NCBI RefSeq assembly: GCF_006345805.1
Contig: NC_042999.1
Location: 125,798,001-125,862,000 of the forward strand
DNA: 64,000 nt
Direction: 5' to 3'
Source of the DNA: Octopus sinensis
Taxonomy: Eukaryota
Positions within the stretch are counted from its first letter, which is position 1, and every line of letters starts with the position of its first letter. A model generated the notes under the pieces. The model was not told the origin of the DNA and ran no database searches. It worked only from the letters and a program-made list of their open reading frames with translations. A program made the translations under genes and the position numbers. Below are positions 1-64,000 of the stretch, in pieces.

Positions 1-82
1 ATATTAAAAGAAAATATTCCAACGGCCGTTTCTAGAAAATATTCCAATGGCTGTCTGGGTAAAAATAAATCTTAAAATTCAT

Positions 83-107
83 TTTCGGAGAATGTCTCCT
101 TCATCAG
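83..107 (-). ncRNA. Partial hammerhead-ribozyme-like core (Penelope-type repeat end)
   Basis: Minus strand reads CTGATGA-A-GGAGA-CAT-TCTCC-GAAA: both conserved core boxes plus stem II. Stems I and III are not convincingly formed. Confidence 0.4.
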
Positions 108-1720
108 GGGAAAAGTGATATTGACGGTAGATATGCATTCAGTGCAATGCCAAAGTATGAGGTAATTGCATGCTTTTATAGAAGAATAGATATAACTATG
201 CAAATAACGGGAATCTTTATGAGGGCTAATGGAGGTAAAAATTACATTATGTACTGAATTTATTGAAATTTATATTCAGCAATATACTGTTATGTGCAAC
301 AGGGTGTTAAGTTTTGCAATGGAAATTACTAAGGCTATTATTGAGTACATTCAGAGTCTCATGAAAGTACAATAGTATCTGTGATTATATGATTAAATAG
401 CATTGGAAAACTTATTTAATATACTAGACATAAGTTTCATGAACTACAAAATTTATCTGTTTATCTGTCCATTACATTTTTATGTTCGTTAACTCCTCCT
501 AGACTGTTGTAGCAAGGACAACGAAACTGAGACCAGCAACTCCCCTAATTCCAGGGTATGTCTTAAGGAGAGGGAGGGTCTATTTTTTTAAGGGCCACCT
601 AATTGGGGCCTCACTGATCCCCCTATTTTTACTGCATTTTAAACTAAATACATGGCATTGACGATCAAATCAGAGCAATGACAATGAATTTCATACCATG
701 AACTCCCAGGGAGTATCGTAAGGAGGTTCAATTTCTGAAGGGCCACTTATACATACACACGTACATGTGTGTGTACATGTTACTGTCATGATAGTTGTAA
801 ATATCACCATCAAACAAATGGAGTCCTTTGATTCCTAATCATCTATGATAACATGTCTCATTGTGGGGGAACATTACCTTGCTTTCACTGATAGGAAGGG
901 TGTCTGGCTTTAGAAAGTTTGCCTCAACCAATTCCATCTGACCCATGCAAGCATGGAAAAGTAGATGTTAAATGATGGTGACAATATGCTGATAGCTATA
1001 TCAGTGTGGAATGGCATAATCAATGCATCAAATGAAAAATACCTTGTAAAAGAATGTAATCAAGACAGAATCAAACATCCCATCTAGATGAACTTTGCTT
1101 TCAGTTCTATGAGGCTGATAAAATAAGTACCCGAGATTATAATTGAAAAATCCTGAAGGTGGTGTTGAAGTATGATTACAAACCAATGACTGGAATCAGT
1201 GAAAAAATGAAAGAATTCAGTACAGTGCTTGTGATTTCAATCCCAATCAAAATATGTCCCCAGAAAATGGAGGTGTCAATTGAAATAATGGATTAAAAAT
1301 AAAATCAAATATAGGATAAGATGAACTTAACAGTATCCTGAATAAATTTTATTATTCTATCTCTATATCTTAAAAAAATAAAGAATTCTTGCTTCTCTGT
1401 ATTAATAAGTAATGAAGTATGTTGATATATTGATACATTTTGATGTATTTATCTTCTTTTTTCTTTTTATCTAAAGGATTTTTGTTCTGGAAGATTTTTT
1501 ACTTGTTGAGGATTTCATCTCTGTGATGTATCCACAAATGGATAATGAACAGAAGTAAGTGAATATTCTGAAATTTAATACACTATTATGGTGTGTGTGT
1601 GTGTGTGTGTGTGTGTGTGCATGCCTTGTTGGCATGTATTTTTGTGTGTAAGCATACATGCATGTCCACATGTTTGTATGCTTAACTTCAGAATCTTTGG
1701 CCAAAATACTTTGTTGTGTT

Positions 1721-1860
1721 GCAGGCGTAGCTGTGTGGTTAAGAAGTTTGCTTCCCAACCACATGGTTCCAGGTTCAGGGCAAATGTTTTCTACTATACC
1801 CCTGGGTCAGCCCAAGTCTTGTGAGTGGATTTGGTTGATGGAAACTGAAAGAGGCCTGTT
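1721..1860 (+). mobile_element. tRNA-derived SINE, family A (CORE-like body), 5' fragment
   Basis: Head gcgtagctgtgtggttaagaagtttgcttcccaaccacatggttccaggttca and body gtgagtggatttggttgatggaaactgaaagag are shared with many copies in the window. Confidence 0.8.
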
Positions 1861-2302
1861 GTGTGCGTGCGCTAAACATTGCAACAGTTGTATTCTTCTC
1901 TCTTTATCAAATTGCTTTGTAAGGTGCTCTTGTTCATATCCCATTTTCTCTTCCATTATCCATTTCTTCTGTCTCATTCCATTCGATAGTGCTCAAAATC
2001 ATAACAGTGGGAATCCTCACACATTAATATATGTTTTGTAGTTCATAAACATCCCATAAACTTAGCTGCTACAGCTTCTTTTCCTCTTCACTAACAGTTA
2101 CTTTGTTATTTTTAGTTGTCTGTAATATTTTCTTGTCGCTTTTGAACATACCCCATATAAATAAGATAGGCTGAAGGAGGGTAGACTTTTAAATTTCTGA
2201 TCTTTGTTTATGCTTAATATACTTTCAGCCCAGGTTGGAACCCAGCCAGAATATTGAATAATATACTTTTGTTTCTTATACTTTGTTCTTATAGATATCT
2301 AG

Positions 2303-2523
2303 CCCTTTAGCATTCAGATTACCTTGTTAAATATAATGCTTATTTATTCACATTGTTTTGAATTAATCATACATTATCTTGTAACTTTGTGATTTCAATG
2401 ATGTGATGGTATATTTTTAAAATGACATTGTAAGGTAGATGTGAGAGACTATATCTGACAAGTTTGAGCATGAAACAGGTAGATTGTTTGGGTTGGATAT
2501 GGCATATTTTAAATGCTAAAAGG
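2303..2523 (+). mobile_element. piggyBac-like MITE (~220 bp)
   Basis: Termini ccctttagcattcagatt...tttaaatgctaaaagg. Same family recurs at 11419, 26334 and 45846, where TTAA flanks are visible. Confidence 0.7.
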
Positions 2524-2560
2524 TATATTGTATTCTCTCTAACCTGTTTTCTATCTTTAG

Positions 2561-2744
2561 GCTTTTGGTTTTGGATGTAATGGCAAACCAGCTACAAAGA
2601 CCATGTGAAGAAAACAAGGATTTTCAGGATTATTCTCCTCAAATTTGTGAATCTAATCTTTTGTATTTGGCTAAAGATTTTAAAGAAATGTCCAATATTC
2701 TGCTGTCTTTAGGGGATTCTGATACTGTTGATGGTAAAGAAATG
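2561..2744 (+). CDS. ATXN10: Ataxin-10 internal coding exon (equivalent to human exon 7 by recalled structure)
   Basis: Acceptor tttctatctttAG at 2559-2560, donor GTaaat at 2745. 184 nt, phase 2 to phase 0. Encodes (R)LLVLDVMANQLQRPCEENKDFQDYSPQICESNLLYLAKDFKEMSNILLSLGDSDTVDGKEM, aligning by eye to human RVTLLDLM...AELIASTFVDQCKTVLKLASEEPPDDEE. In frame with the next exon. Confidence 0.85.
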
Positions 2745-5343
2745 GTAAATATGAATTCCTATATGCTTATTGCTCCCTGTAAAGCTAAGTCTAAATAGGT
2801 ATGCATTTCTTAACTCAGTTAAAATTACTTATATTGTATATACAGATGTCCATTAGGAAACTGATCTATATGATAATTTTATAGTTATGACTATTGTCTA
2901 TATTTTACAAGTATAATACAACATGTTGTTCTTATTTTATATGAATAAGTTTTTCTTAAAATGAGAGTTGGAATTAGAATTTAGTTGTAGACTTCTTCCA
3001 GAGGACAGATGTTATATCATAGTAGAAATACAGTTTTAGGCTTATTTGGTGTGTAATTGAAAGTTGTTAAATATGATACTGAAAAGTAAAAATTGCAAAC
3101 AAATATGACTGTAGAAAGATAAAAAAGAATATTTATGAATTTACAGGTGAGAAATTTGAAGAAATAAGATGTCTGATGTTACAAAATAGAAATAATTCTA
3201 TAGTTTTAGAAAGGTATAGTTATAGAGTAATATTGAAAACATTCAGATATTTTTTGTTTATTTTATTTGATTTCTTTTTACATGTTTGGTTGGGAGGAAG
3301 AGACTGTGTCTGTGATTTTTGTAGGCCTTTCAGAATCAGTGTAATTGATCCTTTAATGTTTCTCTTGAACATATGCAAGTCAGCACTTAAAATTCTAGAA
3401 GGTCAATGTTCTGCGAAGGATAGACTAAATATGATATGAAGGTCCTAGGATATTGGTTATAACAAAGATGATGAAAGGAGGAGAGATGAGGGGGCAGGAA
3501 TTCCTGAGGGGAAGTGTATGAGCCCAACTAGCTCTAAGGAGCTGAGGCCACTATAGAATAGTAGAAATGGCAGAGAGAAAATATAGTGCACTTTTAAGCC
3601 AGAGAGTGGAGCATGACTGAGTGATTTTATGCCAGTCACTCAGGTGTGTCATTGTTGGATGTGATGCAGCAGCAACATCACTGTTTCAAACGTGAGAGTA
3701 ATACTTCATTGTGGGCCTTGCATGAGTTTTATAGTATCAATAATTATTGGGTACTGAAGAGAAGGGCCAATCATTAGGATGCTTGAACTGTAGTTAAATA
3801 CTGCTCATGACTAAGAGTGTGTTTTGTTGCTTTTGAATGAGACAAGGTTGGCATATTCTTATTAGAGGTTATTATTGCAAAAATTAGATTATTGTAAATA
3901 GAAAAATCTCTAGAAACATTTCAAGAAACTAGTATGAAGAAAGAAGTTTAACCTCACCAGTTTTACTTTCACAATAAAGAAATATAATTTTGTTTACTCT
4001 AGTTTAAAGCAGAAATATTTGTTCTATCATTTAAAAAAATTATGAGATTTAGATAATTATATATTCTATTCAAAACAACAGTTGTTATGAATGTCAGATT
4101 TTGTGTTATCATAGAGGTTAACTTAAAAAGATGCTGATTTCCAGAATATCATTTTACTCAGTATGTTTTAGATGCAAATTTAGCTGTTATGATGATGTGT
4201 TGGATAAAGGTTGTTAAAATCCCTCGTGCTAAGAAGTTTAACTGGAAAGGTTCTGTTTAAGTATATAGAATTGCTGAAATATGTTCAGGTAAATAAAGTA
4301 GAATGAGATAAGATTTTAACACCTATTCCAATATGGAGCATCTGATTTTAATATGTTGATTGGCTGTAAATTATTTAAGGATATTACAGCCTTGAAATAT
4401 GAGTGGAATACTAAATCTAAGAGTATAGTTTTACTTTAACACTTAATATTCATGAGAAATTTTATTTAGTAATGTAATAATAATAAATTTATTGTTTAGC
4501 TTGGGAGCATTTGCTATTGCAATTTATGTTAAAGTTGATTAATATATGGACAGGAGAAAAGGGAATATTAATATAAAGGTACTATAAATCTTGTGGACCA
4601 CACATGAAGTTTGTTTACATTTTTTTCATATTAGAAAAAAGGAAATAATAATATCCAATTTTTATCATATATTAAGTTGTTTTTAATAACCTTTATTGAA
4701 AATTTTTCTCAAGGAGGGTACCAGAATACAGACCCTCTTGTAAAAATAGTCTAAAATATGGTATATGTTTCTCTCTAATAATTTGCTGACAGAAAGCATT
4801 TAACAGAGCATTTCTATATTTAAATATGGGTTCAATTTATGCAGATGAAGAGGAGGCTTAAATAATCTGGTGGTAAAGAACTATACTAAATAGTTTATTG
4901 CTATACTTTATTACAGAATATATCTATAAATTTTAGCCAACACAGTATATAATAGACATGTAATTGTCTTGTCTTTATCTATATATATATAAAGATGAGA
5001 ATGTGTGTGTCTATCTGTGTGAATCCCTAAAACTCAAGAACTGCACAACTAATTTCATTCAAATTTTACACATGCCTTACTTTGGGTCCATGCAGTATCA
5101 TGGGCCCAAAAAATTTTCATCTTCCTGCCTATTGCGAGCCCAGAGCAATCTCTTATCATTTACACTATTTCAGTATTACGTGTCAAAAGTGAAACGATAA
5201 CATCTTTCTATTGTAATGTGAGATACTTTCAGTTTAATACTTTCACTATTAATACCAAAACTATTAAAGTGAACCTATTATTTCACATATATCTCACATA
5301 TATACATACATACATTATATATATGTATACATTTGTACATATG

Positions 5344-5405
<62 letters not shown>

Positions 5406-6803
5406 GATGTATATGTATGGTATGCATGTATATGTATAGATGTATATGTGCATATATATATATTATATAAAAGTCAATGTCTTTATGTGTGTTCGTGTGT
5501 TACTTATAGACTTGAATACTACTGCACCGATCCTAATGAAATATGGAACACAAAATCCAAGCCTAAGGAGAAGGGAATGCCATATGTTTCATGCGATTTC
5601 ATGGACCAAAATTACTGACTGAATTCTTATGATATTTGGAACTTAGATTCAATGCATATGGGCAGGTATAATGCAGTATGTTTGGTTTGAATTTGAGGTT
5701 GCTTCAAGGGGGCAGAACACCCCATGAAAATTCATAAATTTTCAATGTTCATGAAATTTCAACCATAGGTAACTGACACACATCAAGAAGTATTCCCAAA
5801 GTTTCCGTTTCTCATGTGGATTCTAAAACCCCCTAATGGGGGCCTTAACTCCCAAATTTTAGTAATTTTTTATAATCTCAAACTAGGTTAAAAGTACTGA
5901 ATGGATCTTTATGAAATTTGGAAATTATATTCTATGCATAAGGACAGATGTAATGCAGTATATGTTTGACAGTGAGTGGGTATAAATGAGGCCATAACCC
6001 CCATGAAAATTCTTATATTTTTGCTGTTGATAAAATTTTAACCATAGATATTAGACACAAATGAAGTAATATTCCTAACATTTCTACTTCTTAGGAGTTA
6101 GTAAGACCCCCTGATGGGGGCTTAACCTCCACAATTTAGCTATTTTTCCTAAGCCAAGATGAATACAATTGTAGTCTTGGAGGCTGTAGAGGCACCCGAA
6201 CATACAAGATGAGTGTTATTTGTAATTCAGTGTAAGAGTTTCCTTTGAGATATACTTAGATTGTGATTCCTGCAATTTGGTGCATAAATTGTCAAGTAAA
6301 GGAGAGGCGTCTTTGCTTCCACTGATTAGTTGCAAAGTGTTATTTTGAGTAAAGTTATTTGGTTGCAGACTTCTTTTGAGTCTTTTTATTATCACTGGGT
6401 TAGAGATAGTCCCCAGATGGTCACATTGATTTCAAATCCTTTCCAGATAAGTGATCGGTCATTCAAAGAGATTTATAGATTGCAAATTTATTCTCTTCAG
6501 TTTTATAGTGATCATTGGCAAACTCCAGAAGTAACACTTTCATTTCCCCTTAGCTCTCACATCACACAGTTGTTAATGTTTGAGTTGGGTCACACCCTTC
6601 CATTTGTTATAAATCCGTAATGCATTTTATGGCTGTGCCGGTCACCTGTTTGGTGACTGGCACAGCTGTAATCCTATATTGGGGAATGGTAACGATTAGG
6701 ATAGGGTAGCTGACTGTTTATCGTGATCATTCGTCTTTTGGTTTCCTGTAGCTTTGGTCTCTTTTACAAACCCAGTGAACATTCATGAACAATAGATATA
6801 AGA

Positions 6804-7290
6804 CATCATCATCATCATCATCATTTAACGTCCGCTTTCCATGCTAGCATGGGTTGGACGGTTCAACTGGGGTGCCCGAAGGCTGCACCAGGCCAGTCAG
6901 ATCTGGCAGTGTTTCTACAGCTGGATGCCCTTCCTAACGCCAACCACTCCGAGAGTGTAGTGGGTGATTTTATGTGCCACCGACACAGGTGCCAGACGAG
7001 GCTGGCGAACGGCCACGCTCGGATGGTGTTTTTATGTGCCACCGACACAGGTGCCAGACGAGGCTGGCGAACGGCCACGCTCGGATGGTGTTTTTATGTG
7101 CCACCGACACAGGTGCCAGACGAGGCTGGCGAACGGCCACGCTCGGATGGTGTTTTTATGTACCACCGACACAGGTGCCAGACAAGGCTAGCAGATGACC
7201 ACGCTCGGATGGTGTTTTTTATGTGCCACCGACACAGGAGCCAGATGAGGCTGGCGATCGGCCACGATCGGATGGTGATTGTTACGTGCT
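6804..7290 (-). mobile_element. RTE-type 3'-tail repeat (SINE or LINE 3' end) with internal 62-bp minisatellite
   Basis: (CAT)n tail followed by ttaacgtccgctttccatgctagcatgggttggacgg...ggatgcccttcctaacgccaaccac. Related fragments near 860-990, 12270-12390, 13900-14120, 20130-20240 and 20600-20760. Confidence 0.75.
6971..7281. repeat. 62-bp GC-rich tandem repeat, about 5 copies
   Basis: Unit tatgtgccaccgacacaggtgccagacgaggctggcgaacggccacgctcggatggtgtttt starts at 6971, 7033, 7095, 7157 and 7220. Confidence 0.95.
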
Positions 7291-8797
7291 CACAGCCCAA
7301 GTTAAAAAAGATTCCCAACAATTCAACTTTCTGGTTGACTTTAAGAACCCCCCACCTCCAATAGGGGCCTTAACTCACACATTTTAGAGCTCCATGTGCT
7401 CCATTTTTCAGGAGCAAAAACCTTTGAATAGGTTTTATAAGATTTGGATTTTGGAATCTGGGCATAAAGATGAGTAGTATGAGATAAATATGCCATGATT
7501 AGAATTTTTGCTAGGGTGTGTAAAGAAGGAAAGAACCCCCATTAAAACTCTTAATCTTCAATTTTGATGAAATTCAAATCATAGGTATTCCAGTTTATTA
7601 GAGAAAATACAAAAGAAAAGTTTAATTCTTCAATTCCATGTGACACAGGCAATGCCAGGTATCTCTGCTAGTATACAATAAATATCATTGAGGATAGCAA
7701 AAGGAGAAATCATCTATCTTAATCTTGTGTTGGAATTTCATCAGCAGCTGAGTATTCTCTTTAATTGTCTATTGTAACATTACATATAAGTCGTTTTTAA
7801 CTAAAAGCTTAAGTAAATCTGATAGATTGATTCACATGTATAATGTATTCTTGGTAACTAGTTCAATTAATAGATGGGTGGTTGTTAAGTGTTTTGTTCA
7901 TGTTGTATTACAAGGATACTGTGTATAAAAATAAGGTGTTTACATCTCTTTACATACAATGTTGTTAAATCTATAAATATATTCTGTGGTACAGTATAGC
8001 ATTAAACAAAACATTCTTAACACAGGGTTGAAAGATAAGGTGTATATATATGTCTATTCACAGTGGTAGCTAAAATTAATAGATATATTCTCGAGTACAG
8101 TAAAGTATTGACACAAAACACTTAACACCAGTACTTTATATTTTAGATATTTTGTACTCAGTTTAGTGCCTTATTAGTCTAAGATTCCATCTTGTTGGTG
8201 TTTCATTTATCAAAATTCAGTACCAATTAGCACAAAACAGTATCTCTTAGAAAAGCTTATATTTTTTTATATTCAAGTTAGTATATATAATTTCTTTTCT
8301 TAGAATGTCATTGCTGACTGTTAAGATTTCCTAAGATATAAAGTATAAGTTTATAACTTTATCAATACAACATCTTCAATAGAATTATAATATAACACTT
8401 AAGTGAGATAACTTTAAAATGAGGATAGCAATGAATACAGTGTTTTAGAATACATTATATACCAATTAAACTTGTCTTTTGTTTCTTTTAATGCTTTTAT
8501 CTTTAATTATTATTTCTACATAATGTCTTACATGTTTTTATATATTCAAAAGACAGATCGAGCATTTTCCCATCTTATTTTAGCTTGCTTGCTTGCTTAT
8601 ATTCTCATTTAAGCCCAATTACATTTTTTGATAAAGTTCCCTAAACTTTTTTTTCTATTGACTCCAAATATTTCCTATCATTTAAAATAAAATAAAGATG
8701 GTTTCAGAGTTTAATAAGTTTAAGTTAATTAATTAGTTTAATTAATATATGCTATTTAGGTAATTATTAAATAATATTTTAGATGAATTTGAAGAAA

Positions 8798-8968
8798 GAG
8801 GCATGGCTGTGTGGTAAGTAGCTTGCTTTTGAACCACATGGTTCCGGGTTCAGTCCCACTGCATGGCACCTTGAGCAAGTGTCTTCTGCTATGGTCTTGG
8901 ACCGACCAAAGCGTTGTGAGTGGATTTGGATGATGGAAACTGAAAGAAGCCTGTCATATATATGTATG

Positions 8969-9024
<56 letters not shown>

Positions 9025-9228
9025 TGTGTGTCTGTGTTTGTCCCCCCACCCCAACATCGCTTGACAAATGATGCTGGTGTGTTTACGTCCCCGTAACTTA
9101 GTGGTTCAGCAAAAGAGACCGATAGAATAAGTACTAGGCTTACAAAGAATAAATCCTGGGGTCGATTTGCTCGACTAAAGGCAGTGCTCCAGCATGGCCA
9201 CAGTTACATGACTGAAACAAGTAAAGAG
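8798..9228 (+). mobile_element. tRNA-derived SINE family A, full length with internal (TA)n
   Basis: A-box-like tgtggtaag, B-box-like ggttcagtcc, CORE-like ccttgagcaagtgtcttc, central TA microsatellite, 3' gactgaaacaagtaaagag. Confidence 0.9.
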
Positions 9229-10246
9229 TTTTAATAGCCAGCCTTTACTTATAAATACTGATGCTAATTATTCAAATAATTCTATTAAACAGTTATTGTA
9301 ACAGAAAGATACATCCTTCCAACAACTGCTTGGAAGTTGATTTGCTAGTAAATAGTGCTTAATATTAGTAGAGCTCTGAATTCATAAATTACTGATATGA
9401 TTTACACAATAGTTATTAGAAATGTAATATTTTAAATAGCTTGTTATTTTCATCATGTCAAAATAGAAGAGAAACAGAATTGTATAAAGAATTTTGGAGA
9501 ATTTCTAATTTCAGTGATGGCAAGAGTCTTAAGTAAGAGGGTTTAAAGAGAGTTAAAGTCTGGGTTCATAGGTCTGCTAGAAATACAAACATGTTTGTAT
9601 TTAACTCATCCAAGTTCAAAGTAACAAATGTTGAGCGATGATTGTGATGAGGGTTATTTGGTGCATACAAAAATAGATAAAATCACAAGTTATAATTGAG
9701 TTTAATTTCACAGGTCTACCTGGTTTATGAAGTGGAAGTGAACAAATTGTAAAAGAGAGTTCTCTTTAACACTAGAAGTTTCTCACTCATTTTGTTATAG
9801 GTTAGATAAGTAAGAGCAGCGTTCATAAACTTAAGAGATTTTGTCAAACTAGTGATATTGATGCAAATAGTAACCAACTCTATCCTCATCAGTTGATGTC
9901 TGGGAGAAATGTGACCTGAAAGGTTTGCTAGGAGGTCTGATCCAAATGCTTGAAACGAAGTGAACATTGCAAAAAGCATCCAAGGATCAGATTGTGGTGG
10001 TTTTAAGCTGGATGTCATGTTTGGCTTACCATGCAAATCCCACAGTATTTCTAGCTTCAGATATTTCCTTTCAGTACAGTGTTCTTTTCTGTTGTCTAAA
10101 TCTCTAAGGTTAATGAGATTATGTTGGTTTCTACACTTATGAAGGAGACATAAGCATAATTACTGTCAACTGACATAATATTGATTAACACTTGCAGAAA
10201 TGCAGTTTTGCTCTCCTTTCATATTTGTGTGTATATATTCTTTCAT

Positions 10247-10627
10247 TCTTTTACTTGTTTCAGTCATTTGACTGCAGCCATGCTGGAGCATTGCCTTTAG
10301 TCGAGCAAATCGACCCCAGAGCTTATTCTTTGTAAGTCTAGTACTTATTCTATCGGTCTCTTTTCCCAGACTGCTAAGTTATGGGGGCATAAACACACCA
10401 GCATTAGTTGTCAAGCGATGTTGGGGGGACAAACGCAGACACAAACATACACACACACACACACACACGCAATGGGTTTCTTCCAGTTTTCGTCTACCAA
10501 ATCCACTCACAAAGCTTTGGTTGGCTCGAGGCTATAGTAGAAGACACTTGGCCAAGGTGCCACGCAGTGGGACTGAACCCAGGACCATGTGGTTGGTAAG
10601 CAAGCCACTTACCACACGGCCACTCCT
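10247..10627 (-). mobile_element. tRNA-derived SINE family A, full length
   Basis: Reverse complement of the 8798-9228 copy, with an internal (CA)n. Confidence 0.9.
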
Positions 10628-11031
10628 GTTGGAAAGAGAGCAACTTAAAAGAAGAATTTTCGATACAGCTATAAACAATATAACAACCCATCTCCCCTCC
10701 TTCCCTAAAAGTCTAAAGTCTTATGCTTAGTGAAAACCAAAACAAGCAATACAAACAGCTCAAAGCATGGTTACTATCCTTCATAACAGTGCAGCTTTCT
10801 TATAGCAATGCAGCTGTTTTTCTTTTTTCACTGTTTGGCAGCAAATCGCAATCTGGCAACACTTAGCTATTTGGCAGCTTGAAGATATTCTTCAGCTTTC
10901 TGGCTTTGTGAAGGATCATTTTATAGAAATTGTAGATTTACTCTCCGGTTCCTTTCTGTCTTTCCCTTTAGGAAGAGGTGTCATTTGTTTTCTGCCACGA
11001 AGTCTATGCCTGTCACAATTGTTCCTTTCAG

Positions 11032-11143
11032 CAACCTTTTGTACTCCTAAAAGAACTGGAAGTTCTTTGCTGGGCTACATGCCAACATATTGGTTACCGT
11101 GCTTTAACGCAGGATGATACTGGACTACTTTCATGTGCCATTA
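11032..11143 (+). CDS. ATXN10: Ataxin-10 internal coding exon (human exon 8 equivalent)
   Basis: Acceptor ttcctttcAG (11030-11031), donor GTAAGT at 11144. 112 nt, phase 0 to 1. Encodes QPFVLLKELEVLCWATCQHIGYRALTQDDTGLLSCAI, matching human ALATIRLLDVLCEMT...QVFPGLLERVI. Not in the ORF track. Confidence 0.88.
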
Positions 11144-11418
11144 GTAAGTAATTTATTTTGTTTCTTTATATATGTTGTTTTGGACATTTGTGGAACCTAT
11201 TTGGTTTCTAAATACAGATGTTTAAATGGTGGACAATTAAACTTTGCTACATAGATTTATTTTTTAACTAACAGTTTAGTTGGTTAATTCAACCCTGAAA
11301 TATTACTGGTGTGCATTTTAATCACACCTGAGGGAAGAAAAACAGGATATGAAGTCTGATCAGTATGGTAAGAAATTGTCTTCTAAGCTCTAAACACTGC
11401 AGCTCTAAACGTTGGAGT

Positions 11419-11640
11419 TTAACCCTTTAGCATTCAAATTACTCTGTCAAATGTAATATATATTCACATTGTTTTGAATTAATCCTGCATTATCTCGTCA
11501 TTTTGAGATTTCAATGAAGCAATTGTTTATTTTTAGAATTACATTGTTGGGTAGATATGATAAGCCAGATCTGGTAAGTTTAAATATAGAATTGGGAGAA
11601 TCTTTGGGTTGAATGTAGCTGGTTTAAATCTTGAAGGTTT
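11419..11640 (+). mobile_element. piggyBac-like MITE
   Basis: TTAA|CCCTTTAGCATTC start; body matches 2303-2523. Confidence 0.7.
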
Positions 11641-11956
11641 GATACAAACTTGTCTTTTAGCTATTATCAGTTGCTATTAAAGACATTGAAAATGAGTTAG
11701 CACCATGATAAAGCTTATTTTTAGATTGATAACCATTTACAAAATTCAAAATAGAAGTCAAGGAATAAGGGACAACCAGTTGGGTTACTTACTGAGTGTT
11801 TCTAGAGAAAATGTTGAAAATCTTGAATTCTTTGACCATATTTTCCTGCAAGTTGGTAAGTTTTCATGGTTGGTTCTGTTTTCTTAAAAACTGTATTGAT
11901 TGGAAAATGTTGGGTAAATAAGAGATCAAGAATGTGTGTGGTTGATTTGACTTTTA

Positions 11957-12190
11957 GCAGGCGTGGCTGTGTGGTTAAGAAGTTTACTTCCCAACTACAT
12001 GGTTTCAGGTTCAGTCCCACTGCATGGCATCATGGGCAAGTGTCTTCTGCTATAGCTCTGGACTGACCAAAGCCTTGTGAATAGATTTAGTTGTTTGAAA
12101 TTGAAAGAAACTTGCCATTGTTTGTGTGTGCATGTATGTTTTAGTGTCTCCTTGTATGGACATTGTGTTGTAAATGAGTGTCACCTTCAT
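11957..12190 (+). mobile_element. tRNA-derived SINE family A, 5' part
   Basis: gcaggcgtggctgtgtggttaagaagtttacttcccaactacatggtttcaggttcagtcccactgc head. Confidence 0.8.
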
Positions 12191-12673
12191 ATAAATGGTG
12201 TCCTTCATTTCCAATCTTCCATGAAAACATTCGGCCATAAGCAAATATTACCCTACTTAGAAACAGGTGAAGGTTGATGACAAGAAGTGCATCTGTTCAT
12301 AGAAAATTTACACCTCAACAGACTCTGTCTGACCCATGTGAGCATGGGGAAGTGAATGCTAAAACGATGATGATGATGATGATGTTGCTACTGTAGAGCA
12401 CAAATAAATAATTAAATACCATATGGAAGTTTTAAACACTGTAGATTTTACTGTTATCATATATAAATGAATAAATAAAATCATATAATGTCCGTTTTCC
12501 ATGCTGGCATGGGTTGGACCAAATATTATTTCATTGTTGCCAAATGATATTTTGTACAACCTGTGCTAATATGAAAAACAGACATTAAATAATATACGTG
12601 TGTGTGTGTGTATTTAGGGAAAATAAAGATATATTAAAATTCCTGAGTGTGTGTGTGTGTGTGTGTTTGGAGC

Positions 12674-12823
12674 CCTACAGTAGCTGTTCCAAATGCACAG
12701 AGATGCTCGACCATAATGGATCCTCAAGGAACACTTTATTGTCTGTAACTTGATACAATAAAGTGTTCCCCAATGGTCCATTGTGGTTGAGCATCAATAT
12801 GCATTTGGAACATCTACCATAGG
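12674..12823. repeat. Imperfect inverted repeat (~70-bp arms, ~12-nt loop)
   Basis: tgttccaaatgca, gatgctcgaccataatgga and gaacactttattgt pair with tgcatttggaaca, tccattgtggttgagcatc and acaataaagtgttc. Confidence 0.8.
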
Positions 12824-12879
12824 TCTGCAAACAATTGTAATAGTGAAACATACACATAGGAATTTTAATATAAACTTGT

Positions 12880-13140
12880 TAGGTCTTGTCATACATAGAG
12901 GCAGGCGCCATTGCAATGCTGTGCTAAATTCACCATTTGTTGGTATATTCCTTGGTCTTCCTGGGTGATCTGTTGAGCAGAGTCCCAGTCAGTGTCCATC
13001 TCCATGAGATACCTCCTCATCTGTTGTGACCATGTGGTATGTGGTTGACCAACACAAGCCATCAACCCAGCTGGATCCTCAGATAAGCTGGCACTCCTGA
13101 TTCATACAAGTAACAGGATGCATCCCAGTTTAGGCAACGA
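12880..13140 (-). mobile_element. RTE-clade LINE ORF 3'-end relic
   Basis: Minus translation ...CVGQPHTTWSQQMRRYL...W resembles the RTE C-terminal GRP..TW motif. Confidence 0.45.
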
Positions 13141-14119
13141 TAAATCAAGGACTAAATATTTACAAACTGAAAATTGTAAGAAGCACTGACTATCACCAAA
13201 ATACTAACAAAAACTCACTCACTTTGTTTTAATTTGTACACTTGTCCTTCTCTACATATGGTTGTTTGTTTATCCCAATTTATTGTAATTTTCATTTAAT
13301 ATCATGTTTAAGGAAACTTTTTAGTTGAAAACAAAGTAAAAAAGAATCAAACATTTTACAATTGCTGCATTAATGAGAATTTGTTAGTTAAGAGGTTTTC
13401 TTTGTAACCACATGGCTTTGAGTTCAGTCCAATTGTGTGGCACCTTGAGCTGAGCAAAGTCTTGTGTACTGGGTGCCTTGTATGTGTCACTGGCACTGGT
13501 GCCATTCACACATCACCAGCACTGGGCCATGACCACGATTTCTTCTCAAGTGCATCAATTTGCCAGAAGTCCTGGTGATTTGTCGTTGCCTCTGTGAGAC
13601 TTCACATCCAAAAATTGCATTTCACCACCTCATAAAAATTATATTTGAAGTTGTGCTCATAAAATGAAAGACGTTGAATGATTAGTGTCTTTATTCACCA
13701 TTTTCTTCCTTTATTTGGCAATATGCCATGCTTCAGAAGATCCTGTGAAGCCAAGTGAAATTGTAGTTGTAGCTGATGCCGGTGATGCATAACTAGTACC
13801 CTTTGAACATTTAGCCTCACGGAAGCAATGATAAGTGACCAAGACCTTTGGTAATAAGCTGTGCTTGAGAAGACCTATCAAACTAAGTGAAATCATAGTT
13901 GTGGCCGATGCTGGTGTCACATAACTGGCACTCATGCCAGTGGCATGTAAAAAGCGGCCATTACACTCTTGGAGTGGTTGGCATTAGGAAGGGTATACAG
14001 CTGTAGAATTCATGCCAAATCGGATTGGAATCTGGTGTAGCCCTACAGCTTACCAGTTTCAGTCAAACTGTCTAACCCATGTCAGCATTGAAAGCAGATG
14101 CTAAATGATAATGGTGATG

Positions 14120-14460
14120 ATTTCATCATCATCATGATCCCTTAACTGATGCAGCCAGTCATTGGGGTGCCACTCTAGATGCTTCCATAGTCAACCGTCA
14201 TCACTAGTTTCTGTTCTGTCTAGTACTTGATGTCAAACCAGGATTTTCTCTGCTTTCAACCTCTCAACTGTGCTCTGAAGAATGACTTTGGACAAGGAGG
14301 TGTTTGGGGAACAGTAGCATTGTTATTGATGGATAGGTACACTAGTTCTCACCTGTCTCTCACTTTTGGCTCTGAGACCATTCTCAGCTGCACCCCAGTA
14401 ACTGCTTCTGCTTGCAGGCTAAATTTAGTGAGGGACTGAATGCTTTGAGAGGAGATGGGC
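14120..14460 (-). mobile_element. RTE/BovB-like LINE 3' end relic with (TGA)n tail
   Basis: Minus translation LSKVILQSTVERL...KSWFDIK resembles LAKTILQGTVEG.R.RGR..KSW; ends in tgatgatg. Confidence 0.5.
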
Positions 14461-17400
14461 ACTGACAAGCCTACTGAAATGCCATAATAGACCTTATTTC
14501 ATTTTACTGATAGAAAATGATAAAAGGCTATAAAAGAAAAAAAAAAACCCACCAAAACAAAAAAAAAATGAAAATAAAACAAATTGTACATTCATTCTGA
14601 GAGGCTTTCATTTTGTTTTATAGTATTTGAAATTATTTTCTTTCTCATCAATCTGTGTTATAATGAAATAATGTTAAACAAGATGTTAAGTGAAGACTGT
14701 CTGTAGTGTTTTCTTACATAATAAATTGAAGCCTTTCTTTGGAAATAACAGAATTTATAGAGTAGTGGATTATAAAAGCCTTTCAGTATAATAATGGCCT
14801 GTTACATTGTGAGTTCTCATCCTGTTGAGATCAATTTGATTTTTTTTAGATTGATTTCAGTACTTGACTGATACTTATTTTCCTAACTAAATTTTTGATG
14901 GAAAAGCGGGTGGGGAAAGAGGCCCTCTCCTCAATTTGAGGTCATGTACCTTTGTTTGTTCATTTGTTTGCAAACCCTTACCTGTTTAAGTAAGGAATTT
15001 TCCCCTATTAAACTTCAAAAGCACAGTGCTACAGGATGTAATGTGCACACTGTAATGTAAACACTGTCTCATGAAAAGAAGCAGGAATGACAGCTTTGTG
15101 TGCATGCACACATGCATACACATGTGCACGTGCATGCATGCGCACGAGAGAGAGACTTTCAGAGAGTTTCTGTCTACCTGTTCCACTCAAAAGCCATTGA
15201 TTAATCCAAAGTGACTTGCAGTTAGATCGAACCTGAGACCACTTGGTTGCAAATTAGACTTCTTAATCACACAGCTATGCTGTGTCTATATATTAGAAGT
15301 GTTTATTTTGTTTTATCATGCTACTCTTGAAAATACTGTTTATTGTTTTTAAATGACTAAATCCAATTTGTTGGGACAGCACTCTTGAGCATTTTACAGA
15401 ATCTCCAAGTCTGAAAGGAGAAGAGGGAAGTATGACTCATGGATTGCTGTAGTCAGAATTAACATGTCATGCATGGAATCATCTTTTGGTCTTTTGTGCC
15501 TGGAAAGTCTTGGTTTAGTCTTGTTGGCAATGTCTTCTGTGACTGCTGAAATCCACTTGCGAGTGGCAGTCCTAGTTACGGTGACTATATTTGAAGATAG
15601 TTTTTACCAGTTTTGTCCTCTTACTGTTTTTTTTTCATCAGTAAACCTCAGCCTCTCCTTTTGTCATTTTAAACTCTTGTCTAGTTTCTGTCTCTAGTGG
15701 GAGCAATCGCCAGCAATGTCCTATCTTCTAGTGTTCATGGAAGGAGACTTCAAGTCCCTCATGCAGATATCTTTGAAATGAAAATGGGGTAGCTGGAAGC
15801 CAGTTTCCCAGACCTGCAGAATCAATACATTGAGACATTATTTCCACACTAGAAACTGGCTTGAGTGTTTATAGCAGTGAACCCTATAAAAGGTGCCAAA
15901 GGGTCAGGTGGTGATGGTAAACCAGACAATGAATTAAATCTGAGAAGAGTTCATCCAACAAGTTACTTCACAGTTTCTATCTACTTAATTTCATTTTCAA
16001 GGCTGCAATAGGAGATAGTTCCTTGCACAATGTACCAACGAGTGGGATAGAAACCTAGAACCATACATTTTTTAAGCAAACTTCTTAACTACATGGCTGT
16101 GCCAGTAGCCATTCAGCTGTAACCATACTGAAGTCAGAGTTGGTGTAGGCATTGCCATGAGAAAACCACAACTGCTACTCACTTTCTTTGGAACAAAATG
16201 TATTTGTTCCTGTATAAATACTGTATGAATATTTGTGAACATTCAGTTGAGTCTAATGGTTTATAGATTCTCTTCAGTTACTAGATAGCCTAATCCTAAG
16301 GTACCAATTGGTCCTTAAGTATTCTGCTTGCATTTCCTTTCCCTTTCTTTTTTTCTATTGTGTGTGTGTGTTGACAGTAAATTCTTCAATGTACTACTTG
16401 AGTGAAGGTAATAGCAATGGTTATTGCAGAAGTAATTGCTTTCCCTCTCAAATTATAGAGTAACTACCACACATATATTTTCACAACTTACATGGGCGTA
16501 CATATTTTTAGGTGACAAAATATGCATATTTACATGAGGTGTGTATGTGTGTCTCTGTGCACATGCACACATACATAATTTTACACACTCACACTCATAT
16601 GCATGCCACATGCAAAAGGTCCATATGTAGACAGAGACACATGGAGAGAGAATGTTAATGGTAGGGTAAATTATAACCAAATATTTAAAAAGACAAAAAA
16701 ATGAAATATACATAAAAAATATGAAACAAAAAAAGAAAGGGAAGAAGAATATACATAACTCCACTTGGTCTGCAGGTGAGTGAAAGTTCTTAATCATTTG
16801 TTAAACCTGTTCTATAGGAGGTTAGAGCAAGTTGTGAATTTACAACATTAGTGCAGTGGTTGTGTATGTGTCTGTTGGCTGTGAGTACCACCCCTTATAA
16901 TCATCATCAGTTGAAACAGAGCTAGTTGGCTGAAAAACAAACAAAATATATATATAAAGACAACTGATCTGATGGGTGGCTGGATGTTTGAGTAGTTGCC
17001 ATTGGAACTTGGTTCTGTATCTCACCCTTCTTATACTCTCTCTCTCCCTTTCTGTCTGTCTATCTCTCTCCCCCTCACCAAGTCTATTGTCCGCTGGAGC
17101 AACTTTCTTTGTATGTTTGACAGACACATAACTATAAGGGTATTGCTTTCAGTTGTAGAATTCCCTTAGAGAGGGCAGTGTTGGGTTTGTGGAGGTTGTG
17201 AATGGTTATTGGGCAATTGCTTGTTGGTTTTTGCGTTCAGATAAGATGGGGGTGGGAGGGTGGCTGGAGGGAACCAAGTCCTTCCCTACTCCCTGACACT
17301 TTATATATTTACTGTTATTGTTGTGTGTTGTTTAGTTTGTGGAAGGGTATATAATTCACTAAACAAGAGTATGTGTAGGAGCAGGAGTAGGGTGGAGTGG

Positions 17401-19109
17401 GAGAGTAAAGGGATGAGAAGAGAGGAGGCTGTGGGGGGCTGAGAAAGTACTGAGGAAGGTTGAGTAGGAGGATGTATGGGAAGAAGAGAGTGAAAGGCTT
17501 GAAAGATAATAGAGAAGGACAGTTGAGAGAGAGAGAGAGAATAAGAAATAGTGAGGAGATGAGGGGGAGAGAGAAAGGAGAAGAGATGGAGATATAGCAA
17601 AAAAGGAGAGACTAAAGAAGAAATGTGTGTGTGTATGTGGTGGGTAAATAGTAAATAAGAAAGAGCTGGAGGATATGGGTGGAGATTAAGCAAGAAAGTA
17701 CATGAAAAGGAGATAAGAGATGGAGAAAAGGATAGAGAATTAGTTGGTGGGCAGACCAGATATTTGTTCCCCTTGATGTGTGTGTGTTTGGCTGAGTAGG
17801 GATTGAAGGAAGAAATGACCTGTGTGTGTATGGAGTACTGGTGGTGGGGATAACATACTTACCAAGTCTGTTCACAAGAAAGTCATAAATCTTATAATTA
17901 TAGAACACTTCAAGGGGCCATCTATTACAACATTCTCATCTACAAACTTTCAAAGTGCACATAGATAAATTAACGATAAAGGGTAAATGGAGTGAAATGT
18001 GGTGGTGGTGGTGGTGTTGAGAAGGTGGGGCAATCCAACAAGTGAAAGAACAACCAAAATAACCAGGTTTAAACAGAATGTGTAGTGAGTTGTGAAAATC
18101 TCAAATATTTGATAGAAAATGAGAGAGAAAAAAAAGAAAAACGTCTTGAATATGCTTGTAGTATATTGAAGAAAGGTAGGAGTTTGGAGTGGAATATAAG
18201 GAAAGTCCATGAAGGAGACAGATTTTTTTGTCTTTTATGTGAGAATTCTGTATGATGATATCTGTCAAAAGTGACTCAGATGTGCAGTTTGTTTTTATTT
18301 TAGCATTGAATCACTGTTCTATAACTTTATGTTAAATTCAACTCTCAACCCTCATAACAAAATCACTGTATCTCTTATTTCTATTTGAACATTTGTGCTA
18401 CCAGATTGGGTTGGATAGGTCTGTAATACAGCAAATTGCCTTGATCCTATGTCCTCTCCCCTAGCTTACTGTCCTGAAAATTACCTCACTGTCTCTCTTC
18501 TCACACCTTCCTCTGCTGCAGACATTTTCCATTGTTAGGAGGGTAGTTTATCACTCAGCGCTCATTCTCTAGTGCATTACATTTTAATACTACCCCCTCC
18601 TGTACACATCAGCTGATGCTTTTAATGCCCAGTCACTTTCTCAAATCATGTGTGCTTTGTTTTGCAGATTAACATTACATAACTAACAGTTTTTTTTTAT
18701 TCCCTTTCTTCTACTTATAAGGATCTCATGCATTCTATATGCATGTGCCACTATACTATATATATATATAAATTCCCTAAGGTTTTAGGTTCTGTAATAC
18801 TAATCAACATTTAGCTTTTTGCTATGTTGATTACTGTTCAATATTAGATTTTTGACCTCAAAAGAATGAAAAGGGACAAATAATCTTGGTCAGATTTGAA
18901 CTTGGAACATAAAGAGCTGTAACATTTACTGCAGGACATTTTTTTCCTGACATGCCAATGATTCAACCAGCTCAAAATGTACACAAAAATGCACATATGT
19001 ACTACCAATATGATTAACACACACTTAACACAAACACCAGTACAAATCAGCACACATATATGTACATACCAGTGCAAATCTATATATACACCATTACAAA
19101 TCAATACAC

Positions 19110-19257
19110 ACATGCTTGCTTCCCAATCACATGGTTCCAGGTTCAGTCCCAGTGTGTGGCATCTTGGGCAAGTATCTTCTACTATAGTTTTGGGCCAACC
19201 AAATCTTTGTGTGTGAATTTGGTAGACAGAAACAGAAAGAAGCCCATTGTATGTATG

Positions 19258-19293
<36 letters not shown>

Positions 19294-19540
19294 ATATATG
19301 AGGAGAATTCACAAAAATACAAAAGACAAAGACAGGTGTTGTAGACATATATATTTGTGTGTGTTTGTCCCCCTGCTATTGCTTGACAACCGATGCTGGT
19401 GTATTTATGTCCATGTAACTTAGCGGTTCAGCAAAAGAGAGCAATAGACTAAGTACTAGGCTTAGAAAGAATGTCCTGGGGTCATGTTCTTCAACTAAAA
19501 CCCTTTATGGTGCTGCTGTCAAATGACTGAAACAAGTAAA
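19110..19540 (+). mobile_element. tRNA-derived SINE family A (5'-truncated) with internal (TA)n
   Basis: Matches the 8798-9228 copy from cttgcttcccaatcacatgg to gactgaaacaagtaaaaaa. Confidence 0.85.
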
Positions 19541-20369
19541 AAAAAAAAAGAAATCCCAATATAAATCAACACACACACACACACACCACCAGTCCAACAT
19601 GTATCTCACATTTTTGAAGATGTGTATATGATGGTAATGCAACTGTACTGCAACTGCAGCTAGTTTCCAGATCCTGAGATTTGGCTGTGTTGATGCATGT
19701 GGTTGTTTAGCCTAAAGTCAGCCCTGATGAAGCAGACTTTTGACTGAAGGTTTGGTTCCAATTTTTCCACATTATAGTGTGTCTCAGAGTACGTTACTCA
19801 GTATATCCCCTTTTTTTAAAGGATAGTAAGGATGTGTTTTGTGGGAGATTTGGTTGCTATTTTGTTAGTTCAATAACCTTTTGGCTTGATATGAATTGTT
19901 GTTGAGTGCAGTGAATTCTTCGAGCCTTAGGTGTAAGCTGAGGTTTTTGACTCAGTTGCTTTATCAGTTTTCTGATGGAAGGAAGTTGGTTAAGGTCATA
20001 TTCCAAGTGGACAATACATATTTTGTTTTGTGTTCTTCTTTGTGTGGTTTTGGCGGCTGAATTTTTTGAAAAATGTTTTGATTTGGGTATTTACTTGTTT
20101 TTGGAAAGTGGGCTTCATCATCATTATCATCATAATCATTATTTTATGTTCACATTTCCATGCTCGCATGGGTTAGATGGAGTATGTTGAAGCAGCTTTC
20201 AATGGCCAGATGCTCTTCCTGTTGCCATCATGTATTTTTTATAGAAGACTAGAAATAATTGACGTTGCTTGTATGACAGTACTGCTCTCTTTACAAGCAT
20301 CATATGATATCAGGGCAAGTGTATGACCCCACTTTCCATATTTACGAAATATATACATGTATATATTAG

Positions 20370-20512
20370 GTTTTCATCTACTAAACTCACTCACAGGGCT
20401 TTGGTCAGCATGAGACTATAGAAGACACATGCCCAAAGTATCATACAGTGCGACTTACCCAGGTACATATGGTTGAGAAGCAAGTTTTTTAACCATACAG
20501 CCATGCCTGTGC
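20370..20512 (-). mobile_element. tRNA-derived SINE family A, diverged 5' fragment
   Basis: Reverse complement of the family A head and CORE-like segment. Confidence 0.7.
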
Positions 20513-20524
20513 TTATTATATGTC

Positions 20525-20623
20525 ATTATCATCATCATCTTCATCACTACCACCACCACCACCACCACCACCACCACCACCACCACCACTACCACCACCA
20601 CCACCACCATCATCATCATCATT
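20525..20623. repeat. (CAT)n/(CAC)n microsatellite
   Basis: Directly visible. Confidence 0.95.
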
Positions 20624-20996
20624 TAACATCTTTTATCTTGCTAGTTTGGGTTGGACAGTTTGATAGGAACAGATGAGTCAGAAGGCTTCTCCAGGTTCTA
20701 TGTCTACTTTGGTTTTGTTTCTACAACTGGATGCCCTTCCTAATGCCAACCACTCATTTAAAATTGTTATTGTGGTGTGCATGCTGCTAATTATTTTCTA
20801 TAATGTTTTATTGCTTGTTTCGTTATGTATTCTGGATGTAGATATTTGTCACCTTTTTTCTGTTTTTCTATGGTTTATTTTCATTGCTACTTCTTTATTT
20901 TTTGGGTGCTGAGATTTTTTTTGTCATGCATAGTAGTGATGTATTGTGTTTGTGGTCGAGTCTAGTTTTTATCAGGTTGGCTATTTCAGTAATGGT

Positions 20997-21320
20997 AAAG
21001 ATCCCCTTTAGTCATGAATGACCATAGGATGCACCTAGAAAGTTCCCTTTCAAGGCACAAGTCTGGGCAAGGTTGTTTATGAAAGACCAGCAATTGCTCT
21101 TGCATACCAGCCTCCACTCTTCATGCTGCCAATGTTATCCAAAGGCTGATACAGCTTGGCACCAGTGATGTCGCAATTCACTTTTACAGCTGAGGGAACT
21201 GGAGCAACATGAAATAAAGTTTCTTATTCAAGAACACAATGCATAGTCTGGTCCAGGAATTGAATCCACTACCTCATGGTTGTGAGCCCAATGCTCTAAC
21301 CACTGAGCCATGTGCCTTCA
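20997..21320 (-). mobile_element. tRNA-derived SINE family B, near full length
   Basis: tRNA-like head at the right end (gaattgaatcc...ctctaaccactgagccatgtgcc). Homologous to 23846-24186 and 26815-26960. Confidence 0.85.
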
Positions 21321-21444
21321 CAGTAATGTAATTGACACTGTATTTTTTTAATATTGTCTTCTATATGGCTTATCTTTTACTTGTTTCTGTCATTGGGGTG
21401 TGGCCTTACTGGGACACCACCTTGAAGGGTTTAGTTGAACAAAT

Positions 21445-21745
21445 TGAATCCTGTACTTTTTTCTTCATTAAGTGTGGTACTTATTCTATTGGGTTATGTT
21501 GCCGAACTGCTAAGTTACAAGGATGTAAATAAACCAATGCTGATTGTGGTGGAGACACACACACGCACACATACACACAAAATGCTTTTGCGCAGTTTCT
21601 ATTGAGCAAATTCATTCATAAGGTATTGGCTGGCCGAGGGCTAGAGTAGAAGACACTTGCCCAAGGTGCTGCATTGTGGGACTGAACCTGAAGCCATACG
21701 ATTGCGAAACAAATTTATTAACCACAGAACCATGCTTGTGCCTGC
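21445..21745 (-). mobile_element. tRNA-derived SINE family A, diverged
   Basis: Reverse complement of the family A body and head. Confidence 0.75.
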
Positions 21746-22522
21746 ACATATATATATATATATTTATATATGTATACATATATATGTGTATGTATTGTGG
21801 ATTTGTACCTAGTTGTTTGATATGTTGGGATTCAAGTTTGAGTAGATCTTAGTTGATCTATAGCTTCAATAATGACCTGTTGTTTGATGTATAGCTTTAG
21901 TTATAACTTCATGTTTGATGTGTAACTTCAGTTATATCCAGTTGTTTTATTGTATTTAAATCCAATAACGATCTTCCTTTAATTCTAGAATTCTTTAATA
22001 AAAGAAGAAAAAACAACAGTCAGCAAAACAGTTTTGAGACTGAGTTTAATGCAAGATTTTTGTTGCAAGTGATCAATCAATAGCCATCATATAAATCAAT
22101 ACTTATAGTCATTATGTTGAGTGTAGTGCTGCAAGGAAAAATGTTTTTGATTTAAAAAATACCAAAAAAAAAAAAATGAAAGAAAAAATTTCAGTTACAT
22201 AAACATCTCCCCCATATTTTCTGTTTTGCCATATCTAACAACTTTGGCGCAATATTTGTATTGCAGCATTTGCTATTGTTTTTATTTATTATTTAGTAAT
22301 TAGTTTATTTATTGGTGCTGCATATAGACGACATATGCAGCAGATATTTATTACAGCCAGACATATGTCCAGATGGTATTTTCTGCAGTCTGCAGAAACT
22401 GTGTCTTATTTTCATGATTACTGCCTAATTGGCAATTTAGGACAATGTCAGTGATGTCTAATTCAATAAACTAGCTTAGAGTAGAAAGAAACAATTAGAT
22501 GAAGGAAGGCTGACATTTTTAG

Positions 22523-22563
<41 letters not shown>

Positions 22564-23673
22564 GGTGGTGATGATAGTAGTGCTGTTGGCAAGGGTTTTT
22601 ATAATGTCGTCATTGTTTTCTTGAACCTTCTGACAAGCTTGTAGATAGAAACTGATGTATCCTTTGCATTTTTTTCCTTTTTGTGGAGGAAAATACAGTA
22701 GCTGTGTGTCTAATAAGATTTGGATATCAGTGTCTCATGAAAAACTACTGTATGATTCTCTGGCTTCCACTGTATTACTTTGTCTCTTGCAAACTTTGGT
22801 AATTAGATTTCTCAATCGGCAATTGACACTGTCTATTGAAGAAGTGCTCCTTCAGATCTTTAATGAAATATTTATTTAACATCAATGAAGATGTTAGCTG
22901 TCTAGTCAGACCAGATCTTTTGTTTCTTATTGGTCAAATTATAGATATTTTTATTTTATTTTATTTTATGGAATTCCTTCACCAAATAACTTCCTAGGAG
23001 GGTGTAATTCCAGTTTAAATGGAATTTCTATTTTCTGTCTTCTTTCTTTGAGTCAGCCACCACACCCCATAAAATAAAAAGACAATTTGAATACAGGGCC
23101 TGTTCAAACAGAGATGACATTTAATAGTTTTCTGCTATTCTACACTGTGATAGCCTTAGCCTAAGTGATATCAAAAGGTTTGCCATTAATTCTCATCAGC
23201 TCAGGCATTTTACTTCAATTTCTTGAATGAAATGAGAAATAGATTTTTTTTTCCTCATAGGCTAGAAAGAAGAAAAGAAACAAGATAAATAAAATTGTAA
23301 GGAAATAAACAAAAAAAAAGACAGATGGAGCTTTCAAGAGTTTTTACTTTTGGTTTGCCAACTTCATATGTGAATTAAATTAAAAATACCCAAAAGGAAG
23401 AAAGAAAAAGAAAATACCCACCCCATTTGGAAATCTGGTCATATTTTAATTGATTTTTTTCTGTAATTTAGTTTTATTGTGAAATAGCATAATATCCACT
23501 AATTTTTTTTCATCTGGTCTGTCTATCATACTTTCTTTAGTTAATTTGATATTCTGAAGAAAGAAAAAAATTATGGTTCCTATGATTGTAAGCACGAAGA
23601 AATTGAGTGTTTGTTAATACCTATTCTAAACTGATGCCAAGATGAAACATGTCTATGTTAGTATGTTCTAGAT

Positions 23674-24315
23674 CAAGGGGTCCCCAGCTACTGGGCTGAA
23701 TTGTGCATCAGTATTGAATTGTGGATCATTTGGTACATGGCTACTTGGAAAAAATAAATTTTAAAATTTTATTTCTATTTCATTGACTATCACAGTCTGT
23801 TGGGTGTTTTTGCATTTTATATGTAGTATATTTTTATTATATATGTAAGGCAAAGACCCCCTTTGGTCATGAATGACCATGGGATTGCATCTAGAAAGTT
23901 TCCCTCTGAGGCACAACTCTGGGCAAGGTTGTTTGTGAAAAACCAGCTGTCACTCATGCATATCAGTCTCCCCTCTCTACACCACTGGTGTTGTCCAAAG
24001 AAAAGGCAAAGGCCGATACAGCCTGGTACCAGTGATGTCACAACTCATTTCTACAACTGAGTGAACAGGAACATCATGAAATATAGTGTCTTGCTCAAGA
24101 ACACAGCACATGGCCGGTTCATGAATCAAACCTACAACCTTGCAATTGTAAGCTCAATGCCCTAACCACTGAGCCATGTGCCTTCACTTATATATGGTAA
24201 TAATTTAATTATGTATTGTGCACTTTTGTTTTGTTATGTGCATGATCCCCTGGTTTCTGGGAAAATTGTTTTGCATCAGACTGGTACATACTGCAAACAA
24301 GTTTGGGGATCATTG
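23674..24315. mobile_element. hAT (Charlie-like) non-autonomous element with perfect 8-bp TSD and nested SINE
   Basis: TIR-like caaggggtcccca ... ttggggatcattg; identical TTCTAGAT at 23666-23673 and 24316-24323. Confidence 0.8.
23846..24186 (-). mobile_element. tRNA-derived SINE family B nested in the hAT element
   Basis: Full-length homology to 20997-21320. Confidence 0.85.
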
Positions 24316-24559
24316 TTCTAGATGACAAAAAAAGTTGACAATAATTAGAAACCTAAAGACAATCCATTCTCTTGTTACATCAGAATGAAAAATTATCACT
24401 GGTGTTGGTGCAGGCTGTTGTTGTATGGTTGTATTGTTTTTTGTTAATATCAGGAGATTCAGCAGCTTCCTGATGTTGTTGAGTTGACCTGATGAGATTT
24501 AATTAAGCAGACTTATGATATAAAACAGCTGATTGAATGCTTAACACTAAATGAAATGT

Positions 24560-25060
24560 ATAGTTATAAGGTTTGGTCAGATGGTCATAATTTTAGCTAG
24601 GCTTTCCAGTTTTTGAAGGAAGTAGTATCTCGACAGTTAACAACTGATGCGGGTAGTTTATTCCATGCTACAGCAATTCTGAGCGTGAAAAAATGTTTCC
24701 AACAGTCATTGGTGCTCTGTTGTTTTTTGATTTTAGAAGGATGTCCATGAGTGTTTGTTATATGGAATTCAAAAAGGTGTCTAAGGTGTTGGAAAGATGG
24801 TGGATAATCTTGTTTATGATAAACTTTATTTTACATTTCTTACCCACAAGGGATTATGTTCAATCTTTAGCATACTGCTGTATGTCTTCTCAAACCACGA
24901 TCACAGGAAAAGTTGTTAAAGAATTATCAACAAAAACAAAGCTGATAAATATGCACAGGTGTTGCAAATTACGTTTAATTACCAATAAACATCAGCTTGG
25001 ATGACACTTTACTCAACCTTGTAAATATGGCCTGGACCATGATTACCAGCATGTACGTCA
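24560..25060 (-). mobile_element. CR1/L2-like LINE 3' ORF relic
   Basis: Minus translation KHFFTLRIAVAWNKLPASVVNCRDTTSFK resembles the CR1 C-terminal FFS.RVV..WN.LP..VV motif. Confidence 0.6.
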
Positions 25061-25229
25061 GACTTCAAAAAATAGTTAACCATTTAATGATTTTAGTAAA
25101 TTTATACAGAAAAAGTATGCATTATACTGTTCAACATAAATAAAAATCAACTTCATTATATTTAACCCTTTTGATACTAACCTGGCTGAAAAATGTTTGG
25201 TTCATAAGACCAACCTGATCATAGCCGAC

Positions 25230-26290
25230 CGAGAGTACCCATTGTTATTTAAATGTAAATTTAAGCACAAATCTCATTAGTACATTTGTGAAAATATGTG
25301 ATTTCACTTTGTAAATAGTCGAGTTATAGTATCCAACATTGCTTGACGTGATATCTGAACTCAGTGAATTTTGGGAGATTTTTTCCCACATTTTTTTGGC
25401 ATCGATTGTTTTTTCAACTTTGAAAATGGATAGGAGTTTCATGCTATCAATTTAAAGGTTTTTCAATGGAAAATATCGAGATATTGAGAAAAAGAATGAA
25501 TGAGGTACAAAGCACGTGGTGTACAAGAATGAATAGGATATTTCTGTATCCGAAACCGAAAGCAGCGATTCTGAAGAAACAAAGCGGCGATAACGACAGC
25601 AAAGATGACTTTACATCAGAATGAAGTAAAAACTTTAAAAATGTTATTAGCAATTTTTCTGAGGAGATGGGGTCTATCCATAATCTTTCTTAGGAAGTGA
25701 AACCATTAAACTTTAATTTTTTTCAGTATGCTTGTTTGAAGTGATCACTGTGGAAACAAACTGTTACGCAGAATGTAAGCAAACAGTATATGCCAGGAAA
25801 GCCCACGAAATGGGGGATCACAGTTTGGAAAATTTGTGAAGAAAATACTGGGTACTGCTGTGGATTTAGTTTTTATACAGGGAAAATAATGTTAGTCAAC
25901 ATGGCCTAGGGTATGATGTGGTCTGGAATTTATCACTTCCATACCATAAAACCAGGGCCGTATATTATTTTTTGACCGTTTTTTTTTTTTTTTTTTTTTA
26001 GTTCGGTCAAACTTGCTGTGGATTTAGGTGGATTCCAGTATTTCAGTTTATTTCACCTTTATGGTACACCTGTTCTGTTGTGCATTAAATTCAACTGATA
26101 ATCTAATGATGTGTACAATTCTATATCAAAATGTTGCATACCCAATTGAATATTAGCTAATGATTAATTTTCTATGGTGATGTTTAAACAAAATTTTAAT
26201 ATTTTTACCTTTTGCTCAGTTTACCTGGATTTACCTGTAATTAGAGTCACTTTGAGACAAAAGTTATGCAATAGAATTAACTGGGTTTAA
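25230..26290 (+). mobile_element. Possible internally deleted piggyBac-like relic
   Basis: CpG-retaining acidic coding-like patch SVSETESSDSEE (~25545-25580), a Cys-containing patch near 25750-25800 and a ...ctgggTTTAA end. TIR pairing not established. Confidence 0.3.
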
Positions 26291-26333
26291 ATCTTTGTGG
26301 GATATCTAGATGAATTTAGACATTTTCATCCGC

Positions 26334-26560
26334 TTAACTCTTTAGCATTTAATCCAGCCATATCTGGCCAAAATATTCTACCTGTTTTATGTTTAAACTG
26401 GCCAGATCCAGCTTCTCACACTTATACTGCAATGTTATTCTAAAAATAAACAATCACATCATTGAAATCTCAAAACTACAAGATAAGCCACAATTAATTA
26501 ATGACAATGTGAATAAATAAGCATTACATTTAGCAGTAATCTGAATGTTAAAGGAGTTAA
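26334..26560 (-). mobile_element. piggyBac-like MITE with TTAA at both ends
   Basis: TTAActctttagcatt...gaatgttaaaggagTTAA; reverse complement of the 2303 family. Confidence 0.75.
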
Positions 26561-27087
26561 ATCTCTTGAATGTTTCATGGTTAAGCATATTTGCTGTTAT
26601 CGCCAGTCAACATGAAATTTGCAGAGGATGCCTTATATGTTAAAATAACTGAAGGTTGTTATGAAGTTAATGATGGACTCCCCCTTTGAAGACTATATGA
26701 GTATTCAGCTTTTGCTGAATGACCTGCACAAATGATTTGTTTATAGTGATCAAATTAATGTGCTATACATGAGCTGACTCCCTCTATTAAATCGACTTTG
26801 AACAGATGAATAGTGTACTACATGTCAGGTGTCAAAGTGATCGCAGAGCAACATGAGATGGTGTTTTGCTCAAGAACACAACACAGAACTCTGTCTAGGA
26901 ATTGAAATCACAATCTTGCGATTGTGAGTGCAACACTCTAACCACTAGGCTATGTGCCTTTACTACAAAGTTAATACATGTACATCAAATGTAATAACAC
27001 CTATGATGAACATACGAGTGTTGAAGTCGGGATGTATTTGTGTGATCATGTCTTATGTTTACATATCATTATTTGTCACCTTATTAG

Positions 27088-27263
27088 AACTTCTGCAGAG
27101 TATAAGTGAAGTTGGTCAAGATGCCACTAGCATATTTGCTCCTGTTAACAAAGCAAAGGATATGGAGAGAGTGGACACCCAGCACCCGTCGTATGGTATC
27201 AAGAGAGATCTTATCCGTCTTATTGGAAACATGGTTTATAGAAATAAGGCCAACCAAGACAAG
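27088..27263 (+). CDS. ATXN10: Ataxin-10 internal coding exon, start of the conserved C-terminal domain (human exon 9 equivalent)
   Basis: Acceptor ccttattAG (27086-27087), donor GTAAGT at 27264. 176 nt, phase 1 to 0. Encodes (K)LLQSISEVGQDATSIFAPVNKAKDMERVDTQHPSYGIKRDLIRLIGNMVYRNKANQDK, matching the ATXN10 signature GFKSHLIRLIGNLCYKNKDNQDK. Confidence 0.95.
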
Positions 27264-27574
27264 GTAAGTCCTGGAATTAAATAATGATTTGTGTTCCAAT
27301 GGTTTATAGAAGACAGATTACAGATACTGTTTAAGCCCCTGGACAACCTTATCTAAGCAGACTTATGAACAAAGACTTTTGAACTCAAACCATTTTGTCT
27401 GTTTATTTTCAGATGTTTCAAATTTATCACCATGCTAACTGATGTGTGTTGTCTTTTTTTTTAAGTGGTAGCATGTGATTTGATGGATATTTGGATGCTT
27501 TTTCTAACAGGTTTTATGATCACATAGAGCTACCTTTGTTGGCTTCTACAATTTAGCAGTTTTGTGATGAAGGT

Positions 27575-28070
27575 ACTGCAAGGTGGTGCATTGTTAGAGC
27601 TTTGGAAAAATACCTTGCAGTATTTGTTCTAGTTCTTGATGTTCTGAGTTCAAATCCTACTGAAGTCAACTTTCCCTTTCACTCTTCTGGAGTTGATAGA
27701 ACAAATACAAATATTGGGGTTTATGTAATCAACTGTTCCTTCTCTTCAAATTTCTGGTCTTATACTTATGTTTGCCTCTTATCTTCCTTGCAATCAATAA
27801 CATGAAATATCAATCAAGTATTGGGGTTGAACTAATAAAGCAGTTCACTTCCTTCAAAATTACCAGCCTTTTGACAAAATGAAATCATTAAAGGTGATTG
27901 ATTGGTGGAAGCATTAGCACATTGGATAAAATATCTGGTGATATTTGTTCTGGTACTTTACATTTTGAGTTCAAATCCTACTTCAGACAACTTTGCCTTT
28001 TATCATTTCAGCAGCAATAAAACTGCAATCAAGTACTGGGGATGATGGTATTGACTAACCCCCCACACAC
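27575..28070 (+). mobile_element. Two or more diverged tRNA-derived SINE family C copies (Nin/Deu-like domain)
   Basis: Repeated gttctgagttcaaatccta...caactttccctttca...gttgata motif, matching the better preserved copies at 59555-60760. Confidence 0.65.
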
Positions 28071-28578
28071 CATCCTCTCAAATTTGTTGGCCTTAATGTG
28101 CTATACATTATTATTATTATTATTGTTACCATTATTATTATTATTATCATTATTGAATGAGAGAGCAATGCATGCTATCAAAGTGATACTAGGGTACAAA
28201 TATATGAAGCCCAATATACCCATCATGACTACCTGTCTGATAAGAGTACACCAGGCATATGCATTGTGATCATATGTGTGTGACATGGTGATCTCATATC
28301 AAGATAAATAGTGCATGAACTTGCAGGTGGGGGTCCAATTAGAATTTTCTTCAGGTTGAGTTGCCCATCCTGTTCCAAAAGTTCATGAATAAGGTTTGTT
28401 TATGTATGATGAATGAAACACCCATGTTTCTGCAGGTGAATCATTCGAACCCCAAAGAATTCCATCCAGCGCACAAAATAATGGGGGGATGCTAGGAACG
28501 TGGTCTGAGTGTTAAGTGGGCAGCAGCCTGAAAAAGTTTGGGAACCACTGGTTTATGGTTTGTAAAATGTTACCTTTA

Positions 28579-28640
28579 TCTATAATAATAAAAGCGAAAT
28601 TCTGTCTGCCTGTATCTCAGTCTACATTTGCTCAACAGAG
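28579..28640 (+). mobile_element. Helitron-like 5' end fragment
   Basis: A^TCTATAATAATAAAAGcgaaattctgtctgcctgt start motif; no matching 3' end seen. Confidence 0.4.
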
Positions 28641-29152
28641 ACATACCCTTTTGGAATCAGGATGACTCTGGGATTGAAAGTGTGCCCTTCCTTTGTTTCT
28701 TGAACATCCAGCATTGAAATCTGATTTAAAAGCATTTCGGTTGCTATTTCTAGCAGGTAAAGTTTGGCTGATTCATGCCATCTTGGTTGGCATTTGTCAG
28801 ATGATGTCAGAGATCAAGGGGGAGATAAATGACATTTGCTTAATTGATTTTACATCAAAGTAAGAACTTTGGGACAAATTGACCAACAGTTGGAATTCAA
28901 CTTGGGACTGGAACAATAGAATGACTGCATTGCAAAATTCTTATTAGTCCTTAACCTCTGACCAGACACCACTTGGGCATATAGTCATAATAGACATATT
29001 ATAGTCATGCTATTTAGCTCACTTTAGTTTTGGGCAGCAGGAGTTAGCATAAAAGTCTGTATGGAGTGCAGTTTTTACACTGGTTTTTACACTGTTTTTT
29101 ACACTGGTTTTTAATAAAAAAAGCTGTTCTAAAATGTAGCTTTTACTTCTAG

Positions 29153-29216
29153 GTCAGAGAACTGAATGGAATCCCATTGATTTTGAACCAAACCAATATT
29201 GATGGTAGAAATCCTT
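29153..29216 (+). CDS. ATXN10: Ataxin-10 64-nt coding exon (human exon 10 equivalent)
   Basis: Acceptor ttttacttctAG (29151-29152). Encodes VRELNGIPLILNQTNIDGRNP (human VNELDGIPLILDNCNISDSNP). Phase 0 to 1, followed by U12 donor GTATCCTTT. Confidence 0.95.
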
Positions 29217-29417
29217 GTATCCTTTCATTTATTATTTATTTTACTTGTTATTTATAGCTTCATTTACGTCTTAATATCTTCATTAAAATTAATAGTTTTG
29301 TTCGTTTATTTAGAAATTTTTGTTTCTATTTTGTCCTTTTTATTATTTTTTTTCCTGTTGACCATTTTGAATAATATTTTGTAATCTGTCTTTGTTCCTT
29401 AACATCTTCACTCACAG
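29217..29417 (+). other. ATXN10: U12-type (minor spliceosome) GT-AG intron, 201 nt
   Basis: Donor GTATCCTTTC at 29217-29226; branch site TTCCTTAAC at 29395-29403; short spacer to CAG ending at 29417. Splicing joins T+TT into a Phe codon and keeps the ATXN10 frame. Confidence 0.93.
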
Positions 29418-29533
29418 TTATCACACAATGGTCTATTCTTGCCATTCATAATTTGTGTGAGGATAATGAAACCAATAAAGTTGCCGTTGCTTCGATAAGG
29501 CCTGAAGCACAATCAGTCAACAAAGTAACTTAG
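29418..29533 (+). CDS. ATXN10: Ataxin-10 C-terminal coding exon (human exon 11 equivalent); 3' end uncertain
   Basis: Encodes (F)ITQWSILAIHNLCEDNETNKVAVASIRPEAQSVNKVT* (human FLTQWVIYAIRNLTEDNSQNQ). In-frame TAG at 29531-29533; a possible donor GTAACT at 29525 is an alternative end. Confidence 0.88.
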
Positions 29534-29735
29534 TCCATTTCCAGAAAACTGCCTTTTTTTTTTATCTGCAATCATCTTTGCTGACACATTGCATTTCTCC
29601 ACTCACAATTTGAAAGCTCAATGCAAACTATATATACACTTATGCAAGTATACATACATATATATATATGCAAATATGCATGTATGTATATAATATATAT
29701 ATGCAAGTGTGTGTGTATATACATACATATATATA

Positions 29736-29778
<43 letters not shown>

Positions 29779-30106
29779 CATACATATATACACACACACA
29801 CATGTATGTAAAATTAAAGAAATAGGATTCATGCTTTCTAACTATCTCCTAACTCTCAATTTTCTTTTCTGTCATTCTTTCTCTCTCTGGATATTTATTA
29901 AAATTTATTGAATTGCTAAAGGCCATTATATCATTCCCTTAGTTTTTGAAAATTCATTGCAAAAAAAAAAAGAATTCTTTTTAATTTAATGTATTAGTAT
30001 TATCTTCTACTCATGATTGGTCTTATAAGGGTTAATCTCACTCTCCTTCATATTCCATCAAAGTTATATATATATATTAGAAGGTTTGGAGATGATGTAC
30101 AAGTAT

Positions 30107-30389
30107 TATATATTAGAAGAAATGAGGTACTCAGAAATCCGGATGGTTTTATATTTACAGACATTTATTAGTATGTTACATGTTTTTATACATCATATAT
30201 CATATAACTGCGCTTTCATCCATTCTAGTGGAATCTTCAAATTGAACTATCCAATTTTAAGACTCCACTAGAATGGACGAAAGCGCTAATATATGATATA
30301 TGATGTATAAAAGCATGTAACATATTAATAAATATCTGTAAATATAAAACCATCCGGATTTCTGAGTACCTCATTTCTTCTAATATATA
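30107..30389. mobile_element. Fold-back/MITE-like palindrome (~138-bp arms, 7-nt loop) in TA context
   Basis: Left arm 30107-30244 is the high-identity reverse complement of 30252-30389. The ORF track shows the same peptide on both strands (LEEMRYSEIRMVLYLQ...). Confidence 0.9.
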
Positions 30390-30452
30390 TATATATATAT
30401 TTATGTAAATAACTAGAAATGGCTCTGACAAAAGTAGCATTAATTTTTTTAG

Positions 30453-30491
30453 GTTGTTCAATTTTTCTCAACTGATCAGCAAACCAGTTGA
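30453..30491 (+). CDS. Possible alternative terminal ATXN10 exon (VVQFFSTDQQTS*)
   Basis: T-rich acceptor taatttttttAG at 30451-30452; a phase-0 join to the 29525 donor gives a short open frame and stop. No recognisable homology, so speculative. Confidence 0.2.
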   Translation, partial: VVQFFSTDQQTS

Positions 30492-32505
30492 AGAAACCTA
30501 TCAGTAACTTAGCTATAATGCCTACCGTAAACAGCTGTAAGCCAAATTTACACTAAAAAAAAAAAAAATGTAATGACCATTATTTAAAACAGTTTGATTT
30601 GGATTCTGTGTTACTTGAAATTTCAAAGGCCAGTGAAAATCTAAACCAAATTGTTTTGAACAATACATGTAACTCCCAATAAATGCATTGAGTGCCCATT
30701 CTTTCATTTGTCCACTCTCTCGTATGTATATACATAAAACTGTATTTCTGAAGTAAGGTATAAAAGGAAATATTGGCTGTTGTTACTAAGAATGTGATAC
30801 AGAAATCAAAAACACAGTATTTAGAAATGTGACTATTCGTACTAATAACATAAATACTTTGGGAATAGAGGAATTTACTAGTTTTATAAGTAGACAAAAT
30901 AAATTTTACTGATCATTTAGAAGAATAAAGTGGAAATCATCTAATATAAATATCTTATAGTGGTATGTATCCTCTTAGAGCTTTCATTCTTGTTTAAGGA
31001 CCACAAAATCTCTTTTGTTGGAATCTAATATATACAATATAGAGGTTTTCTCTTGTTTTTTTTTTTTGTCATGTTACTGCCTTAATGAAACTCAGTTTAT
31101 TTCTTCAAATTTATTTTTGTTTTTAACCCCCTGCCACACACATGTATCAGAAGCAGTATTAGGCTAAAATGGCCATCAGTGTATCATACTTAATGTCCAT
31201 AAGAGATTTTATCCTAAGATGAATACTGTAATAAGTTTACCTTTTTTTGCATTGTGTTTGCAAGTGTGATACAAGATATGAAGATGTGTGTAGTTTTTTT
31301 TTTCCAAATTGAAAAAGGGGATAAAATTTAAATTTAAAGAAAATATGAATTTAAGCTGGTTACTACTTTTTGAAAATGCTTTATTTCTTGGTTTTAGTGT
31401 TTTCAAATCTTGAAAAATTGTACTAACTTCAAAATATATGTGTCTGTCTCATCCACTTCTAAATTACAAAAATTAAAATTTTATCAGTAGTTATGTATGT
31501 GTGCCTGTGTGCATACATATGATCTATGTATATGTGTGTGTGTGTATATATATCTATGTATAAACACTTGAATGCTTGTGAGTACATGTATACTCACACA
31601 CATTTATATTTATATGTGTGTTTAATATATATATATATACATACACATATACAGGCAGGCAAGCACCTCCTGCATGATGAAGTGTTGTATTCATAAGAAT
31701 CTTAATGTAATGAGTCAATGCAAAATCTATTTTCCTGTTAACTGTCATGTTTTACACAAATTAATGTGTAAAATAGGTTTCCTATTAGAGGAGGTATCAA
31801 ACTTTTCATGAATACAACTCTTCTATAACCAGTGTGTTTGTGTGTGTGTGTGTATGTGTGTTTTTGTACATGTATGAACATGTGTATTTTGTATTGGCCC
31901 AGTATGATTACTGCTGAATATCTGAAAACAATAAAAACAATATATGAGAGAGGAGGGAGAAAGAAGTGTGACTTAAAACAAAAGGCTTTAATCATTTTTA
32001 TCCAGTTTCCACAAATAGTGACACTGCAATACATATTAGAGTATTTTTTGTTTTTAAATATTCTTGAGCACCTATTTATAGCTCAGTAATACAGTTCATT
32101 ATTTTTTATTGTTCACTTTTTATAAGCTTGCTTTTGTAATTATATACAAATATTGTTGCACTTTTATACAAATAGCATTGAATTTAAGATCTGAGAAATT
32201 GTTTATATTTGAGGACACATATATTTCAGCAAAGTTTGTGCAATGCTCTCCTCTCTTCACTTTTTTAAAAATCCTATTGCTACCCAATGGGCTCCAAAAT
32301 ATGGATTGCTTATCTTTTTATATTTTATTCATGCTGTTTATCTTTATGAAAAACAATAACAAAATGGTAGTTGCATTTATAATGTGAGATGATAATTTGA
32401 CCAAAAAAGTATTCCATCCAAAATATTATGTAATCCATGTTTTCATTGTTTGTATTAGTTTTGTGTGTGTCTATTTACATACATATATACATACATGTAT
32501 GCATG

Positions 32506-32541
<36 letters not shown>

Positions 32542-32634
32542 TAAGTATACATTACATACATATATGTATATAAGTATGCATGTATATACAGACATTCATG
32601 TATGTATATACAAACATGTGTTTGCGTATGTATG

Positions 32635-32687
<53 letters not shown>

Positions 32688-34129
32688 TACCGAATGTAAA
32701 CAGTTCTGTTTCTGCTTTCTCAAATTTCTTTGTTTTTGTCATGTTACTAAGCATTTTCCCTTTTTTTTGTTCTTCATATATTATTGCACTCTCTTCCCCA
32801 TCTCACAACACCCCTGCACTCCAAGAAACCTGAGTCTTTCATTTTTTTTCTAATATTTAAAAATTAAATAAAAGAAAGAAAACACTTTTTTATGATCAAA
32901 ATGGAAAATATAAAAAAAATACCAGTAATCCGGCCAAATTAGTAGCTAAAAATAAAGTGTACCATCTATTTTATCGAATGTATTTGTTTATTAGTCATTT
33001 ACAACACTACTACTTGCAGTATTTAATAATTTTCAATAGCTATTATCATTATTTTCATAATAGTAATAGTAATATTAAACATATTATGAAGAATCACTTC
33101 TAAGCAAAGTATGTTTTAAGATTTAAAAAAAAAAAAAAAAAACCAAAAGAAAAAAAAACTACCCCTCAAAAATCCATAGAACTTTTTCAAGTTTTCAAAC
33201 CACTAGTCTGCAATACTGCAGACTAGTGATTTTGATTTTGTTTCGAAAGTGAGGTGAGTGTACAGCATTGATAAACAGCAAAAACTGTGAAATACTGTTA
33301 TTGCTGGTCTTGTCTTTCCTTCTGGGGCTAATTCATTTCATCTAGCTCTGAAAAATACTGTTTTTTAACACTATATATCTTTAAAGGGATCTTTCTTGAA
33401 TGAAAAACTACAGCTCCTGGCATTTAAACAACATACATACATTATGTTGTATTAATAATGTATTTCTAGTATCTTAACTGTTTAGGCCATTACTGTTGAC
33501 ATTGATGCTTTAATGATGTATTTTCTAGTCTGAGTAGCAGATGTTTTAATAGGTAAGAGTAATGATAGTACACCAGTGTTTGTTTAGATTATTAGTTAAC
33601 TTTAGAAGTCTCTGTACATAATTAATGAGACATATTGCATTTTTTGTGAACTAACAGTGATTTCTTGACTTATGCCATAAATAAATGAGCTTCATAATAA
33701 TAATAATAATAACCCTTTCTACTGTGGGCACAAGGCCTGACATGTTGGGAAAGGGGGCCAGCCCATTATCTTGTGCTGAATTGATGCTTATTTCATTAAG
33801 CCCAAAAAGATTAAAGGCAAAGTGAATCTCAGCACAATAATTTCTTTTATTGGCCAAAAGAACCCAAGACATTGCAGTAATATAAGGTTAAAATGCAAAA
33901 TACTGAAAAATAGCAAGAGGATTTATATTGAATGAAGAGGTACAATAAAGAACCACTAATATAATATGAAAGAATCTTTAAAATGGGAGCCAACCACGTA
34001 AAGTGATTTGGGTTGTTTACACAAAAGCCCTAGTTACTCTGACACACTAAAGGCAAGTGCCAGTTCTTGCCTTCAGTTTACAGCTTTGTAATTAAACCAG
34101 ATTTATTATACACAACAATTTCGTCACTC

Positions 34130-35060
34130 TCACTCACCTTTCATAAAGTTTTTTGGAGAGCAGCACCTCCCATCTTCATCCTCACCTGCCTTTTTCAAAT
34201 GGAACTTGAAGTTGATGAGGGTTTGGCTTGAGAAGAAGAGATCTGTCCTTAAATGTTGTAGCTGTGTCCACTGCATACCTTCTTTCCAGACAAAGAAAGG
34301 CTATTCTCTCTTCCTTGTCAAGCGAAGGCAGTGGGTTGATCTGCATGACGGACATGGCTGACAGCCAGATCTGACCCACACATAGCAGTTGTTTGACATA
34401 AACACACAGATCAGCAATGCATGAACACTGACCGTAAGGAAGCCAGATGGTTCCATTGTTTTGCTGCATTTTTGGTACATTCAGCTGCTGGTGGCTCAAG
34501 CATAGGCATATCTATAGAATTTATCCTAAACAGATAATGCTCCACCATAGCATTGAGAAGTCAAGGACTTTTAGAAATCATTCATACATAATCAAAGACC
34601 TGGTGTCCTCCAGAGTGTCTGGAAATTTCCAGATTTTAAATGCCCGACTTTGGTTTGCATTTGACCTAGGACTGCAGCTTGATCAAAGGGATGCCTTGCA
34701 GAAAGATATGTCTGGCATATGATGACCATATCTACTCATCAGTGTCATTAAGGAGTCTCTGGCAGATGTTGCAGCCTCTGCATGTCAACAGCTTTGGCAT
34801 ACTGAAAATCCTCTGACTAGTAGAACAAGCGCCTTTTAGGAAAAAACAAAACAAATCATTACATGCTCCAATGTGGTCAGATGTTTCATGGAACAAAGTG
34901 CAATGGTTAGAAAGTAGTGCATCACTGAAATGATGTTGATGGGCCACAATAGCTGATATTTCAAGGGCAGCTTCTTCTCCGCCCATTTTTGAGTGAGAAT
35001 GAAACACCCTGTTTGCAACTTCTTATGTTTTATCAACCTAGAGATCTGAATCAAATCAAA
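34130..35060 (-). pseudogene. RTE-clade LINE reverse-transcriptase relic
   Basis: Minus frames give FLKGACSTSQRIFSMPKLL.CR.CNICQRLL (cf. GFR.GRSTSDQIF.LRQ.LEKCREYNI..HLLF) and QGIPLIKL, with many stops and frameshifts. Confidence 0.65.
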
Positions 35061-35238
35061 AACCAAGCACTCAGTAATAATGCTTACACTGTCACTGCAA
35101 ACAGGACTAGGTTTCTTTTAGATTTCATTTTGACAAAAGTAAAATATTACTGATTACTGTATTGATTTGTTTTTGATACTTGTCATTAAAAACAGTGATA
35201 TATATAATTGTCTTGATTTGAAAAATGTTCTATCTTTC

Positions 35239-35530
35239 TATTATTCAGGTCGCTGTTTGGAATCAAACTCAGAATCTTGGGGTTAGTAGCCACGGCACAT
35301 GAAGTAGTGGTTAAGAGCGCGGGCTACTAACCCCAAGATTCCAAATTCGATTCCAGGCAGTGACCTGAATAATAATAATAATAATATAATATCGAAAAAT
35401 ACCTTAGGAATGAGAACCCAGATTCTAAATTTTCCCAAGGCACCTGATGAAGGCTGGAGGGTATATCAGCCGAAATGTTGTGTTAACAACAAATAAGATG
35501 AGGACAAATATCTATCAAATATAAATAATG
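35239..35530 (+). mobile_element. Composite element: inverted partial tRNA head + tRNA-like head + (AAT)n + Penelope-type hammerhead end
   Basis: 35239-35291 is the reverse complement of 35322-35374. Head tagtggttaagagcgcgggctactaacccc...attcgattcc has A/B-box-like motifs. Hammerhead at 35439-35484. Confidence 0.75.
35439..35484 (+). ncRNA. Minimal type-I hammerhead ribozyme motif
   Basis: Stem I GGCAC/GTGTT, core CTGATGA (35444-35450), stem II GGCTG/CAGCC with 10-nt loop, GAAA (35472-35475), near-palindromic 2-bp stem III ATGT, cleavage-site nucleotide T35479. Confidence 0.7.
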
Positions 35531-35547
35531 TAAATAATGAGGTAGTG

Positions 35548-35760
35548 AGCTAGCAGAATTGTTACTGTGCTGGACAGAATGTTTAGCAGCATTTCTTCTG
35601 GCTTTATGTTCTGAGTTCAGATGTTGCCAAGGTCAACTTTTGCCTTTGTTTCTTTTAGGGTTGATGAAATAGTACCCGTTAAGCACTGGGGTTAATGTAA
35701 TCGACAAGCCTCCTCCCCACAGATTTAGGCTTTGTGCCTATAGTAGAAAGAATTATTTTC
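35548..35760 (+). mobile_element. tRNA-derived SINE family C
   Basis: gtgagctagcagaattgttact...gttctgagttcag...caacttttgcctt...gttgatgaaatagtacc...gcactgggg. Confidence 0.75.
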
Positions 35761-38700
35761 CTTAAACAGGAGACCTGGCATTTTGACCAGGTCTCCTGTT
35801 CAAGGATATCTTCTTCCGTCCTTCCTATTGGTCATGGAGGCTCTACAAAAGTGTTTTGGGCACTGCCTGCTCTCCTAACAAATATGTATCACATCTATAT
35901 AATTTTGTTTGCATGTCTGTGTACATAAGTAGTCAAACATTACTCTTCAGTCACATTATCACTGAAGACTGGTGGTTCTGATAATACATGGGGCAATTTT
36001 AAACTAGTAATATGGTATTAATATCTTCCTTCACAGGCATGTACATGCATGCACATGCACACACACACACAGACATGCACACTGACACAATGTGTTGTAA
36101 CACCCAAGGAATAAATAAAACCTCATATCTTAATATAGTTATTCATCTTCATTAAACTGAAAAGAATCCTAAGCAATTTAAGGAAGTTTACTTGAGATGA
36201 AGTAAAATGATCTAGTTTTGAGGAGATTACACACATTTCATTCATCTATGACAGTTGTAAAAATAACTTTCCAGACAATATTGTTTTTCTTTTCTAATGC
36301 TAAATTCTACACAGATGCTACATTGCTTTGTTTACTTCCCTTTTTTTTTTGTTTGTTTCCAATTATTTCCTTACATGCTCGTTCTAAATTAAATCTTACT
36401 TAGAGTTAAAAAAAAATTTTTTTGCTTGTTTCTTTCATCTGCTGTATTTTTTTCACCTTTTCTGTTTTCTTTTTTAAGAAACAAATTCTTGATAAGTTTC
36501 AAGATTTAATTTACTCCTAATTTCATTGAAATCTGTCTTAATTTATTGTTTTGTTTTGTCTTTATATATATCAAGTTGATATCAACTGAAAGTGACAGAC
36601 AAGCTGACAAATAGTAGTTCAAATTCTTTTATCTAATTTGTTCTCCCCTTTCTTAGAAATACAATTGTCTATATTCAGACCATATTTACATTTGGTTAAA
36701 AAAAATACCATATTTATAATCTTGAAGGAAAAATAAGTAGCTGTTTCATTTTTGTCAGTTTGAATTTGTTTTTCAGTAGTTTGTGATATTTACTAATTGT
36801 TGGGGAAAATAACTTTTTGAGAGTTACAAGTGAACTCTAACATTCACTCTTCTTTTCTCAATGGTTCTCTCTCTCTCCCAATCTTTTCTTTCTCCCTCTT
36901 CCTCAATCTCTTCTTTCTTTCTCTCACTTCCTTCTCTTCCCTTCTCGATCCTACTTCTTATATCATTCTTCCAACCCTTGTTTCATTTCATATTTTCTCT
37001 TTCTTCTCAGTTTCCCCAAATATACATTCACTTTCTTTTCTATGATTCTTATACAGATCCATTTCAGCTCTTCTCTGTTACAGTATAATGACGGATTATC
37101 TTCTTAATCTTGGAACATTTTATATTGTATTATATTGAAAGTTAGGCAAACAGACAACACAACACCACTGCAGATATAACAAAGTAATGGACATGTGTGA
37201 CTTAAAAGTCTGCCACTTAAAGGTCACAGTCACAAAATATGTTCACCTTTTGAAGCTGTGAAAGTTCTTTATACTATTTTGTATTATGGTGTTAGATTTC
37301 ACAAGTGATAACATTTAATAAAATAAAAATGCTAATTTCCACCTAAACCAAAATTGATCAATGCTGTTCAAATCAAATATACCCTTTCCCTACAAAATGG
37401 GAAGAATGTAAAGAATGTAATAAGTTAAGAAAAATGGTTAAACAATGGGTTAGTATTTTAATCTCAAATCCAGCTGGGGTTGACTTGGTTTAGATAAATT
37501 AAGGGCCTGTAACACACTAAATTCTGTCCAATCAAAAAATGTTTTTGTGCCTAGTCAAAAGAAAACTTTATTAGTGAGAAAATATTTATATATCAATTTT
37601 ACAAAATTTATGAAATTAAAAATGATAAAAATCCCTTTCTAATATTAATGTGAACCACAAATATACTTAAGTTTAAAAAAAAAAATGAATATTAGGTATG
37701 TGAGTGTGTGTTGAAAATCTGTGATCTGTTTATTAATCTTTTAGTATGTCTGTATACAGCTACTTTCACTAAGCAGGCAATGATGGCCTTTTACCAAATG
37801 TAAAAGGAATATAAACTGCTTGAATGTTCTGAATGTTGCACATAGAAAGTCTGTTATTAGGGTCTTTATTGTTATTAATCTGTTCCTTTTCTTTAAAATA
37901 TTGTCTCAGATTGTACAAAATGATTTTCTTTTCTTCCTATCATGGTAATGTTTATCTGGTTCTTGTTTTTTTTTTTTTCTTGAAATAGTAAACAGTCTAC
38001 CATCAATTTTCAAGAAATACTGGTTACTTTGGGCACTATTATAAGCTTTTATTTAAATGTTGTACTCTCAATTTATTCTCCCTCTGAGAGCCTTAACAAT
38101 TAAGCTTCCTTTTGCCGAGTGGCTCCATGTGAAATAAAATTCTTATTTGGTAAAAATCATGATGTATATTGTAGTCTCACAGCTGGATATTTTTTTCCAG
38201 TATTACTATAAACAAATTATTGAAGTCCAAATCAAGAATTTCAGTTGTTTATTATTAATTTTTCGAGAAATTAAAAAGGAGAGATGGAATGCTTTTGGAG
38301 ACATTCTGGTTTGCTTGGAAGTTAAAATTCTCAGTACGATTGATTTAAATCTATTGTAGATTTTTCTACAGCTAATATTGGCCCTATACTAGCCACAAAA
38401 CCTGACATGATAACAAAAATTTTCTGTTTTAAAGTGCTATTGAAGCTGAATTTATTAATACAAGGTTTTGTAAACTATAAGCAGAATGTTATTTTTGTTA
38501 ATTTCAAGAAACCAAGACTAATTTTATTTTTTATTTCAAAGTAATTTGTTGTTTTAACTCATAAGGCCTTAAGCTGATGTATCTCTCTTAATTAATAGGT
38601 TACTGACAGTTGCATGTTCATCTTGTTTCACAGTGAAAATCTCTTACTGAATATTTATGTAATGTTCATTTGATGTCCCATCACAAAATTTCTAACTAGA

Positions 38701-41580
38701 ATATCAAGTTTTCTATTACTTTAAGTTAAGGATATTCCATTATTTAGATATTACTACTGCTATTCATTGACTATCAATATTTAGCAATCAAAGATTGAGT
38801 GTTGATGTTACAGTATCTTACATAGCAAGGAATATATAAAGGAAATTTGAGATTTTCTTTACGCTCAATAAAAGTCATCATAACATTGAACAAGAAAATT
38901 GTCTAGATGACTTCTTTTTTCTTTGCAATAAGCTTTGCTTTGTGATATTGTAAATGTGTTTCTATGTTGAACACATTTTTATGCAAGTCTATAAGTATAG
39001 TCACTGCTCCCCATTTATAGCTGTTTTGAGGTTGTAATTTTTCACACTAATAACCTTTTCTGTAGAGATGAATGCTTTTTAGAAATAGATACATCTGTTT
39101 TGATTTAGTTTGATTTTAATCATCATAAGGCAATTAGATACATGAATAAGGCATCCAATGATGATCAGAGATGAAACCAATCAAAACATGGTGTGGATGT
39201 AGATTATTAAAAAACGAAATGTTTCATCTTTAAGTATAAGGTCAATAGTTTGAAAAATAATAACTTTATTAACAATCCCTCTTTTCATATAGTCAATGTC
39301 TATTAAGGTTTATATTCTCGACTAATGATGTTTATTTTAGCAAGGCCTCAGTAAGAGTTGAAATAGATTTTAATTACTGAATGCCTCTTAAAATAATAAT
39401 AAAAATACCCTTTTATGTTTTGCTTTTGAGATGAGGTACAATGGAGAAATTACTGCTAATAATAATAGTAATAGCATGATGAATATAAAGTGATGCTTTC
39501 CTTTATTTTTTTTCTTCAGTTTTCAGTATTATTATTTGTAATATTTGAACAATTTTTTTAATAATTTTAGACAATTATCCAAAATATGGATTGTTTTCTG
39601 CATCTATTGCTGAATCTTGCCTTAACTACATGGAATTCATGTATAAATATTTTTTTCTTGCTTTTGTTTAAAATTTAAATAAAAGTGTAAACTTTGCAAA
39701 CCATTCCTTCCTTGGTAAATGAATATCTTGTGAAATAACTTGCTGATATTCCAAGTTTTGAACAAATTTTACAGATTATTTGCCAGAGACCAGTTACATT
39801 CTTTATATTAGAGGACCAATATCCCAAAATGCTGCATGCATACACACAGTAATGTTTCCGGCCTTATATATTTAATATATGGCAAGAAAAGCTGATTGCT
39901 GGCATACTTGCTAGAGATCTAGGCAAAATATCTTGAGAATATAGTTTGCTCTTTACATTCTGAGTTTAAATCTGCTGGAGCAGCAAGATTGGTAAATAAT
40001 GTACCAGTAACATACTAGGATTTGATTTAATCGTTTATACCTCTCCCCTAAAAAGTTTGTGGTTTTCTGCCAGTGTAAGTATTACTTAGAGGAGAGGTGG
40101 AAGATTTTAACAAACATTCTCTGGTTTGTCCTGACTGATTTTTGTTTTCCTTTTATCTTCTCAGCTCTGGTTATTCTTTGAAGAAATATTACATTAATAA
40201 TAAATGTGATATTTATGATTATTACTACTGTGTATGTTGATTTTTTTATCTTGTTATTTATTGATTAAAATTATTATTCTACCATGGCACCCTTCCAACA
40301 AATATATAACAATAAACAGCACTTTGTTTTTTAATTTTTATTTTGATATACTCATGTTATTGAATAAAGAAAATTGCATACTTATTTGCAGTTAAAGTTG
40401 AATTATTTTTTATTATTTACATCCAGTTTGTTGATGTTATTGAAAATAGCTAACATTATGACCATAATTCAATTGACTAGGTGCCTAAAAACTAGGCTTG
40501 TCCATCGTTAAAGGATGTTATTATTTTTTTTAGGGGAAGGACAGTTTGAACGCCGGGGAAAATGCCTCGCCACGTTTCTTCTGGCTTTTTATGTTCTGAG
40601 GTCAGCTTTGCCTTTCATCCCTCTGGTGTTGATAAAATAAAGCACCAGTCAAGTACTGATATTAAAATCAACTGTTCCATTCCCCATTTGATCTTGTACA
40701 AAATCTGCTGTTAGGACAAATACTGCCGTTAATTAGGTTTCTTAAAAAATGTATTTGCTTTAAGTATGATGCAAAGATTATTTCAAACTAATGCTGCTTC
40801 TGTCGTACATAACGAATTATTACATTTCTATTTCTTATTTATTGCAATAAATGCATTAAAAGAAACCTAGGCTATGAGATATTCACAATAACGGCATCTC
40901 AAATCTCTGACAGACCATTAATTGGGAAGTTTACTGTATTATTAAAAAGAAAAAAAAAAGTAAATGTAACTATTGACAGACGGAACCGAAAAAAGCAAGA
41001 AAATATCCAGTTAACTATAACGGATTTTGGGTGACCGTCAAAGGTTTTGTGCATCACTTAGGGTATTGAATATAATTCAGCCTGGAAAGACTTTCTTTTC
41101 TTGGAGCTATTGAAATGCAATTAGAAGAAACACATCTGATAGTTTACCTTCATTGTTATGCTCGCATAACGATGTTGTATGCCGCCATGGGAGTTTGTTG
41201 ATCAGCGGTATTCATCAATGAATAATTAATGTGCCATTTTCAAGAAATGGAGAAGAAATACACAGAAACTGGTGTTAATGCATTTTCAGCGAACCTTAAC
41301 TATGTTAGGTGAAGTTTAAATTATAGGTATTGAAATTGTGAGTTTAACAGTTATCATAATCACAACCATTATTAAATAGGAAGGGTGGTTGGTAGCTTAA
41401 CAGAATCGTTAGAGCGTCGGACCAAATATCTTATGGTAGTTCTTCCAGCTCTTTACGTTCTGAATTCAAATTCTTTCGAGGTCGATAAAATAAAGTACCT
41501 GTCAAATACATGGTTCGATGATATATATATATATATATACATACATACATACATGTGTGTGTGTGTGGTGTGTATATATA

Positions 41581-41779
41581 TATCGTTTGAATTTACACAA
41601 AAAAAAAAAATACGAAGACGGGTGTGTAAGCAACAAACACATGTATTAGTTTAACGTTCGGAAAGGTAAGAAAGTCTTTTACGTTTCGAGCCTAAGCTCT
41701 TTAACAGAAAGGGACACGAGAAAATAAACAGAGAGAGAATAAAAAAAGGTTTAGTGGCTAGCGATCAATCATGGACATT

Positions 41780-41780
<1 letters not shown>
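41581..41780 (-). mobile_element. Penelope-like non-autonomous end with degenerate hammerhead (41676-41711); duplicated at 43124-43322
   Basis: Minus strand CTTT-CTGTTAA-A-GAGC-TTAG-GCTC-GAAACGT-A-AAAG: stems I, II and palindromic III intact, core box mutated. Confidence 0.6.
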
Positions 41781-41819
<39 letters not shown>

Positions 41820-41821
<2 letters not shown>

Positions 41822-43044
41822 GGGTGTGTAAGGTATTTGAGGACATACCTTTTTTGGGGTCATTGCTGCATTTTTTGCTAACTCTGTATAATCTTTGTTT
41901 CAGAAAATAATAATGACAGACCCTCAGCTTATTCAAGAAATGAAGATGCATGCTGTTATTGTTGTTATAAAGGTTGAGCATAGTGATTTAGAAATATCTC
42001 GAGTTTTAAAAGTTGCCAGATCTTTCGTCTACAAAGTTTGTAAGGAGTTAGAAACTGCAGATGCAAATGTATCACCAGTATCAAAGCACAAAAAGCATTC
42101 TAAATGCTCTGAAATCATCCGAACACCTGAATTTATCCAGCAAGCTCAACAGATTACAATCCCAAAAAGTCTATGAGGTTAATTGTTAAAGATCTCCATG
42201 TATCAGAAGGGACAGTCAGAAATGTCGAAGACATCAGATATAAGTCTTATATGATGAGGAAAGGTCAATTTGCCCGAAAAAGCAGAAAAAATCACTACAT
42301 CAGATCTAAAAGGCTCTTAAACTGAAAAATCCAGCAGAAGAAGATTTGATTTGGCTTTTCTCAAACGAGAAAAACTTCGACCAAGAGCAAAATTTAACAG
42401 AAGATTTAACAGATGGTTATGTGCAGACCCTTCTGAAGTTTCAAGTGTTATGCGTGCAAAATTTTCTGCAACTGTCATAGTTTTAGGGGTTGTCAGCAAT
42501 GAAGGACGTGATGCCTCCTTACTTCTTTCCACAAGGCCTTAGAGTTAACTTTGCCGCCTACATTGAAGTCCTGGAAATAATTGTTAAGCCCTGGATAGAC
42601 AGTGTATGCAATGGAAGGCCATATATGCTTCAGTAAGACTCTGCACTATCACACATGGCTCTAGTAACGCAAATGAATGGCTGAAAACTTTTATCATCAC
42701 ATAACCCCTAACATTTGGCCTCCTAATTCCCCAGGTCTCAATCCATTGGACTATTACATGTGGAGCGTTGTCGAGAGAGAGGTCAATGAACACGCCCGTA
42801 ACACCAAAGATTCTTTGAAAGCTGCCATAGTCAGAGTAATGTCCAAAATGAACCAGGATCACTTGATTCAAGCATGTAGATGATTTAGATCTCATATAGT
42901 AGTTGTTGAAGCTGAAGGTGGCTTTATTGAATAGTATAGAAAAGAAGGTTTATTTTTATCCTCATAGCATTTTTTGCTACGTAAAGTTATCTGTTATTAT
43001 ATATCTGTTTTTTTCTTCTTATAAATAAATCTGTCATCAAATAT

Positions 43045-43048
<4 letters not shown>
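41820..43048 (+). mobile_element. Decayed Tc1/mariner maT (DD37D-like) transposon, copy 1
   Basis: Left TIR cagggtgtgtaaggtatttgaggaca, right partial TIR tgtcatcaaatatctta, TA flanks. Broken transposase: HTH fragment MTDPQLIQEMKMHAV..., VLGVVSNEG, DSA.SH, WPPNSPGLNPLDYY.W. Confidence 0.9.
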
Positions 43049-43110
<62 letters not shown>

Positions 43111-43318
43111 GTGTGTATATATATATCGTTTGAATTTACACAAAAAAAAAAATACGAAGACGGGTGTGTAAGCAACAAACACATGTATTAGTTTAACGTT
43201 CGGAAAGGTAAGAAAGTCTTTTACGTTTCGAGCCTAAGCTCTTTAACAGAAAGGGACACGAGAAAATAAACAGAGAGAGAATAAAAAAAGGTTTAGTGGC
43301 TAGCGATCAATCATGGAC

Positions 43319-43358
<40 letters not shown>

Positions 43359-43360
<2 letters not shown>

Positions 43361-44583
43361 GGGTGTGTAAGGTATTTGAGGACATACCTTTTTTGGGGTC
43401 ATTGCTGCATTTTTTGCTAACTCTGTATAATCTTTGTTTCAGAAAATAATAATGACAGACCCTCAGCTTATTCAAGAAATGAAGATGCATGCTGTTATTG
43501 TTGTTATAAAGGTTGAGCATAGTGATTTAGAAATATCTCGAGTTTTAAAAGTTGCCAGATCTTTCGTCTACAAAGTTTGTAAGGAGTTAGAAACTGCAGA
43601 TGCAAATGTATCACCAGTATCAAAGCACAAAAAGCATTCTAAATGCTCTGAAATCATCCGAACACCTGAATTTATCCAGCAAGCTCAACAGATTACAATC
43701 CCAAAAAGTCTATGAGGTTAATTGTTAAAGATCTCCATGTATCAGAAGGGACAGTCAGAAATGTCGAAGACATCAGATATAAGTCTTATATGATGAGGAA
43801 AGGTCAATTTGCCCGAAAAAGCAGAAAAAATCACTACATCAGATCTAAAAGGCTCTTAAACTGAAAAATCCAGCAGAAGAAGATTTGATTTGGCTTTTCT
43901 CAAACGAGAAAAACTTCGACCAAGAGCAAAATTTAACAGAAGATTTAACAGATGGTTATGTGCAGACCCTTCTGAAGTTTCAAGTGTTATGCGTGCAAAA
44001 TTTTCTGCAACTGTCATAGTTTTAGGGGTTGTCAGCAATGAAGGACGTGATGCCTCCTTACTTCTTTCCACAAGGCCTTAGAGTTAACTTTGCCGCCTAC
44101 ATTGAAGTCCTGGAAATAATTGTTAAGCCCTGGATAGACAGTGTATGCAATGGAAGGCCATATATGCTTCAGTAAGACTCTGCACTATCACACATGGCTC
44201 TAGTAACGCAAATGAATGGCTGAAAACTTTTATCATCACATAACCCCTAACATTTGGCCTCCTAATTCCCCAGGTCTCAATCCATTGGACTATTACATGT
44301 GGAGCGTTGTCGAGAGAGAGGTCAATGAACACGCCCGTAACACCAAAGATTCTTTGAAAGCTGCCATAGTCAGAGTAATGTCCAAAATGAACCAGGATCA
44401 CTTGATTCAAGCATGTAGATGATTTAGATCTCATATAGTAGTTGTTGAAGCTGAAGGTGGCTTTATTGAATAGTATAGAAAAGAAGGTTTATTTTTATCC
44501 TCATAGCATTTTTTGCTACGTAAAGTTATCTGTTATTATATATCTGTTTTTTTCTTCTTATAAATAAATCTGTCATCAAATAT

Positions 44584-44587
<4 letters not shown>
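43359..44587 (+). mobile_element. Decayed Tc1/mariner maT transposon, copy 2 (tandem duplicate)
   Basis: Same sequence and same ORF fragments as copy 1, at offset 1539. Confidence 0.9.
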
Positions 44588-44655
<68 letters not shown>

Positions 44656-44680
44656 GTGTGTGTGTGTGTGTGTGTCTGTA

Positions 44681-45080
44681 GGCGCAGGCGTGGCTGCGTA
44701 GTAAGAAGCTTGCTTCCCAACCACATGGTTCCAGGTTCAATTCCACTGTGTGTCCCCTTGGGCAAGCGTCTTCTACTATAGCCTCGGGCCGACCAGAGCC
44801 TTGTGAGTGGATTTGGCTGATGGAAACTGAAAGAAGCCCGTCGTATATTCATATGTGTATATATCTCTGTGTGTGTCTTCGTGTCCGTGTTTGTCCCTCA
44901 CCACCACTTAACAACAGGTGTTGGTGTGTTTAGTCCCCATGACATAGCAGTTCGGCAAAGAACATCGATAGAATAAGTACTAGGCGTAAAAAAATAAGTC
45001 CTGGGGTCGATTTGTTTGACTAAAACCCTTCAAGGCGGTGCCCCGGCAGGGCCGCAGTCAAATGACTGAAACAAGTAAAT
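44681..45080 (+). mobile_element. tRNA-derived SINE family A, full length, CpG-rich
   Basis: ggcgcaggcgtggctgcgtagtaagaagcttgcttcccaaccacatggttccaggttcaattcc head through to gactgaaacaagtaa. Confidence 0.9.
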
Positions 45081-45759
45081 GGTAAAAGATATATGTACTT
45101 ATGTGTTTTGTATTTGTGTTTGTCTGTTTGTTAGTTTCCCCCTCCGAACAACAGTCCACGTAACTTAGCGGTTCGGCAAAAGATCCAATAAAATGAATAC
45201 CCGACTTTTAAAAAGAAGTATTGGGAGCAATTTGGCTGGCTATAATCATCAATGTGAGCCCTAACATGGTCGTAGTCAAATGAGTGAAGCAAATAATGAT
45301 AAAGTGGGAGGTATTATAATTAGTATAGTGAGCGGCAGGGGAGATAACGTATGATTTAAAATTGATTCTAATATAGGCTGAAGACCAGCTGTTTTGGAAG
45401 CAGGGGTCAAGTCGTTTCCATTGACCCCCAGTATTTTACCAACCTCCAGAGTATGAAAGATTTGTTTGAACTCAAAAAGTAAGGTGTTGGAAAAAATGCT
45501 GGACAACATTTTACCCGACGCTCTAACATTTCTGCGAATCTATCATTTAAAATTAATTAGAAATTTGAAATTAATTGAAAATAGAATATAGTGGAGCGTG
45601 ACTCTGGCCATTGTCAGTATGTTAAGAACTCCGAAGATATTTGATTATTCAGTGCTTAATCTACTTCCAATTTTCTCTCTTCCACTTCTTCCTCCTCTCT
45701 TTCTCTGTCTCTGTCTCTCTATCCCTCCTCTCATATCTTCTGTTGCTGTCAAGTGAGGA

Positions 45760-46605
45760 TAGGAAAGAGTCAACACCGTGACTCGCAACCAGGTAGTTCA
45801 ACGCCAGTGAAGACATGTGAAATCATGACTTGTGCACTATGTAGTTAACCCTTTAACATTCAGATTACTCTGTTAAATGTATTGCTTATATATTCGTACT
45901 GCTTTCAATTAATCATGCATTGACCGAAAGCTCCAGTATGAACATTTCAGAGTGTTTGAGTGCTAATCTGGGGACAGTGCAACCTGAGGACATGTACCGA
46001 GAGTGATAAAATCAAACATCCAGTCAACATCATGGTGTTTGGAGTGATCTCTAATGATGGCAACGTTATGCTTCCATTCATCTTCCCACACGGCTTCACA
46101 CTCAACACGGAGATCTACTTCAAGTGCCTGGAAGAGGTAGTGCTGCCCTGGATCAAGAGGGTGGCTGCTGGAAGACTCTATGTCTGGTAACAGGACTCTG
46201 CATCATGCCACACAAGCAGGAGAACCCAGTCATGGCTGTCAGACAATTTCTGCGACCACATCACCCCTAACATCGGGTCACCTAAATCCCCTGACTGCAA
46301 CCCACTTGATTATTATGTGTGGGGCGCAGTTGAGTGAAAGACCAACAAAATTCCTTGTAACACCAAGGAACTGAAGGCAAGGATTATGACCGCATTCACC
46401 AACTTAAAGAGATCACCCGGAAGTGCTGCAAGAAATTCCGAAGTCGTCTGGAGGCCGTGGTTGAAGCGAATGGCGATTTTATTGAAAAATTTTACTCTTT
46501 AGTATTTCAAGATATTTTAATGTAATTTTGGTAAATACATCTGTTAAAATCAGATGTATTATTTTCATTTTTGCGTAATTTAGACGACAGTTTATCCACC
46601 GCACC

Positions 46606-46608
<3 letters not shown>
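45760..46608 (+). mobile_element. Internally deleted maT (DD37D) transposon with a piggyBac-like MITE fragment at 45846-45920
   Basis: KHPVNIMVFGVISNDG...W*QDSASCHTSRRTQSWLSDNFCDHITPNIGSPKSPDCNPLDYY: 37 residues between the last two catalytic D. Right TIR ...ttatccaccgcaccctg|TA. Confidence 0.85.
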
Positions 46609-46673
<65 letters not shown>

Positions 46674-46730
46674 TATATATATATACATACCCACACACAC
46701 ACACACAACACACACATCTATCTATCTATC

Positions 46731-46804
<74 letters not shown>

Positions 46805-46822
46805 ATATATATATATATATAT
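46609..46822. repeat. Compound (TA)n-(CA)n-(TCTA)n microsatellite
   Basis: Directly visible. Confidence 0.95.
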
Positions 46823-46825
46823 ACA

Positions 46826-46905
46826 CAGTAATCCCCCGACTATCGCAGGAGTTACTTTCCACCCCAACTACGACAGATGAACCACGATATGGCCAGGGAT
46901 TACTA
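46826..46905. mobile_element. 80-bp MITE-like element with Tigger/pogo-style CAGTAATCCC termini in a TA tract
   Basis: cagtaatcccccgactatcg ... cgatatggccagggattacta imperfect TIRs, TA on both sides. Confidence 0.5.
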
Positions 46906-46914
46906 TATATATAT

Positions 46915-47219
46915 ATTGTTGTTGTTTGTTGCTTCTCGAGCCACACTTGGCTCATAGGGCCGGTTTCCCGGTTTCCTTGGCATACAAGTTCCCCACTTGG
47001 ACGGGACGCCGGTCCGTCGCAGGTGAGCTGCAAGATGCAGGAGGAAAGTGTGAGAGAAAGTTGTGGCAAAAGGGTCAGCAGAAGTTCGCCGTTACCTTCT
47101 ACCGGAGCCGCGTGGAGCTTAGGTATTTCGTTCATAAAGACTCACATCACCCGGTCTGAGATTCGAACCCGCGATCCCTCGACCGTGAGTCCGCTGCTCT
47201 AACCACTAGGCCATGTGCC

Positions 47220-47222
<3 letters not shown>
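46915..47222 (-). mobile_element. GC-rich tRNA-derived SINE (fourth family)
   Basis: tRNA-like head reads on the minus strand from 47222 (ggcacatggcctagtggttagagcagcggactcacggtcgagggatcgcgggttcgaatc) with clear A and B boxes; (CAA)-like tail. Confidence 0.8.
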
Positions 47223-47296
<74 letters not shown>

Positions 47297-47381
47297 ATAC
47301 ATACACACTAGAGTAAGCACATGAATGTGAAGCAAGGTGGGAAAAATAGTACTCGAATACTGGAGGTAGAGCAATATACTC

Positions 47382-47542
47382 TATTATTAAAACTGCGAAA
47401 ACATCACAAAAGAATTGCTACTCAGAGGTTTCATGTTCCCTTCGTTGGACAGCTGTGATTCTGAATCACAACTGCCCGACGAACGGGTACGCAAAACTCT
47501 GAGTCACAGTTCTTTTGTAATACTTTTGCAGTTTTAATAATA
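47382..47542. mobile_element. 161-bp palindrome centred on 47462, each arm carrying a degenerate minimal hammerhead
   Basis: tattattaaaactgc...gtgattc|t|gaatcac...gcagttttaataata. Right arm AACTGC-CCGACGA-ACGGGTACGC-AAAACTCTGAGT-C-ACAGTT. Confidence 0.8.
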
Positions 47543-47889
47543 AAGTATATAAATGTGCGTATGTGTGTGTGTGTGTATTTACATATACACAAAGAAATAG
47601 ATACGTTGATAGATAGACTGGCAGGGGTTATTGAAATCGAAACATTTCAATATCCTTCTTGCATACTTCTGATAGAGTATCATGGTTTAATGAGCTAGAA
47701 CTGAGAGGCTGACAAAGGCATCATTCTATCAGGTCGGATGCAGTGGGGCGGGGTTCTAATTCAGGATTGGTGTTTCTTTAGCGTCTGTCACTCTTCTCCC
47801 AGGAGAAATATATGGTGTAATTCGAGAGAACGAAGGAAAACAACAAGAAACATCCTTCATTCTAACCGGCTTAATTACTCTTATTACTC

Positions 47890-48011
47890 TGTGTGTGTGT
47901 TTGTGCGTGTGTGCATGTGTGTGTGTTTGCGCGTGCGTAATGTGTGTATTATATGTATGTGTGTGTGCGCGTGTAATGTGTGTATTATATATATGTGGGT
48001 GTATATATGTA

Positions 48012-48044
<33 letters not shown>

Positions 48045-48057
48045 GTGTGTGTGTGTG

Positions 48058-48088
<31 letters not shown>

Positions 48089-48189
48089 TGTGTGTGTGTG
48101 TATATATATACATAAACTTACTTGGAAATACATGTGTGGCGTTCAATCAAATAATAATACAAATAATATATATATACATGCATATATAT

Positions 48190-48261
<72 letters not shown>

Positions 48262-48401
48262 TATATTATACATATTTATATTATATGCATGTAATATATA
48301 TATGTATATTGTATATATATATATGTATGTATATATATATATACATATATATATATATACTTACATAACGTGCATACACACGTATACATGTATATGTGTG
48401 C

Positions 48402-48470
<69 letters not shown>

Positions 48471-48485
48471 ATTATATATATATAT
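47890..48485. repeat. Compound (TG)n/(TA)n microsatellite field
   Basis: Directly visible. Confidence 0.95.
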
Positions 48486-49752
48486 AGCGGGGAAGCAAAA
48501 TTTAAAATATTTTGAAGCAGGGATTGAAAGACGGTGAATGACCAATTAGTTTATTGAAAGTCATGAAAATTTATTTGCCACAAGAAAATTTATATAATAG
48601 AAAATGTTTTTATTCTATGTGTCCTCCTTCTTTCTCAATAACTGCTTTCACACGCTTCCAGGAACTTGCGCAAGTGTTCTTCAAATATTCGGGAGACAAC
48701 TTCTCCCATTCTTCTTTAATAATATCTTTAATAGAGTCGACATTACTGTGTAATGTTCTATTCGTAGCATGTTCTAAAACGCCCCAAATAGCATAATCCA
48801 GAGGGTTTAGATCTGGGCTAGAAGGCGGCCATAAACATGATTCCAAAAAATTGCTAAAGTTGGATTTGCAGAAATCTTGTATTTTTCTAGATGTGCGGGC
48901 TGGAGCACCATCCTGTGTCCATATATAATTACCATCTGGGTAGTTTGCTTTAAGCTATGGCAATACCTGGTATCTCAGAGTCTTGTAGTAAGTATTAACA
49001 TTGATCTTTTTATCAACTTTGTAGAATTTTATAGGCATTTTCTTTCCATCGGAAGCCACAACGCCAAAAGCCATAACTTGAACAGGATGTTTTGTTTTGA
49101 ATGCCCCCTAAACTTCAGCTGTCGATTTTGTGATAAATCTGTCATTTCTGCAGTTCAGAACAGCATTGACCGTGAAGATCTTTTTATCTGAAAAGATCGT
49201 TACAATGGAGGACTTTTTCTTGAACCATATAATAATTTTCTTGCACCTTTCCAATCTCTTTTCCTTCATAGCTGTTGTCAACAAGTGTTTTGGTGTTCTT
49301 GTGTAAGGTTTTAACCTCATATCATATTTTACTGCATTTCTAATGGTCTTGTTGTCCACCTCAAGTTCAATTGCCATTTTTCTCATGGATTTTGGATTTG
49401 AGAGCTTTGATAAAAGCTTTTGTACGTTTTTTGTTGATTCCTCCACTTCCAGACTTCCTCGTAATAGTTTTGCTTATAGTCATTCTATTTTTTACATTAT
49501 AAACAGTTTTTATGGACACTCCAACTATTCTTGAAATCTCCTTTGGTGTGACGAGTGCATTCAGCAAATAACACACTCTTTGACATTTGCTTTCCTGATT
49601 ACTCATATGGGCAAAAGTTTCTGAAAAGGTAAGGATAATAGTGTTAGGTATGATTACGACATCAATATATGCTAGGCTTCAAAACAATTCACTTAGTGCC
49701 TGCTGAGAAAAAACAACTTAACGTTCATTGTAAATTTTGCTTCCCAACCCTG
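48485..49752 (-). mobile_element. Full-length decayed maT (DD37D) Tc1/mariner transposon with TIRs
   Basis: TIRs (cagggtt)gggaagcaaaattta.aat at both ends, TA flanks. Transposase 49606 to 48610 with frameshifts and a stop: FSDKKIF, KHPVQVMAFGVVASDG, QDGAPARTS...WPPSSPDLNPLDY; 37 residues between the last two D. Confidence 0.92.
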
Positions 49753-50199
49753 TATATAAGGCAGTAAAATTGAAATAGGCTGTAACTCTGATAACCTGAG
49801 GAAATTACCCTTGGAAGTGACTTTCTTTACCCATGGATTATGGATATCATCTTGAAATCGACGTTTTTAGCATTCCTTACTATTTCTATTATGTTATTAT
49901 TTTATTTTATTATCTTATCTTACTTCCTCATCTGTTAGATTCCTAACATTATAGTCTCTCTGATGGAGCTTTTGGGCTCAGTCATTGTCCAACCCCTGTC
50001 CAATGTTTGTTCAACCTTTGTAAAGTCCCTGTATATTACTGGTATTACTTGGCAGATTGGGCAACCCCATAGTAGAAACAGCTGTAAGAGCTTAGTATGT
50101 TTCACTCATTTATTCTTATTCATATATTTATTTTTATTTATCCATTTATTTACTTATTTATTTGTTTATTTTATTTAATTTTTATTTAATTTTTTTTTG

Positions 50200-50320
50200 A
50201 CCGAGAGAATAAGTACTAGGCTTACAAAGAATAAGTCCTGGGGTCAATGTGTTCGACTAAAAGGTGGTGCTCCAGCATGGCCACAGTCAAATGACTGAAA
50301 TGAGTAAAAGAGTAAAAGAG
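50200..50320 (+). mobile_element. SINE family A 3' fragment
   Basis: gaataagtactaggcttacaaagaataagtcctggggtc...gactgaaatgagtaaaagag. Confidence 0.8.
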
Positions 50321-50611
50321 TATATGATTGTAATCAAATAATAAATAGATATAAATGAATGTCTACAGGCTAACGTTTGTCGATTGATTATCCTCTGCAT
50401 TTTCTTATTTGCCTTCCAAATTCTGGGTAAATTTCTGTTTGACCTCCACTTGTACCTACTATTCAATTGTAATAATGCCCTGCAATAGTAAGCACTTTGA
50501 TATAAATACGTAGGTATACATCCAGTAGTATACTGGATATTTATTATCCCTTAGATGGTTGTTTAACCTCTAACTCACACAGACAGACACACACACACAT
50601 ATATGTATATT

Positions 50612-50668
<57 letters not shown>

Positions 50669-50709
50669 TATACATACATACATACATACATACATATATT
50701 TATTCTTTA

Positions 50710-51110
50710 TTATTCTTTTACTTGTTTCAGTCCAGTCATTTGACTGCGGTCATGCTGGAGCACCGCCTTTAGTCGAACAAATCGACCCCAGGACTTATTC
50801 TTTGTGAGCCTAGTACTTATTCTATCGGTCTTTGTTACCAAACTGCTATGTTACGAGGACATAAACACACTAACATCGGTTGTCAAACGATGGTGGTGGG
50901 ACAAACATAGACACACAAATACGTACATACATACATGCATATATATATATAAATGTATATAGGAGGGTCTTCTTTCAGTTTCCGTCTACCAAATCCACTC
51001 ACAAGGCTTTGGTCTGCTCAAGGTTATAGAAGACACTTTCCCAAGGTGCCACGCAGTGGGACTGAACCCGGAACCGTGTGACTGGGAAGTAATCTTACCT
51101 CACAGCGGGA
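50710..51110 (-). mobile_element. tRNA-derived SINE family A
   Basis: Reverse complement of the family A body and head. Confidence 0.85.
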
Positions 51111-51879
51111 GAGCGAGAGAGACAGAAAGAGAGAGAAAGAGAAGGAGAGAGAGAGGGGGAGTTGCATGCATACATACGTACAAACATATGCATATATGTA
51201 ATATATACGTGTTACACAAGTACACACACACACACAACACACACACTACATGCACGCTTTCATTGCAATAGAATGAATCTGCTAATTAAAATCACTTGTG
51301 ACCTTTGATCCTTTAAGGTTCATGACTGACCTCCGACCTTCTATCAAGTTGAGTTTATACAAAAGAAATATATGAAATAAAATAAATAACATTTCATATA
51401 TGCTGACTTGTTTTTTTCATACTAATTGTGTCCCACTCTCTCTCATCCCATTCCCCCTCCTCCTCCTCTCTCTCCCCTCTTCTTGCCCAGCTTTCTCATC
51501 TGTTCCCCTTGTTTTTCATATAGCTAATTTCTGTTTTTTTTCTCTTTTTTGTTATGCACAGTAACGTAGTATCTGATAGGAATTCCTCACTCCCGCCACT
51601 TACGTTGAGAGTTCATTTAGCTCCTGACCCCAGGGATTTTTCAGATTTTGAATTTTCTCATTACTTTCCGAATCTCTTCTAAACCAATTAAAATATTTAA
51701 CTCATCACTTTTCTTCTCCTTCTCCTTCTTCTTCTCTATTCCTCCATTCTTCCTTTATTTTCATAAATTACAAGACAATTTCAATTATAATTTCTTCGGA
51801 ATATGAACAAAAACTTATAAAGTATGTGTAATGAATAAATATTCTTAATTCTTGTATGTGTGAGTGGGCGCGATGAAAT

Positions 51880-52330
51880 GTATGTATGTTGTATGTATGT
51901 ATGTATGTATGTATGTATGTATGTATGTATGTATGTATGTACGTGCGTATGTATGTATGTATGTATGTATGTATGTATGTATGTATGTATGTATGTATGA
52001 ATGTATGTATGTATATATGTATGTGTGTTTGTATAGATGGGTTCATGTATGTGTGTGTGTATGTGTATGTATGTATATGTGCGTATGTATGTATGCATGT
52101 ATGCGTGTATGCATGTATGTGTGTATAAATGTGTGTATGTATGTATGCATGTATGTGTGTATATTTGTATATGATTGTATGTATGTATGTATGTATGTAT
52201 GTATGTATGTGTGTATGTATGTAAGAGTGTATGTGTATGTATGTATTTATGTGTGTATGAATGTTTGTATGTATTTATCTATGTATGCATGTGTGTGTAT
52301 ATTTGTATGTATGTATGCAAGTATGTGTGA
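51880..52330. repeat. (TATG)n degenerate microsatellite
   Basis: Directly visible. Confidence 0.95.
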
Positions 52331-52484
52331 ATGAGAGAGAGAGGGGGCGAGAAAGAGAAAGATAGGAAGAAAGAGAGAGAGAGAAAGGGCTATAACGGAT
52401 GAGTTTAGAAAGGAAGAGCTGAGTGTGCCTGTATAAGTGAGCGTGCATATTTAATAGATTAACACGAAATAAAGACTTTTTCAG

Positions 52485-52485
52485 C

Positions 52486-52524
<39 letters not shown>

Positions 52525-52664
52525 TAATAATAATAATAATAATGACAATAATTATCATAATAATGTTAATAATAATAATAATAACAATTAATAATAATAA
52601 TAATGATAATAATGATTACAATATTAATAATAATAGTAATAATAATAATAATAATAATAACAAT

Positions 52665-52707
<43 letters not shown>

Positions 52708-52751
52708 TAATAATAATAATGATGATGATGATGATGATAATAATAATAATA

Positions 52752-52808
<57 letters not shown>
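52485..52808. repeat. (AAT)n microsatellite, ~320 bp
   Basis: Directly visible. Confidence 0.95.
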
Positions 52809-52809
<1 letters not shown>

Positions 52810-54669
52810 TTGCTAAACCATTAATTTATTGAACCATGATGTCCTTTTAGAAAATTAAGTAAAGCTTGCATTTAAATTAAAATGCACATATTGCTCGAAT
52901 AATACACATTAAGAGTGAGCCAGCAGCAAACAAATATGGCCGGACTCACCAATTATTTCAACCGATTAAACGGAAAACTACGATAGTTCACAATCATTTA
53001 TATTTGTTTAAATTATGGGTCTATTTGTGTATTCTCAGGTCAAGATTTTTCTGTCCGCGTGATAGTGATAAATGAAATACACACACACACACATATAGAT
53101 AGATAGATTGATAGATACACACACACATACACATGCAACTAACGTACGTGCGAGTGTGTAGTGGGTAGATATGAGATTTTTAAATAAAACAGAATACTTT
53201 TATTTATTTATTTATTTATTTATTCATTCATTCATTCATTCATTCATTCATTCATTCATTCATTCATTCGTTCATTTATTCATTGTCGCATGAAGGAAAT
53301 CTGCTTCGCTTTCATTAAATTAAATTCCACAAATTCAAAGAGACAGTTGGATTTTGAACAGAGGTGAGAAATGAGCGGTCAGCGGTCAGTATCTTGTCTG
53401 TAATTAAACTTTTTACTTGTCCAAAATCGCAGATCACTGATTTGAATTTAGCATTAACGACTTAAACCAGATAGTTTACCGTCTTTAATTTGGAAATAAA
53501 TAATGAATGAACGGGGGTAGCAGAATGTTTTTGTCATCAACCATATTCTCCCACATCTTTGCGAAATAATGACTTATGAAAAGAAACCTCACTGAGCCTT
53601 TTGTGAAATTACGTCCTTTGGTCATGAATCCAATTCTTTGTAATCACGGCTGAAAAAGAACTGTTTTTAAATGTAAGTTTTATTGTTTTGCCTTTGGGAT
53701 TGGTGTTACATCACTCCGTAAGTTTATCAGTAAAGGAAAAACGAAAAAAAGTTAATGAACAGTAAATGAGTTAGGCTGCGCCTTTATTTAGAAGGACAAG
53801 CGAAAGTCTATAGAAAGAGTCAACTAGAAGCCTTTCGCACGCTCACACAAATATGGACAGACGCGCACACATATAGACACATTCATTTGCACATAAAAGC
53901 GCATATGCACGTATATACACCGGCGCATGCAAAGGCGCGCGCACATGCATATATGAGCGCACATGATACATGAAACGCTGAAGCCCTCTGTCTTTTTCTT
54001 TTTTTTCTACCCTCTCTAACTCTTTCTCAAAATTTCCGTCTTCATATTGCTTTTTCTTTTTCGTTTTGATTATCAAGAATTAGTCGACCGTTTTCTAAAA
54101 ATTATAAGCTCGTTTAGTTGGGACAAAGAACGTAATGGAATGATGGCCAATGAAGAGATGGCGATGGCAAGTGAAAAATTAAGTTTCAGAACATTACTTA
54201 CGGTCAGCAAGCTTTAGCTATACTAGTTTTATAGAATTCTTGGCATAGCATAGAATCATTTCCCCCCTTTCCTCTTGGTTTTTTGCTGACCCACACAGCA
54301 TGGGGTCTACTATAACTGGAGCCACCGAATGTCTTCTTCCATTTCGAATACAAGAAGTAGAGATTTCATCTGCATAGATTTTTTTTTCATTACCATAATT
54401 CAACCAGTCAATATTTGGAAATAATAATCGTGGAATCGAGTTGATGGCGACGAAGTTAACAAATTGATTTAGTTTTATATATGTTTTTCACTTCGTTTTT
54501 GTGTTCGGTTTGCAAGATATGTTTTTCAGTTTGGTTGAAATACAATTAGTTTTGTTAAGTTTGCACATTAATTAAAACACGCGATTTACTAATTAATTTT
54601 ACTTGCGTCATATGACCCTCAGTCACTGCCAACCATTTCCTTTCAAAAACTTCTGCTTCCCATAAGTAA

Positions 54670-54830
54670 CTAGAAGAATACCCGGCGTTGCCCGAGAAAT
54701 AAAGATTGCAGTTTGTAGCCAATTTGGTGAATGAGAAAAATCTTAATTTCAAAAATGTATAATTTCGGGCAAAATGTGTATAATACCTCAAAATATTGCT
54801 CGCGTTTTAATAATTCCCTGCAATTTTAGA
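54670..54830 (-). mobile_element. Helitron-like 3' end fragment
   Basis: Minus strand ctcgggcaacgccgggtattcttCTAG^T: same GC-rich subterminal motif plus CTAG as 7645-7672. Confidence 0.65.
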
Positions 54831-54990
54831 GGAAGAGGGTTTATCAATTATATTGACCCGAGTGCTCAAGTGGTTCTTATTTTATCAGTCCCGAAAAGAT
54901 GAGGATATATATAGTCGATATCGGGGGCATCTGAGCTCAGAAGTAAAATAAAATAAAGTAAAATAATGTTACTCCAGACATGAAAAGTCT

Positions 54991-55024
<34 letters not shown>

Positions 55025-55025
55025 C

Positions 55026-55092
<67 letters not shown>

Positions 55093-55393
55093 AATATTAA
55101 AATTACTAAGTCTCTCTAAAGGAGATACGGCAGCGTTACTAGGTATTAATAGTTATCGCCATACTAATATGGCAGTCTATAAATAAGACTAAAGCTGTCG
55201 CTGATTAGCTCCAAGAGGCCATCGCCTCTAGCTAGCTATTTGACACACGAACCTGCGTCCATTACAACCTTCGAACAATATATATATATGTGTGTGTGTG
55301 TGTGTATTGTATGTATCTATGTGTGTATACGCACACACACACACACACACCACACACACACATACACACACACACACACACATATATATATAC

Positions 55394-55480
<87 letters not shown>

Positions 55481-56210
55481 CTCCTTCCTTCGAACGGGAA
55501 GGAAGAGCTATTTTCATCATCCTTGTGGCTATGGCGAAAGAATGTATCTGGTGGACGCGTCTGAAAGGATTGGAGACAAACACTTTCCTCTCTGGTCAAT
55601 CTCTCATCAACTTCTTCAAGTACCTCTTGAAAAGGAAAGTGAGAGTAGAGAGGCAAGTTTTGTCTAGCGAATGTTTAAAAAAAAGATGGGTGAATGTAGC
55701 AAGGATGGCACGTATGAATGACGAAGCCACCTTGAGCATAATCCTATGAACCCAGAAATTGAAAACAGAGGGTTACCCACTTGCAAACAAATGTGGTAAA
55801 TATAACAATATTGACCAAGGTTACCGTGGTCTTTTTCGTAGGCTTTTCTTCCTACGGATAAACCTTACTTGCTTTCCCCTTTACACCATATATCATAACA
55901 CTGTGATACACGATCCCTATTGATCGTTTTTTTCCTCTTCCCCCTTTTTTCCCCTTTTTTCTTCTTTTTTCATTTCTCTTTTCTTTTGTTCCTTTTCCTT
56001 TTCTTTTTTCTTTTCTTTTCTTTTTTTCTTTTTTATTTTCTTTTTTCTTTTTTTGTTCTTTTCTTCCCTTTTGCGATCCCTCTTGATCGAAAACCTACGC
56101 CACCCCTTTTTTTTCTTTTGTTTTTTGTTTTTTTCATCCCCCAAAAGAAAAGCTCTACCTTGTAACTTGTCCCATCTGTGTGCAGCCCTGTGTGGCCAAT
56201 AAAGAAACTT
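55481..56210 (+). mobile_element. 5'-truncated Tx1/L1-clade-like LINE 3' end inserted in (TCTA)n
   Basis: Open frame SPSFEREGRAIFIILVAMAKECIWWTRLKG...KRKVRVERQVLSSECLKKRWVNV...* (stop at 55749) resembles a Tx1 ORF2 C-terminus. T-rich 3' UTR, AATAAA at 56198-56203, (TCTA)n on both sides. Confidence 0.6.
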
Positions 56211-56431
<221 letters not shown>

Positions 56432-56739
56432 GGTTAGCCTATTCTATTATCTATATATTGACAACTGTGTTCCTAACTTCCTTTGTAAAACGTATGTAAC
56501 GGTATGTCCTGGATGCGCAGTTTCCCCAACTGTATTAATAACTGTATTCCTAAATATTTTTCGTAAAATGTGTGTAACTTTATAACCTAGGTATGGAGTT
56601 TTTTCAACTATCACTTTATTAATAACTGTGCTCCTATGTTTCTTTGTAAAAGATGTATAACTGCATATCCTAGATATAGGTGTTACCGACTATATGACAT
56701 CGAGTGCTTCTTACATTATTTTAAAATAAATAATAATTT

Positions 56740-57180
56740 TACTAACGAAACGCAGTTTGGTGTATTAAGGTGGACTGATCGTAGAACACGACAGCGAGAA
56801 GTCAATCGAGAGCGGCAGAGAAGATATAAGGAAAAAAAGTCGGGCAAGGGCAAAGAGAAAGAATAAGAATTAGAAACAAAGGGAGGAGAGTCGGGAACAA
56901 CGAGAAACATTAACTCAGGAGGAAAAGAATGAAATTAATGCAAGGAATGGAGCGAGAAGATGTCATATGACGAACGACGAAGCTGAAGCTAATAGGGGAA
57001 GAACGAGAATTGTTAATAAAGAAAGAAGGCAAAATATGAAAGATGATGATATACAAGTACATTTTGTGCAAGCCAGAATGAGAAAACAGACAAGAAGAGA
57101 AAACATCACTGAAGGCAGACAAGGTTTCATAGAAATTAATCAAAGGTTTAAGAGTGAAGATATTGCTACAGAGTAGGGAG
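56740..57180 (+). pseudogene. Possible Helitron RepHel N-terminal (R/E-rich repeat) relic
   Basis: REVNRERQRRYKEKK and NKERRQNMKDDDIQVHFVQARMRKQTRRENITEG resemble the charged repeats at the start of animal Helitron proteins; broken by stops and frameshifts. Confidence 0.4.
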
Positions 57181-58954
57181 ATATTTATAGCTGATACTGT
57201 ACCACAAAATAATATAATATAATATAATAATAATATAAAAATGGAAAAGGTGCTGCTGGTTATGTTACTGTGAAACGATGAGTGTGAGAACTGGTAAAAA
57301 TTGAAAAAAAGGATTAACTTTTTTTTTTATAAGAATCGTAAAGAAATTTTGCACTTCAAATTCATATTACGTAACCCCCGCCAATATATATCAAATTAAT
57401 GCATTTGTAACTTATTCATCCGAAAAGCAAAGTGGACCTTGGCGGAATTTGAATTCAGATCTTAAGAACGGACGAAATGTCGCTAAGCATTTTGTCCAGC
57501 CTGCTAACAATTCTGTCAGCTCGCCGCCTTAAGTAAGCCATAAATATTAAAAGAGAGAGAGAGAGGGTGATGGATTTTAATATTTTCCATCGCTGATGCC
57601 AGTTGATGGCAGAATTCGTGGAGCGACGGACGAAAATATTTTGTGGTAATTAGCCGAGGTCAAATTTGTTTTTCGTTCTTTTGTGGTTTTCAAAATAAGC
57701 ACTAGCCAAAGATATAATCGCCCACACCCTCCTACAAAATTCGATGCCTTGCACCTATGTTAGTAATGAATGTTTTTCTGTGTTGAGACCAATGAATGCA
57801 GAAAGTATCAACTGAGCAGAGGATAAATCACAAATGTGTAACAACAGTTACTCGTTTTTGATCGTTTAGTCACAGGAGAACAGTGCTCATAATCCCTGCC
57901 AGGGCTTCTAAAGCTGGTGAGAAAAAACGTAAGTTATCCTCAGATCAGAGACATGGTCAAAGCAGTTGCAGTAGAGTCAGTGACATAACTAACAAGGGAG
58001 CAAGAGGGGCGACTGCTCCTAACTAGCACATTTTTCAAAATTGGCGCCTTTTCAACAATTTGTTTTTAATTTGTGCGATAAAAGTCGAATCTCTTTTTCT
58101 TTTTTGCGATAAAAGTCGAATCTCTTTTTCTTTTTTTTTTTATCGCATAGCCTTAGAAGAACTTTCTGGAGTCATTATTTTATTTGGCCAACTTCCCGTG
58201 TTTTTGAGCTGCCTTCTCAATCTCCTGTAATGTGTTGGTGTACAAACCCTGACGTCATAACCTCTCGACATGGACGATCCTGTGGAGTTTCATCTTTGCC
58301 ATATCACACCTATATCAAGTAGTTCATACATAATCGTATTGTTACTGAAGCATGGAATTGATGAATGTAGAATACAATTACGTATGTTTTAACTAATGAA
58401 ATACTTCCCATAGTATAAGAAAAACGAGTTAAAAATTGTTTGGTGTGTCACTGCGCCCTTTTTATGTGTACGCTCCCCCTACATGTCAGATTCTTTACAC
58501 ATCACATCGGATAAACGTAATGATCTTTTCTATGAGTTCTGCTATGAAGAAAGAACTGTTTTGGAGAACAAGGAATAATAAATCCTTGACTGAAAATGAT
58601 AAACGGAGTCTAAAGGTCTACGAGACACTCCTGGACTAATGTCACGGAGGAAATCCATGGACGCTACAGAGTCTCATTATTTCTCATATGGGTTTACGTT
58701 ATTCCACACGCGTAAAAAAAAAATGACTGTAGGAAACTGATAATCGGCGAGTGTCATACGCGGGGGGGGGGTGCGCACGTGTGTGTGTACTTGGTTGTGT
58801 GTGAGTGTGTGACGTGTGCGAGGTGTGTATGTGTATGCGTGCGTGCGTGTGTATGTTCATGCGCTCGCTTGCGCGTGTGTATGTAGAGCAAAATGGATGT
58901 GTCAAACTAACTGATACACATACATTTCATTTGTATGAGATTAACTGCAGTCAC

Positions 58955-59205
<251 letters not shown>

Positions 59206-59554
59206 ATAATACATCGTTTTATGTTTGTGCACTTTCCTGTGACCTAGCATAAATTAACAAGCTTTTCTGTCTACGATAGAGACAGGTTGAAGTTTAAGCC
59301 AAGTTACCTGTCTCTTGCTCACTTGAGAAGAACACCAATCACTTGAACACGTTCAAATACCCTTCTAGCCACACTAACTCTAATCCCAATCTCCACATCA
59401 TATACACAACAAACAGGATATTTATTTGTTCTCCAAAGACGGCTAACACTTGTTGTATCGAGTTCAAATGGAGAATGTTTATATTTATATTGGCAAACGA
59501 AGGTCAATCAAGGTAACTTCATTAGACGCTAAGTTTTAAATAGCTGGCATGATC

Positions 59555-59775
59555 GTTAGATTGTCGGAAGAAATGCTTTGCAATATTTCCTCTGGCTTTA
59601 TGCATTCTAAGTTCAAGTACCGCCGAGGTCAATTGTACCTTTCCTCCTCCAAGGTCGATAAAAAATGTACCAGTCAAGTACTAGGGGTTAGTAGTATCGA
59701 CTTATCCCCACTTCTCAAAATTGCTTCCCATCGTCATCAGCAGTTTTCATAGGAGAATAGGTATTATTGATATTT

Positions 59776-59829
<54 letters not shown>

Positions 59830-59971
59830 CAACTTTGCTTTTCATCCTTTCGGGGTCGATAAATTAAGTACCAGTTACGCACTGGAGTCGATGTAATCGA
59901 CTTAATACCTATGTCTGTCCTAGTTTGTCCCCTCTGTGTTTAGCCCCTTGTGGGTAATACAGAAATAAATA

Positions 59972-60017
<46 letters not shown>

Positions 60018-60760
60018 TAATAATAATAATAATAAATATTATTATTATTATTAAAGGCGTCGAGCAGGCAGAAACGTTAGCACGCCAAGCGAAATGCTTA
60101 GCGGTATTTCGTCTATCTTTATCTTCTGAGGTCAAATTCTGCCGAGGTCGACTTTGCCTTTCATCCTTTCGGGGTCGATAAATTAAGTACCATTTGTGTA
60201 TTGAGGTCGATCTAATCGACTGGCACCCTCCCTCAAAATTTCAGGCCTTGGTGCCTAGAGTAGAAAAGTTTCTTCTTCTTCTTCTTCATCATCATCATCA
60301 TCATCTTCTTCTTCTTCTTCTTCTTCTTCTTCTTCTTCTTCTTCTTCTTCTTCTTCTTCTTCTTCTTCTTCTTCTTCTTCTTCTTCTTCTTCTTCTTCTT
60401 CTTCTTCTTCTTCTTCTTCTTCTTCAAGTGGCGCGCTGGCAGAATCAGTAGCGTGTCGGACTGAATGCTCAGCGGCATCTCTTCTGTCTTTACGTCCCGA
60501 GTTCAAATTCCATCGAGGTCGACTTTGCTTTTCCTCCTTTTAGGGTCGATAAATTATGTACCTGTTGAGCACTGGGGTCGATGCAATCGACTAGCTACCT
60601 CCCTACAAATTTTAGACCTTGTGCCTATCATAGAAAGGATTATATTTATTATTAGAGTAGTGGTTGTCACTATTGCTAGAGCGTCGGACAAAATGCCTCG
60701 CAGTATTTTCTTGGGCTCTTTATTTTTTGAGTTCAAATTCTTCCGAAGTGCATTTTTCAT
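59555..60760 (+). mobile_element. Cluster of about 5 head-to-tail SINE family C copies (Nin/Deu-like domain) separated by microsatellites
   Basis: gaggtcgactttgcctttcatcctttcggggtcgataaattaagtacc motif at ~59620, 59830, 60145 and 60515; heads at ~59555, 60055, 60428 and 60675. Confidence 0.85.
60269..60425. repeat. (TTC)n-(ATC)n-(TTC)~40 triplet repeat
   Basis: Directly visible; sits between two SINE copies. Confidence 0.95.
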
Positions 60761-60799
60761 CGTTATTCTTTACTGTAACCATTTCATAGATTTCACCTC

Positions 60800-61250
60800 A
60801 CCAATGTCTATAACGCCAAGTTGTACTCGCCGATTCAACTATGGAGGGTTCTAGTAGTTCACCGTTGCTACTTTCATGTTGTCATGAAGAGATCGAATGA
60901 GAGGTTTTCCAGGTACCCCAGCTTGAGAAAGATGCTCATCAAAGAGTTGGCCTGTGTACAGTGTCAAAGGCCCGGGTAAGATCGATGAAACACTAATACA
61001 AAGTTGTTCTTTGCACTTCTCTTGAACTTGTCGAGCTGTAAAGATCATATCAGTTGCACTTCGATTCGGCTGAAAGTCACATTGTGACTCAGGATGAATG
61101 TCTGGTGAAACATGGCCTAGAAACTGATCGAAAAGTCTTTTGACAAAGATTTTGCCAACAATTGACAACAGGGGGATCCCACCATAGTTATCACAAAATG
61201 TCTTTGGGTCCTTTCTTAGTAAAGAAACGAGAACGGCACCTATCCACGTG
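60800..61250 (-). pseudogene. RTE-clade LINE reverse-transcriptase fragment
   Basis: RKDPKTFCDNYGGIPLLSIVGKIFVKRLF...HPESQCDFQPNRSATDMIFTARQVQEKCKEQ matches RTE motifs NYRGISLLS..GK and LPESQCGFR..R.T.DMIF..RQLQEKCREQ. Confidence 0.85.
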
Positions 61251-61287
61251 CACATATACAAGTGGGCACAGGCATGGATGACATTGC

Positions 61288-61289
<2 letters not shown>

Positions 61290-61318
<29 letters not shown>

Positions 61319-61945
61319 TGTGTATGTATGTATGTATGTATGCATGCATGCATGCATGCATGCATGCATGTATGCATGTATGTATGTATGTATGTATGTA
61401 TGTATGTATGTATGTATGTATGTATGTATGTATGTATGTATATTCTCTTCTCTTTTTAATTATTGAAATTCTTCTTGAGGAAGGAGCTGGTTTCTAACAA
61501 AGACAAAAAACTCCATCGTTGAAATGTAGATAACGAAAACAATATCACATGTATGTATGTATGTATGTATGTATGTATGTATGATGTATGTATGTATGTA
61601 TGTATGTATGTATGTATGTATGTATGTATGTATATACGTACGTACGTACGTACGTACGTACGTATGTATGTATGTATGTATGTATGTATGTATGTATGTA
61701 TGTATGTATGTATGTATGTATGTATGTATGTACGTACGTACGTATGTATGTATGTATGTTTAACCTCTCCCTGATACGTATGTATGTATGTATGTATGTA
61801 TGTATGTATGTATGTATGTATGTATGTAGTATGTATGTATGTATGTATGTATGTACGTACGTACGTAAGTACGTACGTACGTACGTACGTATGTATGTAT
61901 GTATGTATGTATGTATGTATGTATGTATGTATGTATGTATGAATG
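61290..61945. repeat. Two (TATG)n fields with (TACG)n/(TGCA)n palindromic patches
   Basis: Directly visible at 61290-61440 and 61550-61945. Confidence 0.95.
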
Positions 61946-61956
61946 TACGTCTCATT

Positions 61957-62345
61957 TATCAGGGAGAGGTTAAACAATCTGTGTCGAGAAGCCGGTGTTG
62001 GTTTAATTGTAAAAACGCATTTGGTTTCTCGTGGTTTCTCTAAACGTATAATGACATTGCGGTTGCAACTTAACTCGAAACAATTCATGAGAGTGGTTAG
62101 TGTTTATGCATCAAGTCTTGTTGAAGGAACTAAACAGCTTTTATGGTGTTTGAGAATAATTTTGAAAAGTGTTAATAAAAAGGACAAACTTATACTTCTT
62201 GGGGAACCTAAATGCCCACGTAGGACGTGTTTCTCAACTTGGAGTAGCATAAGAAATCACGGAATGGGGAAGTGCAAAGCAAATGGGCTACTCTTATTAT
62301 AGCTATGTCAAGAGTTAGACCTTGTGATAACTAATAATTGGCTCA
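61957..62345 (+). pseudogene. RTE-clade LINE apurinic-endonuclease fragment
   Basis: EAGVGLIVK...SKRIMTLRLQL...VVSVYA...KKDKLILLGE...HGMGKCKANGLLLL*LCQELDLVITN. Confidence 0.8.
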
Positions 62346-62619
62346 GGCAAAAAAATAAATAAATACCTAAAAATTAAAAAAAACATTAAAAAAAAATTTA
62401 AAGCAAAACATGCATACACGCACGCACGTACATGCATATGTATTTGTATACGTTTTGGTGTACACTTGAAGGTACCACTTCGCCTCGCGGTGCTCATTTC
62501 TCTGACGGACCGCCGCAATCCCTACTTTGCAGAGGAAATCAGTAGTACGGGGTCCTAGAACACCCGATCCCTCGACAGCGACAAGCACAAACTAATAGCG
62601 GCCGGTCAGACTCCAGTGC

Positions 62620-63588
62620 TTAATTACTTTTCTCTCCTTTGCATTGCGGGTGGCGACACCGGGGTTTGTGGAAGATGCTGTGTGGGCCATTCTCTGCGGC
62701 AATGCCATTACGGTCATTAACGTGGGGCGCGGCTGAGCACCCCACTAGTCCTGCGATGTGTGAACCATCACATCCCCTCCATCTTCCGCTGCTTTGCTCT
62801 CTTTTTTCTTCATAATTTTTTAAAGTGTGTATTAGTAAATGAATTGCCAATTCCCGATTGTAAAACTTTGTAGGTGTTCGTAAGCAACTCACGAGTTGGA
62901 GTATCACGTTCTCATGGAAGTCTAGGTACAATTGTCTATGAACTGGGAAAATGGTTCTTATTAGCAGCCAATCGTTTGCATGCTCTGCGTAGTCGAAGCC
63001 CATTTCTTCTCTAATTTTCGCTTTGTCTTTTTACACACCTCTCGGATCATTCAAAATCTCCATCAATTACTTGTTAGTTATCAAAAGGCCGGTGAAATTC
63101 ATACATACTGCCTTAATCGCTTTCTCTTTGAGTTCACATGTTTTTTGAATGGTGGTAGTGATTGTTTTTCACTTAGTTTTTGGTGTCCCCGATAGTTTGC
63201 AACTTTGTCCATTTTCTATCTCATTACCCGTGCTTGAATAAATTTCTCTGGTAAGGAGACTCAATCTTTTGTAACATACTGCCTGTAATGCAAACAAGAC
63301 AGTTGCTGTTTGTAAAAACAGCTTCACCGTCGCTGACGAGCGAGTATGATCTAGCAGCTTGCACCATGCTTTGATGTATTCGAAGACTTGCTTTCGGGTC
63401 ACAAACGGAGATGAGTCTATCTCATTATCACCGGAGGGAAAGTCCCCTGACTGAGCGTAGAGACTACTGATTTGAGGAATCGTGTCGAACCTATCAGCTG
63501 CCTCCCGTTGATGCAATGACGCAATTTGGCGGAGCTGGGAGTTGTTGGTAGGTATCTTCGTCATAGTAGAGATCGATGCAAGTGGCAC
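62620..63588 (-). pseudogene. Decayed ~320-codon reading frame, possibly a MULE (ZSWIM3/9-like) transposase N-terminus
   Basis: ORFs 63169-63588 and 62620-63003 share one frame, with only 3 stops across 323 codons. Motifs FVTRKQVFEYIKAWC...RSSATVK...CYKRLSL...YSSTG...SCKLSG recall the WRKY/FAR1-like DNA-binding domain of animal MULEs. Family assignment is weak. Confidence 0.4.
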
Positions 63589-64000
63589 TTTAGTGTTAAC
63601 TGAATGGGGATTACTCTAAAGGAATTTCTTTCTCTTTGAAGTGCACCTGAACACTATACACAATAATTTCATTATTATTATTATTATTTCATCATATTTG
63701 ATGGCGTATATGATGGCGTATTTAGTGTAATTTACTTTCTTGTTCATAGCTCTGTCTGCTCCTCCAGAAGAGCCATACTAAAATAATGTACAATGTAATA
63801 AAAACAAATATTCTTACGAAAAAATGTATAAAGGCAGACTCCAGGTATTGGGATCAGGACCGGATTGAAACCATGGTCGCCCGGGGCACTTCAAGTTCGG
63901 TGGGCCCCTTATTCGCAAGAATTAAAGTCTTAGAAAATTACTAAATTTAAATCTCAAAACCCATCTATTCTAACTAATTGAATTTGATGAATTAGCAGAG

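What the first reader, a model, noticed from the sequence alone, without database searches (positions are those of the whole stretch)
29217..29417. U12-type minor-spliceosome intron in ATXN10, apparently conserved with human
Seen: donor GTATCCTTTC, branch TTCCTTAAC ending 14 nt before the last intron base, no long polypyrimidine tract, phase 1, only 201 nt while neighbouring introns are 1.9-16 kb and full of repeats. Known: these are the U12 consensus signals, and I recall human ATXN10 as a minor-intron gene at this junction (intron 10). Inference: the intron predates the protostome-deuterostome split, stays compact and TE-free, and may be a rate-limiting regulatory step. Standard annotation may miss it.
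Basis: partly seen in the sequence, partly recalled or inferred. Interest (0 to 1): 0.72.

Follow-up and report, generated by a model that had tools for sequence, protein, structure and literature searches.

The report
Conserved U12-type intron in ATXN10
The 201-base stretch is a genuine minor-spliceosome (U12-type) intron in the ataxin-10 gene of a mollusc-like animal, at exactly the same codon as the known U12 intron 10 of mammalian ATXN10; it is correct but expected, because such ancient minor introns are already catalogued.

Summary
The donor GTATCCTTTC starts at 29217. The branch site TTCCTTAAC lies at 29395-29403, 14 nt before the terminal AG at 29416-17. The intron is 201 nt and in phase 1.

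The flanking exons splice to ...GRNP|FITQW..., which matches the Pfam ataxin-10 domain (1.8e-29). A spliced transcript from a related species uses the same junction.

The same 64-nt exon, followed by a phase-1 intron with GTATCCT and a [TC]TCTTRAC branch site 9-11 nt from the AG, occurs in three other genomes:
- the pearl oyster Pinctada imbricata (1278 nt)
- an unnamed metagenomic eukaryote (359 nt)
- the shrew Suncus etruscus, where exon counting shows it is intron 10 (2839 nt)

Human isoform X1 reads ...SNP-CIL..., as expected from reading through T|GTATCCTT. Papers name I10 as the human U12 intron. The core interpretation, including an origin before the protostome-deuterostome split, is therefore supported.

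Three side claims are not supported:
- Compactness is not conserved (201 to 2839 nt).
- Being repeat-free is trivial for 201 nt.
- The comparator annotations did not miss the intron.

A rate-limiting or regulatory role is untested here. This is an ordinary orthologue of a known minor intron and of low novelty.

The parts
2561..2744 (+). ATXN10 exon homologous to mammalian exon 7 (approximate)
   Evidence: Weak but multi-query tblastn hits, e.g. P0142 169-224, E=0.02, with 6-7 representative proteins hitting. Acceptor is TTTAG|G. Donor AAATG|GTAAAT was chosen because it gives phase 0, matching the next exon.
11032..11143 (+). ATXN10 exon homologous to mammalian exon 8
   Evidence: 13 representative ATXN10 proteins hit 11029-11145 (best E=0.016). 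Acceptor is TTTCAG|CAA. Donor is ATTA|GTAAGT, phase 1, matching the phase-1 acceptor of the next exon.
27088..27263 (+). ATXN10 exon homologous to mammalian exon 9 (...GIKRDLIRLIGNMVYRNKANQDK), U2-type donor AAG|GTAAGT
   Evidence: tblastn with my from-memory human ATXN10 sequence gave E=1e-8. P0121 gave 2e-30. Sequence.
29153..29216 (+). 64-nt exon homologous to mammalian exon 10 (VRELNGIPLILNQTNIDGRNP + 1 base)
   Evidence: The exon is also 64 nt in Pinctada, L009 and Suncus.
29217..29417 (+). U12-type GT-AG intron, 201 nt, phase 1
29217..29225 (+). U12-type 5' splice site GTATCCTTT
   Evidence: GTATCCT is invariant in the alignment of four species.
29395..29403 (+). Branch-point sequence TTCCTTAAC (complement of the U12 snRNA branch-recognition region)
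   Evidence: A conserved [TC]TCTTRAC block lies 9-14 nt from the AG in four species.
29416..29417 (+). 3' splice site AG
   Evidence: The junction NP|F is fixed by homology and by the spliced transcript L002.
29418..29533 (+). Exon homologous to mammalian exon 11 (FITQWSILAIHNLCEDNETNK...), open to TAG at 29531-33; probably the last coding exon
   Evidence: No downstream exon was found with bivalve or human tails. The related transcript L002 also stops a few codons after the domain.

Best explanation
Window 29217-29417 is a GT-AG U12-type (minor-spliceosome) intron of the ataxin-10 gene. It is orthologous to intron 10 of mammalian ATXN10.

Mechanism, inferred from the established model of minor splicing and not assayed here:
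- The U11/U12 di-snRNP recognises the intron as a unit.
- U11 pairs with the rigid 5' splice site GTATCCTTT, and U6atac takes over this pairing later.
- U12 pairs with TTCCTTAAC and bulges the branch adenosine about 15 nt upstream of the AG.
- No polypyrimidine tract or U2AF-type recognition is needed.
- Splicing joins T (29216) to TT (29418-19) to make the Phe codon of the conserved ...NPFITQW... motif inside the Atx10homo_assoc domain.

If the intron is retained, the frame runs into a stop after 13 codons (NPCILSFIIYFTCYL*), so retention would truncate the domain or trigger decay.

The intron, its phase and the 64-nt exon before it were already present in the common ancestor of molluscs and mammals. 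The intron has been lost in some other lineages.
For: Signals and coordinates:
- All signals are at the stated positions.
- The spliced product matches Atx10homo_assoc across the junction, at 9e-19 for exons 10+11 and 1.8e-29 for exons 9-11.
- The other three introns of the gene in the window have ordinary U2-type donors (GTAAGT, GTAAGT, GTAAAT) and pyrimidine-rich acceptors.

Transcript evidence:
- A spliced transcript contig of a relative (L002/P0121, 81% amino-acid identity) joins ...AATCCAT|TCATTGCT..., that is NP|F.

Orthologous genomic introns after a 64-nt exon, all phase 1:
- Pinctada imbricata: CCTT|GTATCCTTTT ... TTCTTAAC, then 11 nt to the AG; 1278 nt.
- Metagenomic contig L009: CCAT|GTATCCTTCA ... 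TTCCTTGAC, then 9 nt to the AG; 359 nt.
- Suncus etruscus: CCCT|GTATCCTGGC ... TTCCTTGAC, then 10 nt to the AG; 2839 nt. It lies after the tenth coding exon and a 33.7-kb intron 9.
- Alignments show conservation confined to the exon, GTATCCT and the branch-site block.

Read-through isoforms:
- Nine database proteins, including human isoform X1, read ...NP-CIL..., the translation of T|GT ATC CTT.

Literature:
- Human ATXN10 I10 is U12-type and is retained on SMN loss or HDAC11 knock-down (PMC3964310; PMC4506483; PMC5435706).
- Molluscs are comparatively rich in minor introns (PMC10639083).
Against: - There is no RNA from this organism, so use of 29216/29418 rests on homology and on a relative's transcript.
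- The minor snRNA genes cannot be checked from a 64-kb window. Rfam found only RNase MRP.
- The organism is not identified. It is called mollusc-like only because the closest named protein is from a bivalve (63% identity, against 45-46% for mammals).
- An in-frame U2-like GT lies 12 nt upstream (GATG|GTAGAA, 29205) and could be used as a minor alternative.
- The U12 and U2 signals were compared by consensus, not scored with intronIC or MaxEnt.
Confidence: 0.94

Rival explanations
1. An ordinary U2-type GT-AG intron that resembles the U12 consensus by chance.
For: Each 8-mer alone is at chance frequency in the window. Loosely defined motif pairs within 1 kb are expected about 0.5 times per window.
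Against: - Both strict motifs sit exactly on the homology-defined exon ends, at the right branch-to-AG distance.
- The donor (T|GTATCC) is a poor U1 match, and no pyrimidine tract precedes the AG.
- The same signals recur at the same codon in an oyster, an unnamed eukaryote and a shrew, while the rest of the intron is unalignable.
Confidence: 0.02
2. The intron position is ancient, but U12-type identity arose independently in molluscs and vertebrates through conversion from a U2-type intron.
For: None specific. It cannot be formally excluded with four genomes.
Against: - Four lineages share GTATCCT and [TC]TCTTRAC at the same spacing.
- From established knowledge, conversion runs overwhelmingly from U12 to U2, and gain of both rigid motifs is very rare.
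- Pan-eukaryotic surveys treat such shared minor introns as ancestral (PMC10639083, PMC11347168).
Confidence: 0.02
3. Beyond being a U12 intron, its shortness in this genome is selected, and its slow removal acts as a rate-limiting or retention switch for ataxin-10 output.
For: - Mammalian ATXN10 I10 is retained when snRNP supply drops.
- Minor introns have been proposed as switches limited by U6atac (PMC3728624, listed).
- Nine annotated isoforms read into this intron.
- Retention here gives a stop after 13 codons.
- The intron is the only short one among four in the window.
Against: - Length is not conserved: 201, 359, 1278 and 2839 nt.
- A repeat-free 201 nt is expected by chance.
- No expression data exist for this organism.
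- The largest survey finds minor and major intron lengths correlated across species and favours largely neutral evolution (PMC10639083).
Confidence: 0.2

Closest known systems
Human and mouse ATXN10 intron 10 (U12-type, GT-AG)
   Same: - Same gene family.
- Same 64-nt upstream exon.
- Same codon (NP|F) and phase 1.
- GTATCCT donor, and a TTCCTTRAC branch site 10-14 nt before the AG.
- Shown for Suncus etruscus by sequence, and for human by the read-through isoform plus literature.
   Different: - 201 nt here against 2839 nt in the shrew.
- Branch site is TTAAC here and TTGAC in the shrew.
- The flanking gene is smaller, and the C-terminal tail of the protein appears shorter here.
Pinctada imbricata ATXN10 (VSWD01000005.1), orthologous intron
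   Same: Donor context CCTT|GTATCCTTT is identical. The branch site ends in TTAAC. The protein junction is GRNP|FITQW.
   Different: The intron is 1278 nt. The branch site is TTCTTAAC, one mismatch to TCCTTAAC, and lies 11 nt rather than 14 nt before the AG.
U12-type introns in general (Minor Intron Database, Intron Annotation and Orthology Database and intronIC catalogues)
   Same: All the sequence hallmarks are present: a rigid 5' splice site, a branch site complementary to U12, a short branch-to-AG distance, no pyrimidine tract, a non-zero phase, and a single minor intron among major introns.
   Different: Nothing atypical was found. It is simply at the short end of the length range for its gene.

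Membership tests
U12-type (minor-spliceosome) intron, GT-AG subtype | 5' splice site /RTATCCTT directly at the exon boundary | tested here: met
   GTATCCTTTC at 29217, at the boundary fixed by protein homology.
U12-type (minor-spliceosome) intron, GT-AG subtype | Branch-point sequence TCCTTRAY, complementary to U12 snRNA | tested here: met
   TTCCTTAAC at 29395-29403, a perfect match to the consensus.
U12-type (minor-spliceosome) intron, GT-AG subtype | Short, constrained distance from branch site to 3' splice site (roughly 8-20 nt) | tested here: met
   14 nt lie after the motif, putting the branch A about 15 nt from the last intron base. The orthologues have 9-11 nt.
U12-type (minor-spliceosome) intron, GT-AG subtype | No strong polypyrimidine tract at the 3' end | tested here: met
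   The sequence between the branch site and the AG is ATCTTCACTCAC. This contrasts with the pyrimidine-rich acceptors of exons 9 and 10. The judgement is qualitative.
U12-type (minor-spliceosome) intron, GT-AG subtype | The junction is actually used in mRNA | tested here: inconclusive
   The junction is used in a spliced transcript of a relative (L002), and it is required for the conserved NPFITQW motif. No RNA from this organism is available.
U12-type (minor-spliceosome) intron, GT-AG subtype | Removal depends on U11, U12, U4atac and U6atac, and these genes are present in the genome | not testable with these tools
   Only a 64-kb window is available. Rfam found no minor snRNA in it. Molluscs are reported to have minor introns (PMC10639083).
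Orthologue of mammalian ATXN10 intron 10 | The host gene is an ATXN10 orthologue | tested here: met
   Atx10homo_assoc at 1.8e-29. Homologues are named ataxin-10. Five collinear exons match mammalian exons 7-11.
Orthologue of mammalian ATXN10 intron 10 | Same position in the protein alignment and the same phase | tested here: met
   In Suncus the tenth coding exon (64 nt) ends ...NNP plus 1 base, and intron 10 follows. Human isoform X1 diverges after DSNP with CIL.
Orthologue of mammalian ATXN10 intron 10 | The mammalian intron at that position is itself U12-type | tested here: met
   Suncus has GTATCCTGG ... TTCCTTGAC, then 10 nt to the AG. Human I10 is called U12-type in PMC3964310 and PMC4506483.
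Orthologue of mammalian ATXN10 intron 10 | Present in further lineages on both sides of the bilaterian split | tested here: met
   It is present in Pinctada imbricata, a bivalve, and in the unnamed eukaryote L009. It is absent, with the exons fused, in L004, L005, L006 and L008, which is consistent with secondary loss.

The most novel reading that the evidence does not exclude
In this repeat-rich genome the ATXN10 minor intron may be held at about 200 nt by selection, for example for intron-definition recognition by the U11/U12 di-snRNP. It may then act as a regulated retention switch, with a premature stop 13 codons into the intron controlling ataxin-10 dosage. This would make it a tractable invertebrate model for minor-intron control of a neurological disease gene.
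Probability: 0.08. Interest if true: 0.45.

Novelty: new member of a known kind. Interest (0 to 1): 0.18.

Why it matters
It is a clean example of an ancient minor intron. Its position, its phase and even the 64-nt upstream exon have stayed fixed from molluscs to mammals. This supports the accepted view that most animal U12 introns are ancestral and are only ever lost.

It is useful for annotating this genome, because it marks ATXN10 as a minor-intron gene. It adds nothing conceptually new. Human ATXN10 I10 is an established U12 intron, and conservation of minor introns between protostomes and vertebrates has been surveyed genome-wide (PMC10639083, PMC11347168).

Tried and rejected
1. Two homologue searches gave little. 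The 57-aa spliced peptide found nothing.
2. Human and Rousettus genomic DNA could not be fetched because the gene ranges were 171 kb and 125 kb. The 78-kb shrew gene solved this.
3. I looked for a further downstream coding exon using bivalve, human and relative tails and found nothing convincing. I therefore treat exon 11 as probably terminal.
4. A 9-aa match, KNPIATQWA at 32267-32293, looked like a possible processed copy spanning the junction. Nucleotide comparison shows it is chance.
5. The second GTATCCTT at 22657(+) and the TCCTTAAC at 28948(+) lie deep in introns and are at chance frequency.
6. No supplementary tables were held for the intron-taxonomy paper. No paper mentions the run accession of the related transcript, so neither the relative nor the window organism could be named.
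7. Motif-count statistics alone do not prove the case. The argument rests on position and conservation.

Full report
**Observation.**
- Exon sequence ...GATGGTAGAAATCCTT is followed at 29217 by GTATCCTTTC.
- TTCCTTAAC lies at 29395-29403.
- Fourteen bases later (ATCTTCACTCACAG) the intron ends in AG at 29416-17.
- The exon resumes with TTATCACACAATGG.
- The intron is 201 nt, 22% GC and 55% T.
- The codon is split T|TT, which is phase 1.

**Gene and exon model.** The two flanking exons, spliced, give VRELNGIPLILNQTNIDGRNP|FITQWSILAIHNLCEDNETNK.... This matches Pfam Atx10homo_assoc across the junction (9e-19). With the preceding exon added, the match is 1.8e-29 over profile positions 1-75.

tblastn with ataxin-10 proteins places five collinear exons on the + strand:
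- about 2561-2744 (exon 7-like, weak hits)
- 11032-11143 (exon 8-like, weak hits)
- 27088-27263 (exon 9-like)
- 29153-29216 (exon 10-like)
- 29418-29533 (exon 11-like, open to TAG)

The three long introns have ordinary U2-type donors (GTAAAT, GTAAGT, GTAAGT) and pyrimidine-rich acceptors. Only the 201-nt intron carries U12 signals.

**Is it more than chance?** Motif counts alone do not show it. GTATCCTT and TCCTTAAC each occur three times in the window on both strands, against about 2.2 expected. Loosely defined donor/branch pairs within 1 kb are expected about 0.5 times per shuffled window. What is decisive is that both strict motifs sit exactly on exon ends defined independently by protein homology, at the correct branch-to-AG spacing, and that they are conserved in other genomes.

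**Transcript evidence.** The closest database protein is P0121 (81% identity). It comes from a 1255-nt assembled transcript, L002 (Logan SRR8281689). In that transcript exons 9, 10 and 11 are joined without introns, and the junction reads AATCCAT|TCATTGCT, that is NP|F. A relative therefore demonstrably uses this junction. No RNA from the window's own organism is available.

**Orthologous introns.**
- *Pinctada imbricata* (L001). A 64-nt exon ends ...AATCCTT, followed by GTATCCTTTT. The intron is 1278 nt. Its 3' end is ...TGTTCTTAACATTATGTCTAG|TTATAACACAGTGG. The branch site is one mismatch from the consensus and lies 11 nt before the AG.
- *Metagenomic eukaryotic contig L009* (JAAUXT010101906.1). 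A 64-nt exon is followed by CCAT|GTATCCTTCA. The 3' end is ...TTCCTTGACTTGTCGCAG|TCATCCAGCAATGG. The intron is 359 nt.
- *Suncus etruscus* (L010). tblastn of its ataxin-10 finds ten coding exons up to ...DDNNP. The tenth is 64 nt and is preceded by a 33.7-kb intron 9. It is followed by CCCT|GTATCCTGGC. The 3' end is ...TTCCTTGACACAGCCGCAG|TCGTGGCCCAGTGG. Intron 10 is 2839 nt.

Alignments of the four 5' and 3' regions show invariant GTATCCT and a conserved [TC]TCTTRAC block. The rest of the intron is unalignable.

Four other metagenomic eukaryote contigs (L004, L005, L006, L008) encode ...NP[LMF]I.QW... without interruption. The intron has therefore been lost in some lineages.

**Link to human.** Human genomic DNA could not be fetched because the gene range is 171 kb.
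- Human 'isoform X1' (P0025) is identical to the canonical protein up to ...DSNP and then reads CILACE.... This is exactly the translation of T|GT ATC CTT.
- Eight further database proteins, from muntjac, jerboa, vole, polar bear, pig and three unnamed representatives, do the same.
- The literature states that human ATXN10 contains a U12-type intron, I10, following exon 10. It is retained on SMN deficiency or HDAC11 knock-down (PMC3964310; PMC4506483; PMC5435706).
- The shrew exon count ties 'intron 10' to the NP|F position.

**Mechanism.** The following is inferred from the established model of minor splicing. U11 pairs with GTATCCTTT, and U6atac pairs there later. U12 pairs with TTCCTTAAC and bulges the branch A about 15 nt from the AG. 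Recognition is by the U11/U12 di-snRNP and needs no pyrimidine tract. Splicing restores the Phe codon of NPFITQW inside the ataxin-10 domain. Retention would hit a stop after 13 codons (NPCILSFIIYFTCYL*).

**Side claims.**
- Compactness is not a conserved property: the lengths are 201, 359, 1278 and 2839 nt.
- Within-window repeats cover 15-25% of the neighbouring introns and 0% of the U12 intron. A random 201-nt piece would usually be repeat-free, so this carries no weight.
- The Pinctada and Suncus annotations both splice the intron correctly, so GT-AG minor introns are not systematically missed. Read-through isoforms are, however, often annotated.
- A rate-limiting or regulatory role is plausible by analogy with mammals but is untested here.

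**Comparison with what is known.** This is a standard GT-AG U12-type intron and an orthologue of a well-known one. Pan-eukaryotic surveys already report that molluscs are relatively rich in minor introns. They tabulate minor-intron conservation between Octopus sinensis and human (PMC10639083). They also infer the ancestral state of human minor introns from protostome orthologues, including Mollusca (PMC11347168). I found no paper that names the molluscan ATXN10 intron specifically, so I file it as a new member of a known kind.

**Limits.**
- The organism is not identified. The nearest named protein is from a bivalve (63% identity), against 45-46% for mammals.
- Minor snRNA genes cannot be checked from this window. 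Rfam found only RNase MRP.
- U12 and U2 signals were compared by consensus, not scored with intronIC.

**Verdict.** The core interpretation (a U12 intron in ATXN10, conserved with human I10 and older than the protostome-deuterostome split) is supported with high confidence. The added claims about compaction, annotation and regulation are unsupported or untested. Novelty and interest are low.

Noticed in passing
window 63372-63626 (+): A full-length RNase MRP RNA gene (Rfam RF00030, 83.2 bits against a gathering score of 50, model positions 1-266). It lies about 34 kb downstream of the ATXN10 exons.
   Followed up: partly
window 25745-25906 (+), also 25424-25621: A piggyBac-type transposase remnant (Pfam DDE_Tnp_1_7, 29.3 bits) lies inside the 15.9-kb ATXN10 intron. 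It is broken into short open frames.
   Followed up: partly
window 41558-43100 and 43101-44639: A tandem duplication of a 1.54-kb unit at 99.7% identity, which suggests a very recent event.
   Followed up: partly
window, e.g. 1723-1859, 8781-9110, 10374-10630(-), 11959-12137, 19114-19299, 20370-20508(-), 21593-21735(-), 44686-44864, 50846-51106(-): An interspersed family of SINE-like repeats with about 10 copies at 70-88% identity. Several copies lie inside ATXN10 introns 7 and 8. It accounts for much of the repeat content of the long introns.
   Followed up: partly
window 29418-29533; L002 378-478: The ataxin-10 reading frame here stops at TAG 29531-33, after profile position about 75 of 99 of the Atx10homo_assoc domain. 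The related transcript L002 also stops early. The tail of about 25-30 residues seen in bivalve and mammal (…GLADASLLKKVGFEVEKKG…) was not found downstream. This may be a lineage-specific C-terminal truncation or an undetected last exon.
   Followed up: partly
window 29205-29210 (+): An in-frame U2-like donor, GATG|GTAGAA, lies 12 nt upstream of the U12 donor. It is a possible cryptic or alternative site that would delete GRNP.
   Followed up: no
L004 790-984, L005 2750-2944, L006 2676-2849, L008 3001-3126: In four unnamed metagenomic eukaryote contigs, exons 10 and 11 of ATXN10 are fused. The U12 intron has been lost there, while neighbouring short introns remain.
   Followed up: partly
L010 40095-73752 (Suncus etruscus): Intron 9 is the longest intron of the shrew gene at 33.7 kb. 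It is the intron that carries the SCA10 ATTCT expansion in human. In the window, the longest intron is instead the one before exon 9 (15.9 kb).
   Followed up: no
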